A stretch of DNA of 64,000 nt from an uncultured Bacteroides sp. (GCA_964634005.1 CAZWKQ010000004.1:42105-106104); one strand, 5' to 3'. Counted from the stretch's first letter, positions 1 to 64,000 are shown. Notes: a model not told the origin generated them from the letters alone. Made by a program: numbers and translations.

Positions 1-536
1 ATATAACCGTTTGCTTGCTGAATATATTCGGGGTTTAAGGCATTATTCGACCAATTGGTAATAAACTCCTGCAACTTTGCAGGGTTATAAAACCCTTGAA
101 AATGTTCGTTCATGAATATAATAAAATTATCGGGTGAAGGAGAGCTTTGAAATACATTTGCAGCGTGTTTAATTGTGTTAATATCATACCACAGAACAGC
201 AGTTTGAACAATAGCAGCTCCAACACCTGTTACTAAGTAATAAAAAAGAAATTTTTTCCCACCCCAGTAGTTTTCAAGAACATAACCAAACATCCATAAG
301 GCAAACATATTGAATAAAAGATGATCGAAGCCGGCATGCATAAACATATACGTTATGTATTGCCATGGTTGAAATAGTTTTGACTCAAAGTAGTGTAAAC
401 CAAGATAATCGGCAAGTTGTATTTTGTAAACTGTTTCAAAAGTAATAGTTGCCAATATAAAAATCCCATTGATTATCAATAGGTTTTTCACTACCGGCGG
501 TAAAAGCGAGAATCCTCTCGGGCTGTATGAATCCAT
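1..536 (-). CDS. Rhomboid family intramembrane serine protease (N-terminal part; gene runs off the left edge of the window)
   Basis: Not in the ORF track because it is edge-truncated. My own minus-strand translation from the ATG at 534-536 gives MDSYSPRGFSLLPPVVKNLLIINGIF... and continues through ...YITYMFMHAGFDHLLFNMFALWMFGYVLENYWGGKKF. This is a multi-TM protein with the rhomboid H-x-x-x-N motif (HLLFN). It lies 10 nt downstream of mutL on the same strand. Confidence 0.65.
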   Translation of the reverse strand, partial: MDSYSPRGFSLLPPVVKNLLIINGIFILATITFETVYKIQLADYLGLHYFESKLFQPWQYITYMFMHAGFDHLLFNMFALWMFGYVLENYWGGKKFLFYYLVTGVGAAIVQTAVLWYDINTIKHAANVFQSSPSPDNFIIFMNEHFQGFYNPAKLQEFITNWSNNALNPEYIQQANGY

Positions 537-546
537 AATAGTTTTC

Positions 547-2388
547 TTATTTAAATTTTTCCAATAAAGTATTGTTGTCAATTAAAATATAAACTCTTTT
601 CCCTGAAGGTGATTGTTCAGGTATTTTACAGGCAAATAGCTTGTCAATTAGTAATTGTATCTCTTCTTGTTCGAGCTTTCTCAAATATTTCGATGCTATA
701 TTTCTTGCCATCGACAAAGCTACATTAATTTTTTTATCAATCTGCAGGTCGGCAAAATTCTTTTTATAGTTCTCGAGCATTCCTTCAATGGCATCTTTAA
801 TGTTTTCACTTGACAGCTCTGAAGGGATCCCGTTGATTATAAACGTATCTTTGCCAAATTCTTCAATATCGTATCCTATTGATTTTAGCTCATCTTTAAT
901 TTCAGAAACAATAACAGCATCTTGCGATGAAAAAACAATGGTTTGCGGAAAAAGTTGTTGTTGAGAATATCCTTTATTATTATCAAGCTGTTCAATAAAT
1001 TTTTCATAAAAAATTCTCTCGTAAGCTCTTTGTTGATCTATAACTATAAGCCCCGATTTAATTGATGTAATAATAAACTTATCGTTTATTTGAAAAAATT
1101 GATATTTAACTTGTTGCTTATCTGATTCGATAAAAATATCGGAAATCTCGTCTTTTTTGTTAAAATCGGCAGTTTTGTTCTGCTCAATAGACACATTATA
1201 TATTTTTTCCCAGTTTTGTCTGTTACTTTCCTGTCTTTTATCGAAACTTTGATTTTTAAATGCACTTTTATATTTGGGATCAAAAGGATTAAAATCGGGA
1301 TTGATTTTAATTTCAGGTGGCTTTATTTGATAATCTTTAGGGGGCGGAGATAAATTTAAGCTATGTTCAATGTCAAAATCAATGGTAGGTGTTAATGTAA
1401 ACTTTCCCAGACTCTGTTTAACAGTTGATCGGAGAAGAGCATACATTGTTTTTTCATCCTGAAATTTAATTTCAGTTTTTGTTGGATGTATGTTAATATC
1501 AATAAATTTTGGATCAGTTTCGATATTTATAAAATATGACGGGATTGATTTTTCGGGAATCAACTCCTGAAAGGCATTTTCGACAGCATGATGCAAGTAA
1601 GGGTGTTTAAAAAATCTTTTATTTACAAAAAAGTATTGCTCTCCACGAGTTTTTTTTGCAAATTCGGGTTTACCTATAAATCCGTAGAAGCTTGCAATAT
1701 TTGTATTTTGTTCAATCGGTAATAATTTCTCGTTATAGTTTTTCCCAAACAAGGCAACAAGTCTTTGTCTGAAATTTCCGCTTTCGATATTATAAACAAG
1801 TTTATCGTTATGGTGATATGTAAATGCTATTGAGTAATTAATTATAGCTACTCTGAAAAATTCTTCGAGTATATGATTTGTTTCAATGGTATCGGATTTC
1901 AAAAAATTGCGGCGAGCGGGTACATTAAAAAAAAGATTTTTAACTGAAATGGAAGTCCCGTTTGAAAACTGGCATGGTTCCTGACCAATAACTTTGCTCC
2001 CTTCGATATTTATTTTTGTTCCAAGAGTTACATTATGAAGTTTTGTTTTCAACTCAACATGAGAAATTGCAGCAATAGAAGCTAAAGCTTCGCCTCTAAA
2101 CCCCATTGTTCTTATGGCAAACAAATCGTTAGCATCTTTAATTTTCGAGGTTGCATGCCTTTCAAAGCACATTCTTGCATCTGTATCGCTCATTCCGCAA
2201 CCGTTGTCGATAACCTGAATAAGAGTTTTACCTGCATCTTTTACAATTAGCTGGATTTTTGTGGCTCCCGAATCTATAGAGTTTTCGAGTAATTCCTTTA
2301 CAACAGAAGCAGGCCTTTGAACAACCTCTCCGGCAGCTATTTGATTAGCAACTGAATCGGGTAATAAGTGTATAATATCAGACATCAA
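547..2388 (-). CDS. mutL: DNA mismatch repair protein MutL
   Basis: 613 aa. N-terminal GHKL ATPase motifs are present (VVKELLENSIDSGA, DNGCGM, GFRGEAL). Length and C-terminal region are typical of MutL. Confidence 0.93.
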   Translation of the reverse strand: MMSDIIHLLPDSVANQIAAGEVVQRPASVVKELLENSIDSGATKIQLIVKDAGKTLIQVIDNGCGMSDTDARMCFERHATSKIKDANDLFAIRTMGFRGEALASIAAISHVELKTKLHNVTLGTKINIEGSKVIGQEPCQFSNGTSISVKNLFFNVPARRNFLKSDTIETNHILEEFFRVAIINYSIAFTYHHNDKLVYNIESGNFRQRLVALFGKNYNEKLLPIEQNTNIASFYGFIGKPEFAKKTRGEQYFFVNKRFFKHPYLHHAVENAFQELIPEKSIPSYFINIETDPKFIDINIHPTKTEIKFQDEKTMYALLRSTVKQSLGKFTLTPTIDFDIEHSLNLSPPPKDYQIKPPEIKINPDFNPFDPKYKSAFKNQSFDKRQESNRQNWEKIYNVSIEQNKTADFNKKDEISDIFIESDKQQVKYQFFQINDKFIITSIKSGLIVIDQQRAYERIFYEKFIEQLDNNKGYSQQQLFPQTIVFSSQDAVIVSEIKDELKSIGYDIEEFGKDTFIINGIPSELSSENIKDAIEGMLENYKKNFADLQIDKKINVALSMARNIASKYLRKLEQEEIQLLIDKLFACKIPEQSPSGKRVYILIDNNTLLEKFK

Positions 2389-2396
2389 TAATTAGT

Positions 2397-2663
2397 TTAT
2401 TTCAGAATAAAATATAATAACATCAAAGCTATAGCAATATATATAATCAAATTTCTTTGATTAATAAAACCCCTACTTTGGCGTGTTCTTCTTTTCCCTA
2501 TAGCCCAGTTATCTTCGATTTTGGATTTTAATTCCGACTTATATTTATTCTCAACTGAATCAGAGCCTTTTTCTTTGTTTTCATTATCCTTTTTAGGATC
2601 ATAATACAAAGGTTTGTATTCAAAAGGTTTTGGTTTATTAATTTTAAAAAAAGATATCTTCAT
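2397..2663 (-). CDS. Hypothetical small tail-anchored membrane protein
   Basis: 88 aa. A Lys/Asp/Glu-rich N-terminal part is followed by a single C-terminal hydrophobic helix (LIIYIAIALMLLYFIL). It lies only 8 nt upstream of mutL on the same strand. No family recognised. Confidence 0.4.
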   Translation of the reverse strand: MKISFFKINKPKPFEYKPLYYDPKKDNENKEKGSDSVENKYKSELKSKIEDNWAIGKRRTRQSRGFINQRNLIIYIAIALMLLYFILK

Positions 2664-2769
2664 AAACTATTTTTCAACAAAATTAAATAAAATTATTCAA
2701 CAAGAAACAGATTAACTTATACAGAAAATCCTTTTGTTAATAAATATTGTAAAATATAAATTTCGGAAA

Positions 2770-3441
2770 TTAGCTTTCTTTCTCGTTTTTTTTCTTTTTT
2801 AAAGAAAATTTATTCTCTTTACCATTAAGTAATCTCACAATGTTTTTTTTGTGAGTCAAAGGAATAAATATTGCTATAAGAATAGAGAATGCTATGAGTA
2901 GCGGATATGATTCTTTAAATAAAAATGCACTTATAAAAGGGAAAGCTAAAGCACTCGTTATTGAAGACAGAGATACATAGCCCGAAGAAATCAAAACAAT
3001 AATAAAAACACCCAAAACTACAAAAAATGTAGAGGGATATAAGGCAATTATTACACCAACTAATGTAGCAACGCCTTTTCCGCCCTTAAAACCTGCATAA
3101 ACGGGAAAAATATGGCCAACAACAGCCATTAATGCAAGAATGAGTTTATAATTTATTATTTGTTCGTTTATATAGAATGACGGTGCGAAAAAATTTCCCA
3201 GAAAAACCGCAAACCACCCTTTAAAAGCGTCAAAAACAAGCACTATCAAACCGGGTACAGTTCCTAAAACTCTTAAAGTATTAGTTGCTCCGGCATTACC
3301 GCTTCCGTGTTCTCTTACATCAACGCCGTAAAACCATTTACCTACCCATACCGATGTTACGATAGACCCTAATAAATATGCAACTATTACTCCTATTATG
3401 GTACTATATGTAATCATTACATTTGAATAATTTTTTTGCAA
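2770..3441 (-). CDS. plsY: Glycerol-3-phosphate acyltransferase PlsY
   Basis: 223 aa polytopic membrane protein with the PlsY signature HGSGNAGATN and the FKGGKGVAT motif. Confidence 0.9.
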   Translation of the reverse strand: MQKNYSNVMITYSTIIGVIVAYLLGSIVTSVWVGKWFYGVDVREHGSGNAGATNTLRVLGTVPGLIVLVFDAFKGWFAVFLGNFFAPSFYINEQIINYKLILALMAVVGHIFPVYAGFKGGKGVATLVGVIIALYPSTFFVVLGVFIIVLISSGYVSLSSITSALAFPFISAFLFKESYPLLIAFSILIAIFIPLTHKKNIVRLLNGKENKFSLKKKKNEKES

Positions 3442-3614
3442 AGATACACCCTATTTCATTGTTTTTATTTTTGATTAAAAAGTAATTATTAACAATTTAT
3501 TTTTAACTATATGAATATTAAATGTTTATAAATTTTGAATTAAGTTTTTTTAACATTATTTTATATATTTAGCCAACATTTAATTTTATAAAAGAGATGA
3601 GTACAACTTTTTAT

Positions 3615-3622
3615 TAACTTTG
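3615..3622 (+). promoter_or_regulatory. Bacteroidota-type -7 promoter box (TAACTTTG) for rmuC
   Basis: Exact match to the TAnnTTTG consensus described for Bacteroides/Flavobacterium sigma-A promoters. It sits 26 nt upstream of the rmuC ATG. Confidence 0.4.
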
Positions 3623-3647
3623 TTTTTTATTAAAAAAATATTACAAA

Positions 3648-5048
3648 ATGACTATTTTAATGATATTCATAGCTTTAATTGTTGGGATTGTATTGTCGTG
3701 GTTGTATTGTCAAATGAAATTTCAAAAAAAGATTCAATCAATAAGCGAAGCTAAGAAAGAAGCTGATTTTAAAGTCCAGTTGTTAGAAAATGAAAAGGTC
3801 AATATAATAAACGGGTTAAATGAAAAAATCAATTATATTGAAAATGAGAAAAATAATATTAAATCAGAGTTAGTTCAGTTAAATTCAAAAAACGAGGAAT
3901 TAACACAACAACTGGCTAAAAAAGAAACTCAATTGGATAATCTTAATGAAAAACTTGCTACTCAAAAACAAGAATTAGAAGAAATACAAAGAAAATTTAC
4001 TACAGAATTCGAAAATATTGCCAATAAGATATTAAAGCAAAATTCTCAGGAATTTACTATCGCAAATCAAAAAAATATTTCTGAAATACTTAATCCGTTA
4101 AAGGAGAAAATTCAAACTTTTGAGCAAAAAGTTACTGAAACTCACGAAAAAGAAATGCGGGACAATATCAGTTTAAGGGAAGAGGTTAAAAAACTATATG
4201 AACTGAATTACAAAATAAGTGAAGAAGCAAATAATCTGACCAAAGCACTTAAAGGAGATACTAAATTGCAAGGAAGTTGGGGCGAGCTTGTATTGGAAAG
4301 GATATTAGAACGCTCGGGTTTAATAGAAAACGAAGAGTATGAAAAGCAAGTCAGCTTTAGGAATGACAATAACGAACTAATAAGACCTGATATTATAATA
4401 AAACTACCTGATAATAAACATATAATTATTGACTCCAAAGTATCATTGGTAGCGTATGAACGTTATATTAATGCCGAAAATAACGAAGAAAAGGAAAAGT
4501 ATTCGCGTTTACACATAGAGTCAATTAAAAATCATGTAAAACTTTTAAATGAAAAAAATTATTCGGGTGCATCACTTTTGAATACTCCCGATTTTGTTTT
4601 AATGTTTTTACCGATAGAAGCTTCTTTCAGTGTGGCTATTCAGAAAGACATAGAGCTTTTTAATTATGCATGGGATAAAAGAATAGTAATAGTTAGCCCA
4701 TCCACATTACTTGCAACGTTAAAAACTATTGCCTCAATATGGAAAAACGAAAAACAAACTCAAAATGCTCTTGAAATAGCAAATGAAGGCGGAAAACTAA
4801 TTGATAAAATAATATCTCTAATGGAAGATATGAAAAAAATTGGTAATCAATTGGAAACAGTTCAAAAAACATATAATGAAGCAAACATAAAACTATATAC
4901 AGGTAAAGGAAATATAGTGTCAAGGGTTAAAAACATGCAAAGACTGGGAGCTAAAAACACAAAAAATATTCCTGATATTTATTTAAAATCTATCAATACA
5001 TCAACCGAAGAGAACAATGATAACGAACAACAAAACATCGAAGACTAA
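3648..5048 (+). CDS. rmuC: DNA recombination protein RmuC
   Basis: 466 aa. It has an N-terminal TM helix, a long coiled coil, and then the RmuC core (LQGSWGELVLERILERSGL ... IIDSKVSL ... MFLPIEA). Confidence 0.85.
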   Translation: MTILMIFIALIVGIVLSWLYCQMKFQKKIQSISEAKKEADFKVQLLENEKVNIINGLNEKINYIENEKNNIKSELVQLNSKNEELTQQLAKKETQLDNLNEKLATQKQELEEIQRKFTTEFENIANKILKQNSQEFTIANQKNISEILNPLKEKIQTFEQKVTETHEKEMRDNISLREEVKKLYELNYKISEEANNLTKALKGDTKLQGSWGELVLERILERSGLIENEEYEKQVSFRNDNNELIRPDIIIKLPDNKHIIIDSKVSLVAYERYINAENNEEKEKYSRLHIESIKNHVKLLNEKNYSGASLLNTPDFVLMFLPIEASFSVAIQKDIELFNYAWDKRIVIVSPSTLLATLKTIASIWKNEKQTQNALEIANEGGKLIDKIISLMEDMKKIGNQLETVQKTYNEANIKLYTGKGNIVSRVKNMQRLGAKNTKNIPDIYLKSINTSTEENNDNEQQNIED

Positions 5049-5784
5049 TAGCAGTATTGTTTTTGGTATAAGACCAATAATAGAAGCAATAAAATCGGGG
5101 AAAGAGATTGAAAAAGTACTGATGCAACCGGGTCTTAAAGGGGAATTGTTTCCCGAATTAAGCAAGTTAATAAAGCAGTTTAATATTCCATATCAAAAAG
5201 TACCTGTAGAAAAACTTAATCGAATTACAACAAAAAATCATCAGGGGGTAATAGCCTTTATATCGCCTATTGAATATAACAATATTGAAAATTTGTTGCC
5301 AATAATATTTGAGCAAGGAAAAATTCCATTAATATTGGTTCTCGACAGGATAACCGATGTCAGAAATTTTGGAGCAATAGCACGAACTGCCGAATGCGCC
5401 GGTGTTGATGCAATTATTATTTCAGATAAAGGTAATGCTCCCGTTAATGCAGATGCTATTAAAACTTCAGCAGGTGCACTGAATATCATTCCGGTATGTA
5501 GAACAAAGAATCTAAAAGATACATTACAATATTTGAAAAATAGTGGTCTGACAATATTTGCCGCTACCGAAAAGGGTAATGAATTTTATTACTCCAACGA
5601 TTTTTCAACGCCCTGTGCTATTGTTATGGGAAGCGAGGAAGACGGAATATCAGGTGAGTACTTGAAATTGTGCGATAAAAAAATCAAAATTCCGATTATA
5701 GGTAACATTTCATCGTTAAATGTATCGGTAGCAAGCGGAATAATAATCTATGAAGCTTTAAGGCAAAGGGCATTAAAGCATTAA
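5017..5784 (+). CDS. rlmB: 23S rRNA (guanosine-2'-O)-methyltransferase RlmB (SpoU/TrmH family)
   Basis: 255 aa. It has the SpoU substrate-binding N-terminus (IVFGIRPIIEAIKSGKEI) and SPOUT motifs (NFGAIARTAECAG, IVMGSEEDGIS, LNVSVASGIIIYE). The only in-frame ATG gives a 32-nt overlap with rmuC. Confidence 0.85.
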   Translation: MITNNKTSKTNSSIVFGIRPIIEAIKSGKEIEKVLMQPGLKGELFPELSKLIKQFNIPYQKVPVEKLNRITTKNHQGVIAFISPIEYNNIENLLPIIFEQGKIPLILVLDRITDVRNFGAIARTAECAGVDAIIISDKGNAPVNADAIKTSAGALNIIPVCRTKNLKDTLQYLKNSGLTIFAATEKGNEFYYSNDFSTPCAIVMGSEEDGISGEYLKLCDKKIKIPIIGNISSLNVSVASGIIIYEALRQRALKH

Positions 5785-5860
5785 AAACAGCTTCCTCAAA
5801 AAGTACATCAATAGTGCCATTTTTTTGACATAATATTTGCATTTAAACAAAATAAAATTA

Positions 5861-5868
5861 TACCTTTG
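5861..5868 (+). promoter_or_regulatory. -7 promoter box (TACCTTTG) for serC-serA
   Basis: Exact TAnnTTTG match 57 nt upstream of the serC ATG. Confidence 0.4.
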
Positions 5869-5924
5869 TTAGAAATTTTAAAGGATTTTATCATTAAATA
5901 ATATTAATTAATACCAAATATAAT

Positions 5925-6995
5925 ATGAAAAAGCACAATTTTAACGCAGGACCTTGCATTTTGGCAAAACCTGTTATCGAAAACACTGCAAAAGCCGTTT
6001 TAGAACTCGATAATATCGGGATGTCGCTTATCGAAATTTCTCATCGCAGTAAAGAATTTCAAGCAATAATGGATGAAACAGTTGCATTATTTAAAGAAAT
6101 ATTAAACATCCCCGAAAATTATCATGTTTTATTTTTAGGTGGAGGTGCAAGTTTACAATTCTGTATGGTACCTTATAACCTTTTAAATAAAAAAGCTGCT
6201 TATCTCGAAACAGGAGTTTGGGCAAAAAAAGCAAATAAAGAAGCAAAATTATTCGGACAAGTTGATATTGTTGCTTCATCAGCAGACAAGAATTTTAGTT
6301 ATATACCCAAAAACTATACTATACCTGCCGATGCCGATTATTTTCATATTACAACAAACAATACCATTTATGGTACTGAAATTCATGTTGACATAGATAG
6401 CCCTGTTCCATTAGTAGCCGACATGTCAAGCGATATTTTCAGCCGTCCTGTTGATGTTTCAAAGTATGCATTAATATATGGCGGAGCTCAGAAAAATCTT
6501 GGACCTGCCGGTGTTACTTTCGTTGTAGTAAGAGAAGATATTCTTGGCAAAGTAGAAAGAGCTATTCCTACTATGCTCGATTATCGTACTCATATTAAAG
6601 AAGGTTCAATGTTCAATACTCCTCCTTGTTTTGCAATTTTTGCCGTAAGAGAAACTTTAAGATGGCTAAAATCTATAGGTGGTTTAGAAAAAATGTATGA
6701 AATGAACAAAGCAAAAGCTAAGCTTCTTTACGATGAAATAGAAAGAAACTCTATGTTTGTGGGTACTGCTGAAGTTGAAGATCGTTCGATAATGAATATA
6801 TGCTTTGTTATGGATGAAAAATATAAAGATAAAGAAGAAGCATTTATGGAGTTTGCTAAATCAAAAGGTATGGTTGGCATAAAAGGCCATCGTTCGGTAG
6901 GCGGTTTCAGAGCATCAACTTACAATGCACTTCCGATTGAAAGCGTTCAGGCATTGGTTGATTGTATGAAAGAATTTGAAAAATTAAACGCATAA
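5925..6995 (+). CDS. serC: Phosphoserine aminotransferase
   Basis: 356 aa. The N-terminus NFNAGPC and the [14 protein letters not shown]-lysine region are typical of SerC. It is adjacent to a serA-like dehydrogenase. Confidence 0.92.
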
Positions 6996-7027
6996 CTTTA
7001 CTTTAAACAGTCAAAAAAAATAATAAT

Positions 7028-7951
7028 ATGACAAAAGTATTAGTAGCTACCGATAAACCATTTGCAAAAGTAGCAGTGGACGGTATAAGAAAGATAGTCG
7101 AAGATGCGGGTTTTGAACTTGTATTACTTGAAAAATATACAAGTCAAAACGAATTTATTGATGCAATAAAAGATGTTGATGCTGTTATTATACGCAGTGA
7201 CATTGCAGATAAAGCAGTGATTGAAGCAGGGAAAAACCTAAAAATAATCGTAAGAGCCGGTGCAGGTTACGACAATATCGATTTAGAAGCATGCACAGCT
7301 AAAGGCGTAGTGGCAATGAATACTCCGGGTCAAAATTCTAATGCTGTTGCCGAATTGGCTATCGGTATGATGATTTTGGCAGCAAGAAATAATTTTGACG
7401 GCTCGTCGGGAACCGAACTCCGCGATAAAAAACTGGGAATTCACGCTTATGGTAATGTAGGTAAATATGTTGCCGAAATAGCAAAGGGTTTTGGAATGAA
7501 AATATACGCATTTGACCCATTTGTTAGTAAAGAGGCTATTGAAAAAGACGGAATTATTCCTTTAGCTTCCGCTGAAGAACTCTACTCTACATGCCAGTAT
7601 GTTTCATTGCATATACCTGCAAACGACCAAACCAAAAAATCAATCAACTTTGATTTATTATCGAAAATGCCTAAAAATGCATGCCTTGTTAATACTGCCA
7701 GAAAAGAGGTGATTGACGAAGAAGGTTTGCTTAAAATGTTTGCAGAAAGACCTGATTTTAAATATGTCTCAGATATTGAACCATCATGCAAAAACGAAAT
7801 TTCGGAGAAATATCCCAATAGGTTTTTCTTTACTCCAAAGAAAATGGGGGCTCAAACTGCTGAAGCAAACATAAATGCAGGTATTGCAGCTGCAAAGCAA
7901 ATTGTGAATTTTATTAAAAACGGCGACAGAACATTTCAGGTTAACAAATAA
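7028..7951 (+). CDS. serA: D-3-phosphoglycerate dehydrogenase (short form, D-isomer 2-hydroxyacid dehydrogenase family)
   Basis: 307 aa with a Rossmann NAD motif (GIHAYGNVGKYVA) and the catalytic region (VSLHIP ... NTARKEVID). Operon context with serC supports the call. No ACT domain is present. Confidence 0.8.
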   Translation: MTKVLVATDKPFAKVAVDGIRKIVEDAGFELVLLEKYTSQNEFIDAIKDVDAVIIRSDIADKAVIEAGKNLKIIVRAGAGYDNIDLEACTAKGVVAMNTPGQNSNAVAELAIGMMILAARNNFDGSSGTELRDKKLGIHAYGNVGKYVAEIAKGFGMKIYAFDPFVSKEAIEKDGIIPLASAEELYSTCQYVSLHIPANDQTKKSINFDLLSKMPKNACLVNTARKEVIDEEGLLKMFAERPDFKYVSDIEPSCKNEISEKYPNRFFFTPKKMGAQTAEANINAGIAAAKQIVNFIKNGDRTFQVNK

Positions 7952-7970
7952 AATTTGTTTCTTAGATTCA

Positions 7971-8004
7971 AAAAAAAAAGAGCCTTTGAAGGCTCTTTTT
8001 TTTT
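7971..8004. terminator. Bidirectional intrinsic terminator between convergent serA and rpoD
   Basis: The sequence reads A9 - GAGCC TTTGAA GGCTC - T9. The stem is perfect and is flanked by an A-run and a T-run, so it can terminate transcription on both strands. Confidence 0.8.
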
Positions 8005-8017
8005 GAATTAATCAAAC

Positions 8018-8881
8018 TTAACCTAAGTAAGATTGAAGAATTTTACTTCTTGAAGTATTTTTAAGTCTTCTTATAGCTTTTTCTTTTATTTGTCTAACTC
8101 TTTCACGGGTCAAATCAAATTTTTCGGAAATTTCTTCAAGCGTGAGTTGAGGATAACCATTCAATCCGAAGAAATATCTGATAACATCGGCTTCTCGTTG
8201 AGTGAGAGTAGAAACAGCTCTTTCAATTTCTTTTCTAAGAGAATCGTACATAAGACCGGTTTCGGGAGTAGGATTATCATCGGTTTTAAAAACATCGAGC
8301 ATGGTAGTTTCTTCTTCCTGAATTAAAGGTGCATCCATTGAAAGATGTTTTCCGGAATGACGCATCGTTTCTCTGACTTCTGATTCTGAAATTTCGAGAA
8401 GTTTAGCAATTTCTTCTTCGTTTGGGGCACGCTCAAATTCTTGTTCTAAGTGAGCAAATGCTTTATTTATTTTGTTAATCGAACCCAGCTTATTAAGAGG
8501 TAATCTGACAATACGCGACTGTTCAGCAAGAGCCTGCAAAATAGATTGGCGTATCCACCATACTGCATATGAAATAAATTTAAACCCTCTGGTTTCGTCA
8601 AATCTTTGGGCTGCTTTAATTAATCCCAAGTTGCCTTCATTAATCAAGTCAGGCAAACTAAGCCCCTGATTTTGATACTGTTTAGCAACCGAAACGACGA
8701 AACGTAAATTAGCATTAGTAAGTTTTTCCAGAGCAGCCTGATCGCCTTGTCTGATTCTTTGTGCCAAAGCAACCTCTTCTTCTACTGAAATTAATTCGAC
8801 CCTACCTATCTCTTGTAAATATTTATCAAGAGAAGCTAATTCCCTGTTTGTAACCTGTTTGGTAATTTTTAACTGCCTCAT
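8018..8881 (-). CDS. rpoD: RNA polymerase primary sigma factor (sigma-70 family, short Bacteroidota form)
   Basis: 287 aa with regions 2-4 present ([56 protein letters not shown]). Confidence 0.9.
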
Positions 8882-9005
8882 TTTCTCTTAAATATTAATG
8901 CAAAGCCAATTTATAACGTTAATTTAATAAAATAGTTTCATTAAAATATTAAAACTATAAAGTTTTAATAATAAAAATTTACCGGTAATTTAACGATAGA
9001 TATTT

Positions 9006-11135
9006 CTACTTATTATTTTTCTCCGGTTTTGGTAAAAGAACTTTTCTTGACAACTTTAATTTACCGTTTTTATCAATATCAATAAGTTTGACTTGAATTT
9101 CATCACCGACTTTAAGTACACTCTCTACATTATCAATTCTTTTCCAGTCAATTTCAGAGATATGTAAAAGTCCGTCTTTACCGGGAAGTATTTCTACAAA
9201 TGCACCGAATGGTTGAATATTTTTAACAACACCGTCATAAACCTGATTTATTTCGGGAATTGCAACTATTGCTTTAATTTTTTTCATTACAGCATCGATG
9301 GATTCTTTGTCTGTAGCAGCAATATCGATAATTCCGAAATCACCGACTTCCTCGATAACAATAACAGAATTTGTTTCTCTCTGCATTTCCTGAATAATTT
9401 TACCGCCGGGACCAATAATTGCTCCGATAAATTCTTTAGGAATCGAAAGTTTAACAATTCTCGGTACATTGGGTTTATAATCTTCACGAGGTTCGGTAAT
9501 AGCTTTGGCCATTTCATTAAGGATATGAATTCTGCCTTCTTTTGCTTGTTGAAGTGCCTGAGCTAATATTTCATAAGAAAGACCGTCAACTTTAATATCC
9601 ATTTGACAGGCAGTGATTCCGTCTCTTGTGCCTGTAACTTTAAAATCCATATCGCCTAAGTGGTCTTCATCACCAAGAATATCTGAAAGAACAGCATATT
9701 TGCCGGTTTTCGAATCGCTAATCAATCCCATAGCTATACCTGATACCGGTTTTTTAATTTTTACACCCGCATCCATAAGTGCTAAAGTTCCAGCACATAC
9801 TGTTGCCATTGATGATGATCCGTTCGATTCGAGTATGTCGGATACAATACGTATTGTATATGGATTTTCTTCTCCTTTAGGAAGGATGAATTTCAATGCA
9901 CGCATAGCAAGATTTCCGTGTCCGATTTCCCTGCGGCTTGTTCCGCGATTAGGCTTTACTTCGCCTGTAGAAAAAGAAGGAAAGTTATAATGCAATATAA
10001 AATCGCTTTTGCCTTCAATAACTGCACCATCTATAACTTGCTCATCGAGTTTTGTTCCTAAGGTAACAGTAGTAAGAGATTGTGTTTCGCCACGTGTGAA
10101 TAGTGAAGAGCCGTGAGCAGAAGGCAAATAGTCTGTTTCACACCATATTGGGCGTATTTCGTTTAATTTTCTTCCGTCAAGACGCACTCTTTCATTCAAA
10201 ATCATATCTCTAACGGCTTCTTTGTGAATATCGTGAAAATAGCGGTCTATCTGAAAAGCTCTTAAAGTTCTTTCTTCTTCGGTCAAAGTTTCTTTAAAAG
10301 CCGTTTTAACTGCTTCAAAAGCTTCACTTCTTTTATGTTTATTAGCTATTCCTTGTTTGGCAATATCGTATAATTGTTGATAGACTTCTTGTTTCATTTT
10401 TTCTTTAAACTCGAAGTCATTATTTTCATGGCAGTATTCTCTTTTTTGAAGTTTGCCCACTTTTTCGCTTAATTCCAACTGAGCTTTACATTGTATTTTA
10501 ATAGCTTCGTGAGCAACTTTGAAGGCTTCCATCATATCTTCTTCTTGAACTTCTTTCATTTCGCCTTCAACCATCATGATATTATCAATGGTTGCAGCAA
10601 TAATCAAATCGAGATCTGCATCGGGTATTTCGTTTAATGGAGGATTAATTACAAATTCTCCGTTAATTTTTGCAACTCTCACTTCCGAGATAGGTCCATT
10701 AAAAGGGATATCGGAAACAGCGAGAGCCGAAGAAGCTGCCAAAGCTGCCAAAGCATCGGGGGCAGTATTCTTTTCGCCCGAAATCAAAGTTATTTGAACT
10801 TGCACTTCTGCATGAAAATCATCAGGGAATAAAGGTCTTAACGCTCTATCAACCAATCTTGAAATTAGAATTTCGTATTCAGAAGGACGAGCTTCTCTTT
10901 TGAAAAAGCCACCCGGAAATCTTCCCATAGCAGCATACTTTTCCTGATATTCAACAGTAAGTGGCATAAAATCAACATTTTCTGCAGCTTCCTTTTTTGA
11001 AACTACTGTTGCAAGAAGCATAGTATCGCCCATTCTAACAACAGCAGCTCCGTCTGCCTGTTTTGCCAGCTTTCCCGTTTCTATCGTTATTACTCTACCG
11101 TCTTTTAGTTCTATTTTTTGCGTATAAACCTGCAT
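9006..11135 (-). CDS. pnp: Polyribonucleotide nucleotidyltransferase (PNPase)
   Basis: 709 aa with two RNase PH domains, a KH domain ([15 protein letters not shown]) and a C-terminal S1 domain ([17 protein letters not shown]). It lies downstream of rpsO, as in many bacteria. Confidence 0.95.
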
Positions 11136-11163
11136 TTTATCTTAATTTTTTTATTTTTAATAC

Positions 11164-11192
11164 AAAAAAAGGCAATTATAAGTCTAATTGCC
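11164..11192 (-). terminator. Intrinsic terminator/attenuator between rpsO and pnp
   Basis: An 8-bp stem GGCAATTA/TAATTGCC with a 6-nt loop, followed on the minus strand by T7. Confidence 0.7.
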
Positions 11193-11221
11193 TTTAACTC
11201 TTTTTGTTATATCTTAGTAAA

Positions 11222-11491
11222 TTACTTTCTGATACCTAATTTTTTGATAATTTCTCTGTAGCGCTCAATATCCTTATTTTTTAAATAAGCCAGTAATTTT
11301 CTTCTTTTTCCTACCAAAAGCACTAATGAACGTTCGGTAGCCAAGTCTTTTCTGTTGACTTTTAAATGTTCAGTAAGGTATTTTATTCTATGAGTAAATA
11401 AAGCAATTTGTCCCTCTGTTGAACCACTGTCAAACTCTGATTTTCCGTATTCTTTAAAAATTTCTTTTTTATTAATCGCTTTAAATTGCAT
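11222..11491 (-). CDS. rpsO: 30S ribosomal protein S15
   Basis: 89 aa with the typical S15 sequence (GSTEGQIALFTHRIKYLTEHLKVNRKD). Confidence 0.95.
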   Translation of the reverse strand: MQFKAINKKEIFKEYGKSEFDSGSTEGQIALFTHRIKYLTEHLKVNRKDLATERSLVLLVGKRRKLLAYLKNKDIERYREIIKKLGIRK

Positions 11492-11517
11492 ATTTTTAAG
11501 TCTTTAATTTGAGTTTG

Positions 11518-11525
11518 CAAAATTA
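11518..11525 (-). promoter_or_regulatory. -7 promoter box (TAATTTTG on minus strand) for rpsO
   Basis: The plus strand reads CAAAATTA, the reverse complement of TAATTTTG. It sits about 27 nt upstream of the rpsO start codon. Confidence 0.4.
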
Positions 11526-11631
11526 CATATTATTTTTTATTTAAAACTCTTTTTTTTATTTTTTTTTAATAATTTTGATTTCAAATTTTATAATATTGAA
11601 AATCAGTATTATTTAATAAAAGAATTTTTTA

Positions 11632-11639
11632 TAAATTTG
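11632..11639 (+). promoter_or_regulatory. -7 promoter box (TAAATTTG) for the SDR gene
   Basis: Exact TAnnTTTG match 10 nt before the ATG, which would give a near-leaderless mRNA. Confidence 0.35.
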
Positions 11640-11649
11640 CAAAAAAAAT

Positions 11650-12336
11650 ATGAATATAATTGTTACCGGATGTAGCCGGGGAATAGGTCTTGAACTCGTA
11701 AAACTCTTTTGTGCAGACGAAGGGAATAATGTTGTAGGGATTTCGAGAAATATTGGTTCGGTTGTCAATGAAATTAAAACCGCAAAAAATACTTTTTTCT
11801 ATCCAATTACTTATGATTTAAATTCTTTAAATATTGATTTGAAGGAAATTGTATTATCGAAAATTAATAGTGCAGATATATTGATAAATAATGTCGGACT
11901 GCTTATTAATAAACGTTTTGAGGATTTTACCGATGATGAATTCGATTTACTGTTTAATACCAATGTAAAGAGTGTATTTAAACTCGTCAGATTATTTATT
12001 AATAATATGAATAACCCTTCTCATATTGTAAATATCAGCAGTATGGGTGGTTTTCAGGGAAGTGCCAAATTTAGCGGCTTATCGTTGTACAGTTCGAGTA
12101 AAGGAGCCTTGAATACACTAACAGAATGTATGGCCGAAGAATTTAAAGATAAAGGCATTTCAGTCAATAGTTTATGTTTAGGAGCAGTAAATACCGAAAT
12201 GCTTAGAATTGCCTTCCCCGGATATAAAGCTCAAACAGAACCCGATAAAATGGCTTCTTTTATTAAAAATTTTTCAGAAAATTGTGCTTCGGTTTTTAAT
12301 GGAAAAATATTACCCGTTTCAATATCTACACCTTAA
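11650..12336 (+). CDS. Short-chain dehydrogenase/reductase (SDR) family oxidoreductase
   Basis: 228 aa with the TGCSRGIG cofactor motif, NNVG, and the catalytic S...YSSSK (YxxxK). Confidence 0.8.
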   Translation: MNIIVTGCSRGIGLELVKLFCADEGNNVVGISRNIGSVVNEIKTAKNTFFYPITYDLNSLNIDLKEIVLSKINSADILINNVGLLINKRFEDFTDDEFDLLFNTNVKSVFKLVRLFINNMNNPSHIVNISSMGGFQGSAKFSGLSLYSSSKGALNTLTECMAEEFKDKGISVNSLCLGAVNTEMLRIAFPGYKAQTEPDKMASFIKNFSENCASVFNGKILPVSISTP

Positions 12337-12348
12337 ATATATATACTA

Positions 12349-12768
12349 ATGAATAAAATTTGTCACGAAGGAATTATTAAAAATATTAATGAAAATAAAG
12401 TTGAAGTATCTGTAATTTCGGCTTCAGCATGTGCAAGCTGTCATTCGAAAGGTTTGTGCAATTTATCTGAAATTCAGGAAAAAACTATCGATGTTGAATC
12501 AAATAATCCGACACAGTTTAATGTAGGAGATAAAGTAAATATTTATATGACTCGAACTATGGGAAATAAAGCCGTGTTTATTGGATATTTCCTGCCATTT
12601 ATTGTAATGATGACAATAATTATTGTTTTAGCTTATTTCAATATAAGTGAATTAATTATCGGTTTGTCAACACTAGGTGTTGTAGCGGTTTATTATTTCA
12701 TTCTTTACTTATTTAAAAATAAAATCAATAAGCAATTCAGTTTTTCAGTTAAAAAAATAAGTGAATAA
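12349..12768 (+). CDS. rseC: RseC/MucC-family (SoxR-reducing system) membrane protein
   Basis: 139 aa with an N-terminal Cys-rich OB-like part (ASACASCHSKGLC) and two C-terminal TM helices. Its position upstream of the rnf genes is typical for this family. Confidence 0.7.
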   Translation: MNKICHEGIIKNINENKVEVSVISASACASCHSKGLCNLSEIQEKTIDVESNNPTQFNVGDKVNIYMTRTMGNKAVFIGYFLPFIVMMTIIIVLAYFNISELIIGLSTLGVVAVYYFILYLFKNKINKQFSFSVKKISE

Positions 12769-13010
12769 TAATCAGAGTACTTTAAATAGACTGAAATTCT
12801 ATAAATTAAAATAGGGTATTTTATTTTTTTAAATCCGAAAATGAAATTTATATTAAATCTAAACTAAAATGTAAATTTCAGTTAATCAATAAAAAAGTAA
12901 TAATTAACAGACGATTACATTTATAAGCCATTCTTTATATATTTGATTTTCAAAATTCTACGTAAAATCAAAAAAAGTATCTTTAATAATACGTATTTGC
13001 TTTTTGTTTT

Positions 13011-13018
13011 TAATTTTG
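13011..13018 (+). promoter_or_regulatory. -7 promoter box (TAATTTTG) for the rnf operon
   Basis: Exact TAnnTTTG match about 100 nt upstream of the rnfB GTG. A second match (TATATTTG) lies at 12938-12945. Confidence 0.35.
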
Positions 13019-13036
13019 CCGAAACATTAAGTTTAC

Positions 13037-13062
13037 ATTGACAATTATGTTTAGTTGTCAAT
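13037..13062. promoter_or_regulatory. Perfect inverted repeat ATTGACAA-N10-TTGTCAAT (candidate operator) in the rnfB leader
   Basis: 8-bp arms at 13037-13044 and 13055-13062. The repeat sits just downstream of the candidate -7 box and about 55 nt upstream of the rnfB start. Confidence 0.3.
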
Positions 13063-13117
13063 ATAATTATAAGTAGCGTTAAAATTACAAATTCTTAAAA
13101 ATTAAGGAGATAATTAC

Positions 13118-13984
13118 GTGAATCAAGTTCTTTTATACTCAATTGTTACGTTAAGTGCAATAGGTGCGATAGCAGGAGTAGTACTATATTTTGTTGCACA
13201 AAAGTTTAAAGTTGAAGAAGATCCCAGAATAGATGAAATTGCAGAAAAACTTCCCGGAGCAAATTGCGGTGGATGCGGATTTGCAGGGTGTAGAAATTTT
13301 GCTGAGGCAATAGTAAAAGCCGGAAATATGGACGAATTGAATTGTCCGGTTGGAGGAAATGCCTTGGTAAAGGATATTGCTCCGATTTTAGGGGTCGAAT
13401 CTGTTGAAAAAGAGCCTATGATTGCTGTTGTAAGATGCAATGGCTCGAAGAAAAATGCACCTCAAAAGATAGTTTACGACAGTGCTTCAACCTGTAGTTT
13501 TGCTCATAGCTTGTTTTCGGGCGAAAGCGGATGTCCTAATGGATGTTTAGGGTTAGGCGATTGTGTTGTATCATGTAAATTTGATGCAATTTATATTGAC
13601 GATACTACAGGTCTACCGGTTGTAAGCAACGAAAAATGTGTTGCCTGCGGTGCTTGTGTTAAAGCATGTCCGAGAAATATTATAGAATTAAGGAATAAAG
13701 GTAAAAAAGACAGGCGAATATATGTTTCATGTATAAATACCGAAAAAGGAGCTATAGCAAAGAAAAATTGCGAGGTTGCGTGTATCGGCTGCGGTAAATG
13801 TGTAAAAGCTTGTCCTTATGAAGCAATTACACTTAATAACAACCTTGCTTATATAGATTTTACTAAGTGTAAACTATGCAGAAAATGTGTTGAGGAATGT
13901 CCTACTAATGCTATAGTCGAGCTTAATTTCCCACCCAGAAAAGAAAAGTCAGAATCGAAATTAGAAGAAAATACCGTAATATAA
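13118..13984 (+). CDS. rnfB: Rnf electron transport complex subunit B
   Basis: 288 aa with an N-terminal TM helix, the LPGANCGGCGFAGC motif and several CxxCxxCxxxCP 4Fe-4S motifs. It has a GTG start with AAGGAG 8 nt upstream, and no in-frame ATG precedes the conserved region. Confidence 0.9.
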   Translation: MNQVLLYSIVTLSAIGAIAGVVLYFVAQKFKVEEDPRIDEIAEKLPGANCGGCGFAGCRNFAEAIVKAGNMDELNCPVGGNALVKDIAPILGVESVEKEPMIAVVRCNGSKKNAPQKIVYDSASTCSFAHSLFSGESGCPNGCLGLGDCVVSCKFDAIYIDDTTGLPVVSNEKCVACGACVKACPRNIIELRNKGKKDRRIYVSCINTEKGAIAKKNCEVACIGCGKCVKACPYEAITLNNNLAYIDFTKCKLCRKCVEECPTNAIVELNFPPRKEKSESKLEENTVI

Positions 13985-14011
13985 ATATAAAACTTTCAGG
14001 AGGAATCAACA

Positions 14012-15343
14012 TTGAAAACTTTTAAAATAGGCGGTGTTCATCCAGAAGAAAATAAAATTTCGGCAAATTCACCTATAGAGGTTATGCCGATCCCGCAAAA
14101 AGTATGCATCCCCGTAACACAGCATTTAGGTGCTCCGTCAACTTTGGTTGTTGAAAAAGGTGCAACAGTAAAAACAGGCCAATTGATAGCAAAAAGTGAT
14201 TCTTTTATCTGTGCAAACGTCCATTCTTCAGTTTCAGGAAAAGTAACTAAAATTGACGTCGCTACTGATACAAGTGGTTATAAAAAATTATCGGTTTTTA
14301 TTGATGTTGAAGGGGACGAATGGGAAGAAAGCATCGACAGAAGTACTAATATTGTCAGCGAATGTAAATTATCTCAATCCGAAATAATAGAAAAGATAAA
14401 AGAAATGGGCATAGTTGGTCTTGGTGGTGCCACTTTCCCAACTCATGTTAAATTGATGGTTCCAAAAGGCAAAACTGCCGAAGTACTTATTATCAATGGA
14501 GTTGAATGTGAGCCATATCTTACATCCGACCACAGAGTTATGCTTGAAAGAGGTGAAGAAATGATGATAGGTATCAGCATACTAATGAAAGGATTAGGAG
14601 TTGAGAGAGCCATTGTCGGTATTGAAAATAATAAACCTGATGCCATCGAACATCTTAAAAATCTCAGCAATAAATTCAAAGGCATTGAAATACAGGCATT
14701 GAAGGTAAAATATCCACAAGGAGCCGAAAAACAATTAATTAAGGCATTAATAAATCGTGAAGTGCCTTCAGGTAAGTTACCTATAGAGGTTGGATGCGTT
14801 GTAAGCAATGCCGGCACAGCTCTTGCAGTATACGAAGCAGTTCAGAAAAATAAACCTCTGATAGAAAGAGTAGTAACAGTAACAGGCAAATCGGTAAAAA
14901 AACCTTGTAATTTGCTTGTAAGAATTGGAACTTCGGTAAGCGAACTGATAGAAAAAGCAGGAGGATTGCCCGAAGATACCGGAAAAGTTATAAGCGGCGG
15001 ACCAATGATGGGTAAAGCTCTTAACAGCTTAGATGTACCTGTTGTAAAAGGAACGTCAGGAATATTGCTTATCACTGAAAAAGAAACCAGAAGGGTTCCG
15101 GTGGTTAATTGTATAAGATGCGGCAAATGTATAACAGTTTGTCCTATGGGATTAGAACCTTATTTGATAGCACAATTGGCACAAATCGGCAATTTCGAAC
15201 TAGCCGAAAATGAAAGGGTTATGGATTGTATTGAATGCGGTTCATGCCAATATACTTGTCCTTCGGGCAGACCTTTATTGGATTACATAAGAGTCGGAAA
15301 AATGAAAGTTGGTCAGATAATTAGAAACAGAGCAAATAATTAA
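14012..15343 (+). CDS. rnfC: Rnf electron transport complex subunit C
   Basis: 443 aa with the GGVHP N-terminus, a NADH/FMN-binding region (GLGGATFPTHVK) and two 4Fe-4S motifs (CIRCGKCITVCP, CIECGSCQYTCP). It has a TTG start preceded by AGGAGG. The first ATG would delete the conserved GGVHP segment. Confidence 0.9.
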   Translation: MKTFKIGGVHPEENKISANSPIEVMPIPQKVCIPVTQHLGAPSTLVVEKGATVKTGQLIAKSDSFICANVHSSVSGKVTKIDVATDTSGYKKLSVFIDVEGDEWEESIDRSTNIVSECKLSQSEIIEKIKEMGIVGLGGATFPTHVKLMVPKGKTAEVLIINGVECEPYLTSDHRVMLERGEEMMIGISILMKGLGVERAIVGIENNKPDAIEHLKNLSNKFKGIEIQALKVKYPQGAEKQLIKALINREVPSGKLPIEVGCVVSNAGTALAVYEAVQKNKPLIERVVTVTGKSVKKPCNLLVRIGTSVSELIEKAGGLPEDTGKVISGGPMMGKALNSLDVPVVKGTSGILLITEKETRRVPVVNCIRCGKCITVCPMGLEPYLIAQLAQIGNFELAENERVMDCIECGSCQYTCPSGRPLLDYIRVGKMKVGQIIRNRANN

Positions 15344-15346
15344 GAC

Positions 15347-16336
15347 ATGGGATTACTTACAGTTTCAGGTTCACCGCACGTACATGGTGAACAATCGGTC
15401 AAAAAAATAATGTGGGGAGTAGTAATTGCACTTATTCCCGCTATGTTGGTTTCGTTTTGGTATTTTGGTTTACCTGCTATTATCGTTACTCTTACTGCAG
15501 TTATATCATGTTTGGTATTCGAGTATTTAATTCAGAAATATATCCTGAAAGAAACGCCTACAATAACTGATGGTTCGGCGGTAATAACCGGTATTTTGCT
15601 TGCTTTTAATGTCCCAAGCAGTCTACCTCTATGGCAAATGATAATTGGGTCGCTTGTTGCAATAGGTATAGCAAAAATGACTTTTGGCGGTTTAGGGAAA
15701 AATCCTTTTAACCCCGCTCTTGTTGGTCGTGTTTTCTTACTTATCTCTTTTCCGGTTGATATGACAACTTGGCCTAAACCGGTACCGGTTTGGACACTGG
15801 CAGATGCAGTTACAGGTCCTACATCTTTAGGAGTATTGAAAGAAGGCTTAGCTAAAGGAGATACTGTATCACAACTTGCATCTCATTTGCCATCCATGCA
15901 AAATTTATTCATTGGCGGTGTTGGCGGTTCACTCGGAGAGGTTTCGGCATTAGCATTGATTATTGGAGGTATTTATATGCTTATAAGAAGAATTATTTCA
16001 TGGCATATTCCCGTATCTTACATATTAACTGTTGCTATATTTACAGGTATTATGTGGAATATTAATCCCGAAAGATACATAAATCCATTATTTCATTTGT
16101 TTGCCGGTGGTTTGATGCTTGGTGCAATTTTTATGGCAACCGATATGGTAACTTCGCCTATGAGCTATTCGGGTATGATTATTTTTGGAATAGGATGCGG
16201 AGTGCTTACAGTTTTAATACGTTTATGGGGTGCTTATCCCGAAGGTGTTTCTTTTGCAATATTAATAATGAACGCTTTGGTTCCTTTAATCAACAAAGGA
16301 TTTAAACCAAAACGATTTGGAGAAGTAATAAAATAA
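15347..16336 (+). CDS. rnfD: Rnf electron transport complex subunit D
   Basis: 329 aa polytopic membrane protein of the NqrB/RnfD family (SGSPHVH..., FMATDMVTSP). Confidence 0.9.
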   Translation: MGLLTVSGSPHVHGEQSVKKIMWGVVIALIPAMLVSFWYFGLPAIIVTLTAVISCLVFEYLIQKYILKETPTITDGSAVITGILLAFNVPSSLPLWQMIIGSLVAIGIAKMTFGGLGKNPFNPALVGRVFLLISFPVDMTTWPKPVPVWTLADAVTGPTSLGVLKEGLAKGDTVSQLASHLPSMQNLFIGGVGGSLGEVSALALIIGGIYMLIRRIISWHIPVSYILTVAIFTGIMWNINPERYINPLFHLFAGGLMLGAIFMATDMVTSPMSYSGMIIFGIGCGVLTVLIRLWGAYPEGVSFAILIMNALVPLINKGFKPKRFGEVIK

Positions 16337-16363
16337 ATTTCTTTCATTTTAATTTTAAAAAAA

Positions 16364-17416
16364 ATGGCAAAAACAGAATCGAATTTTATTAATATGCTGA
16401 TAACACTTTTTGGAGTTACTTTGATAGCTTCTGTGTCATTGGCTCTTGTTTACAATATAACCAAAGAACCTATCGAAAAATCAAAAACTTTGAAAAAAGA
16501 AAAGGCCATGAGTATTGTTTTGCCTAAATTCGACAAAATAATCACTCATAAGGTTTTACCTCCTGATAGTAAAGATTCGGTTGAAGTAAATGTTGCATAT
16601 AATGGAGAAGAAAATGTTGGTGTTGCAATAGAAACATATACCGATCTTGGTTTTGGAGGCAGAATCAGAGCTATTGTAGGAATAAAGAAAGATGGTTCTA
16701 TACACGATGTTGTTCACCTCGAACATAAAGAAACTCCGGGATTGGGTGATAAAATTGAAAAGTCAAAATCGAATTGGAGCAACCAGTTTCGTGGTAAAAC
16801 TTCAAGCAGTTTCCCTCTAAGAGTTAAAAAAGACGGTGGAGATGTTGATGCCATTACTGCATCGACAATTTCATCAAGAGCTTATTGCGATGCCATTAAC
16901 AGAGCATATAGTGTATTCACCATGGAGTTTAATAAAGATAGTGAAAATAATAATCAAAACGAACAAAAAGGATTAACCGGTTTTCAAATAACTAATGACG
17001 ACTATTTTAAAAAAGTTTTACCAGCATTCGACAATTCGCCTTTAAAAACTGTAAAAAAGATTGATAATTTCGAAATTTATAAAGCTACATACAAAGGAGC
17101 TGTTGTAGGATATGCAGTTAAAACTTGTGCCAAAGGATACAATGACAATATTTGGCTTTTAACCGGCTTTTTGAATAATGGGAAAATAAATAACATTATA
17201 GTGCTATTATTTCAGAAAGAAACTGTCGGAAGAGGAGATGAAATTAAAGACGAAATTTTTATTAAACAATTTAGAGGAGTTGATCCTGCAAAGTGTAAAA
17301 TTGCTTTAAAAGAAAGTGGAGGAAATATTGATGCAATTTCAGGCTCTACAATTAGTACTGAAGCTTTTTGTAAAGCACTTCAACGTGCTATTGACTTATA
17401 TAATAAGGAGAAATAA
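16364..17416 (+). CDS. rnfG: Rnf electron transport complex subunit G, unusual tandem form with two FMN-binding modules
   Basis: 350 aa. Residues about 1-190 form a complete RnfG (TM anchor, HKETPGLGDKI, GGDVDAITASTISS). After the linker NKDSENNNQNEQKG, a second module repeats the same pattern (QKETVGRGDEI, GGNIDAISGSTIST). Confidence 0.85.
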   Translation: MAKTESNFINMLITLFGVTLIASVSLALVYNITKEPIEKSKTLKKEKAMSIVLPKFDKIITHKVLPPDSKDSVEVNVAYNGEENVGVAIETYTDLGFGGRIRAIVGIKKDGSIHDVVHLEHKETPGLGDKIEKSKSNWSNQFRGKTSSSFPLRVKKDGGDVDAITASTISSRAYCDAINRAYSVFTMEFNKDSENNNQNEQKGLTGFQITNDDYFKKVLPAFDNSPLKTVKKIDNFEIYKATYKGAVVGYAVKTCAKGYNDNIWLLTGFLNNGKINNIIVLLFQKETVGRGDEIKDEIFIKQFRGVDPAKCKIALKESGGNIDAISGSTISTEAFCKALQRAIDLYNKEK

Positions 17417-17418
17417 AT

Positions 17419-18024
17419 ATGAATAATCTGAAAAATTTCACCAAAGGTTTTATCAAAGAAAATCCGGTATTTATTCTTTTACTCGGATGTTGTCCTACAT
17501 TGGGAGTAAGTACCTCTGCCATTAATGGATTGGGAATGGGACTTGCAACTACATTTGTTCTTGTTATGTCAAATATTGTAATATCTTCTGTTAAAAATTT
17601 TATTCCCGATAAAGTAAGAATTCCGTCATTTATAGTAATTATTGCTTCTTTTGTTACAATAGTTCAATTAGTAATGGAAGGCTTTGTACCCGATTTGTAC
17701 GAGAGTTTGGGGTTGTTTATACCTTTAATAGTTGTAAATTGTATTGTACTCGGCAGAGCAGAAGCATTTGCTTCAAAAAATACAATTTTTTCATCGCTAA
17801 TTGACGGATTAGGAATGGGTTTGGGATTTGCATTTGCACTAACTTTACTCGGAAGTATCAGAGAATTATTAGGTTCAGGAAAAATATTCGGAATAAACCT
17901 TGGGTTGTTCCCATTGGATAAAGATGGAAATCCTGTAGTAATACTTGTTTTCGTACTGGCTCCGGGTGCTTTTCTTGCATTAGGTTATTTAGTTGCATTA
18001 ATTAATAAATTAAAAAAAGCATAA
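17419..18024 (+). CDS. rnfE: Rnf electron transport complex subunit E
   Basis: 201 aa of the NqrD/RnfE family (LGCCPTLGVSTS, IVVNCIVLGRAEAF). AAGGAG lies 8 nt upstream of the ATG. Confidence 0.9.
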   Translation: MNNLKNFTKGFIKENPVFILLLGCCPTLGVSTSAINGLGMGLATTFVLVMSNIVISSVKNFIPDKVRIPSFIVIIASFVTIVQLVMEGFVPDLYESLGLFIPLIVVNCIVLGRAEAFASKNTIFSSLIDGLGMGLGFAFALTLLGSIRELLGSGKIFGINLGLFPLDKDGNPVVILVFVLAPGAFLALGYLVALINKLKKA

Positions 18025-18036
18025 AAAGAATTTAAT

Positions 18037-18612
18037 ATGGAATACATAATAATTATTATATCAGCAGTTTTTGTTAATAATATTGTCCTTGCTCAGTTTT
18101 TGGGGATATGTCCTTTTCTGGGGGTTTCATCAAGGGTTTCCACATCTGTAGGAATGGGTGGAGCAGTTTTATTTGTTATGACATTGGCTACTCTTGTTAC
18201 TTACCTTGTTTTTACTTATATATTAATCCCTCTAAACATAACTTATCTTCAGACAATAGTTTACATTCTTATTATTGCTGCATTAGTTCAAATGGTAGAA
18301 ATAATATTAAAAAAAGCAAGTCCTTCTTTATATCAAGCGCTTGGAATATTTTTGCCATTGATTACTACAAACTGTGCTGTGCTTGGAGTTGCTATTCTCA
18401 CTATTCAGAAAGATTATAATTTGATAGAAAGCATTGTGTTTGCAATTGCCAATTCATTGGGATTTTCTCTTGCTTTGATTATTTTTGCCGGAATAAGAGA
18501 ACATTTAGAAATTATCGGTATGCCAAAAGGAATGAAGGGTGCGCCTATTGCTCTGATTGTTGCAGGGATTTTAGCCTTGTCATTCATGGGTTTTGCCGGT
18601 TTGGTAAAATAA
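18037..18612 (+). CDS. rnfA: Rnf electron transport complex subunit A
   Basis: 191 aa of the NqrE/RnfA family (LGICPFLGVS, PLITTNCAVLGV). Confidence 0.9.
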   Translation: MEYIIIIISAVFVNNIVLAQFLGICPFLGVSSRVSTSVGMGGAVLFVMTLATLVTYLVFTYILIPLNITYLQTIVYILIIAALVQMVEIILKKASPSLYQALGIFLPLITTNCAVLGVAILTIQKDYNLIESIVFAIANSLGFSLALIIFAGIREHLEIIGMPKGMKGAPIALIVAGILALSFMGFAGLVK

Positions 18613-18846
18613 TTTATTTACAGCCTCTTAGCAGAATCTACATTTTTTTAATCAAAACTTAAATTATTGGTTAAGAGAGTCTATTGTTGACTTATCACAC
18701 CTGAAAATTTTTACATATTAATAAGCAAAACTTCAAATCTGCTCCATTCTGATAAAAAAGGTGGAAATACAAATTCTTGATTTTAAGGCTTATATTTCTT
18801 GACTCTTTAATCATTTATCAATTATTGTTTATTTAGTTTTTTTACT

Positions 18847-18854
18847 TATTTTTG
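18847..18854 (+). promoter_or_regulatory. -7 promoter box (TATTTTTG) for corA
   Basis: Exact TAnnTTTG match 62 nt upstream of the corA ATG. Confidence 0.35.
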
Positions 18855-18916
18855 AAAAAAATAATTTATCGTGTAGAGGTCTGATATTCAAATATTCTGT
18901 ATTGGGAGGATAAAAA

Positions 18917-19825
18917 ATGATAGAAACAATAGAATCCGGTAAAATCAAATGGTATCATATACTAAATCCTTCCGATGAGGACTTAAGTTTTTTAAAAACA
19001 AACTTCAATTTTCATGATCTTGATATTGAAGATTGTAAGAGCATAAATCAAAGGCCAAAGATAGACATTTACGATGATTATAATTTTCTGATTTTACATT
19101 TTCCGTATTTAGATAAAGCCAATAAGTTTGTAAGAACTAAAGAAGTTAAAATATTTTGGGGCGAAAACTATATAATAAGTATAGGGAAATCGCATTGGGT
19201 AGTAAAAAATCTTTTTAATTCGTTTAAAGAAAACCCTTCAAAATTCAACGAAGCCATACTTGAAAGCAGCGATGGGTTGTTATATACCATACTCGACAGA
19301 CTGATGGTCGAAACATACTCATTATTGTTAAGATTAGGCGGCGAAGTTGAATTAATAAACAGAGAGTTGTTTAATAAAAAAGCGGTTAAAACAATTGAAA
19401 GAATATCAGTTACCCGTAAAAATATAATTTTAATAAACACAATTTTTAAACCTCAACTTCGGTTGTTTCATAAATTTGAATCGGGCGATATAAAAGGCTT
19501 TTCAGAAGGGATGGAAGATTACTGGGGCAATATTTTGGATTATTACCAAAAAATGTGGGATATGGTCGAAGATTATGCCGAGTTAATAGAGGGTTTGTCA
19601 AAAACTTTTGATTCTCTTCAGACTAACAGAATTAATGAGATTATGAAAATACTAACCTTTTTCTCTTCCATAATGCTTCCTCTTACAATGCTTTCGGGTA
19701 TGTATGGTATGAATGTAGCCCTCCCGTTACAGGAACATCCTTATGCTTTTTGGATAGTATCTTCTATAATGGGTTTAATTGTTATATCGCTGCTTATTTA
19801 TTTCAAAAGAAAAAAATGGATGTAA
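18917..19825 (+). CDS. corA: CorA-family magnesium/cobalt transporter
   Basis: 302 aa with a cytoplasmic N-domain and two C-terminal TM helices carrying the YGMN motif (LSGMYGMNVALP). GGGAGG lies 7 nt upstream of the ATG. Confidence 0.85.
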   Translation: MIETIESGKIKWYHILNPSDEDLSFLKTNFNFHDLDIEDCKSINQRPKIDIYDDYNFLILHFPYLDKANKFVRTKEVKIFWGENYIISIGKSHWVVKNLFNSFKENPSKFNEAILESSDGLLYTILDRLMVETYSLLLRLGGEVELINRELFNKKAVKTIERISVTRKNIILINTIFKPQLRLFHKFESGDIKGFSEGMEDYWGNILDYYQKMWDMVEDYAELIEGLSKTFDSLQTNRINEIMKILTFFSSIMLPLTMLSGMYGMNVALPLQEHPYAFWIVSSIMGLIVISLLIYFKRKKWM

Positions 19826-19855
19826 ATCTTTATTAATACCCAATTTAAAAGTAGC

Positions 19856-20413
19856 TTAATAAACTATTCTGCCTGCCTTAAAAAAGTACTTTTTGTAATA
19901 GTTCTCATCGAGATTGTTTACCATCACTCCTTTTGAAGTAGTTGCATGAATGAAATTCCCCTTACTGATGTAAATTGCTACATGAGAAACCTTATCACCG
20001 GATATTTTAAAAAACAACAAATCTCCTATTTTAAGATTTTCACGCTCAATTATGTTTGTTTTTGCCAGCATATCCTCCGATTTTCTGGGTAAATTTATAC
20101 CATAAACCTCTTTGAAAAATGTAATTACAAAACATGAACAATCGGTACCTTCTTTTGTACAACCTCCATATTTATATGGAACACCAATCCAATCAACAGC
20201 ATTAGATATAAATTTTGTATCCTCATCACCGGCAAGATTGTAGCCTAATTTTTGCGAAGCATTTAAATAAAAGTTATTTTTCTTTATCTCTTCTTCATTT
20301 GCGATTTTTGAAGGTTGTTTTATTTCTTTATGTGTCTTTGAAGTAGTTTTACAAGAATAAAATGTTATTAAAGAAATAAAAATAACAATTCCTGAAATGT
20401 AGTTCTTTCGCAT
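19856..20413 (-). CDS. NlpC/P60 (C40) family peptidoglycan peptidase lipoprotein
   Basis: 185 aa with a signal peptide and lipobox-like FYSC. Catalytic Cys region (GTDCSCFV) and His (VSHVAIYI) are as in NlpC/P60. Confidence 0.8.
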   Translation of the reverse strand: MRKNYISGIVIFISLITFYSCKTTSKTHKEIKQPSKIANEEEIKKNNFYLNASQKLGYNLAGDEDTKFISNAVDWIGVPYKYGGCTKEGTDCSCFVITFFKEVYGINLPRKSEDMLAKTNIIERENLKIGDLLFFKISGDKVSHVAIYISKGNFIHATTSKGVMVNNLDENYYKKYFFKAGRIVY

Positions 20414-20472
20414 TATTTTTTTGTTTAAAAATATCGTAATCTATTGAAACATAGAATTTAGGGATTAAACTA

Positions 20473-21855
20473 TTACACCATTTTTCTTGGATCGACCCAC
20501 ATGCTAAATTGTTCATCTGTTACCAAGCCCGATTCCAATGCCGCTTGCCTTAAGGTTATGTTTTTCTGATGAGCAGCTTTAGCGATTTTTGCTGCATTAT
20601 CATAACCTATGTGGGGATTAAGAGCAGTAACGAGCATAAGAGTATTATTTAGATTTTTGTTTATATTATCTAAATTTGGTTGAATACCAACAGCGCAATT
20701 ATCGTTGAACGAAACACAAGCATCTCCGAGCAATCGTGCTGACTGCAGGAAATTTAGAATAATCATAGGTTTAAATACGTGTAATTGAAAGTGACCATGT
20801 GTAGCTGCAATATTAATAGCGGCGTCATTTCCGATTACCTGTGCACAAACCATCGAAAGAGCCTCATTTTGAGTAGGATTTACTTTCCCCGGCATAATTG
20901 ATGAACCCGGTTCATTTTCGGGCAGAAAAATTTCGCCAATGCCGCAACGTGGTCCGGAAGCAAGTAATCGAGTATCGTTGGCAATTTTCATTAAACTAAC
21001 CGCAAGTGTTTTCAGTGCTCCTGAGGTTTCAACTATTGCATCATGGGCAGAAAGTGCTTCGAATTTGTTTGGAGCAGTTATAAAAGGATATCCTGTAAGT
21101 TCGGCAATTTTTTTTGCAACTAATACATCATAACCCTTAGGAGCATTTAAACCTGTACCAACAGCAGTGCCACCAAGTGCAAGTTCCGAAAGGTGAGGCA
21201 AAGTGTTTTTCAATGCAACCAACCCATGATCCAATTGCGATACATAAGCCGAAAACTCTTGTCCTAATGTAATTGGAGTTGCATCCATTAAGTGCGTTCT
21301 GCCTGTTTTAACTATATCTTTAAATGCTTCCGATTTTTCGGCTAATGTATTTCTAAGTTTCTCTATTCCCGGAATAGTAACATCAACAACCATCTTATAA
21401 CCTGCTATACTCATGGCAGTCGGGAAAGTATCATTCGAAGACTGTGATTTATTTACATCGTCATTTGGATGAATAATCGTTTTTTCTCCGAGTACTCCCC
21501 CATTCAGTACATGAGCTCTGTTTGCTATAACTTCATTAACATTCATATTACTTTGTGTACCCGAACCGGTTTGCCAAACAACCAATGGAAATTGATCATC
21601 TAACTTACCGGATAGAATTTCATCACAAACGGCAGTTATTAAATCACATTTTTCTTTGTTTAAAACTCCCAGTTCATAGTTTGTTAAAGCTGCTGCTTTC
21701 TTTAAAATTGCAAAAGCCCAAATTATTTCCTTTGGCATCGATGCCGGCTCGCCTATTTTAAAATTTTCGAGCGAACGTTGGGTTTGTGCACCCCAATATT
21801 TATCGGCCGGAACTTCAATAGTTCCCATTGTGTCTTTTTCTGTTCTGGTTTTCAT
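20473..21855 (-). CDS. fumC: Class II fumarate hydratase
   Basis: 460 aa with the signature [13 protein letters not shown] and the N-terminus [21 protein letters not shown]. Confidence 0.95.
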
Positions 21856-21883
21856 TTTTTCATTGTTTAGTTATATAAAATTA

Positions 21884-22231
21884 CTAATTATTCAAAAAAT
21901 CACTAATTATTTCCGAATTTTCGGCAATTATGGCTTTATGTTCTCTTTCGATTATAGGTCTTTTAAGCAAATTTGGATGTTGAACAATAATATGCAGCCA
22001 TTCGTCTTCATTAAACATTTTACCCTTAAGCTGATTTTTATAAACTTCTTCTTGAGTGCGAACCATTTCCTTAGCTTCAATATGAAGTTTTATTTTAAGC
22101 AATTTTAAATCTTCAAAACTGAGTTTATTTTTCATGTATTCAACTATTTGAAAAGGCTTTCCGCTTTGCTTAACAAACTCTAAACCTTCTCTTGACTTTC
22201 GGCACCTTGAATTATGGTAAATCTTTATCAT
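21884..22231 (-). CDS. ArsC/Spx-family reductase-like protein
   Basis: I trimmed the start to the ATG at 22229-22231 (MIKIYHNSRCRKSREGLEF...). The track's longer start overlaps aroC and adds a nonsense-looking hydrophobic extension. The N-terminal C-x-x-S/R motif and LLKRPII are typical of the ArsC family. Confidence 0.7.
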   Translation of the reverse strand: MIKIYHNSRCRKSREGLEFVKQSGKPFQIVEYMKNKLSFEDLKLLKIKLHIEAKEMVRTQEEVYKNQLKGKMFNEDEWLHIIVQHPNLLKRPIIEREHKAIIAENSEIISDFLNN

Positions 22232-22250
22232 TTTTTTAAAATTAAAAAAG

Positions 22251-23318
22251 TTATAAACTATAAGTTTTGAATCTGAGTACATGGTCAGCCAGAATAATAG
22301 CAGCCATAGCTTCAACAATAGGCACTGCACGAGGAACAACACAAACATCGTGTCTGCCTTTTGGATAGATTATTGTTTTCTCTCCCGATTTAGTAATTGT
22401 TTCCTGTGGTATCATTACAGTAGATACCGGCTTAAATGCCACTCTGAAATATATTTCTTCTCCATTCGAAATTCCACCTTGAATTCCCCCTGAATTATTG
22501 GTTTTTGTAGTAAAATTTGCGTTAATAATGTCGTTATGCTCGGAGCCTTTCATTTCGGCACCATAAAAACCCGAACCATACTCAAATCCTTTAACTGCGT
22601 TGATACTTAGCATAGCCTTAGCTAAGTCGGCCTGTAATTTATCGAAAACCGGCTCCCCTAACCCAATGGGACAATTTATAATCGAACAATAAACGACTCC
22701 TCCCAAAGTATCACCTTTTTCCGAAGTTTCTTCTATCAGCTCCATCATCTTAGCCGATATTTCCATGTCAGGACATCTTACGGGGCTTGCTTCAATTTCT
22801 TTATCGGAATATTGTAAATGTCGGTTTAGTTTTATATTGCCTATTTGTTCGACATATGCCGATATTTTGATATTATAGTTTGATATTAGAATTTTAGCTA
22901 CGGCACCGGCAACAACTCTTGTTGCCGTTTCTCTGGCTGAGGCTCTTCCGCCACCTCTGAAATCGTAGTTGCCGAATTTTTGATAATAAGTAAAATCAGC
23001 ATGAGAAGGACGAAATTTATGCTCAATTTCATTATAATCGTCGGAAATTACATCTTTATTTTCTATCAAAAAGGCTAAAGGTGCACCGGTAGTTTTTTTA
23101 TTAAAAATACCTGAAATAAAAACAACTTTGTCATCTTCTTTTCTTGAAGTAGAATGTGCAAATTGAGACGGTTTGCGGCGGTTTAATTCACTTTGAATAA
23201 ATTCCTCATCAATATATACTTCCGAAGGACAACCGTCGATAACTCCTCCGATATATTTTCCGTGAGATTCGCCAAAAGTAGTTAAACGAAAGCAAACCCC
23301 TATTGAATTTCCGGCCAT
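22251..23318 (-). CDS. aroC: Chorismate synthase
   Basis: 355 aa with [22 protein letters not shown] and [13 protein letters not shown] motifs. Confidence 0.95.
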
Positions 23319-23391
23319 TATTATTTTTTATTTATCATACAAATTTAAAATTATTTTCAATAGTATTTAAAAATTTAAGATGGTTTTATTA

Positions 23392-23448
23392 TTAACCCAA
23401 ATTAATTTCATTAGGGAACTGCGTTCCTAATGAAAAATTTGGGATTAA
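23392..23448. terminator. Nested inverted repeat / terminator carrying the TTAACCCAAATT module (copy A)
   Basis: Outer arms are TTAACCCAAATT (23392-23403) and AATTTGGGATTAA (23436-23448). The inner hairpin is TCATTAGGGAAC-TGC-GTTCCTAATGA (23408-23433) with one bulged G. It lies directly downstream of the stop of the 23451-24302 gene on the minus strand. Confidence 0.6.
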
Positions 23449-23450
23449 TC

Positions 23451-24302
23451 TCATTTTTTGTATGACACGCCAATAATATTGGGAATTTTACGAAACTGAC
23501 TATTACGATCATGAGCAAAAGTTCGGCTTACGTAACTACCGATTTTTTCCATTTCAAAACTTCCGTTATTGAAATAGAAAGACGCTTCAGGTCCTCCTTC
23601 AAGATATACTGCCGACTTTATATTTAAAGGCATTTGAAGCAGAAAATGACTAAACTCATTGGGAGTGAAAGGGGAACGTGAAAAAATTATTAAAATATTG
23701 TTATCCTTATCGGTAGCCAAAGAAATTATACTCGAACGCATTTTAAACTTTTGTTTCCAGTGTACTGCTTTTGAATCTCCATCTATTAATCTCATGCATT
23801 GTGTAAAGCTATTGTACTTATTTTTGTAAAAATTCCAGTTATCTTTTTCCAAATCCACAATTTTCAATGGGACTTCACTTGTATCTTTAGGATTGAAAGC
23901 AACTACTGCTTTATAATTTTCCTTTAATTCAGAATTATTCACATGTTTATAATTCGACATATAACCAACATTCATAAGCTTGTTTTTGCCTCCGTACATA
24001 CCCGCGTTAATTCCTATTATTAAGTCTTTTAAAATACACCAATCTTTAACAGTTCGTTGAAGGCTGTCGTTTTCGGTTGCAACAATTAAATGAAAATCAT
24101 AAAGTTTAGGTTCTATTTTTAATAAATTGATTTTATAATCCCCTATTTTTGTTATTTTGGGAGCTTGGATTTCACAATATTGAATACCTTCATCCAAATT
24201 ACTCCAATTAATTTTTTTTTGTTTGATATTACCGATTGAGTGCCCAAATCCGAAAAGAATAAAAGTTATCAGTATTAAAAGTATTATAAATCTGTATTTC
24301 AT
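23451..24302 (-). CDS. Secreted hypothetical protein, possibly phosphodiester glycosidase (DUF2233/NAGPA-like) family
   Basis: 283 aa with an N-terminal signal/anchor. The motifs GINAGMYG and AVYLEGGPEAS resemble the family, but the assignment is from memory of family motifs only. Confidence 0.4.
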   Translation of the reverse strand: MKYRFIILLILITFILFGFGHSIGNIKQKKINWSNLDEGIQYCEIQAPKITKIGDYKINLLKIEPKLYDFHLIVATENDSLQRTVKDWCILKDLIIGINAGMYGGKNKLMNVGYMSNYKHVNNSELKENYKAVVAFNPKDTSEVPLKIVDLEKDNWNFYKNKYNSFTQCMRLIDGDSKAVHWKQKFKMRSSIISLATDKDNNILIIFSRSPFTPNEFSHFLLQMPLNIKSAVYLEGGPEASFYFNNGSFEMEKIGSYVSRTFAHDRNSQFRKIPNIIGVSYKK

Positions 24303-24373
24303 TCGATTTTAAGTTATTTTTTCAAAATTACAACAGAAATTAATTTGCTCAATAATATTTTGTTCTTATTTGG

Positions 24374-24381
24374 TATTTTTG
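24374..24381 (+). promoter_or_regulatory. -7 promoter box (TATTTTTG) for the cca-like gene
   Basis: Exact TAnnTTTG match 14 nt upstream of the TTG start. Confidence 0.4.
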
Positions 24382-24395
24382 CAAAAAATAGATAA

Positions 24396-25823
24396 TTGAA
24401 AGAAAAATTAATACATCCTGTTTTAAAAAAGATATCCGAAATAGCCGACGAAAGAGGAGTTGACTGCTATGTTGTTGGCGGTTACGTAAGAGATATAATT
24501 ATGAACCGTCCATCGGTAGATATTGATGTAGTTGTAGTTGGCAGCGGTATTGAACTTGCCCGCAAAGTTGCATCAGCTCTTAGCATAAAATCTCAACTTA
24601 ATGTTTTCAAAAATTTTGGAACTGCAATGTTTCATTATCATTATGGCGGACGTTTATGGCAAATAGAATTTGTTGGAGCAAGAAAAGAATCATACAGAGC
24701 CGATTCAAGGAAACCAATAATTGAAAACGGAACTCTTGAAGATGACCAAAACCGCAGAGATTTTACAATCAACTCATTAGCAATAAGTTTAAATAAAAAA
24801 ACATACGGGAATTTAATTGACTCTTTTGGAGGTGTAAAAGATATTGAAAACAAAATTATTAGAACTCCTCTTGACCCTGATATAACATTTTCGGACGACC
24901 CGTTGCGAATTTTAAGAGCTGTCAGATTTGCTTCACAGCTCGATTTTTCTATTGAACATAACACATTTGAAGCTATCAAGAGAAATGTAAATCGACTTGA
25001 TATTATTTCATCAGAAAGAATTACAGAAGAATTAAATAAACTTATACTTTCGCCAAAACCGTCAATAGGCTTCAGATTGCTATATGAAAGCAGCATATTG
25101 TCAAAAATTTTTCCAGAGATGGTTGAACTTAGAGGAACTGAAATTATTGACGGTAAGGCACATAAAGATAATTTTTTTCATACTTTACAAGTACTTGACA
25201 ATGTTGCCCGAAAATCGGACAATTTATGGCTCAGATGGGCTGCAATTCTTCATGATATTGCAAAACCATTGACTAAAAAGTATGTAAAAGATATAGGCTG
25301 GACATTTCACTCTCACGAATATATAGGAGCTAAAATGGTTTCACGCATTTTCAAAAGATTTAAACTTCCTCTAAACGAAAAAATGAAATATGTAGAAAAA
25401 CTTGTTTTGCTTCATCTTCGACCAATAGTTTTATCCGAGAGCGTAGTTACCGATTCTGCCGTAAGAAGGCTCTTATTCGAAGCAGGCGACGATATTGACG
25501 ACTTAATGCTACTTTGTGAAGCAGATATTACTTCGAAAAACCAACAAAAAATTAAGAAATATCTCGAAAATTTCGAGATTGTGAGAAGTAAACTGATTGA
25601 AATTGAAAATAAAGACAAAATACGTAATTTTCAACCTCCTATTACCGGCGAGGATATAATGAATTATTTTGATATTCAGCCATGTAAGGCAATAGGGATT
25701 ATTAAAAATACAATTAAAGAAGCTATTTTGGAAGGAACAATAGGAAATAATCGCGAAGAAGCATGGAAACTAATGATTTCTGAAGGCGAGAAATTAAATC
25801 TAAAAGGCAGAAATAATGTATGA
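24396..25823 (+). CDS. cca: tRNA nucleotidyltransferase (CCA-adding)/poly(A) polymerase family protein with C-terminal HD domain
   Basis: 475 aa with GGYVRD, DIDVVV and RRDFTINSLA head-domain motifs plus an HD region (LHDIAKP). It uses a TTG start; the first in-frame ATG lies after the GGYVRD motif. Confidence 0.8.
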   Translation: MKEKLIHPVLKKISEIADERGVDCYVVGGYVRDIIMNRPSVDIDVVVVGSGIELARKVASALSIKSQLNVFKNFGTAMFHYHYGGRLWQIEFVGARKESYRADSRKPIIENGTLEDDQNRRDFTINSLAISLNKKTYGNLIDSFGGVKDIENKIIRTPLDPDITFSDDPLRILRAVRFASQLDFSIEHNTFEAIKRNVNRLDIISSERITEELNKLILSPKPSIGFRLLYESSILSKIFPEMVELRGTEIIDGKAHKDNFFHTLQVLDNVARKSDNLWLRWAAILHDIAKPLTKKYVKDIGWTFHSHEYIGAKMVSRIFKRFKLPLNEKMKYVEKLVLLHLRPIVLSESVVTDSAVRRLLFEAGDDIDDLMLLCEADITSKNQQKIKKYLENFEIVRSKLIEIENKDKIRNFQPPITGEDIMNYFDIQPCKAIGIIKNTIKEAILEGTIGNNREEAWKLMISEGEKLNLKGRNNV

Positions 25824-26730
25824 TAAAAACAAAACTCTTATTGTAATTGTAGGACCGACTGCAGTCGGAAAGACAAAAGCAGCAATTGAAGTTGCAGAGT
25901 ATTTCGATACAGAAATTATCTCGGCCGATTCTCGTCAATTTTTCAAAGAACTTAAGATTGGAGTAGCCAGCCCTTCCAAAAGTGAATTAAACAGAGTAAA
26001 ACACCACTTTATTGCCAATAAAAGTATTCACGATTATTATAACGTTTACAAATACGAAAACGAAGCTCTCGATTTAATTTCGATACTTTTCGAAAAACAC
26101 GATTTCATAGTACTTACAGGAGGTTCAGGGTTGTATGTTGATGCAGTCTGCAAGGGTATTGATGAATTACCCGACCCCGATGAAACGCTTAGAAACGAAC
26201 TTTTAGCAAAATTCAAAGAAAACGGAATTGAGTATTTAAGACAACAATTGAAGATATTGGATGAAGAATACTACTATTCAGTCGATTTGGCAAATCATAA
26301 AAGATTACTGCGTGCCATTGAGGTTTGTTTAACTACAGGTAAAACCTTTTCTTCACTAAGAAAAAATACTTTTAAAACTCGTCCTTTCAATATCATAAAA
26401 ATAGGGTTAAATATGGAAAGAACGATTCTTTATGAAAGAATAAACACCAGAGTTGATAATATGATCGAAAACGGACTGATTAACGAAGTTGAAAATCTTC
26501 TTCCGTTCAAACATTTAAATGCCCTAAATACAGTCGGATATAAAGAACTTTTTGAATACTTTGACGGAAAAGTAAAAATTGAAGAAGCAACAGAAAATAT
26601 TAAAACACATACAAGACGCTACGCAAAAAGGCAACTGACTTGGTTTTTCAGAGATAAAGACATTAAATGGATTGATATAAAGGCAAACGACAATATAATT
26701 CCCGATGTACTGTCAACTATTCCAAAATAA
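25816..26730 (+). CDS. miaA: tRNA dimethylallyltransferase
   Basis: 304 aa with the P-loop GPTAVGKT, DSRQFFKEL, and a C-terminal YAKRQLTWF. It overlaps the preceding gene by 8 nt. Confidence 0.93.
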   Translation: MYDKNKTLIVIVGPTAVGKTKAAIEVAEYFDTEIISADSRQFFKELKIGVASPSKSELNRVKHHFIANKSIHDYYNVYKYENEALDLISILFEKHDFIVLTGGSGLYVDAVCKGIDELPDPDETLRNELLAKFKENGIEYLRQQLKILDEEYYYSVDLANHKRLLRAIEVCLTTGKTFSSLRKNTFKTRPFNIIKIGLNMERTILYERINTRVDNMIENGLINEVENLLPFKHLNALNTVGYKELFEYFDGKVKIEEATENIKTHTRRYAKRQLTWFFRDKDIKWIDIKANDNIIPDVLSTIPK

Positions 26731-26737
26731 TTATCTC

Positions 26738-26804
26738 TTAACCCAAATTGTTCAATAAAGAAAATCTTTATTGAACAATCGAATAAAAAGATTTTTGGGT
26801 TTAA
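26738..26804. terminator. Nested inverted repeat / bidirectional terminator carrying the TTAACCCAAATT module (copy B)
   Basis: The left arm is TTAACCCAAATT (26738-26749). The inner perfect 12-bp hairpin is TTGTTCAATAAA...TTTATTGAACAA (26748-26778). The right arm is TTTGGGTTTAA (26794-26804). It lies between convergent miaA and leuS. Confidence 0.65.
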
Positions 26805-26808
26805 TAGT

Positions 26809-29592
26809 TTATACTACAATATTTACAATTTTTTTATTCACAATAATAACTTTTTTGGGAGTTTTACCCATTAGCCATTTTTGTGAATCGGGATTTGAAA
26901 GTACAGCCTTTTCGATTTCTTCATTTGTAGCATCAACCGAAAATTCCATTTGAAAACGCATTTTACCGTTGAAAGAGATTGGATAAACAAAAGTATTCTC
27001 AATCAGGAAATCTTCGTTATAAACGGGATATTCGGCGTAAGTAATACTGTTTTTATTACCGAGTCTTTCCCATAGTTCTTCGGCAATATGCGGAGCATAA
27101 GGAGAAATCAATACCAATAATGGTTTTAGGATGTCAATTTTATTACATTTCAGTTCTGTCAATTCATTTACACAAATCATAAATGAACTTACAGCAGTAT
27201 TGAATGAAAAACGCTCAATATCTTCGGTAACTTTTTTGATTGTACGGTGTAATATCTTAAGTTCCTCTTTATCAGGTTCTTCATCAGACAATTTTAAGCT
27301 ATTATTTTCATCGATAAATAATTTCCAAAATTTTCTCAAAAAACGAAAAACTCCTTCAATACCTTTGGTATCCCATGGTTTAGATTGCTCGAGCGGACCT
27401 AAAAACATTTCGTACATTCTAAGAGTATCGGCACCATAACGTTTAACCAAATCATCGGGGTTTTGCACATTATGCAACGATTTCGACATCTTTTCAACTT
27501 CCCATCCACACCTGTATTTTCCTTCTTCTAAAATAAATTCGGCATTTTTAAATTCGGGCATCCACTCACGAAATTTATCAATATCAAGAATATCAGAATC
27601 AACTATATTAATATCGACATGCAATTCCTGAGTGTCGTAACCGTCCTTTAATCCGTAAGAAACAAATGTATTAGTTCCTTTGATTCGGTAAACCAAGCTG
27701 GATCTACCTTGAATCATCCCTTGGTTAATAAGTTTTTGAAATGGTTCATCAACGACGCTGAGGCCGATATCATAAAGAAATTTATTCCAGAATCGAGCAT
27801 AAATAAGATGACCTGTGGCATGTTCGGCTCCGCCTATGTACAAATCCACATTTTTCCAGTATTCTACGGCTTCTTTCGAAAAAATTTCTTTGTCATTCCT
27901 TGCATCCATATAACGCAGATAGTAAGCACTTGAACCTGCAAATCCCGGCATTGTGTTTGTTTCAAGCGGATATCCATCTTTTGTATGCCAGTTTTTAGCC
28001 CTTGCCAAAGGTGGCTCCCCTGTTTCAGTAGGTAAATAAGAGTCAATTTCAGGAAGATGCAGCGGGAGTTCACTCTCATCGAGCATATAAGGAACTCCAT
28101 CTTTGTAATATACGGGAAATGGCTCGCCCCAATAACGTTGGCGACTGAATATTGCATCACGCAAACGATAATTGATTGTCCTTTTCCCAATTCCGTTATT
28201 TTCGAGATATTCTATTACAGCTTCAGCACCTTTTTTAACGGTCATTCCATTTATGAATCCCGAATTAATGCAAGTACCCTGTTTTGAATCCTTTGCATCG
28301 TCCCATAATTCAGGATTTTCAGGACTTTCACCCTCAGGAACTATAACTTGAATTATGGGCAAATTAAAATGACGTGCAAAAGCAAAATCACGGCTATCGT
28401 GTCCCGGAACAGCCATAATAGCACCGGTGCCATAACCTGACAATACATAATCGGAAACCCAAACATGTATTTTATCACCGTTAATGGGATTTATGGCAAA
28501 AGCTCCAGTGAATACACCCGAAATTTTATTTACTTCTGCTTGCCTTTCACGTTCCGAACGGTTTTTAGCCCAATTTACATAATTTGTAACATTCTCTAAA
28601 TTATCATCAGTTGTAATTTGCTCAATAAGCTCATGTTCAGGGCATAAAACCATAAAAGAAACTCCAAAAATTGTATCAGGGCGGGTAGTAAAAATTTTTA
28701 TTCCAAGTTCACTACCTTCAATTTTGAAAACAGCTTCGGCTCCTTCCGATTTCCCTATCCAGTTTCTTTGAATCTCTTTAATCGAATCACTCCAATCAAT
28801 TCTGTCTAAGCCTTCAAGTAAACGTTCGGCATAGGCTGATATTCTTAAAGACCACTGTTTCATTAACTTTCTTTCGACAGGATATCCACCTCTGACCGAT
28901 AATCCACCAACAACCTCATCGTTTGCAAGGACAGTACCTAACTTTGGACACCAATTAACCATTGTATCAGACAAATAAGCTAATCGGTAATTCATCAGAA
29001 TTTCCTGTTGTTTTTTCTCAGGCATAGCTTTCCACATTTCAGGAGTAAATATCTCACAATCAACCCCATAAGCATTACAATTAACACTCCCATGCTCTTC
29101 GAAATGCTTTATTAAGTTATTAATATGTATGGCTTTATTATACTTTTTATCGTAATAATGATTAAAAAGCTGAATAAATGTCCATTGAGTCCATTTATAA
29201 TAAGACGGATCGCAAGTTCTTACCTCTCTGTCCCAATCGAAAGAAAAACCGATTTTATCTAATTGTTCTCTATAACGTGCAATATTTTTTTCAGTAGTAA
29301 TTGCAGGATGTTGCCCTGTTTGTATGGCATACTGCTCAGCAGGTAAACCATAAGCATCATAACCCATAGGATGCAATACATTAAACCCTTTATGACGCTT
29401 ATACCTCGAATAAATATCAGAAGCTATATAACCCAATGGATGTCCGACATGTAGCCCTGCACCCGATGGATACGGAAACATATCCAATACATAATATTTT
29501 GGTTTATCCGATTTATTTTCAGCTTTAAAAGTTTTATTATTTCGCCAATATTCCTGCCATTTCTTTTCTATTTCTACAAAGTTATATTCCAT
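26809..29592 (-). CDS. leuS: Leucyl-tRNA synthetase
   Basis: 927 aa with the HIGH-type motif (LHVGHPLGY) and the KMSKS motif ([10 protein letters not shown]). Confidence 0.96.
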
Positions 29593-29623
29593 AGTTTTTA
29601 TTATTCAATTTCACTGATTTTTT

Positions 29624-29639
29624 TAATTTTGCAAAAGTA
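29624..29639. promoter_or_regulatory. Back-to-back -7 boxes TAATTTTG|CAAAAGTA (candidate divergent promoters for ftsX and leuS)
   Basis: The plus strand reads TAATTTTG at 29624-29631. It is followed immediately by CAAAAGTA at 29632-29639, which is TACTTTTG on the minus strand, about 40 nt upstream of the leuS ATG. Confidence 0.35.
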
Positions 29640-29758
29640 GGAAAATGAATGATAAATCAAAAACTCAAAGAGTTTTGTAATATAAGGTGTTTTTACTAAA
29701 ACTCTGTACTACCATCGACTATAAAAAACTTTGTTTAATTTAGCAACTTTACGATAAT

Positions 29759-30634
29759 ATGAAAAATCAGGAAGAAAAGTACAATAAAAGACGATTAATA
29801 AATGCTTATATCAGTTCGGTAGTAAGCATTTCGTTGGTATTATTTATGCTTGGTTTGTTAGGATTAATAATTTTTCACGCAAAAAAAATATCAAACCAGG
29901 TTAAGGAAAATATTGGCTTTTCTATTTATATGAAAGACTCAGCTAAAGAAGCTAATATAATAAAGTTTCAGAAATACCTCGATATATGCCCTTATACAAA
30001 ATCGACACAATATATTACAAAAGAACAGGCAGCCAAAGAATTGTCAAAAGACTTGGGCGAAGATTTTATGAGCTTTCTTGATTATAACCCTCTTCCGGCA
30101 ACAATTGATGTAAGATTAAATGCAAATTATGCCAACAACGACAGTTTAAAAATTATTGAGGCTAATATATTGAAAAACGATATAGTTAAAGAGGTTTACT
30201 ATCAAAAAAATCTTGTTCAGAAAGTTAATGATAATATAAAGAGAATCAGTGTTTTTATTTTGTCATTCAGCTCAATTTTTATTTTAATAGCGATAATTTT
30301 GGTAAATAACACCATAAGACTTTCAATTTACTCGAAACGCTTTATTATCAGAACTATGCAATTAGTTGGAGCAAATTCTGCATTTATAAGGAAGCCTTTT
30401 TTACAAAAAAGTATTTTAACCGGATTTATAAGTTCGATAGCCGCAATTGCTGTTTTATTCGGAGTGCTTTTGCTCATACGCGAACATTTGCCCGAGGTGA
30501 TAAACATGCAGGAAATTGACTCATATTTACTTGTATTTGTAGCTGTTTTAATATTGGGAATATCGTTTTCTGTTGTTTCAACATATTTTGCAGTAAGAAA
30601 ATATTTAAAAATCAAAACAGACAGTTTATATTAA
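29759..30634 (+). CDS. ftsX: Cell division protein FtsX-like permease
   Basis: 291 aa with TM1, a periplasmic domain and three C-terminal TM helices of the FtsX fold (RTMQLVGANSAFIRKPF). No ftsE is adjacent. Confidence 0.8.
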   Translation: MKNQEEKYNKRRLINAYISSVVSISLVLFMLGLLGLIIFHAKKISNQVKENIGFSIYMKDSAKEANIIKFQKYLDICPYTKSTQYITKEQAAKELSKDLGEDFMSFLDYNPLPATIDVRLNANYANNDSLKIIEANILKNDIVKEVYYQKNLVQKVNDNIKRISVFILSFSSIFILIAIILVNNTIRLSIYSKRFIIRTMQLVGANSAFIRKPFLQKSILTGFISSIAAIAVLFGVLLLIREHLPEVINMQEIDSYLLVFVAVLILGISFSVVSTYFAVRKYLKIKTDSLY

Positions 30635-30663
30635 AAAATTTATAATTTTGTAAAAAAAAGTCT

Positions 30664-30969
30664 ATGGCAGTACAATCGAAAAAAGTAATAACCGTCAAAA
30701 ATAATCAAAATACTAAAAGTACAACACAAAAGACAAAAGAGAAACCACAATTAGATTTTGCATTTGGGAAAATTAATTATCAATTGCTTATACTTGGGGT
30801 TGCTTTTCTGCTTGTAGGATATATATTAATGATAGGAGGTGGCTCTGACGACCCAAATGTATTCAGCGATAAAATATTCAATTTCCAAAGACTTACATTA
30901 GCCCCTATCCTTTTAATTATAGGCTTTGTAATAGAGGTTTTTGCCATTATGATTAAGCCTAAAGATTAG
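30664..30969 (+). CDS. DUF3098-family small membrane protein
   Basis: 101 aa with two TM helices. The position between ftsX and uppP matches the Bacteroidota synteny I recall for DUF3098. Confidence 0.55.
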
Positions 30970-30973
30970 AGTT

Positions 30974-31753
30974 ATGACAATATTCGAAGCCGTCATAATT
31001 GCAATAGTTGAGGGTATTACGGAGTTTTTGCCCATATCTTCGACCGGACACATGATTATTACCGAAAAAATTCTCGGATTAGAAAGCACTGAATTTTTAA
31101 AAGCATTTACGGTCAACATTCAGTTTGGTGCCATACTATCTGTTATTGTTTTATATTGGAAAAGGTTTTTCCAAACATTAGATTTTTATTACAAACTTTT
31201 TATTGCTTTTATTCCGGCAATGGTTATAGGCTTTTTATTGGGAGATATTATCGATAAAATGCTTGAAAGTGTGATAGTTGTTGCTATTTCACTATTGCTT
31301 GGAGGAATTGTTCTATTATTTGTAGATAAATGGTTTAATAAACCGTCAGAAGATCAAAAAATAAGCTATTCAACAGCATTTAAAATCGGATTGATACAAT
31401 GTATATCAATGATACCGGGAGTTTCACGCTCTGCTGCAACTATTATCGGAGGTATGTCTCAAAAACTGAACAGGAAAACAGCCGCAGAATTCTCATTCTT
31501 CCTTGCAGTTCCGACTATGTTTGCGGCATCTGCATATAAACTTTTAGAAAACTATAAGTCAATTCAAGCATCCGATATTGATATTTTGATAATCGGAAAT
31601 ATTGTAGCTTTTTTAGTTGCAATGTTAGCGATTAAAAGTTTTATTGCCTTCCTTACAAAATACGGGTTTAAAGCATTCGGCTATTACAGAATTATTTTAG
31701 GAGCTGTTATACTGCTTTTGTCTGCACTGGGTGTTCCATTATCAGTAATTTAA
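30974..31753 (+). CDS. uppP: Undecaprenyl-diphosphate phosphatase
   Basis: 259 aa BacA/UppP family protein ([25 protein letters not shown]). Confidence 0.93.
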
Positions 31754-31754
31754 A

Positions 31755-32465
31755 ATGGATATCAACAATTTAATTGAAGGCGAGTTAATTTTAATTGATA
31801 AACCTTACCGTTGGACATCGTTCGACGTAGTAAATCATTTAAGAAATATTATCAGGCGTAAACTTGGAATAAAAAAGATTAAAATAGGTCATGCCGGTAC
31901 ATTAGACCCTTTGGCAACCGGTTTATTAATTGTTTGTACCGGAAAATTCACAAAAAAAATTGAAGAACTCCAGTTCTTGGAAAAACAATATACAGGAAGT
32001 TTTACTATTGGAAAAACAACTCCTTCGTACGACTTGGAAAAAGAAATAGATAATGAATACGATTATTCTCATGTAACCGATGAAATGATTTATAATGCAG
32101 CAAATTCGTTTATAGGAGAAACTTATCAAATTCCTCCTGTGTTTTCAGCTGTAAAAATTAACGGGAAAAGAGCATACAAGTATGCCCGCGAAGAAGAAGA
32201 CATAAAACTTAAACCCAAAAAAATATTTATTTCTGAATTTGAAATAACTGAAATAAAATTACCCGAAGTTTATTTTAAAATAAACTGTAGCAAAGGCACT
32301 TACATAAGAGCAATAGCACGTGATTTCGGAAATCAACTCAAATGCGGAGCTTATCTTTCTTCACTTTGCAGAACTCGAATAGGGAATTACAAATTGGATG
32401 ACGCCTTTAAAATTGAAACCATTCAAGAAGTCTTTAATAGCACGTCAAATCAGGATTTGATTTAA
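31755..32465 (+). CDS. truB: tRNA pseudouridine(55) synthase
   Basis: 236 aa with the GHAGTLDPLATG catalytic Asp motif and QIPPVFSAVKING. Confidence 0.93.
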   Translation: MDINNLIEGELILIDKPYRWTSFDVVNHLRNIIRRKLGIKKIKIGHAGTLDPLATGLLIVCTGKFTKKIEELQFLEKQYTGSFTIGKTTPSYDLEKEIDNEYDYSHVTDEMIYNAANSFIGETYQIPPVFSAVKINGKRAYKYAREEEDIKLKPKKIFISEFEITEIKLPEVYFKINCSKGTYIRAIARDFGNQLKCGAYLSSLCRTRIGNYKLDDAFKIETIQEVFNSTSNQDLI

Positions 32466-32496
32466 CCCAAATTATACAATAAAAAAATTTTGGGTT
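32462..32496. terminator. Inverted repeat / bidirectional terminator carrying the TTAACCCAAATT module (copy C)
   Basis: The left arm TTAACCCAAATT (32462-32473) overlaps the truB stop codon. The right arm is AATTTTGGGTT (32486-32496). It lies between convergent truB and nadE. Confidence 0.6.
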
Positions 32497-32551
32497 TTAG
32501 CATTTAAAATACTCAAATAATTGTAAACCTACTATTACTTATCATTAACAA

Positions 32552-34177
32552 CTATATATACTTCCCTGCGATAGGCATTCTTCTGCCTAATCCGAATGCT
32601 TTTGAAGAAACTCTCAAAATTGGAGGAGTTTGTTTTCTTTTATATTCGCTATTATTAACCAAACTCAATGTTTTTGATACGACTTTTTTTTCAAATCCCA
32701 AATTTATCAACTCTTCGGGGCCTTTCTTTAATTCAATATAATTATACAGAATTTTATCGAGAATTTCATATTCAGGAAGCGAGTCGCTATCTTTCTGGTT
32801 CGGTCTGAGTTCGGCTGAAGGAGCTTTATCAATGATATTTTGCGGTATGATAGGTTTTATTCTATTAATAAAATTAGCAATTTCGTAAACTTGAGTTTTG
32901 TATAAATCGCCAATTACCGATAATCCTCCGCACATATCGCCATACAATGTTCCATAACCTACTGCAGCCTCGCTTTTATTGGAAGTATTAAGCAAAACAT
33001 AACCAAACTTGTTGCTAAAAGCCATAAGAATAACAGCACGAATTCGAGCCTGAAGATTCTCTTCGGTAATATCAAAAGATGTCCCTTTAAAAAAGTCAGT
33101 AAGTCCCGATAAAAAAGCGTTATAATAACTTTCAATATTTATTATTTCATAACTTACTTCTAAATTGGAAGCAAGAGCAACAGCATCGTCAACAGAATGG
33201 CTACTCGAAAACTGCGATGGTAATAATATAGCTTTTACATTTTCCTTTCCTAAAGCATCAACTGCCAAAACAAGCACCAATGCTGAATCTATTCCGCCCG
33301 ATAGTCCTATTATTGCTTTTTGCAAACCCATTTTTACGAAATAATCCTTGATGCCGAGTATTAATGCATCGTAAATAAATTCAGGCTTTGATTTATAAGG
33401 TTTTATGGTAGGTTTTACCAATTTATTTGTATCAACAACCCTAATCTCCTCTTTAAAATAATCTAACTCTTCACAAATATCGGCATATTTATTAATAACA
33501 AGTGAACCCCCGTCGAAAATCAGTTCAGTATTTGCACCTACCTGATTTACATAAAACAAAGGAATATTATATTTCGAAACATTCTGTTTTAATATTTTTT
33601 TTCTTTCGTCAATATGCTCATAATGAAATGGTGAAGCAGAAATATTGATAATAAAATCGGGCTTAAATTTAACAAGCTCCTCCATAGGTGAATATGGATA
33701 TAAGGATTCTTCACCTATATTCCATAATTCTTCGCAAATTGTCAATGCTAAACGATGATTCTTAAATTCAATAATATTTGAGGAGAGGCAAGGTTCGAAA
33801 TAACGATATTCATCAAAAATATCGTAATTAGGCAAAAGACTTTTATTATGAATTGATTGAATTTTGCCTTGATATAAAAATGCAGCAGAGTTGAATAAAG
33901 GCTTACCTTTGGGGTTGTTGTTTCGGGTAGGCAAGCCGACAATAGCAGCTATATCAACACACTCTTTTGCAATTAACTGTGTATAATTCAAACATTCGTC
34001 AATAAAATAGTCATATTCAAGAAAATCCAAAGGCGGGTAACCACAAACCGAAAGTTCAGAAAAAACTACCAAGTCACAACCATCGTTTTTGGCTTTTTTT
34101 ATTGCGTTTATAATTTTTTCAGTGTTAAACTTAAAATTTCCTATATGATAATTTAACTGTGCAAGTGCTATTTTCAT
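32552..34177 (-). CDS. nadE: Glutamine-dependent NAD+ synthetase
   Basis: 541 aa with an N-terminal CN-hydrolase (glutaminase) domain and a C-terminal NAD synthetase domain carrying the PP-loop GLSGGIDSALV. Confidence 0.92.
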   Translation of the reverse strand: MKIALAQLNYHIGNFKFNTEKIINAIKKAKNDGCDLVVFSELSVCGYPPLDFLEYDYFIDECLNYTQLIAKECVDIAAIVGLPTRNNNPKGKPLFNSAAFLYQGKIQSIHNKSLLPNYDIFDEYRYFEPCLSSNIIEFKNHRLALTICEELWNIGEESLYPYSPMEELVKFKPDFIINISASPFHYEHIDERKKILKQNVSKYNIPLFYVNQVGANTELIFDGGSLVINKYADICEELDYFKEEIRVVDTNKLVKPTIKPYKSKPEFIYDALILGIKDYFVKMGLQKAIIGLSGGIDSALVLVLAVDALGKENVKAILLPSQFSSSHSVDDAVALASNLEVSYEIINIESYYNAFLSGLTDFFKGTSFDITEENLQARIRAVILMAFSNKFGYVLLNTSNKSEAAVGYGTLYGDMCGGLSVIGDLYKTQVYEIANFINRIKPIIPQNIIDKAPSAELRPNQKDSDSLPEYEILDKILYNYIELKKGPEELINLGFEKKVVSKTLSLVNNSEYKRKQTPPILRVSSKAFGLGRRMPIAGKYI

Positions 34178-34197
34178 TTAAATAATTTTAATGTTGC

Positions 34198-34908
34198 TTA
34201 AAACAATATACCTACGGTCAACTCAAGCGAATTAACAATTGCATCTGCTCTGTTAAAAGGCGGAGTATTAGTCTTAAAATCAAAAGCATTGCTAAATCCG
34301 TTATTGAATGATATAGCTCCGAAAAAAGCAGTACTACCGCCAAGACTATACTCAAAACCTGCCGCTACTATCATCGATAGGCGAATAAAATTAACCTTAT
34401 CCTCAATATTGACATCAGTTTCGGTATTAGAAAAAGTTCTGGTTAATGATGTAAATTCATTATCAGCTTTTGCACTAAGTCTCATCCCAAACCCCATACC
34501 GATTTGTCCAAAATAAGTAGTATATCCGAACTGACGAGTCTTCATTTTTACCGAAACGGGTATTTCTACATATCTAAGATAATTGATTTGTTTCATAGTA
34601 CCTAAAATACTATCGGCTCCATTTATTTTATAAATGTATGGATAAACAATTTTCCCGCTCATAGAATTGACATTAAAACCGGTTGACATATAATATTTAT
34701 CGGCAAATTGAAAATCAGCAATAAAACCCCAAGAAAAATTAAACGGAACACTCTCGGAAGTAAAATATTGAGCATCAGGCTTAAACCATGAAATGTTTGG
34801 AGAAATCTTTGCTCCCAATGAAAGAGGAATATCATGTTTTTTTTGCGATAATACTATATTGGATATCAATACTAATATTAAAACTGCTCCGATTTTTATT
34901 TTATTCAT
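34198..34908 (-). CDS. Outer-membrane beta-barrel protein (PorT/porin-like family)
   Basis: 236 aa with a signal peptide, alternating hydrophobic beta-strand pattern and a C-terminal aromatic residue (TVGILF). Confidence 0.55.
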   Translation of the reverse strand: MNKIKIGAVLILVLISNIVLSQKKHDIPLSLGAKISPNISWFKPDAQYFTSESVPFNFSWGFIADFQFADKYYMSTGFNVNSMSGKIVYPYIYKINGADSILGTMKQINYLRYVEIPVSVKMKTRQFGYTTYFGQIGMGFGMRLSAKADNEFTSLTRTFSNTETDVNIEDKVNFIRLSMIVAAGFEYSLGGSTAFFGAISFNNGFSNAFDFKTNTPPFNRADAIVNSLELTVGILF

Positions 34909-34996
34909 ATCATAATAAATTTAAAAGTACTTAATACTAACGACATACTCATTTTAAGTATTTTAAGAAAAATTTAAGTTAAATACGATTTTTTTT

Positions 34997-35004
34997 TAAT
35001 TTTG
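34997..35004 (+). promoter_or_regulatory. -7 promoter box (TAATTTTG)
   Basis: Exact TAnnTTTG match 36 nt upstream of the ATG at 35041. Confidence 0.4.
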
Positions 35005-35040
35005 TACAAATTTACAACTAATCTTTAAAATCGGTTAAAT

Positions 35041-35676
35041 ATGAAAAAAATTATTATTACATTAGCGTTAGTAGCTGTTTTATCAAATGTAAAATCACAA
35101 TTGCCTTTCAATTTAGGTGTAAAAGTTGGATTTAACTCAACAAAAATGATTACTGAGTTGAAAAATGTAAATGATATTTCGGAAGAAGCAAAATTAGGTT
35201 ATCTTGCCGGAGCATTTGTAAGAATCAATTTACCGAAAATATACCTTCAGCCTGAGATTTATTATACAAAAAAAGCCGGTGATTACCAAACAGCAACTAT
35301 ACCACAATTTCAAAACCAAACTTTCACTCAAAAAACCATATTAAACAGCATTGATGTTCCTTTATTGATTGGGGTTAAACTGCTTGATTTGAAAGTTTCA
35401 AACATCAGACTTATGACAGGGCCGGTTGCTTCTTTCGTAACAAGTAAAGATGTCAATTATGAAGTAAACGGAATAAATATAGGAAGTTTGCCATCAACAG
35501 ATTTGGGGAAATATAACAATATAAATTGGGCAATTCAGGCTGGTGCCGGAATAGACGTAATGAATTTTACTCTGGATGTGCGTTATGAGTGGGGAATAAA
35601 CAACATTTCCGATGTTGCCGATATGAATGTAAAATCAAAATTGCTTAATGTCTCAATAGGGATGAAACTATTCTAA
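35041..35676 (+). CDS. Outer-membrane beta-barrel protein (PorT/porin-like family)
   Basis: 211 aa with a signal peptide, beta-strand periodicity and a C-terminal F (IGMKLF). It is divergent from a similar gene. Confidence 0.55.
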   Translation: MKKIIITLALVAVLSNVKSQLPFNLGVKVGFNSTKMITELKNVNDISEEAKLGYLAGAFVRINLPKIYLQPEIYYTKKAGDYQTATIPQFQNQTFTQKTILNSIDVPLLIGVKLLDLKVSNIRLMTGPVASFVTSKDVNYEVNGINIGSLPSTDLGKYNNINWAIQAGAGIDVMNFTLDVRYEWGINNISDVADMNVKSKLLNVSIGMKLF

Positions 35677-35689
35677 TCATTTTATTTTT

Positions 35690-36697
35690 ATGCAAAAAAA
35701 GTATAGCTATTATTTCCTTTTAGCTTCGTTTGCTATATTGTTGTTTGGTTGTAAGCCCGGGAAAAAAAAGGAATTTCCGGTTGATATCCCAAAAGACAGC
35801 ATTATCAGCGTCAATATTTACCGTTACGACAGTATTTTGATGAGTATTGACGTAAACAATCTGAAATCGGAAATAAAACGCTATAAACCTGATTATATGT
35901 TGTTTTTGGATACCGACCTTAACGATACTTTAAATCTTGTTAAATTATACAACTACATTTCCGATCCGGTTCTTCACGAAATATACGATGATGTAAACAA
36001 AACGTATCCAAACCTTAACAATTTAAAAAAACAACTATCCGACGCATTTACTCTGTTCAAATACCATTTTCCCGATAAGACTGTCCCGAAAGTATACACT
36101 TACCTTTCATTTCTCGATTACGAAAATAAAATTATATACCTCGATACAGTTATGGCTATTGCAATAGACATGTATTTGGGGAAAGATTATAAGATGTATC
36201 AATCGGTAAGAATTCCCAAATACTTGTCGTCGAGGCTCGACAGCAATTATATTGTGCCCGATGCCATGAAATCTATTGCAGAAAGTATATTAAATTTTCA
36301 AATAACAGGAAAAACTCTTCTTGATATTATGGTTTACAGAGGCAAAATTCTTTTCTTTTTAGATTCTGTTTTGCCTGAAGTTGCTGATAATATCAAAATT
36401 GGATATACACCTCAACAACTCGAATGGTGTATTAAAAATGAAGATAAAATATGGGCATTCCTAATCGAGAACAATTTGCTTTATAATAATGACTTTTATA
36501 AAATAAGACCTTTGATTACCGAAGCCCCATCAACAAAAGGATTTACAAACTCAGCCCCCCGAATGACAGATTGGATAGGTTGGCAGATAATTAAACAATT
36601 TCATTCAAACAACAAAAATATTAGTTTATCAAATCTATTAAAAGAAAACGATGCCCAAAAAATTTTAGAATTATCGAGATACAAACCAAAAAAATAA
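35690..36697 (+). CDS. gldB: Gliding-motility lipoprotein GldB-like
   Basis: 335 aa with a lipoprotein signal (LLFGC). The C-terminal half resembles GldB as I recall it (GYTPQQLEWC..NEDKIW.FLIEN.LLY, ending SRYKPKK). Proximity to nadE is the synteny I remember for gldB. Confidence 0.6.
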   Translation: MQKKYSYYFLLASFAILLFGCKPGKKKEFPVDIPKDSIISVNIYRYDSILMSIDVNNLKSEIKRYKPDYMLFLDTDLNDTLNLVKLYNYISDPVLHEIYDDVNKTYPNLNNLKKQLSDAFTLFKYHFPDKTVPKVYTYLSFLDYENKIIYLDTVMAIAIDMYLGKDYKMYQSVRIPKYLSSRLDSNYIVPDAMKSIAESILNFQITGKTLLDIMVYRGKILFFLDSVLPEVADNIKIGYTPQQLEWCIKNEDKIWAFLIENNLLYNNDFYKIRPLITEAPSTKGFTNSAPRMTDWIGWQIIKQFHSNNKNISLSNLLKENDAQKILELSRYKPKK

Positions 36698-36703
36698 ATA
36701 ATT

Positions 36704-38242
36704 ATGCTCGTAAAGACTTACGGAAGTGCAATTCACGGAGTTAATGCCATAACAATAACTGTTGAAGTAAATATTGATCAGGGTATAAATTTTTATATGG
36801 TCGGGCTTCCTGATAGTGCGGTAAAAGAAAGCCACCAACGTATAGAAGCATCATTAAAAAACATAGGGTATAAAATACCCGGAAAGAAAATTGTCGTCAA
36901 TATGGCTCCTGCCGATATACGAAAAGAAGGTTCGGCTTATGATTTAACCATTGCAATCGGGATATTAGCAGCATCAGGACAAATAAAAAGCGAAGAGATT
37001 GAAAAGTATATCATCATGGGTGAATTATCACTCGATGGTAGTCTTCAACCAATAAAGGGGGCATTACCAATTGCAATAGAAGCACAAAAACAAGGTTTCA
37101 AAGGAATTATACTTCCTAAAGCCAATGCAAGAGAAGCAGCAATAGTGTCACGATTGGAAGTTCTTGGAGTTGAAAATATTTTAGATGTAATTAAGTTTTT
37201 CAACAAAGAAATAGAACTTGAAAAGACCGAAATTAATACCAGAGATGAATTTTATAATAGTTTGAACGAGTATGAATTTGATTTTGCAGAAGTAAAAGGG
37301 CAGGAAAATATAAAAAGAGCTTTGGAAATAGCTGCAGCCGGAGGGCATAATGTCATACTTATAGGGCCTCCCGGAGCCGGTAAAACGATGCTTGCCAAAC
37401 GTTTACCGTCAATTCTGCCACCGCTTAATCTACATGAAGCATTAGAAACCACTAAGATACATTCTGTGGCCGGAAAAATGGGTAAAAACTCATCATTAAT
37501 ATCTGTACGACCATTTCGTTCACCTCATCATACTATTAGCGATGTAGCTCTTGTAGGAGGTGGTGGTAATCCTCAACCCGGCGAAATCTCACTTGCACAC
37601 AACGGAGTTTTATTCCTCGATGAACTACCCGAGTTTAAACGAACTGTGCTTGAAGTTTTGCGGCAACCCATGGAAGAAAGAATAATAAGTATTTCGCGAG
37701 CAAAAATGGCTGTAGAATATCCCGCAAATTTTATGCTTATCGCTGCCATGAACCCTTGCCCCTGCGGTTATTATAACCACCCCGAAACTCAATGTGTTTG
37801 TGCACCGGGAGTAGTTCAAAAGTATCTTAACAAAATTTCAGGACCTCTTTTGGATAGAATAGATATTCAAATTGAAGTTGTTCCTGTGCCTTTTAGAGAT
37901 TTATCTAAAAATATACTCGCTGAAAAAAGCGAAAAAATAAGAGAAAGAGTTGTAATTGCCCGACAAATACAGGAAAAACGCTTTTCGGGCAATAAGGGAG
38001 TTTTTACAAACTCACAAATGACAACAAAAATGCTAAAAGAATACTGTAAAATAGATGATTCGGGAATGTCATTATTAAAAACCGCAATGGAAAAATTGGG
38101 ATTATCAGCCAGAGCATACGACAGAATTTTAAAAGTATCAAGAACAATTGCCGATATCGAACAAAGTGAAAACATCAGAATTGAACATTTAGCCGAAGCT
38201 ATTCACTACCGAAGTCTCGATAAAGATAATTGGGGAAAATGA
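36704..38242 (+). CDS. comM: YifB/ComM-family Mg-chelatase-like AAA+ ATPase
   Basis: 512 aa with a Lon-protease-like N-domain, Walker A GPPGAGKTMLAKR, Walker B VLFLDELPEF and the C-terminal ChlI region. Confidence 0.88.
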   Translation: MLVKTYGSAIHGVNAITITVEVNIDQGINFYMVGLPDSAVKESHQRIEASLKNIGYKIPGKKIVVNMAPADIRKEGSAYDLTIAIGILAASGQIKSEEIEKYIIMGELSLDGSLQPIKGALPIAIEAQKQGFKGIILPKANAREAAIVSRLEVLGVENILDVIKFFNKEIELEKTEINTRDEFYNSLNEYEFDFAEVKGQENIKRALEIAAAGGHNVILIGPPGAGKTMLAKRLPSILPPLNLHEALETTKIHSVAGKMGKNSSLISVRPFRSPHHTISDVALVGGGGNPQPGEISLAHNGVLFLDELPEFKRTVLEVLRQPMEERIISISRAKMAVEYPANFMLIAAMNPCPCGYYNHPETQCVCAPGVVQKYLNKISGPLLDRIDIQIEVVPVPFRDLSKNILAEKSEKIRERVVIARQIQEKRFSGNKGVFTNSQMTTKMLKEYCKIDDSGMSLLKTAMEKLGLSARAYDRILKVSRTIADIEQSENIRIEHLAEAIHYRSLDKDNWGK

Positions 38243-38244
38243 TT

Positions 38245-38252
38245 TATTTTTG
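38245..38252 (+). promoter_or_regulatory. -7 promoter box (TATTTTTG) for the hybrid kinase gene
   Basis: Exact TAnnTTTG match 25 nt upstream of the ATG at 38278. Confidence 0.35.
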
Positions 38253-38277
38253 TTAACTAATTAGAAATAAAAATTTT

Positions 38278-39810
38278 ATGCATCAACAACAAAAAGTATT
38301 AATTGTTGACGACAGTAAAACAATAAATTATTCAATTTCGACTATTTTAAACGAAAATGGATTTCATGCTATTTCTGCATATTCAGCCGAAGAAGCATTT
38401 AATATAATTGAAAATGAGACATTTGATCTGATAATACTTGATATTGTTTTACCTGAAAAAAACGGGTTTCAATTTTGCAATACAATAAAACAACGTGAGA
38501 GATACAAAAATATCCCTGTAATTTTTATAACCGGAGTTTCGGATAAAGACAACATCTTACATGCTTTTGAATTAGGAGCAGTTGATTTTATTATTAAGCC
38601 TTTCGACCCTCGCGAACTTCTTGCAAGGGTTAAAACTCATCTTGAACTTAAAACTACAAAAGAAAGACTTGAAGAGGAAATTTCCTTACACAAACAAAAA
38701 GCTCAGGCATTGGAAGAAAGTGAAAGAAATTTCAGATTACTGTTCGAAAACATGTCTGACGGATTTATTGTCAATAAAGTTTTTTTCAATAAAGAAAAAG
38801 ATTTATACGATTTCAAAATAATAGCTGCCAATGATGCTTTTGCCAGAATAGTAGGTAATAATATCAACGAACTGATAGACACCAATATAAAAGATATTTT
38901 CCCCGACTTATCGGAATACAACGAAGATTTTCTAAAAATTGCCCTCAATGGTGGCAGTAAAAAATTTCAGTATTACTACGAAAAGGGAAACAAATATCTT
39001 AATATTTCGGTCTTTTTCTCTAAATACGGTCAATTTGCTGCAGTAATAGAGGATGTTACTCAACAAAAAACAGCAGAGATTGAACTTCAGAAATCCGAAC
39101 AACAACTCAAAGAGCTTAATGCGACCAAGGATAAGTTTTTTTCGATAATAGCACACGATTTAAGAAGTCCTTTTACAAGTATTATAGGACTTTCGGAAAT
39201 ACTCGCCAACGACAGCGATATTGAACTCGAACAGTGTAAAGAGTTTTCATCATTAATTTATCAATCAGCCCGAAAAACATATATGCTCGTAGAAAATCTG
39301 CTTCTATGGGCAAGGTCACAAACAAGTAAAATAAAAAACGAACCGCATGAGTTTATACTAAAAGAAATTATTGGAATCGTCATAAGTCAAATTCAGGAAG
39401 AAGCTCAAGCTAGAAAAATTAAGATATTTGACAATATCAGTAACGAAATAATAGTTTATGCCGATTTTGATATGCTGACTATAGTACTGCGAAATTTAAT
39501 ATCCAATGCTGTAAAATACAATAAGGAAGGAGGCGAAGTAAAAATTGATGCAATTTATGGTGATAATAAAACAATTATTTCGGTATGTGATACAGGTGCC
39601 GGTTTAAAAGAAGACGAGATTTCAAGTTTGTTCAGATTGGACGTTAATAAAATTATGATTGGCGGAAATAATCAAGAGGAAAAAGGAAGCGGACTCGGAC
39701 TTATACTTTGTAAGGATTTTGTTTCAAAGATGAATGGAACAGTAGAAGTCGAAAGCGAAATCGGTAAAGGAAGTTGCTTTAAGATCTCGCTTCCGACCAA
39801 AGAGTCTTGA
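38278..39810 (+). CDS. Hybrid two-component protein: N-terminal receiver + PAS + HisKA/HATPase histidine kinase
   Basis: 510 aa. It has a REC domain (LIILDIVLPEKNG, KPF), a coiled linker and a PAS-like region. It also has an H-box (FSIIAHDLRSPF) and N/G boxes (NLISNAVKYN, DTGAGL, GSGLGL). Confidence 0.85.
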   Translation: MHQQQKVLIVDDSKTINYSISTILNENGFHAISAYSAEEAFNIIENETFDLIILDIVLPEKNGFQFCNTIKQRERYKNIPVIFITGVSDKDNILHAFELGAVDFIIKPFDPRELLARVKTHLELKTTKERLEEEISLHKQKAQALEESERNFRLLFENMSDGFIVNKVFFNKEKDLYDFKIIAANDAFARIVGNNINELIDTNIKDIFPDLSEYNEDFLKIALNGGSKKFQYYYEKGNKYLNISVFFSKYGQFAAVIEDVTQQKTAEIELQKSEQQLKELNATKDKFFSIIAHDLRSPFTSIIGLSEILANDSDIELEQCKEFSSLIYQSARKTYMLVENLLLWARSQTSKIKNEPHEFILKEIIGIVISQIQEEAQARKIKIFDNISNEIIVYADFDMLTIVLRNLISNAVKYNKEGGEVKIDAIYGDNKTIISVCDTGAGLKEDEISSLFRLDVNKIMIGGNNQEEKGSGLGLILCKDFVSKMNGTVEVESEIGKGSCFKISLPTKES

Positions 39811-39821
39811 TTTATAATGGT

Positions 39822-42410
39822 TTAATTTCTAAAAACAAGTTTGTCGTCAAAAGCATCGAGTAAAATTCTTTGTTCCTGAGTTATTTTGCCCGATAACAAC
39901 ATTTTAGACAATTCGTTAAGTACTTTTTTCTGTAAAACTCTTTTCAAAGGTCTGGCTCCATATTGCGGGTCGAAGCCCAACTCGGCAAGATAATCGATTG
40001 CAAAATCAGTTGCTTCAAGGTTTATGCCTTTAGGTTCGAGCATCTTCTTCAACCTTTCGAAATTCATAATTACAATCTCCCTTATTTCTTTTTGTGAAAG
40101 CGGATTAAACATAATTATTTCGTCAACTCTATTGAGGAATTCGGGACGTATAGTCGCTTTCAATAATTCCATTACATCTAAACGGATTTTTGAAAGCAAG
40201 GCTTGGCTATTCGAGCTTGTCATATTAGAAATACCTTCTTGAATTATATGAGAACCAATATTTGAAGTCATTATGATAATGGTATTCTTAAAATCAGCCG
40301 TTCTGCCTTTGTTATCAGTAAGCCTTCCTTCGTCGAGTACCTGAAGTAAAATATTGAAAACATCAGGATGTGCTTTTTCAATTTCGTCGAGCAGTACAAC
40401 AGAATAAGGTCTTCTTCTTACTGCTTCTGTTAACTGTCCGCTTTCTTCATATCCAACATATCCCGGAGGAGCTCCAATAAGTCTTGACACTGTATGCCTT
40501 TCTTGATATTCAGACATATCAATACGAACAAGAGCATTTTCATCGTTGAATAAGAATTCGGCCAAAGCTTTTGCAAGTTCGGTTTTCCCAACGCCGGTAG
40601 TTCCCAAGAAAATAAAAGAACCTATAGGTCTTTTACTATCCTGCAATCCTGCCCTGCTTCTCCTAATGGCATCAGAAATTGCCTCAATTGCTTCATCCTG
40701 TCCAATAACTCTTTTATGAAGTTCATTTTCAAGATTTAAAAGTTTTTCTCTTTCGCTTTGAAGCATTTTATTTACCGGTATTCCTGTCCAACGCGATACT
40801 ACCTCGGCAATATCTTCGCTATCAACCTCTTCTTTAAGCATAGCTTGCTCCGATTGCAGTTCAGACAGCTTTTGCTTGTAATTATTTAAATCATTTTCGG
40901 CTTCTTTAATCCTGCCGTAACGAAGTTCGGCAACTTTTCCGTAATCACCGCTACGTTCGGCCTGTTCTGCCTCAAATTTGAATTTTTCAATATTTTTTAC
41001 ACTTTGTTGAATTTTTTCGACTATTTCTTTCTCGGCTAACCATTTCGAACGCAATTGAGTTCTTGTTTCATTCAAATTGGCTATTTCTTCGTTTAACTGA
41101 TTTAACTTCAACTCATCATTTTCCCTTTTAATAGCTTCTCTTTCAATTTCAAGCTGACGTATTCTTCTTTCGATTTCATCTAATTCTTCAGGAACGGAGT
41201 TAATCTCCATTCTGAGTTTAGAGGCAGCTTCATCTATAAGGTCTATGGCTTTATCGGGCAAAAACCTGTCGGTTATATATCTTTGTGATAATTCAACAGC
41301 GGCAATAATTGCTTCATCTTTTATCCTAACCTGATGATGAACTTCATATTTTTCTTTAAGCCCTCTAAGGATTGAGATAGCATCCATAGTGTCAGGCTCT
41401 TCAATAAAAACGGTTTGAAATCTGCGTTCCAACGCCTTATCCTTTTCGAAATACTTCTGATATTCCTTTAAAGTTGTGGCTCCTATTGCTCTTAATTCAC
41501 CTCTTGCAAGTGCCGGTTTCAGTATATTAGCGGCATCCATTGCACCCTCACTTGCTCCTGCACCGACAAGAGTATGTATTTCGTCGATAAACAATACAAC
41601 TTCGCCATCTGAAGATATTACTTCTTTAATAACACTTTTTAACCTTTCTTCAAACTCGCCTTTATATTTTGCTCCGGCAATTAATGCTCCCATATCGAGA
41701 GAAAAAATCTGTTTTGTTTTCAAATTTTCGGGAACATCGCCATTAACAATTCTATGAGCCAAACCTTCGGCAATAGCAGTTTTTCCTACTCCAGGCTCTC
41801 CTATAAGAATAGGATTATTTTTAGTTCTTCTTGTCAATATTTGTAAAACTCTTCTTATTTCGTCATCTCTGCCTATTACGGGGTCTAATTTGCCTTTTTG
41901 TGCCAAATCATTCAGATTGCGAGCAAACTTATTCAACGAATTATAAGTATCCTCTGCTGTTTGGCTTTTAACTTTTTGCCCTTTTCTTAATTCTTTAATT
42001 GCTATTTTAAGATCCTTCTCATTTACTCCGGCATCTTTTAGTATCTTGGCTGCCGTATCGTTTCGAGATAGAATTCCCAACAATATATGTTCTAATGAAA
42101 TAAACTCATCTCCAAATTCTTTCAAATAATTGCTTGCAGCAATCAATGATTGATTGGCATCGGAAGAAAGATAAGGCTCCCCTCCGCTTACCTTTGGCAT
42201 AGATGAAATTGTTCTGTCTATTGTTTGAGTAACAATCTGAACATTTACATTTAGTTTCTTTAAAAGGTATGGAATGACGTTTTCATCAATTACTAACATA
42301 CCCTTTAAAATATGAATGTTTTCAATTGCTTGATGTTGATTCGAAAGGGCTATTTCCATCCCTTTTTGGATGGCCTCTTGCGACTTAATGGTATAATTGT
42401 TAAAATTCAT
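39822..42410 (-). CDS. clpB: ATP-dependent chaperone ClpB
   Basis: It has two AAA+ modules (GEPGVGKTA, GTTGVGKTE) and a long middle coiled coil. I placed the start at the second ATG (MNFNNYTIKSQEAIQ), which looks like the usual ClpB N-terminus. The track start at 42428 adds 6 residues. Confidence 0.93.
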   Translation of the reverse strand: MNFNNYTIKSQEAIQKGMEIALSNQHQAIENIHILKGMLVIDENVIPYLLKKLNVNVQIVTQTIDRTISSMPKVSGGEPYLSSDANQSLIAASNYLKEFGDEFISLEHILLGILSRNDTAAKILKDAGVNEKDLKIAIKELRKGQKVKSQTAEDTYNSLNKFARNLNDLAQKGKLDPVIGRDDEIRRVLQILTRRTKNNPILIGEPGVGKTAIAEGLAHRIVNGDVPENLKTKQIFSLDMGALIAGAKYKGEFEERLKSVIKEVISSDGEVVLFIDEIHTLVGAGASEGAMDAANILKPALARGELRAIGATTLKEYQKYFEKDKALERRFQTVFIEEPDTMDAISILRGLKEKYEVHHQVRIKDEAIIAAVELSQRYITDRFLPDKAIDLIDEAASKLRMEINSVPEELDEIERRIRQLEIEREAIKRENDELKLNQLNEEIANLNETRTQLRSKWLAEKEIVEKIQQSVKNIEKFKFEAEQAERSGDYGKVAELRYGRIKEAENDLNNYKQKLSELQSEQAMLKEEVDSEDIAEVVSRWTGIPVNKMLQSEREKLLNLENELHKRVIGQDEAIEAISDAIRRSRAGLQDSKRPIGSFIFLGTTGVGKTELAKALAEFLFNDENALVRIDMSEYQERHTVSRLIGAPPGYVGYEESGQLTEAVRRRPYSVVLLDEIEKAHPDVFNILLQVLDEGRLTDNKGRTADFKNTIIIMTSNIGSHIIQEGISNMTSSNSQALLSKIRLDVMELLKATIRPEFLNRVDEIIMFNPLSQKEIREIVIMNFERLKKMLEPKGINLEATDFAIDYLAELGFDPQYGARPLKRVLQKKVLNELSKMLLSGKITQEQRILLDAFDDKLVFRN

Positions 42411-42438
42411 GACACTTAATTTTTCCATTAAACATCAA

Positions 42439-42446
42439 CAAATATA
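42439..42446 (-). promoter_or_regulatory. -7 promoter box (TATATTTG on minus strand) for clpB
   Basis: The plus strand reads CAAATATA. It sits about 29 nt upstream of the preferred clpB start. Confidence 0.4.
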
Positions 42447-42452
42447 CCATAC

Positions 42453-42496
42453 AAAAAAAATAGGACACAATGACGCACAAAACGATTTATTGTGTC
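42453..42496 (-). terminator. Intrinsic terminator downstream of the 1509-aa gene
   Basis: An 8-bp stem GACACAAT/ATTGTGTC (42464-42471 with 42489-42496) and a 17-nt loop. On the minus strand it is followed by a T8 run (plus-strand A8 at 42453-42460). Confidence 0.55.
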
Positions 42497-42515
42497 ATTT
42501 TGACACATATTTTAT

Positions 42516-45500
42516 TTATTCGCTTTGTTCCGGTTCGTCTTGAGTTACCTCGGCAGCTTGCATTCGTTTAACAAAGTCATTTTTTCTTCTTTCGGTAGAA
42601 AGATAGTAAGAGTAAGCCGGCATACCGGATTCAGCTTCCAAACGACGCTTTTCGGGCTTTTCCTGTGTTATAAAATCATTGAAATCTTTCATCGAAGAAT
42701 ATGCCTGCATCTGATTATTACTATATGTAAAGAAATACCATTCAGCATCATCCAATTCAAGATATATATTTAAAACATCACCTGTTCTTTTTTTCTGTAT
42801 CTGAATATATCCTTTTACATATTTATTTATTTGATTTTTACCGATATTACCTATGCCAATATCACCAAGCGAAATAAAAGATCTAGTGGTTGAATCATAC
42901 CTGAATTTGACATCAGAAAGCAACATGGTATAATCGAGTTTGTCGGGAACTCTTCGCAAAGCTCCGTACATATTTATTTCGTTTATGACTTTTTCGGCTT
43001 CTTTTTCTCCGAGAATCTCACCAAAAGCTTTCTTTATCTTATTATTAGCAACATTATCGATACTATTAAGACTATTATTTGAAAAAAGACTTTGTCCAAG
43101 CATCTTGAGTGCTTCTGGGTGAAAGAAAAAGTTTATCGGCATAACCAAATCGAAAGTAGCCTCATTGTTTCGCATGTTGTTAGTAACAAAACCATAGCTG
43201 TCCATACTTACTCTTCCAAGCTTGGTTCCTAAGTTTATTTTACCGTCACCTTTACTAACACATGAATTTACATCTAATACCAGCATATTTCCCAAAGTAT
43301 CGGGATTTGAAAGCTTTGTTTTGGAAGCAATCCAGTACTCTTTTTTATCCTTTTTATAAGTTATAAATCCGTTGGCTGATATAACGGCAGAATCGCTGTA
43401 AACTCTTTTAGGACTTGCAAAAGCTGTATAAATTTGACCGGTATTGGAATACAGGATTGCAGAAGCTAATTTTCTTCCATTAACTTCTTTTGGTTCAGCA
43501 TCTATTGGAATTAATATTTCTTTCGGATTGATTTCTGAATTGAATTTTAACCAAATTTTTGAATCATCAGTGCAAGCATGAAATAATTGAGTACCTCCTA
43601 TAAAATAAAGATTTTGTTTGTTTGCTTTCAATTGAACTTCACCGGCAAAATCGAATGCAGGGCTGAGAGCAAAATCAGAAGAGTCTGATATTTTTCCGGT
43701 AGCATAAGTTCGATTATTTGGGTCAACCCCGACTTTATCGAAGAAAATCTGATGTTTTTTATCGTTTTCGTCGGTATAATCGTAATATGCAGTTGCAATA
43801 TAATTTTTCTTACCCTGAATTATGGTTCTTGCTTTATACATATAGTGGTATTTTTTAGCAGTATCAGCCAAAATAAGCGAATTATTAAGTTGCTGCATTT
43901 CAGCTTGTCTCAATATTGTAACTTTGCCGTTTTCGGGTGCAATAACAGCATCGGCTACACGTATCAGCTTAACATCCTGAGCGGTTAGAACATAATCTTT
44001 CATGTTAAATATTGCCTTTGTTGCTCTGAATTTAAGAGAATCCTGAGACGGATGGGTAGATACAAAATCAGACCCCGGCAAATCGTATGATAATAAGTCC
44101 TTAAGAGGCATTTTATCAAGAATTTCGCTTCCCGGTTTCTTGGTATTTCTTAAAGCTATTTCTTCTTTATCCATATACCAGTCGAGCATATCCATATAAC
44201 AGATATAACGATTTACAGGGAAATTAACCTTTGACACTCCTCCATTTGATTTAAACTCCCCTATTCGCTTTTTAAAATCAATGTGAGATTTGTAGTTTTC
44301 GGTATTAAAAGCAAGATCGGTTAAATCATATGTTCTCAATCTGAAATTTGCAGTATCGGAATCAAAAACATGTTCTTTGAATTTGTAAAGGTTAGATTCC
44401 ATTTCGGCTTTTTCAAACTCAATTTTTCCTCTGCCAGTGAGTCCTGACGGCATTAATACAACTCTTCCGTTTAATTTCGATTCGTTGTTATACATCTGGA
44501 AAGGTTGATCGATTTGTGTTGATATTAGAGAGTCTTTGTAAGGCCTCCAGAATTGGCTGACATTAGAGGCTGCTAACTGAGGATATTCTGTCAATGTAGT
44601 TTGTGCCTTTATTTCAAACTTATTGGCAACAGCTTTCATTGAATCAGGTAAAAACAAAAAGTCGTTTGAATGAGTTGTAGATGTAATATACTCGAGCCGT
44701 CCGTCCCCTCTTAGTCCTTGATTACTCAAATTAATTTTATTGTAATACTTACCTTTTCCGCCATAAGCAGGCAACCCTGCAATAGGAGTACTTTTAACAA
44801 AACCAAGGGAATAATCGGGTTGAACTTTCAAAGGTTCGTTAATTTCGGGGAATATGCCGGCAGAGGTTAAACTTCCATCAAATTTGATATTTTCGGTTTC
44901 AAAATTATCAAGACTGTCAATAGAAAATGGTTTAACAACAAAATAAAATTTATCCTTAGTATATACCCCTCTTTGAATATTCTGCCTATTGTAGTAAACA
45001 TAAGAGGGTTCTTTACTTGTAAATATAGGATATTGCGGAAAATTCTTCAATCCCGATTTATTTGTGGGATAATCAACAAGAATCTCACCCTTTAAATCCT
45101 GCAAAACATTCTGAACTCTAACTAAAGGTCTTTCGCCTTTGTCGTTTGTTTGAAATGCCAATACTTTGAAACTTAATGAATCTATCACAGGCATATTCAA
45201 TTTAAAGTCGTCGTAGATAAATGAACATCCTTTGGCGAAATAATCGAAACGACCGGCATGTATCCTACCCGAAAACGAGAAATCACGATTTTTTTTGACA
45301 GTAACTTCTTGATTACTCGGATAAATAAACACGTTTTGAGAATCGCTTAAAAGTACAACCGGAACTCCTTTAATCTTAAGGTCAAAATCAAGCAAACTCA
45401 ATGAGGCATTTATATCGTCTTCAACAGTTGATTGAAATTGAATAATATCGTAATCGGTTTTCTTATTAAGAGCTTTAATATACTCATAAACTTTATCCTT

Positions 45501-47045
45501 AACATAAACTACTTCATCGTCGGCATCGTATATTAAAAAACCGAGATTTGCAAGACGTATAAGCATAGCTTTCACTTGTTCGGGAGCAATTTTCATCTGT
45601 TTGGCAAGGTCATCGACGTAGATTTCATTAGTTTGATAGCTATCAACATATTTTTTTACACGATACAAAGGATGAATCTCGTCAATACCTTGTAATTTGC
45701 TGAAACGCGCTTCGGAATAATAGTTTGCCGATTCGAAAAAAGCCTGGCTTGTCCTACCGGGAACTTTTATCATACTAAAATCAATGGAACTTTTATCCAT
45801 TTTCCAATAAAGAGCCTCAAAATACATATCCAATTTATGATAAGTATCGAAAAAAGGGCTTAATGATAAATCGGTCAATCCTCTAATTAAGGTCAATTCT
45901 TTGGTAATATCAATATATTTCAATTCAAGACCTGGATGATAAATTGAATCTCCTTTCCAAAAAATACTTACTGCGGCAAAATTGGATGAAATTCTGTCTT
46001 TTCTTATAGTATATGATTTAGAAGCTGTTTTTACAAATATTTTCCCATCCTTTTTAAAATAAAGATAAGCATCTTGAAATTTATCGCCCGAGCCCATTAG
46101 TTTTGCACCAAACATTGCAAATCCACCCTCATAATCAATATCATTAAATATATTTTTAATTACAAGTCTTTTATCGTATGAACTGAATCTGGGATAAGAA
46201 GCCCTATCTTCGGTTACGTCAGACAAAACCTTTTCCTGCAAATTTCCTATCAAAAATGATGAAAAATAATTAGTATTATAAAATTTTACAGAATCTACCT
46301 CATATTTGGCAAATTTCATATTAATCTGATAATCGCCCAGCAAGGCATAAACTTCTTTTTCGGTAAAACCAGCTCGCTCCCAATTCACTTTTCCGCCATT
46401 ACCAAGCCATTTATTATCAATAGGATAATATACTCCTTTGGTATCGTATATCACAGAACTGTCTTTATTGGCATAACAATATAAATCAAGTGAAGGAAAA
46501 ATAATTTTTACAACCGTATCAAAGCTAAATTCGAAATCATCAGAATTTGTTACCCATCTGGTAGCACGTGAATTATATATATTTCTGTTAGTTATCAAAT
46601 CAGTAGTATTCTCGATAAAAGGCTGAAAATAACGAGTATTGCGCGTATCGAGCATAGATGGCAGACTTCTGAGAAAAGCGTCAAAGCTATTATCTTTTTG
46701 ACTGCTTTTCTTAAAAGAGTTTAAACAAGTCAGAAAGCTTATAAAATGCGGAAAAGGTCGCATCTTGGCCTTAAGCATCAAATTACTTACAACTATTATC
46801 TGATTTTGTTGATTTTCGTTTATTTCGCCATTCCACAAAAGTTGAAACTCATTAACTACATTTTCGGCAAAGAGTTTCTGTTCTTTTTCCGAATTTTTGT
46901 CTTCTTTAAAAAAAGCTCTTATCTCATCGATAAAAAACTTTTTATCCTTTGTAAAATTTCTGTTACTTTGACCAAATGAAAATGCTACGCAAAAAAAAAT
47001 AAAAGCAAAAGAAATTACTGATCTGCTTAAATATTTATGATTCAT
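42516..47045 (-). CDS. Very large secreted/envelope protein of unknown function
   Basis: 1509 aa in a single uninterrupted ORF. The N-terminus has a signal-like segment (VISFAFIFFCVAFSFGQ) and the C-terminal tail is acidic. I recognise no catalytic or repeat motif and see no T9SS C-terminal domain. Its start overlaps the prmA stop by 11 nt. Confidence 0.6.
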   Translation of the reverse strand: MNHKYLSRSVISFAFIFFCVAFSFGQSNRNFTKDKKFFIDEIRAFFKEDKNSEKEQKLFAENVVNEFQLLWNGEINENQQNQIIVVSNLMLKAKMRPFPHFISFLTCLNSFKKSSQKDNSFDAFLRSLPSMLDTRNTRYFQPFIENTTDLITNRNIYNSRATRWVTNSDDFEFSFDTVVKIIFPSLDLYCYANKDSSVIYDTKGVYYPIDNKWLGNGGKVNWERAGFTEKEVYALLGDYQINMKFAKYEVDSVKFYNTNYFSSFLIGNLQEKVLSDVTEDRASYPRFSSYDKRLVIKNIFNDIDYEGGFAMFGAKLMGSGDKFQDAYLYFKKDGKIFVKTASKSYTIRKDRISSNFAAVSIFWKGDSIYHPGLELKYIDITKELTLIRGLTDLSLSPFFDTYHKLDMYFEALYWKMDKSSIDFSMIKVPGRTSQAFFESANYYSEARFSKLQGIDEIHPLYRVKKYVDSYQTNEIYVDDLAKQMKIAPEQVKAMLIRLANLGFLIYDADDEVVYVKDKVYEYIKALNKKTDYDIIQFQSTVEDDINASLSLLDFDLKIKGVPVVLLSDSQNVFIYPSNQEVTVKKNRDFSFSGRIHAGRFDYFAKGCSFIYDDFKLNMPVIDSLSFKVLAFQTNDKGERPLVRVQNVLQDLKGEILVDYPTNKSGLKNFPQYPIFTSKEPSYVYYNRQNIQRGVYTKDKFYFVVKPFSIDSLDNFETENIKFDGSLTSAGIFPEINEPLKVQPDYSLGFVKSTPIAGLPAYGGKGKYYNKINLSNQGLRGDGRLEYITSTTHSNDFLFLPDSMKAVANKFEIKAQTTLTEYPQLAASNVSQFWRPYKDSLISTQIDQPFQMYNNESKLNGRVVLMPSGLTGRGKIEFEKAEMESNLYKFKEHVFDSDTANFRLRTYDLTDLAFNTENYKSHIDFKKRIGEFKSNGGVSKVNFPVNRYICYMDMLDWYMDKEEIALRNTKKPGSEILDKMPLKDLLSYDLPGSDFVSTHPSQDSLKFRATKAIFNMKDYVLTAQDVKLIRVADAVIAPENGKVTILRQAEMQQLNNSLILADTAKKYHYMYKARTIIQGKKNYIATAYYDYTDENDKKHQIFFDKVGVDPNNRTYATGKISDSSDFALSPAFDFAGEVQLKANKQNLYFIGGTQLFHACTDDSKIWLKFNSEINPKEILIPIDAEPKEVNGRKLASAILYSNTGQIYTAFASPKRVYSDSAVISANGFITYKKDKKEYWIASKTKLSNPDTLGNMLVLDVNSCVSKGDGKINLGTKLGRVSMDSYGFVTNNMRNNEATFDLVMPINFFFHPEALKMLGQSLFSNNSLNSIDNVANNKIKKAFGEILGEKEAEKVINEINMYGALRRVPDKLDYTMLLSDVKFRYDSTTRSFISLGDIGIGNIGKNQINKYVKGYIQIQKKRTGDVLNIYLELDDAEWYFFTYSNNQMQAYSSMKDFNDFITQEKPEKRRLEAESGMPAYSYYLSTERRKNDFVKRMQAAEVTQDEPEQSE

Positions 47046-47892
47046 TGTTTACTGATTTTGAAAAACGGGCTGCTATCCAGTTATTTTTTGTTAAATAACG
47101 TAATAATTTGATTTGATATTTTAAGCACTCATTCTCAATAGCATCCAAATCTTCTTTATAAAACCCGCTTAATAATAAAATACCGTTGTCGGACAATACT
47201 TTAGAGTAATGTTTAATATCTTCCAAAAGTATGTTCCTATTGATATTTGCAAAAATTATATCAAACTTATTGTCATAATTCAATAAGCCGGCATCGCCAT
47301 GATAAATTTCAAAATCAGAATAAATATCATTGTTCCTTAAATTTTCGACTGCATTATTGTATGCCCAAATATCATTGTCGATGCCTGTAATGTGTGCAGC
47401 TCCGAGTTTTTTTGCCAAAATGCCCAATATAAAAGTACCACAACCCATGTCGAGAACTTTCTTATCCTTTATATTTTCTGCTAAAATAAGCTCTATCATC
47501 ATCGAAGTAGTTTCGTGGTGGGCAGTACCAAAGGACATCTTTGGTTCAATTATTATTTCATAAGGAATATCATTAATTTTTGGGTGAAATGGTGCTCTTA
47601 TATAACATTTATCGGAAATTAAAACAGGATCATAATTGCTTTCCCATTCTTCATTCCAATTTTTTTCCTCCATAATTTTGAATTCGTACTTAAAACTAAA
47701 ATCAGAAGGCAGGTTATTTTTAATAAGTTCTAACTCGTTTTTATCGAACAAATTTTCAGAAATATAAGCTACAACACCATTTTCGTTTTCAATAAAACTG
47801 TCGTAACCTATATTTCCGAGCCTTGCAATTATTATCTCATTGAACGACTGAATATTATTATCAGGAATTATTTGAACTTCAAAATACTTCAT
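47035..47892 (-). CDS. prmA: Ribosomal protein L11 methyltransferase
   Basis: 285 aa with the SAM motif VLDMGCGTFILGI and the FGTAHHETT motif typical of PrmA. Confidence 0.9.
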   Translation of the reverse strand: MKYFEVQIIPDNNIQSFNEIIIARLGNIGYDSFIENENGVVAYISENLFDKNELELIKNNLPSDFSFKYEFKIMEEKNWNEEWESNYDPVLISDKCYIRAPFHPKINDIPYEIIIEPKMSFGTAHHETTSMMIELILAENIKDKKVLDMGCGTFILGILAKKLGAAHITGIDNDIWAYNNAVENLRNNDIYSDFEIYHGDAGLLNYDNKFDIIFANINRNILLEDIKHYSKVLSDNGILLLSGFYKEDLDAIENECLKYQIKLLRYLTKNNWIAARFSKSVNNES

Positions 47893-47902
47893 TTAACAAA
47901 GT

Positions 47903-48661
47903 TTAAAAAGATTGGATAATTTTAAGAAATTCATCTGATTTTAATGATGCTCCGCCAATAAGGCCTCCATTAACATCAGGCTTAGAAAATATTTCGGCAG
48001 CATTCTGAGAATTACAACTGCCTCCGTACAAAATAGGAGTATTTTTTGCTATTTCTTTGCCATACTTTTCAACTATTAAACTTCTAATAAAAGCGTGCAT
48101 TTCCTGAGCTTGTTCGGAGGTAGCATTAACGCCTGTTCCAATAGCCCATACGGGCTCGTAGGCTATAACTATCTTTCCGAAATCAAGCGGGTCGAAACTG
48201 AAGAGAGAATTTTCAATTTGTTTTTTAACAATGTCGAAATGAATACCTTTTTCTCTTTCTTCGAGTGTTTCGCCACAACAGAAAATAGGAAATATATCAT
48301 ATTCAAGCAGTTGTTCAATTTTTAGTTTAATTTCTTCATCGCTTTCCTTAAAATATTTTCTACGTTCCGAATGGCCAACTATACAATATTCAACCTGCAT
48401 TGAATGAAGCATTTCGGCTGAAACCTCTCCGGTATATGCACCTTTTTGGAAACAACTCACATTTTGAGCTCCAACCATAAAATCGCTGTCTTTTTCATAA
48501 TCTGTGGCCATTTCAAGATAAGGAAACGGAGTACAAAGAATTACATCAACATTTCTCGCATCTAAATTATCTAATCCGTCGATAATTTCTTGTATCAATT
48601 CCTCTGCTTCCTGAAAGGTTTTGTTCATTTTCCAATTTCCTGCAACTATTCTTCTTTTCAT
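47903..48661 (-). CDS. tpiA: Triose-phosphate isomerase
   Basis: 252 aa with AGNWKMN, VGHSERR and AYEPVWAIGTG motifs. Confidence 0.96.
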   Translation of the reverse strand: MKRRIVAGNWKMNKTFQEAEELIQEIIDGLDNLDARNVDVILCTPFPYLEMATDYEKDSDFMVGAQNVSCFQKGAYTGEVSAEMLHSMQVEYCIVGHSERRKYFKESDEEIKLKIEQLLEYDIFPIFCCGETLEEREKGIHFDIVKKQIENSLFSFDPLDFGKIVIAYEPVWAIGTGVNATSEQAQEMHAFIRSLIVEKYGKEIAKNTPILYGGSCNSQNAAEIFSKPDVNGGLIGGASLKSDEFLKIIQSF

Positions 48662-48671
48662 TTTTTTAGAT

Positions 48672-49751
48672 TTAAGTTAAACGAACACGCGGGTCTAACC
48701 ACCCGTAAATAATATCTACAAAAATATTTATTATTACTAATATAACAGAAATAAAAAGCAATACTCCCATTAAAACGGGAAAATCATATTTTTCGAGAGC
48801 CTCAACTATAACAACTCCTAATCCTTTCCAATCGAAAATATATTCCACAAATACTGCTCCTGCCAATAGAGAAGCTAACCATCCTGAAACTGCTGTTACC
48901 ACAGGATTCATTGCATTTCTGAGAGCATGTTTGAAAATAACTTTTACTTCAGTAAGTCCCTTTGCCCGGGCTGTACGTATAAAATCCTGATTTAATACCT
49001 CAAGCATCGAACTTCTTGTTAATTCGATAATTACGGCAAGTGGTCTTATCCCTAATGTAAAAGCAGGTAAAATGAGATTTTTTAAATCCAAATACTCGCT
49101 ATTGCCCATATCATCGACAGAATACAAGCTGCCAAACATATTTAACCCTGTATAATCGGATAATACAAAAGCAAATAGCCAAGCTATGACAATGGCAGCA
49201 AAAAATGACGGAAGCGACATACCTAATGAGGCTATTATTAATGAAATTTTATCTATTAATCCGTCTTTTTTCAAAGCAGATATTATTCCTATACCAACTC
49301 CTATAATAAAAGCAAAAGCTATTGATACAAAAGCAAGAATTGCCGTATTTGGAAAAGCTTCGGAAATTATTTCAGTAACTTCTCTTTTACTTTGATATGA
49401 ACGTCTGAAATATGGCTTCTTTAAAACCAAAGTCTTTTCTCCTAAAGTTATAATTTTCAAACATTTTCCGTATTTTGTGTTATCGTAATACCAATAATCA
49501 TTAGTATTTTTTATATTGTGAATCGATAAAAAAGAAATGTCATTTAAGTAATTAAAAAATTGAATATGCAAAGGCTTATCTCTTCCCAAATCTTTATTAA
49601 TTGCTTCTATTGAAGCCATATCAGCCCTTTGTCCCAAAATCATTCTTGCAGGATCTCCGGGTAAAACATTGAATAATACAAATACAAGAGTTATTACACC
49701 AATAATAACTAAAGTGCCGTAAAAAAACCTCTTTAAAATATATCTGAGCAA
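48672..49751 (-). CDS. ABC transporter permease (OppB/DppB-like binding-protein-dependent family), orphan
   Basis: 359 aa with the N-terminus ILKRFFYGTLVIIGVITLVFVLFNVLPGDPA and an EAA-like loop (IRTARAKGLTEVKVIFKHALRNA). No ATPase, second permease or binding-protein gene is adjacent. Confidence 0.8.
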   Translation of the reverse strand: MLRYILKRFFYGTLVIIGVITLVFVLFNVLPGDPARMILGQRADMASIEAINKDLGRDKPLHIQFFNYLNDISFLSIHNIKNTNDYWYYDNTKYGKCLKIITLGEKTLVLKKPYFRRSYQSKREVTEIISEAFPNTAILAFVSIAFAFIIGVGIGIISALKKDGLIDKISLIIASLGMSLPSFFAAIVIAWLFAFVLSDYTGLNMFGSLYSVDDMGNSEYLDLKNLILPAFTLGIRPLAVIIELTRSSMLEVLNQDFIRTARAKGLTEVKVIFKHALRNAMNPVVTAVSGWLASLLAGAVFVEYIFDWKGLGVVIVEALEKYDFPVLMGVLLFISVILVIINIFVDIIYGWLDPRVRLT

Positions 49752-49769
49752 TTTTCTCTTTTTTTACGG

Positions 49770-49777
49770 CAAATTTA
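49770..49777 (-). promoter_or_regulatory. -7 promoter box (TAAATTTG on minus strand) for the permease-tpiA-prmA gene string
   Basis: The plus strand reads CAAATTTA, about 19 nt upstream of the start codon at 49751. Confidence 0.4.
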
Positions 49778-49926
49778 TTGATTTAATTTTATTATCCCAA
49801 AATAATCAACAACATATACAAATATATAAACACTTGTATAAGTGATAATTAGTTAAAATTAAATTAGTATTAAAAATAAAAATTTATCAATTAAACTTCA
49901 ATGCTCTAATCTTGTTTAATCTCGAT

Positions 49927-49958
49927 AAAAAAAGGGGGATGATAAGAAAACATCCCCC
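49927..49958 (-). terminator. Intrinsic terminator downstream of the TonB-dependent receptor gene
   Basis: An 8-bp GC-rich stem GGGGGATG/CATCCCCC (49934-49941 with 49951-49958), followed on the minus strand by T7. Confidence 0.8.
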
Positions 49959-49981
49959 TTTTACAAGATAAACTCAGTTTA

Positions 49982-52396
49982 TTAGAAGTTACTTCTGAGA
50001 GTAATAAATAAATTTCTACCCGGAGCACTTATTCCTGAAGCAAAATAGCGATAGTGTTTGTCTAAGATATTTTCCAGTCCTACTTGAACATTCAAAAACT
50101 TATGTAATTGATAAGCAGTTCTGAAATTGAGTGTGTACCACGAAGGAGTACCGTCGGCTGTGGCTTGTTGTAGATTATCTTCTCCGCTTGTACTATAATC
50201 GCTAAGATGTTTCCACCCGTTATATCTACTATAAACTTCAGCCTTGATTTTTTTAGTTTCTAACTTTATTCCGGTAAATCCGTAAATTGGAGGAATATGA
50301 TCAAGAGGAGTATCTGTATCCTTAACTCTTCCGTAAGTATAAGTCAAATTAGAACTTACCGATAAAAATTCAGTCAATTGCCATACTAAACCACCCTGAA
50401 TACCGTAAACATAAGCTTCACCTTCATTTTTAGCGCTTTGAACAGCAGTTTTCTTTCCTCCGTAAATGATTGAATCCATTCCGTTTAAAGTCGAAGCTTT
50501 TACAACTATGGCATCTTTCAATAAAGTGTAAAATCCTGTAACTTCAAACTGAAGTTTTTTGAAGAAAACCTTACCTATTGTAACTTCAGCATTATAAGCA
50601 TACTCGGGTTTTAAATCAGGATTCGGGATTACAATAGCATTACCCGGTTTTGAATCATTTACTTTTCCTACATCGTCAACATTAGGTGCTCTGAAGCCCG
50701 AAGAACCGGAAACAGCAAATCGCCAATCATATCCCGGCATATATACCAATCCTATATTGCCATTTAAAGCTGTATTGTTCTGTTCAATTGTTTTATCGAA
50801 CGGGAATTTAGTTATTTTCATCATAGTATCGGAATATTCCGATTTGAGATGAATAGAACTCAATCGCAATCCTTGTGAAAAAATTAACTTTTCGCTCAAT
50901 TTCCAATTATGAGTAGCAAAAGCAGCCAATGTTATATATTTACTTCCATTATCGGGATAACGACTTGCAATATTATAACTCTTAACATTAGTATTGACAT
51001 TAATTGCATAAGCCTCAGAACCGACATTATTGTAACAAACTTCAATACCGTATCTTAGCTCGTTCTTTTGAGTTAATGACTTCATTAAATCGGCATTGAA
51101 AGATAAAACATCAACTGTTTCTTCCTGATGACTTTCGTTTGCGTTATTAAACTTCCTATTTACTCTTATTTCACTGATATTTTGATACGCTGCCGTTAAA
51201 TATGCTTTATCGTACAATGCACTATTATTGTTATACTCTGCTCTTAAAGAAGAGAATAAACGACGTTGAGGACCATAATACCAATCAGCATATTTTAGTT
51301 TACTTCCATCCATTTCAGCCAAACGGTCATATCGTGGAACATTACTTGAATTAGAAAACTGGAAATTAAATATGTATCTCGAATTCATATTGGGCTGGAA
51401 TAGAACCTTTTGTAAAATATCATATTGAGAATATCCGGAACGCTTTTGAATATTGGGATCATTATTAACCATCATCGAATCTTTTCCGTTAATTCTTTCA
51501 GCATAGTAAAGACATTTTCCCCAATCGCCGTATTTACTGTCTCTTTCATTTCCGGCTCTTAAATCATCCAAATTTTTATAGCTAAAACTTGTTAAAAATC
51601 CCCATTTTTTAAAACCGAAATTTATATTAACATTACCTGCAATCTCATTATTTGCAGAAGAATAACGCGTAAAAGCTCCCCCTTTTATTAATGTATTTTC
51701 GTTTGAGGATAATTCGGGATTTTTTGAATAAAATGCCATAACTCCGCCAATTGCATCACTACCATAAACTACAGAACCCGGACCATACAAAATTTCGGTA
51801 GTGTTAAGCATATTGGGATCAATAGTTATAACATTCTGCAAATGTCCTGAACGATATATTGCATTATTCATTCTAACACCGTCAACTACCAACAAAACTT
51901 TACTTGCTTCAAAACCTCTGATAACAGGACTGCTCCCCCCGAGCTGACTTTGTTGTACAAATACTTTTCCGGTTTGTGCAAGCAAATCGCCACTTGTCTG
52001 AGGATTAATAAAACTAATTTGTTTATCGGTGATAACTTCGATTTTTTGAGGTAACCCGGCTTTATCTTCAGAGAATCTGTTTGCCGTTAAGACTACTTCG
52101 TTTAGTTTTATTACATTATCAGTAAGCAAAACTGTATATTTAGCATCAATAATTGATCTTTTGGTCAAACTTACTGTTTGATATGACAAGTGACTGAATG
52201 TTATAATGTCGTTATCACCAACAACAGAAATATCAACTTCGCCTTTTTTATTGGTAATTGTTTTTAAATTATTACTCGTAACAGCCACATTTTCTATAGG
52301 TTGTAAATCTGATTTATCAACAACCTTGATTGTTTGTGCTTTTATTGTCAGAGAAAATATGCTGAACAATAATATTGAAAAAATAAACTTCTTCAT
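49982..52396 (-). CDS. TonB-dependent outer-membrane receptor with N-terminal carboxypeptidase-regulatory-like domain
   Basis: 804 aa with a signal peptide, an Ig-like N-domain (IKVVDKSDLQPIENVAVT) and a plug (VIRGFEASKVLLVVDGVRMNN). A long beta-barrel ends in the terminal motif FITLRSNF. Confidence 0.88.
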   Translation of the reverse strand: MKKFIFSILLFSIFSLTIKAQTIKVVDKSDLQPIENVAVTSNNLKTITNKKGEVDISVVGDNDIITFSHLSYQTVSLTKRSIIDAKYTVLLTDNVIKLNEVVLTANRFSEDKAGLPQKIEVITDKQISFINPQTSGDLLAQTGKVFVQQSQLGGSSPVIRGFEASKVLLVVDGVRMNNAIYRSGHLQNVITIDPNMLNTTEILYGPGSVVYGSDAIGGVMAFYSKNPELSSNENTLIKGGAFTRYSSANNEIAGNVNINFGFKKWGFLTSFSYKNLDDLRAGNERDSKYGDWGKCLYYAERINGKDSMMVNNDPNIQKRSGYSQYDILQKVLFQPNMNSRYIFNFQFSNSSNVPRYDRLAEMDGSKLKYADWYYGPQRRLFSSLRAEYNNNSALYDKAYLTAAYQNISEIRVNRKFNNANESHQEETVDVLSFNADLMKSLTQKNELRYGIEVCYNNVGSEAYAINVNTNVKSYNIASRYPDNGSKYITLAAFATHNWKLSEKLIFSQGLRLSSIHLKSEYSDTMMKITKFPFDKTIEQNNTALNGNIGLVYMPGYDWRFAVSGSSGFRAPNVDDVGKVNDSKPGNAIVIPNPDLKPEYAYNAEVTIGKVFFKKLQFEVTGFYTLLKDAIVVKASTLNGMDSIIYGGKKTAVQSAKNEGEAYVYGIQGGLVWQLTEFLSVSSNLTYTYGRVKDTDTPLDHIPPIYGFTGIKLETKKIKAEVYSRYNGWKHLSDYSTSGEDNLQQATADGTPSWYTLNFRTAYQLHKFLNVQVGLENILDKHYRYFASGISAPGRNLFITLRSNF

Positions 52397-52408
52397 TTCT
52401 AATTGATT

Positions 52409-54172
52409 TTATTTGTTTACAATAAATTTTTTACTCGAAATAACTCCGTTCTGTTTTAAAGTAAGAGTATATATGCCATTTTTTAAGCTTTCGATATTGA
52501 TATTGAATGAACTTAAATTAGCATCCAATTCTGAAGACATAACCAATTGACCAATAACATTATATATACTATAATTCGTTTTACTGCGAGTTAATTCGGG
52601 TAATGTAATTTGTAAATAGTTATTTGCAGGATTTGGGAATAAACTAAAGTTATCAGAAGCACTTCTCTCTTCTATCGAAGTGTACAAAGTGGAGTATTGT
52701 ACTTTCCATCCTAAATCGGTAACACTTGAATTTGTAGTAAATACCAATAACATAGCTCCGGAAGTAGAGTATAGGGTTGGCGGTTTACTTTGACCCGAAA
52801 AACTTCCCAATAAAGGAGCAGAAGTGGTTTCGCCGTCATATACAGAAAGAATATCGGCACCTTGTTCGGTATTAAAATTCAAGAAATCAAGTTTAATGTA
52901 GCTTCCGCTATCGGGCTTAATAAGCCATTGGCAGTTAGTATTGTTTTGATAATTATCGCCAAAACTTCCGTCATTAAAAGTATATGATTGAGCTCTGTAA
53001 ACTTTATTAGGAATACACAAAGGATACACCGAGCTATCGGGTACAATATTGTAAACTGCATTTTGTCCCGAAGTAAAATTTCCATTACCTGAGTTTAAGT
53101 TATTTAAATAGAAGAACCCGTTACCGGCACCTCCCCATCCCCAATTGAAATGAAAATAATCATTAAACTGATAACCGTCGCAAACCCATGCATGCCCGCC
53201 GTATTGCGGGTCTTGCCCTCCATATAATATTGGATATTTCATATCAAGATTATCCATCAACATGGTTCTCCATTCTTCATCGGTAAAAGAAGAGCGATAG
53301 TCGAAACTGATATACCTTTTGTATTTAAAAAAATTGTACAAAGCCTCCTGCGAACGATATAAAAAAGAGGAAGATCCTGATGGAGTGTAATACATATTAA
53401 CAGATACACCGGCATGATAAATAAGTTTTGCAATTGCGTTTCTGCTTATAGTATCAAGTATTGTTAAAGTCATATTAGAATAATCATAGGTTTCATTCGA
53501 AAAGTTTACGCTGATATCTCCGAATGCCTGATGATGATAGGAATTAGAGCCTTGTCCTCGCTTAGGGAATTCGTAAAATTTCATAACCTGTGCCATAGCT
53601 GTTGCAACACAACCGGCATAACATTTACCGTCAGGACCCATTATATGAGCAGGACAATAATAATTGTATCCGGCATCTTGATTCCAATATGTTTTTAACA
53701 AAGGTAAAACCTGTTGTGTGTTTTTGAAAAATGAACCCGACTTGTAAGGTTTTTTATAAAACTCCCATGCCTCTTTGACCTTTTTGTCGGCAATTTGCCT
53801 GCTATTTATCGCCTTTGAAATTGAAGCAGATATATTATCAATCCACCAGTCGAAGCTCAAAACCTGATTTTTTTGAGGGTATGAGCTTTCTGTCGAATAT
53901 CCTAAAATCGGGAAAATAGCATCATCGCCCGATACAATTATAAAACTGTTTGATGTTTTAAAAATATGCAACAACACTTGCGATGATTTGTGTTTATCAT
54001 ATACAGCCTCGTAGTCGAAACTGTATTTTCCACTCTGCATTTTCAACTCTGTTTGCCAAAATGATACAGCTACACTTTGTGCCGTCTTTTTATCAACTTC
54101 TACTGCCGACAAAATATATGGTAACATCATTGAAAATATTGTAATTAAAATCTTTATCCGTATATTTTTCAT
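52409..54172 (-). CDS. Secreted C10-family (streptopain-like) cysteine peptidase with CUB-like domain and T9SS C-terminal sorting domain
   Basis: 587 aa with a signal peptide and an N-terminal Spi-like propeptide. The catalytic Cys region is YAGCVATAMAQVM and the His region is GGHAWVCDGY. A CUB-like module follows (CQWLIKPDSGSYIKLDFLNFNTEQGADILSVYDG...GWKVQYS). The C-terminus is a Por secretion tail (FSLFPNPANNYLQI...KFIVNK). Confidence 0.85.
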   Translation of the reverse strand: MKNIRIKILITIFSMMLPYILSAVEVDKKTAQSVAVSFWQTELKMQSGKYSFDYEAVYDKHKSSQVLLHIFKTSNSFIIVSGDDAIFPILGYSTESSYPQKNQVLSFDWWIDNISASISKAINSRQIADKKVKEAWEFYKKPYKSGSFFKNTQQVLPLLKTYWNQDAGYNYYCPAHIMGPDGKCYAGCVATAMAQVMKFYEFPKRGQGSNSYHHQAFGDISVNFSNETYDYSNMTLTILDTISRNAIAKLIYHAGVSVNMYYTPSGSSSFLYRSQEALYNFFKYKRYISFDYRSSFTDEEWRTMLMDNLDMKYPILYGGQDPQYGGHAWVCDGYQFNDYFHFNWGWGGAGNGFFYLNNLNSGNGNFTSGQNAVYNIVPDSSVYPLCIPNKVYRAQSYTFNDGSFGDNYQNNTNCQWLIKPDSGSYIKLDFLNFNTEQGADILSVYDGETTSAPLLGSFSGQSKPPTLYSTSGAMLLVFTTNSSVTDLGWKVQYSTLYTSIEERSASDNFSLFPNPANNYLQITLPELTRSKTNYSIYNVIGQLVMSSELDANLSSFNINIESLKNGIYTLTLKQNGVISSKKFIVNK

Positions 54173-54369
54173 TTTAATTTTTATATTAATAAATAAATCG
54201 AATTTGACTCAATTTTTAGCTGATAATAATTAACATTTCAGAATTTTCAAATCTTAAATTACAATACAAGTCTGTATTACAATAAGTTAATATTTGAAAT
54301 AATTGAAATGCTATTGATATTTCAAAAAAATTGAATAAACTTAGCCTTAAAAAAAGAGATTTATAAAGA

Positions 54370-54933
54370 CTAAATAATTGAAATAAAATTATTTGATAAA
54401 AATGATTGAGGAGGTGGAGTAATGACTTCTTTAAATACTTTTTTATAATTTACTTCAAAATAAATATACGATGTTAACTGTGAATAATAGTCTGATATAT
54501 TTACTTTAAAGGAGTTATAAACATATTGAAAGTTTATTTTTTTTAGCAATTGGAGAGTCTTAGCTTTTGAATTGTTTGCCGACAACTCCTTGTTTATCTG
54601 ACTATTAAGGTTAGCAAATAAAACTTCTTCTTTATGGTCATTAATGCAATAAAAAATAATATTTTCACCTTCAATTTTTGATCTTACGATATCATACATA
54701 TTACCTTTGTATCTAAACTCGTGTTTTTCAATCCATTTAACGCCCATACTTTTTTGAATTTTTCTGTCATTAGGAAATTTTAAAACAACGAGTTCACATT
54801 CGGGTAATCCTTGCTTTATTGCCTTTTTAATTTGCTTTTTGACATCCCATTGCATAATTTTAAAAACAACAAAGAAGCCCGAAAATTGGAAAAACATTAA
54901 GGTTAAAAGTAATATGGATATTGTTCTTTTCAA
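54370..54933 (-). CDS. Hypothetical membrane-anchored protein
   Basis: 187 aa with an N-terminal TM helix (ISILLLTLMFFQFSGFFVVFKI) and a soluble domain (HEFRYKGNMYDIV). No family recognised. It lies downstream of the topoisomerase gene on the same strand. Confidence 0.45.
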   Translation of the reverse strand: MKRTISILLLTLMFFQFSGFFVVFKIMQWDVKKQIKKAIKQGLPECELVVLKFPNDRKIQKSMGVKWIEKHEFRYKGNMYDIVRSKIEGENIIFYCINDHKEEVLFANLNSQINKELSANNSKAKTLQLLKKINFQYVYNSFKVNISDYYSQLTSYIYFEVNYKKVFKEVITPPPQSFLSNNFISII

Positions 54934-54981
54934 TTTTAAATTAAAAATATTGCAAATATAACATTTTTATATTTAAACAGG

Positions 54982-56862
54982 TTAAGCAACAGTTTTACTT
55001 AAAATCTCAAAATTGTCGATTTCAATTCTTAAATTATCAATAATAAAATTTTGCCTTTCGGGAGTATTCTTTCCCATATAAAATGACAGAATTTCTTTGA
55101 TTGATGAATCCTTTTTAAGAATAACCGGTTCAAGTCGGATATTAGGGCCAATAAAATGTTTAAATTCCTCGGGAGAAATTTCACCTAACCCTTTAAATCG
55201 TGTTATTTCGGGATTAGAACCTAATTGTGAAATTGCATTTACTCTTTCTTCTTCGGAATAACAATAAATGGTTTTTTGTTTATTTCTAACTCTGAAAAGC
55301 GGAGTTTGCAGTATATACAAATGCCCTGATTTTACGAGGTCGGGGAAAAACTGCAGAAAGAAAGTAAGCAAAAGCAAGCGTATGTGCATTCCATCAACAT
55401 CGGCATCAGTGGCAATAACAACATTATTGTACCTGAGATTATCAAGGTCTTCATCGATGTTAAGTGCGGCTTGCAACAGGTTAAACTCTTCATTTTCATA
55501 AACAACCCTTTTTGTGAGTCCGTAACAATTAAGAGGTTTACCTTTAAGACTAAAAACGGCCTGAGTATTCACATCTCTCGATTTAGTGATTGAGCCGCTT
55601 GCCGAGTCCCCCTCTGTAATGAAAAGTGTAGTCTCTAACCTTCTCTCATCATTGCTGTTGTAGTGGATACGACAATCACGAAGTTTTTTATTGTGTAAAC
55701 TAACTTTTTTGACACTTTCGCGTGCCGATTTTTTAATATTTGCAAGCTCTTTGCGTTCTTTCTCCGATTGTAATATTTTTCGGAGAAGCAATTCGGCAGT
55801 TTCGGTATTTATATGTAAATAATTATCGAGATTTCGCTTTACTATGTCAATTATATAATTTCTAACGGTTGTCGTGCTTTCGGGAGCAAGATAAACAGAC
55901 CCTAATTTTGTTTTGGTTTGCGATTCGAAAACAGGTTCCTGAATTTTTATACTTAAAGCAGCTACTATTGAACTTCTTATATCACTTGGTTCAAAATCCT
56001 TTTTATAGAACTCACGAATTGTTTTAACTATCGCTTCTCTGAAAGCAGCCTGATGAGTTCCCCCTTGGGTAGTATGCTGGCCGTTTACAAATGAAAAATA
56101 CTCTTCAATATATTGATTTGAACTGTGTGAGAATGCAAACTCAAAGTCGTCTTCCTTAATATGAATTATAGGATATAAAGTAGAGCCATTAATATTACTT
56201 TCGAGCAAATCGAGCAATCCGTTCTTTGCAATCATCTTATTGCCGTTGAAAATTAAGCTTAAACCGTTGTTCAGATAAGCGTAATTCCAGAACATTTTTT
56301 CCAAATATTCGTCAATAAAATGATAATTGCCGAATATTTCCGCATCGGGGATGAAACTTACAATAGTGCCGTTTCTTAAATCACACGGAACTGTTTCATA
56401 ATCATTAACTAATTTTCCTTTACTAAATTCTACAACTTTAGTTTTCCCCTCACGAATTGACTGAACACGAAAATAAGATGACAAAGCATTAACTGCTTTT
56501 GTTCCTATTCCGTTCAATCCTACCGATTTCTGAAAAACATTCGAATCGTATTTAGCTCCGGTATTTATTTTCGAAACACAATCAATAACCTTTCCCAATG
56601 GCATACCTCTGCCGTAGTCTCTTATAGTAACTTTTTTCTCTTGAATAGTAATTTCAATACTTCTTCCTGCCCCCATAACAAACTCATCAATGGCATTATC
56701 AACAATCTCCTTTACAAGCACATATATCCCGTCATCCTGTGATGCCCCATCTCCAAGTTTTCCGATATACATACCGGGTCGTAAACGAATATGTTCGTTC
56801 CAATCGAGCGATTTTATGCTTTCTTCGTTATAATCTACAGCCATTTCCGATTTTTTTGGCAA
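54982..56862 (-). CDS. parE: Type IIA topoisomerase subunit B, most likely topoisomerase IV ParE
   Basis: 626 aa with a GHKL domain ([19 protein letters not shown]) and a Toprim domain ([24 protein letters not shown]). The length fits the ParE-like paralogue rather than GyrB, but that distinction is an inference. Confidence 0.75.
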
Positions 56863-57013
56863 AATTAATAAAAGCTAATAATAAAAGGGTTAATTATGTT
56901 GAAATTTTATCAACTTAACATTGTTAAACCAATAAGTTAAATCAAATTATCGAATAACAAATAATTATTAAAATTAAATTTACATCAATAGCTATCGGGA
57001 TATTAATATTGCG

Positions 57014-57021
57014 TACCTTTG
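57014..57021 (+). promoter_or_regulatory. -7 promoter box (TACCTTTG) for typA
   Basis: Exact TAnnTTTG match 35 nt upstream of the ATG at 57057. It lies inside the track's TTG-extended ORF, which supports the shorter start. Confidence 0.4.
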
Positions 57022-57056
57022 CAGACTTAAAAAAAACAGGGAAAACACAAAAAATT

Positions 57057-58865
57057 ATGCAGAATATCAGAAACATAGCTATAATTGCTCACGTTGATCA
57101 CGGCAAAACTACACTTGTCGACAGAATTTTACATCAGGTAAGATTATTCAGAGATAATCAGAATATGGGCGATTTAATATTAGACAGTAATGATTTGGAG
57201 AGAGAAAGAGGAATTACAATTTTATCGAAAAATGTTTCTGTTAGATACAAAGGAGTAAAAATAAATATAATAGACACCCCGGGACACAGCGATTTTGGCG
57301 GAGAAGTTGAAAGAGTTTTAAATATGGCAGACGGTGTACTTTTGTTAGTAGATGCTTTTGAAGGTCCAATGCCGCAAACTCGTTTCGTATTACAAAAGGC
57401 TCTGGCTCTGAACCTAATGCCTATAGTAGTTATCAATAAAGTCGATAAACCAAATTGCGACCCTGTAGCAGCTCAGGAAGCTGTTTTTGAACTGATGTTT
57501 AACCTTAATGCTACCGAAGAACAACTAAATTTCCCTACGGTTTTCGGTTCTTCAAAAAATGGTTGGATGTCGAGCGATTGGAAAGTTCCTACTCAAGACA
57601 TAAGCTATCTTTTAGATACAATTATTGAACATATTCCTGCACCAAAATACAATGAAGGGAGTTTGCAGTTACAAATAACTTCGCTTGACTACTCTTCTTA
57701 TGTAGGAAGAATTGCCGTAGGACGCTTATCAAGAGGAATTTTGCGTTGGGGAATGAATGTTTCGCTTGTAAAACGCAATGGAGATATCATTAAATCAAAA
57801 GTTAAAGAATTATATGTTTTTGAAGGACTCGGAAAAGAAAAAATGAAATCGGATGTGTATCCGGGAGAAATATGTGCAGTTTTGGGAATTGATGACTTTG
57901 AAATTGGCGATACCATTGCTGATTACGAAGCACCTGAAGCAATGGCTCCAATAACAATCGACGAGCCTACAATGAGTATGCTTTTTACTATAAACAACTC
58001 ACCTTTTTACGGCAAAGAAGGCAAATTCGTTACTTCAAGACATTTAAGAGAAAGATTAAACAAAGAACTTGAAAAGAATTTAGCTCTAAGAATAGAAGAA
58101 ACAGATTCAACCGATTCGCTTATTGTTTACGGAAGAGGTATTCTTCATTTATCGATACTTATAGAAACAATGCGTAGAGAAGGTTACGAATTGCAGGTTG
58201 GTCAACCTCAGGTTATTATCAAAGAAATTGACGGTGTTAAATGTGAACCTGTTGAATATCTTACTGTTCATGCACCTGAAACATCTGCAGGTAAAGTAAT
58301 TGAATTGGTTACCCAACGAAAAGGAGAAATTGTAAAAATCGAAACCAAATCAGACAGGTTACACCTTGAGTTTTCAATACCTTCACGCGGAATTATCGGC
58401 CTACGCAGCTCAATACTTACATTAACCGAAGGCGAAGCAATAATGGCTCACCGTTTCAAGGCTTTTGAACCATGGAAAGGCGATATACTTTCGAAAAGAA
58501 ACGGTGCTTTAATAGCAATGGAAACAGGCACTGCCATACCTTATGCAATAGACAAACTTCAGGATAGAGGTAAGTTTTTTATAAACCCAAATGAACAAGT
58601 TTATGCCGGACAGGTAATTGGTGAGCATATCAGAAATGACGACCTTGTTATAAATGTTACTAAAACCAAGAAACTTACAAATATGAGAGCATCGGGGTCT
58701 GACGATAAGGTTATGATAATTCCTGCCATTAAGTTTTCTTTGGAAGAATACATGGAATACATCTCAGATGACGAATACTTGGAAATAACACCTTTATCGT
58801 TAAGACTAAGAAAAATTTTACTCGATGAAAATGAAAGAAAAAGAATGAGAAAAAATGCAGAATAA
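57057..58865 (+). CDS. typA: Translational GTPase TypA/BipA
   Basis: I trimmed the start to the ATG at 57057 (MQNIRNIAIIAHVDHGKTTLVD). It has G-domain motifs (DTPGH, NKVD) and a BipA-type C-terminal domain. Confidence 0.93.
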   Translation: MQNIRNIAIIAHVDHGKTTLVDRILHQVRLFRDNQNMGDLILDSNDLERERGITILSKNVSVRYKGVKINIIDTPGHSDFGGEVERVLNMADGVLLLVDAFEGPMPQTRFVLQKALALNLMPIVVINKVDKPNCDPVAAQEAVFELMFNLNATEEQLNFPTVFGSSKNGWMSSDWKVPTQDISYLLDTIIEHIPAPKYNEGSLQLQITSLDYSSYVGRIAVGRLSRGILRWGMNVSLVKRNGDIIKSKVKELYVFEGLGKEKMKSDVYPGEICAVLGIDDFEIGDTIADYEAPEAMAPITIDEPTMSMLFTINNSPFYGKEGKFVTSRHLRERLNKELEKNLALRIEETDSTDSLIVYGRGILHLSILIETMRREGYELQVGQPQVIIKEIDGVKCEPVEYLTVHAPETSAGKVIELVTQRKGEIVKIETKSDRLHLEFSIPSRGIIGLRSSILTLTEGEAIMAHRFKAFEPWKGDILSKRNGALIAMETGTAIPYAIDKLQDRGKFFINPNEQVYAGQVIGEHIRNDDLVINVTKTKKLTNMRASGSDDKVMIIPAIKFSLEEYMEYISDDEYLEITPLSLRLRKILLDENERKRMRKNAE

Positions 58866-58897
58866 AAAAAGGGGTGTGCGAATACACCCCTTTTTTT
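58864..58897. terminator. Bidirectional intrinsic terminator between convergent typA and rny
   Basis: The sequence reads A7 - GGGGTGT GCGAAT ACACCCC - T7. Confidence 0.85.
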
Positions 58898-58913
58898 ATT
58901 ATAATACTATCAA

Positions 58914-60455
58914 CTACTTAGCATAGCTTATAGCGCGCGTTTCTCTGATAACAGTAATTTTTATCTGTCCGGGATACGTCATTTCTTCCTGAATTTTGTG
59001 CGATAAATCAACAGAAAGCTGATTTGCTTCAGCATCGGTCATTTTATCGGCACCCACTATAACCCTAAGCTCTCTACCTGCTTGAATTGCATAAGTTTTA
59101 ACAACACCCGGGTACGATAATGCCAATTCTTCAAGATTATTCAGTCGGTTTATATAGGCGTCAACAACCTCTCTTCTTGCTCCGGGTCTTGCTCCTGAAA
59201 TAGCATCGCATACTTGAACAATAGGAGCAATAAGAGTTTCCATTTCAATTTCGTCGTGATGTGAACCTATAGCATTGCATACTTCGGGTTTTTCTTTGTA
59301 TTTCTCGGCAAGTTTCATACCTAAAATTGCATGTGGAAGATCAGGCTCATTATCAGGAACTTTGCCGATATCGTGCAACAAACCGGCTCTTTTTGCAAGT
59401 TTTGGATTCAGACCTAATTCGGCAGCCATTGTAGCACATAAATTTGCTACTTCCTTTGAATGTTGGAGTAAGTTTTGACCGTAAGAAGAACGATATTTCA
59501 TTTTACCAACCAATCGAATAAGTTCGTGGTGCATATTCAGTATTCCAAGATCAATAGTTGTACGTTTACCGATTTCTACTATTTCCTGTTCAATTTGTTT
59601 TTTAACTTTTGCAACAACCTCTTCTATTCTGGCAGGATGTATTCTGCCGTCGGTTACTAATTTGTGTAACGACAGTCTTGCAATTTCCCTTCTAACAGGG
59701 TCGAAACCAGAAATAATAATAGCATCGGGCGAATCATCAATAATTATTTCAACGCCGGTAAGCGATTCTAAAGTTCTGATATTTCTTCCTTCTCTTCCTA
59801 TTATCCTACCCTTTACTTCATCGCTTTCGAGATTGAAAACAGAAACAGAGTTCTCGATAGCATGCTCTACTGCAGTTCGTTGTATGGTTTCAATAACAAT
59901 TTTTTTCGCTTCGATATTTGCAGTAATTTTAGCTTCATCCATTACATCTTTTATAAGATTCATGGCATCGTTCTTAGCTTCTTCTTTTAGTGTATCAATA
60001 AGTTGTTCTTTAGCCTCTTTTGCAGTAAGTCCGGCTATAAGTTCGAGTTTTTCAACCTGACTTTTGTGAATTTTTTCGAGTTCAGCTTGTTTTTTGTTTA
60101 CAATTTCAAGTTGACTGTTTAAATTTTCTTTTAAAGCATTAAGTTCGTTCTGTTTACGTTGAACCTCTTCATACTTTTGCGATAAAGCGGTTTCTTTTTG
60201 TTTAATTCTGTTTTCGGCTTTTAAAATATTGTTATTCTTTTCTTGAATAACTTTTTCGTGTTCAGCCTTTAACTGTAAAAATTTTTCTTTAGCCTGTAAA
60301 ATTTTTTCTTTTTTGATAACTTCAGCCTTTTCTTCGGCTTCAATTAAAATTTTCTGGCTTTTTTTATCTACAATTTTTCTTAATACCGTGGTTGCTAAAA
60401 TAGCACCGAGCATTAAAGTAAATAAAGCAATAATAATTGTAACAATTACACTCAT
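58914..60455 (-). CDS. rny: Ribonuclease Y
   Basis: It has an N-terminal TM helix, a coiled coil, a KH domain ([12 protein letters not shown]) and an HD domain (LLHDIGK). I trimmed the start to the ATG at 60453-60455 ([12 protein letters not shown]...). The track's extension to 60521 reads through an A/T run and a predicted RNA helix. Confidence 0.92.
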
Positions 60456-60505
60456 TTTAGTACAAAAATTAGTTAGTAAATATATTGATTTGACAGTGTT
60501 GAAAT

Positions 60506-60705
60506 AAAAAAAAACCCGCAATTGATTTTTTGGGTGTAGTAAACCCCAAAAATATACTTATAGGGCTGCCAGAAACATCAAACGTCCACTGTCTCAAAAA
60601 AATGAGAACCTGCAAGCAGGTTGAGGCCTGTTTTTAATCCCTTTGAGCTTATCCCTAATGATTGTAATGTTGAGTTTACAAACTGAAATAAATCAATGCG
60701 GGTAT
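60506..60705 (-). ncRNA. Candidate structured small RNA (about 200 nt; 6S-like is one hypothesis)
   Basis: Five properly nested complementary segments are visible:
- 60514-60528 with 60690-60703 (14 bp, one bulge).
- GTAAAC 60539-60544 with GTTTAC 60674-60679.
- TAGGG 60561-60565 with CCCTA 60653-60657.
- CTCAAA 60593-60598 with TTTGAG 60642-60647.
- Apical hairpin AACCTG-CAAG-CAGGTT at 60607-60622.
On the minus strand the closing helix is followed by U9. The region is locally more GC-rich than the other intergenic spacers. Confidence 0.45.
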
Positions 60706-60752
60706 ATCTTTCGATATGTGTATAAAATTTTCAAAGAACGCGCCTTCTAATT

Positions 60753-61040
60753 TTACGATATATTTTCACTTAATACTTTGTCAATTTCTTTTAATTTTAT
60801 TTCCAACTCTTTATCTCTAAATTCTGCTTCTTCCTCCAGCTTCAATGTGCTTGTTGTGTATTGTAAAGCTACCATTGCCAACAAATCCTGTTTATCCTTA
60901 AAAGCATAATTTTGAGCATATTCCATCAATTTCTCTGACAACAATTTGGTTGCTTTTCTGAAAATCTCTTCCTCTTCTCTTTCTATCGTAAGCTTGTAAT
61001 GCCTGTCTGCTATCCTCACCGTTATCGAGATTTCACTCAT
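60753..61040 (-). CDS. zapA: Cell division protein ZapA
   Basis: 95 aa. The N-terminal beta segment (ISITVRIADRHYKLTIEREEE) followed by a helical tail is the typical ZapA layout. Confidence 0.7.
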   Translation of the reverse strand: MSEISITVRIADRHYKLTIEREEEEIFRKATKLLSEKLMEYAQNYAFKDKQDLLAMVALQYTTSTLKLEEEAEFRDKELEIKLKEIDKVLSENIS

Positions 61041-61060
61041 ACAACCTTTTTATAATATAT

Positions 61061-61348
61061 CTATTTATTTAAAAGACCTATACACTTATCTATTTCCCGC
61101 AGCATTTCGTTAATCTTGACTTTTTGTTCAAAAGTATTTGAACTGCCTTCTAACGATTTTGCTATTTTCAACACTTTAATTTTTTCTTCTAGCTCTTTTA
61201 TTATTTTTTTTTGTTCTTCAATTATTTGTTCGTACTCTTTATTTTTGTCATTTAATATCTTATTCTCTTCATCTAACCTTTTGTTTGTATTTATAAGCTT
61301 TCTTAGTTTATATTCTACTCCTGACAATAAGAGTTTTAATTCATGCAT
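61061..61348 (-). CDS. Small coiled-coil protein (ZapB-like?), hypothetical
   Basis: 95 aa, almost entirely heptad-like and Lys/Glu-rich. It lies 20 nt upstream of zapA on the same strand. Confidence 0.5.
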   Translation of the reverse strand: MHELKLLLSGVEYKLRKLINTNKRLDEENKILNDKNKEYEQIIEEQKKIIKELEEKIKVLKIAKSLEGSSNTFEQKVKINEMLREIDKCIGLLNK

Positions 61349-61380
61349 AAAAAATTAATTATCCCCTCACAATTGTTCTA

Positions 61381-61388
61381 CAAAAATA
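61381..61388 (-). promoter_or_regulatory. -7 promoter box (TATTTTTG on minus strand) for the coiled-coil/zapA gene pair
   Basis: The plus strand reads CAAAAATA, about 33 nt upstream of the start codon at 61348. Confidence 0.4.
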
Positions 61389-61484
61389 CATTATTTTTTC
61401 TCAAAAAACAAGTAGAAAAACATCTTGATTTCTTAAAATTTTATAATTCGATATCTTCAACAAACATAACTTACAACAATACTT

Positions 61485-61922
61485 TTACTGTTTTGTTTCA
61501 TTGTCTTTTATATAAAATCTTATCGGCATAATCATTTGAAATCTTACGTTATTTCCACCCGATTTTGCCGGTATCCAGTTTGGCATAAGTTTTACAACTC
61601 TCACTGCTTCTTCATCACATCCTCCTCCAATACCTTTGTTTACTTTAACATTTGTAATTTTTCCGTCCGATTCGACAATAAAAGATATATATACAGTACC
61701 CATAATGTTCTTATCCTGAGCCTCCTGAGGATATTGCAGATTTTTTGAAATGAATTTAATCCGTTTTTCCTCTCCTCCCGGAAATTTGGGATATGAATCG
61801 ACTTTTACAAAAATATTATCAGAATTATCGGTTTTCTGATTTTGAGAATAAACAAACTTATTCGAAATAAATGCCAATAAAATTGTTATTATTATGTATT
61901 TAAACCATTTCATTTTTTTCAA
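61485..61922 (-). CDS. TonB C-terminal-domain (energy transducer TonB family) protein
   Basis: 145 aa with a signal/anchor and a TonB_C fold signature (PKFPGGEEKRIKFISKNLQYPQEAQDKNIMGTVYISFIVESDGKITNVKV). Confidence 0.75.
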   Translation of the reverse strand: MKKMKWFKYIIITILLAFISNKFVYSQNQKTDNSDNIFVKVDSYPKFPGGEEKRIKFISKNLQYPQEAQDKNIMGTVYISFIVESDGKITNVKVNKGIGGGCDEEAVRVVKLMPNWIPAKSGGNNVRFQMIMPIRFYIKDNETKQ

Positions 61923-61963
61923 TTTTGTGGTAAAATTAATATTTTTACAGCAAATATTTATAT

Positions 61964-63238
61964 ATGACTGAAGAATTTATTCATTACTTATGGAAATACA
62001 AATTATTAAAAGGTGATTTAACTCTGGTTACAGGTGAAAATTTCCAAGTAATAAACACAGGAATTAATAATAAAGATGCCGGTCCCGACTTTTTAAATGC
62101 CAAAGTCAGAATAAATAATGTTACTTGGGCAGGAAACATTGAGATACATGTAAATTCATCCGATTGGTATGCTCATAATCATCAAAACGATAAATCTTAC
62201 GACAATATAATTCTTCATGTAGTTTATAACAATAATTCAACTGTAAAACGAGAAAACGGAGAAATAATCCCAACTTTGGAAATTAAAGACAAATTTGACT
62301 CTTCTTTGTTTGAAAATTATCAAAATATAATTGCATCGAAAAACTGGATTCCGTGCGAGAAACAATTTAACAAAATCGAACCTGCGTATTTTAATATGTG
62401 GCTCGAACGTATTGTTATTGAACGCATTGAAAGAAAAGTAGAAGATTTGCGACAAAAATTTTATTTTAACAAACTCGACTGGGAACAAACATTTTATGAA
62501 TCAATAGCAAGAGGTTTCGGATTTAAACTAAACTCAGAACCATTTGAAATGTTGGCAAAATCTATACCTCTTTCGTGCCTTGCAAAACATATAAACGATG
62601 AAACTCAAATAAACGCACTTATTTTCGGACAAGCCGGATTACTAAATGACAAATACACCGACTCTTATCCTCAAAATCTATACAGTGAATACACTTTTTT
62701 AAGAAAAAAATATAATTTAAAACCATTACAATCGAATTTATGGAGGTTTTTAAGAATAAGACCAAATAATTTTCCCACTGTAAGACTTTCGCAATTTGCT
62801 CAGTTAATATTCAAATCAAGAAAATTGTTTTCAAAAATTATAGAAGCAGAGGATTACGATACCCTTAACCAGCTTTTTAAGGTTAAAGCATCGTCTTATT
62901 TTGACAATCACTTTTTGTTTGATGAAAAAGTTGCCGTTTCAAAGGAAAAACAACTCGGGAAGTCTGCTATTGATTTACTTGTAATTAATGTAGTTGTACC
63001 TTTTCTTTTTCTTTATTCTATTGAAAAGGATGACCCATTATACAAAAACAGAGCATTAAAAATTATTGAGAACATAAAACCGGAATCGAATTCAACAATC
63101 AAAAAATGGGCATCATTAGGTTTTAAGGCTGAAAATTCAATGCAATCACAAGCTTTACTTGAGTTGACGGAAAAATATTGTTTTAACAAAAGATGTCTTG
63201 ATTGCGTTGTGGGTGTTAAAATATTAAATAATGAATAA
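61964..63238 (+). CDS. DUF2851-family protein
   Basis: 424 aa. The N-terminus EEFIHYLWKYKLL and the C-terminal Cys cluster (CFNKRCLDCVVG) match my recollection of DUF2851 proteins of Bacteroidota. Confidence 0.6.
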   Translation: MTEEFIHYLWKYKLLKGDLTLVTGENFQVINTGINNKDAGPDFLNAKVRINNVTWAGNIEIHVNSSDWYAHNHQNDKSYDNIILHVVYNNNSTVKRENGEIIPTLEIKDKFDSSLFENYQNIIASKNWIPCEKQFNKIEPAYFNMWLERIVIERIERKVEDLRQKFYFNKLDWEQTFYESIARGFGFKLNSEPFEMLAKSIPLSCLAKHINDETQINALIFGQAGLLNDKYTDSYPQNLYSEYTFLRKKYNLKPLQSNLWRFLRIRPNNFPTVRLSQFAQLIFKSRKLFSKIIEAEDYDTLNQLFKVKASSYFDNHFLFDEKVAVSKEKQLGKSAIDLLVINVVVPFLFLYSIEKDDPLYKNRALKIIENIKPESNSTIKKWASLGFKAENSMQSQALLELTEKYCFNKRCLDCVVGVKILNNE

Positions 63239-63241
63239 TGT

Positions 63242-64000
63242 ATGGCAAAAACTCGAAATATCAAAGGAAATAAGTTTTTGTATTATATTGAAAAAAGTGG
63301 TAATTCATTGCCAAACCCTGCATTACTTTTTGGTATATTCGGATTATTGACATTAATAATTTCGGCAATAGGTTATTACTTAGGATGGGCAGGCAAACAC
63401 CCTGCAAATGGAGAAATTATTACTGTAGTTAATTTACTTTCAGTAGATGGACTTCACAGAATAATACTTGAGATGGTAAACAACTATACGGGTTTTGCAC
63501 CTTTGGGTATTGTTATGGTTGCTATGCTCGGAATAGGAGTAGCCGAAAGCAGCGGTCTGATAAAATCGGCAATAAATGTCCTACTGACAAAAGCCCCTAA
63601 AAATTGGGTTACATTTATTATTATTTTTTCGGGAATTTAATCAAATACGGCTTCCGATTTAGGCTATATTCTGATAATACCTCTAGCAGGCATTATTTTC
63701 CATTCTATGGGAAGGCACCCTATAGCAGGCATATCTGCTGCATTTGCAGGAGTCAGCGGAGGGTTCAGTGCCAATTTGCTTATCGGGACTATAGACCCTC
63801 TTTTAGCCGGATTATCAACAGAAGCAGCAAGAATAATCGATCCGGGCTATTATGTAATGCCTACTGCAAATTAATATTTTATGGTTGCTTCTACCTTTTT
63901 GATAGCTATTATTGGCACATGGGTAAACAAAGTCTGGATAGAACCAAAATTGGGAATTTACAAGGGCGATGTTGCTAAAGAGGATATTTCACAGCTTAGT
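63242..64000 (+). pseudogene. abgT: AbgT-family (p-aminobenzoyl-glutamate/antimetabolite) transporter interrupted by two in-frame TAA codons; 3' end beyond the window
   Basis: The frame that starts at 63242 reads AbgT-like sequence up to FIIIFSGI. It then hits TAA at 63638-63640 and continues in the same frame with [78 protein letters not shown] second TAA follows at 63872-63874, then YFMVASTFLIAIIGTWV... No frameshift is needed. Confidence 0.7.

Follow-up and report, generated by a model that had tools for sequence, protein, structure and literature searches.

The window analysed here, a stretch of 64,000 nt taken as a whole, carries on its minus strand the order zapA, a 297-nt spacer and rny. 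This spacer length, as given in an earlier note on the same DNA, is reproduced when rny is taken to start at the ATG at 60455 and zapA to end with its stop codon at 60753. The features of the locus are as follows:

60753-61040, minus strand: zapA (Pfam ZapA, 63.5 bits), the stop codon ending at 60753
60732-60740, minus strand: upstream motif CGTTCTTTG, found as (C/A)GTTCTTTG in 73 of 78 sequences
60506-60703, minus strand: the structured element that is the subject of this analysis
ATG at 60455, minus strand: start of rny (Pfam RNase_Y_N, KH and HD)

The closing stem of the element lies 49 nt from zapA, and its U-run lies 50 nt from rny. The element has a G+C content of 0.384, as against 0.14-0.30 for the 20 other internal window spacers of at least 60 nt (a crude, ORF-based comparison set), in agreement with the richness in G+C remarked upon earlier; the whole zapA-rny spacer stands at 0.327 and the window average at 0.33. 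A 95-residue coiled-coil ORF (61061-61348, minus strand), which has no Pfam match, precedes zapA, and the array of coiled-coil ORF, zapA and 6S resembles the ZapB-ZapA-SsrS unit of proteobacteria.

Relatives of the locus were obtained as 80 loci fetched via RNase Y (75-89% identity) from species-representative genomes, comprising Bacteroidales, Lentimicrobiaceae, Prolixibacteraceae and similarly labelled metagenome-assembled genomes. With nhmmer, 77 of the 80 loci were found to carry the complete element immediately before rny, on the same strand and, in most of them, at a distance of 25-60 nt. The zapA gene was directly upstream in 78 loci and a small coiled-coil ORF was found before zapA in 74, the order coiled-coil ORF, zapA, 6S and rny being kept across nearly all 80 genomes. 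In locus L071 the element is cut by a contig end, and the remaining part matches positions 156-221 of the covariance model described below. Locus L046 (2823-2935) retains the upstream motif, the closing stem and the U-run but has a short insert where the 6S core would be, while the spacer of L036 (2853-3000) is an unrelated 148 nt in which nothing similar to the element was found; together, L046 and L036 point to lineage-specific loss or relocation of the 6S gene. In locus L013, the DUF805 RNA motif (RF03081) was also seen to match downstream of rny, at 6552-6620 and 5942-6010, with scores of 72 bits (above gathering) and 30 bits.

From the closing stem the RNA continues into a second helix and an open loop of 14 x 13-14 nt, beyond which an interrupted apical stem carries two tandem hairpins; its parts, given here from the 5' end, occupy the following positions:

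60690-60703, minus strand: closing stem, 5' arm, ACCCGCAUUGAUUU, partner of 60514-60528
60672-60683, minus strand: helix P2, 5' strand, GUUU-GUAAACUC
60658-60671, minus strand: central bubble, 5' strand, AACAUUACAAUCAU, 14 nt, opening with a near-invariant AACAUU
60646-60657, minus strand: helix P3, 5' strand, with UAGGG at 60653-60657 and GCU at 60646-60648
60623-60642, minus strand: P4/P5, 5' strands, with AGGGAU at 60637-60642, AAAC at 60630-60633, CC at 60625-60626 and C at 60623; the conserved ACAGGCCUC region, partner of 60571-60589
60607-60622, minus strand: apical hairpin A, AACCUG-CUUG-CAGGUU
60592-60607, minus strand: apical hairpin B, UCUCA-UUUUUUU-UGAGA
60571-60589, minus strand: P4/P5, 3' strands, the conserved CAGUGGA.GUU region with GUUUCU
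60561-60570, minus strand: helix P3, 3' strand, with CCCUA at 60561-60565 and GGC at 60568-60570
60547-60560, minus strand: central bubble, 3' strand, UAAGUAUAUUUUUG, 14 nt
60534-60546, minus strand: helix P2, 3' strand, GGGUUUAC..ACAC
60531-60547, minus strand: candidate alternative 3' hairpin, GGGGUUU / ACACCC, in competition with P2
60514-60528, minus strand: closing stem, 3' arm, AAAUCAAUUGCGGGU, with one bulged U at 60521
60506-60514, minus strand: U9 run that follows on from the closing stem; 60514 is also paired with A60703

The minus-strand RNA 60497-60710 folds with a minimum free energy of -53.1 kcal/mol (z = -3.08 against dinucleotide shuffles), and as the plus strand folds about equally well (z -3.23), the strand is left undecided by thermodynamics alone. 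RNAalifold applied to a plain MAFFT alignment returned 26 pairs, 18 of them with compensatory changes, and a hand count on the same alignment added further helices. A covariance model built from the MAFFT alignment with a manually specified structure gave the window 200 bits for its minus strand but 35.7 for its plus strand, and the relatives 102-210 bits in the forward and no more than 41.6 bits in the reverse direction; no second copy of the element was found in the 64,000-nt window, the next match to the model reaching 14.9 bits. In the model-based alignment of 78 sequences, which is fitted to the structure, standard pairs filled 91.5% of the 4088 cells in 54 consensus pairs (shuffled mean 79.2%), changes on both sides were seen in 43 of the 54, and none of 500 shuffles matched the element alignment on any of five measures. 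When the 3' partners were slid by 1-3 columns, pairing fell to 33-50%, and the same pair exchanges were visible on the independent MAFFT alignment. The window sequence forms 53 of the 54 consensus pairs as standard pairs, and the G-U pairs, such as the U-G present in 75 of 77 at pair 80/193, are compatible with the minus strand only. The element is a strand-specific, conserved structured RNA of about 190-210 nt, made up of some 190 nt and a short tail at the 5' end, and encoded at 60506-60703 on the minus strand of the window.

The earlier note had proposed five segment pairs from the window alone, and a check for compensatory changes in the related zapA-rny spacers allowed these to be sorted. 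Covariation across the 77 relatives was found for its first three helices, namely 60690-60703 with 60514-60528 (14 bp, one bulged residue), GUAAAC at 60674-60679 with GUUUAC at 60539-60544, and UAGGG with CCCUA in P3, as well as for the hairpin at 60607-60622. In the closing stem CCCGC/GCGGG is invariant and the outer pairs covary, with both-side changes in 10 of its 14 pairs. The 8-bp core of P2 is 98.9% paired, with pair 49/219 occurring as C-G in 63 and U-A in 14 distinct rows and pair 48/220 as U-G in 58, C-G in 11 and U-A in 8; nowhere is the family better conserved than in GUUUGUAAACUCAACAUU, the block made up of the P2 5' strand and the adjoining first bases of the bubble. P3 is 94-98% paired, with exchanges from A-U to G-C and from G-C to A-U, one P4 pair is found as six standard pair types, and P5 is 97% paired with a G-C to A-U exchange. 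By contrast, the proposed fourth helix (CUCAAA at 60642-60647 with UUUGAG at 60593-60598) pairs in 52.6% of the family, the same as in shuffles (393 of 500), and was rejected as complementary in the window sequence only; its UUUGAG belongs to hairpin B, and its 5' segment to the GCU/GGC and AGGGAU/GUUUCU helices. Hairpin A, at 60607-60622, does exist: every aligned sequence has it, with a wide variety of stem sequences and 94-99% pairing, but it is not the apex of a simple rod as had been thought, since it is one of two tandem hairpins. The second of these, hairpin B, which is likewise common to all members of the family, has five pairs, all with both-side changes, and is 91% paired. Hairpin A and the U7 loop of hairpin B (60592-60622, minus strand) also fit a simple intrinsic-terminator pattern. 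A scan for sigma-70 and terminator consensus returned only window-specific features, namely this hairpin and the U-rich loop after it; because the relatives have other loops in hairpin B, the terminator-like pattern is specific to the window sequence.

The strands between the second and third helices had been counted as largely complementary (about 10 of 15), whereas in register the window strands form just 4 pairs in 14 positions, and across the family the two strands have no complementarity beyond chance (mean 5.36 against 5.20 in shuffles, with a duplex energy weaker than shuffled). Their lengths are held nearly constant, the 5' strand at 14 nt in 77 of 78 sequences and the 3' strand at 13-14 nt in 72 of 78. 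With its strands unpaired, the bubble is thus an open loop of 14 x 13-14 nt, which fits a 6S RNA better than the earlier reader had supposed. The candidate alternative 3' hairpin belongs to the minimum free energy fold of the window and is 82.8% paired in the family; its covariation is weak, although above controls (17 both-side cells against 9.3 expected, a level reached in 1 of 500 shuffles).

As noted previously, the 3' arm of the closing helix runs straight into U9, and a run of 6-9 U was present in 65 of the 78 sequences, which is likely to be the 3' end of the RNA or an intrinsic terminator. At the other end, the observation that no TAnnTTTG promoter precedes the element was borne out, none being present at the expected place in either the window or the relatives. 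That place, occupied by the TAnnTTTG -7 box in Bacteroidales-1 genes, is taken instead by (C/A)GTTCTTTG, a motif without the TA, which is specific to this site. Its distance from the closing stem is mostly 15-18 nt, and 28 nt in the window; in most of L001-L080 it is found at about 2700-2740. No conserved -33 element was found upstream of CGTTCTTTG in the window or the relatives. Similar CGUUCUUU strings were observed upstream of two published 6S-Flavo members. It is possible that CGTTCTTTG acts as a non-canonical -7 promoter box or as a processing signal for the RNA, which probably starts a few bases past the motif and ends in the U-run after the closing stem.

Downstream of the element, the -7 box TAATTTTTG that had been placed before rny proved to be unconserved: all 77 relatives lack a TAnnTTTG from the U-run to the rny ATG, and no conserved canonical promoter was found in this interval (60456-60505 in the window and its equivalents). 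These spacers, 25-60 nt in most loci, are pyrimidine-rich and often carry ACTAA near the ATG. As there is no separate conserved promoter before rny, some read-through into the gene is likely, and at least part of rny transcription may come from the 6S gene in this way, as for fau/ygfA after ssrS in E. coli. The 3' bubble strand at 60547-60554 (minus strand) reads TAnnTTTG in the window and in 15 relatives that form essentially one clade; as a literal promoter mimic this was rejected as a family feature, being present in only 16 of 78 sequences, and in those genomes it could be an internal DNA promoter directed towards rny.

In the scan against Rfam suggested earlier, no family was reported in the window at gathering thresholds, and neither RF00013 (6S) nor RF01693 gave a match in 60400-60800 even at E <=10. 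The sole notable permissive match in this interval was to 6S-Flavo (RF01685), at 32.8 bits (gathering score 85; E 0.0033 in 401 nt) over the full model, positions 1-108, with ACUCAAC matched exactly and GGGGUUU aligned. The alignment places a 33-nt insertion at the apex of the window element, and it is this two-hairpin insert that accounts for the low score. The more distant loci L066 and L054 reached 41.6 and 36.8 bits against 6S-Flavo, and 38.1 and 32.7 bits against Bacteroidales-1 (RF01693, gathering score 60), in each case over the full model; the alignment of L066 with RF01693 shares the closing stem, AAACUCAnCA, GGCC, two tandem hairpins, GUGGA, GGAGUUU, and GCGG with the U-run. A sequence-only HMM of the family was also run on members of the alignments published as supplement to Weinberg et al. 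2010 (PMC2864571), where it matched the 6S-Flavo member JCVI_SCAF_1101668538900 end to end (E 1.3e-22, HMM positions 4-210) and the Bacteroidales-1 RNA of P. gingivalis, also end to end (E 1.8e-5). In that paper 6S-Flavo was put forward as a diverged form of 6S RNA, and its alignment was noted to be probably partial (PMC2864571).

With 6S-Flavo the element has in common a 5' block ACUCAAC and a 3' block GG(A/G)GUUU flanking the core, the apical-stem motifs GCC...GUGGAAGUU and, in a published marine member, a CCCG.AUUAAUUCA closing stem followed by RNase Y. It differs in that the Rfam model comprises the bubble and apical stem only (108 positions) with a short apex, as in F. psychrophilum, whereas the window element has the two-hairpin apex insert of 33 nt, and in that its host belongs to a Bacteroidales (Bacteroidia) lineage and not to the Flavobacteriia. 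The N-terminal region of RNase Y follows three published members of the 6S-Flavo alignment; that after JCVI_SCAF_1101668538900 is 54.7% identical to the window protein over 64 residues, and Pfam agrees. We also observed that the Geobacillus kaustophilus entry NC_006510.1/1316360-1316875 of the published 6S-flavo.sto (PMC2864571) lies directly upstream of rny, the downstream gene matching Pfam RNase_Y_N at 78 bits. As a cross-phylum homologue this entry was rejected, for it has no sequence similarity to the family and the fold of its 5' UTR does not surpass that of shuffles (z -0.21), and its adjacency to rny may be a coincidence or a very remote relationship.

The Bacteroidales-1 RNA, which we take to be the 6S RNA of Bacteroides, Segatella and Porphyromonas, resembles the element in its AGCCGC/GCGGCU closing stem with U-run, AAACUCAnCA, tandem apical hairpins, GGUGGAUUAC and GGAGUUU, and its consensus ends in the same GCGGCUUUUU as the U-run end here. 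Its genes have canonical -33/-7 promoters, in contrast to the CGTTCTTTG upstream of the window element, and its P. gingivalis members have no RNase Y match in their flanks, while the window element lies between zapA and rny. An S. copri (Segatella copri) study described Bacteroidales-1 as the 6S homologue of B. thetaiotaomicron and found the S. copri RNA to accumulate in stationary phase (10.1101/2024.04.05.588293). Product RNAs (pRNAs) have been detected for the B. thetaiotaomicron 6S RNA (PMC7366714), and the 6S-Flavo RNA of F. psychrophilum is expressed at levels that increase towards stationary phase (PMC9723704, supplement).

Comparison with the E. coli 6S RNA (ssrS, RF00013) showed a similar size (183 nt, against about 190-210 nt here), a similar rod of closing stem, central bubble and apical stem, and a gene lying just downstream of zapA on the same strand, at 41 nt there and 49 nt here, so that the earlier statement on the place of ssrS in E. 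coli was correct; co-transcription with the downstream gene is also likely to be shared. On the other hand, the two RNAs have no detectable sequence or covariance-model similarity, the downstream gene is fau/ygfA there and rny here, the 3' end here resembles an intrinsic terminator formed by the closing stem itself, and the partner polymerase would in this case carry a Bacteroidota-type sigma-A. The ZapB-ZapA-SsrS array has been described as conserved in, and ancestral to, the beta- and gamma-proteobacteria (PMC7641849).

The main claim of the earlier note, that of a discrete, rod-like, 6S-like minus-strand RNA of about 200 nt placed after zapA as in E. coli, is supported both by the structure and by the homology to 6S-Flavo and Bacteroidales-1. 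As judged from sequence comparison, the element is an orthologue of the Bacteroidota 6S RNA that neither curated model reports at threshold in this lineage; it is a diverged copy of this already known family and not a new type of element. We therefore consider it highly probable that the element is ssrS, the 6S RNA gene of this Bacteroidales bacterium.

The constant position of the element 25-60 nt upstream of rny on the same strand, together with the lack in the relatives of a conserved TAnnTTTG between the U-run and the rny ATG, could also be read as pointing to a cis-acting element whose main role is that of a 5' leader or attenuator of rny. The closing helix and U-run would then form a conditional terminator controlling the amount of upstream transcription that enters the RNase Y gene, with the structured core as the sensor of a protein or of RNase Y itself. 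The linkage to rny extends to the published 6S-Flavo members and the Geobacillus match, but the Geobacillus region is dissimilar in sequence, with a fold no better than shuffles. Moreover, the homologous Bacteroidales-1-type RNAs have canonical promoters of their own, a terminator is annotated downstream of the P. gingivalis members, whose flanks contain no match to RNase Y, and the B. thetaiotaomicron 6S RNA yields pRNAs (PMC7366714), while an open 14 x 14 loop of fixed size within a rod is what a 6S RNA needs and is not a trait of attenuators. Co-transcription of ssrS with the downstream gene is normal in E. coli (PMC7641849) and is therefore no argument against a 6S RNA. A primary role as leader thus appears improbable, although an additional one is possible because no conserved rny promoter follows the element. 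Less probable again is a conserved trans-acting small RNA with another target, such as a protein sponge or a base-pairing regulator, that is merely 6S-shaped. Scores against the curated 6S models do fall under threshold, and 6S function in this lineage is predicted by homology, but that homology runs end to end in sequence to two families assigned as 6S, the zapA-ssrS synteny is shared with proteobacteria, and the element has no long conserved single-stranded seeds besides the bubble strands. A last reading, in which the A+T-rich spacer yields the helices by chance or the region encodes the 48-codon ORF present at 60469-60615, might be suggested by that ORF and by the comparable folding of the plus strand, but is refuted by the strong strand specificity of the covariance model and the compensatory changes in 77 homologues, with G-U pairs that suit the minus strand only and variation that is paired and not codon-like.

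6S RNA mimics an open promoter and thereby restrains RNA polymerase, and the site at which 6S RNAs template their pRNA corresponds to the P2 5' strand with the first part of the bubble. Taking the element as 6S RNA, a mechanism can be proposed by analogy with 6S-Flavo, Bacteroidales-1 and the 6S RNAs of E. coli and B. subtilis. The rod and open loop would mimic a melted promoter and fill the active-site cleft of the housekeeping sigma-A holoenzyme, so that accumulation of the RNA in stationary phase would damp transcription. Once nucleotides are available again, the near-invariant 5' strand GUUUGUAAACUCAACAUU would be copied by the polymerase into a short product RNA; by the same analogy, we infer that the P2 5' strand with its adjoining bases is the template region, and the predicted pRNA, complementary to GUUUGUAAACUCAACAU, would take the form 5'-(A)UGUUGAGUUUAC... 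This product would displace the P2 3' strand, GGGGUUUAC, and the freed strand could pair with the downstream AAACCnC to give the GGGGUUU/AAACCnC hairpin, upon which the complex would fall apart. The sequence of the candidate alternative 3' hairpin is compatible with such a release switch after pRNA synthesis. Binding to the sigma-A holoenzyme and release by pRNA synthesis are thus expected from the behaviour of the known 6S RNAs.

A more extended reading would treat zapA-ssrS-rny as a functional unit, in which the 6S RNA arises from a non-canonical and strongly conserved start or cleavage site that depends on CGTTCTTTG, the closing stem is the sole terminator before rny, RNase Y is made by read-through, and the linkage to zapA reflects an ancient or selected coupling to cell-division control. 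We offer this as a speculative proposal that is rather unlikely to hold. If true, RNase Y expression would depend on read-through from the 6S gene, and the zapA-ssrS linkage in Bacteroidota and in beta- and gamma-proteobacteria would reflect a coupling of 6S RNA to cell-division control.

The identification of the element as 6S RNA gives a 6S RNA gene to many, mostly uncultured, Bacteroidales in which Rfam thresholds report none, the carriers including Lentimicrobiaceae-like assemblies and assemblies labelled Prolixibacteraceae or Draconibacterium. Three features of the locus provide leads: the site-specific CGTTCTTTG motif in place of a canonical -7 box, the presence in Bacteroidota too of the zapA-ssrS linkage known from proteobacteria, and the tie of ssrS to rny in Flavobacteriia and many Bacteroidia. 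The sequences described here are intermediate between 6S-Flavo and Bacteroidales-1 and make both Rfam families one RNA with the same full-length architecture; 6S-Flavo and Bacteroidales-1 could thus share one clan or one rebuilt full-length model.
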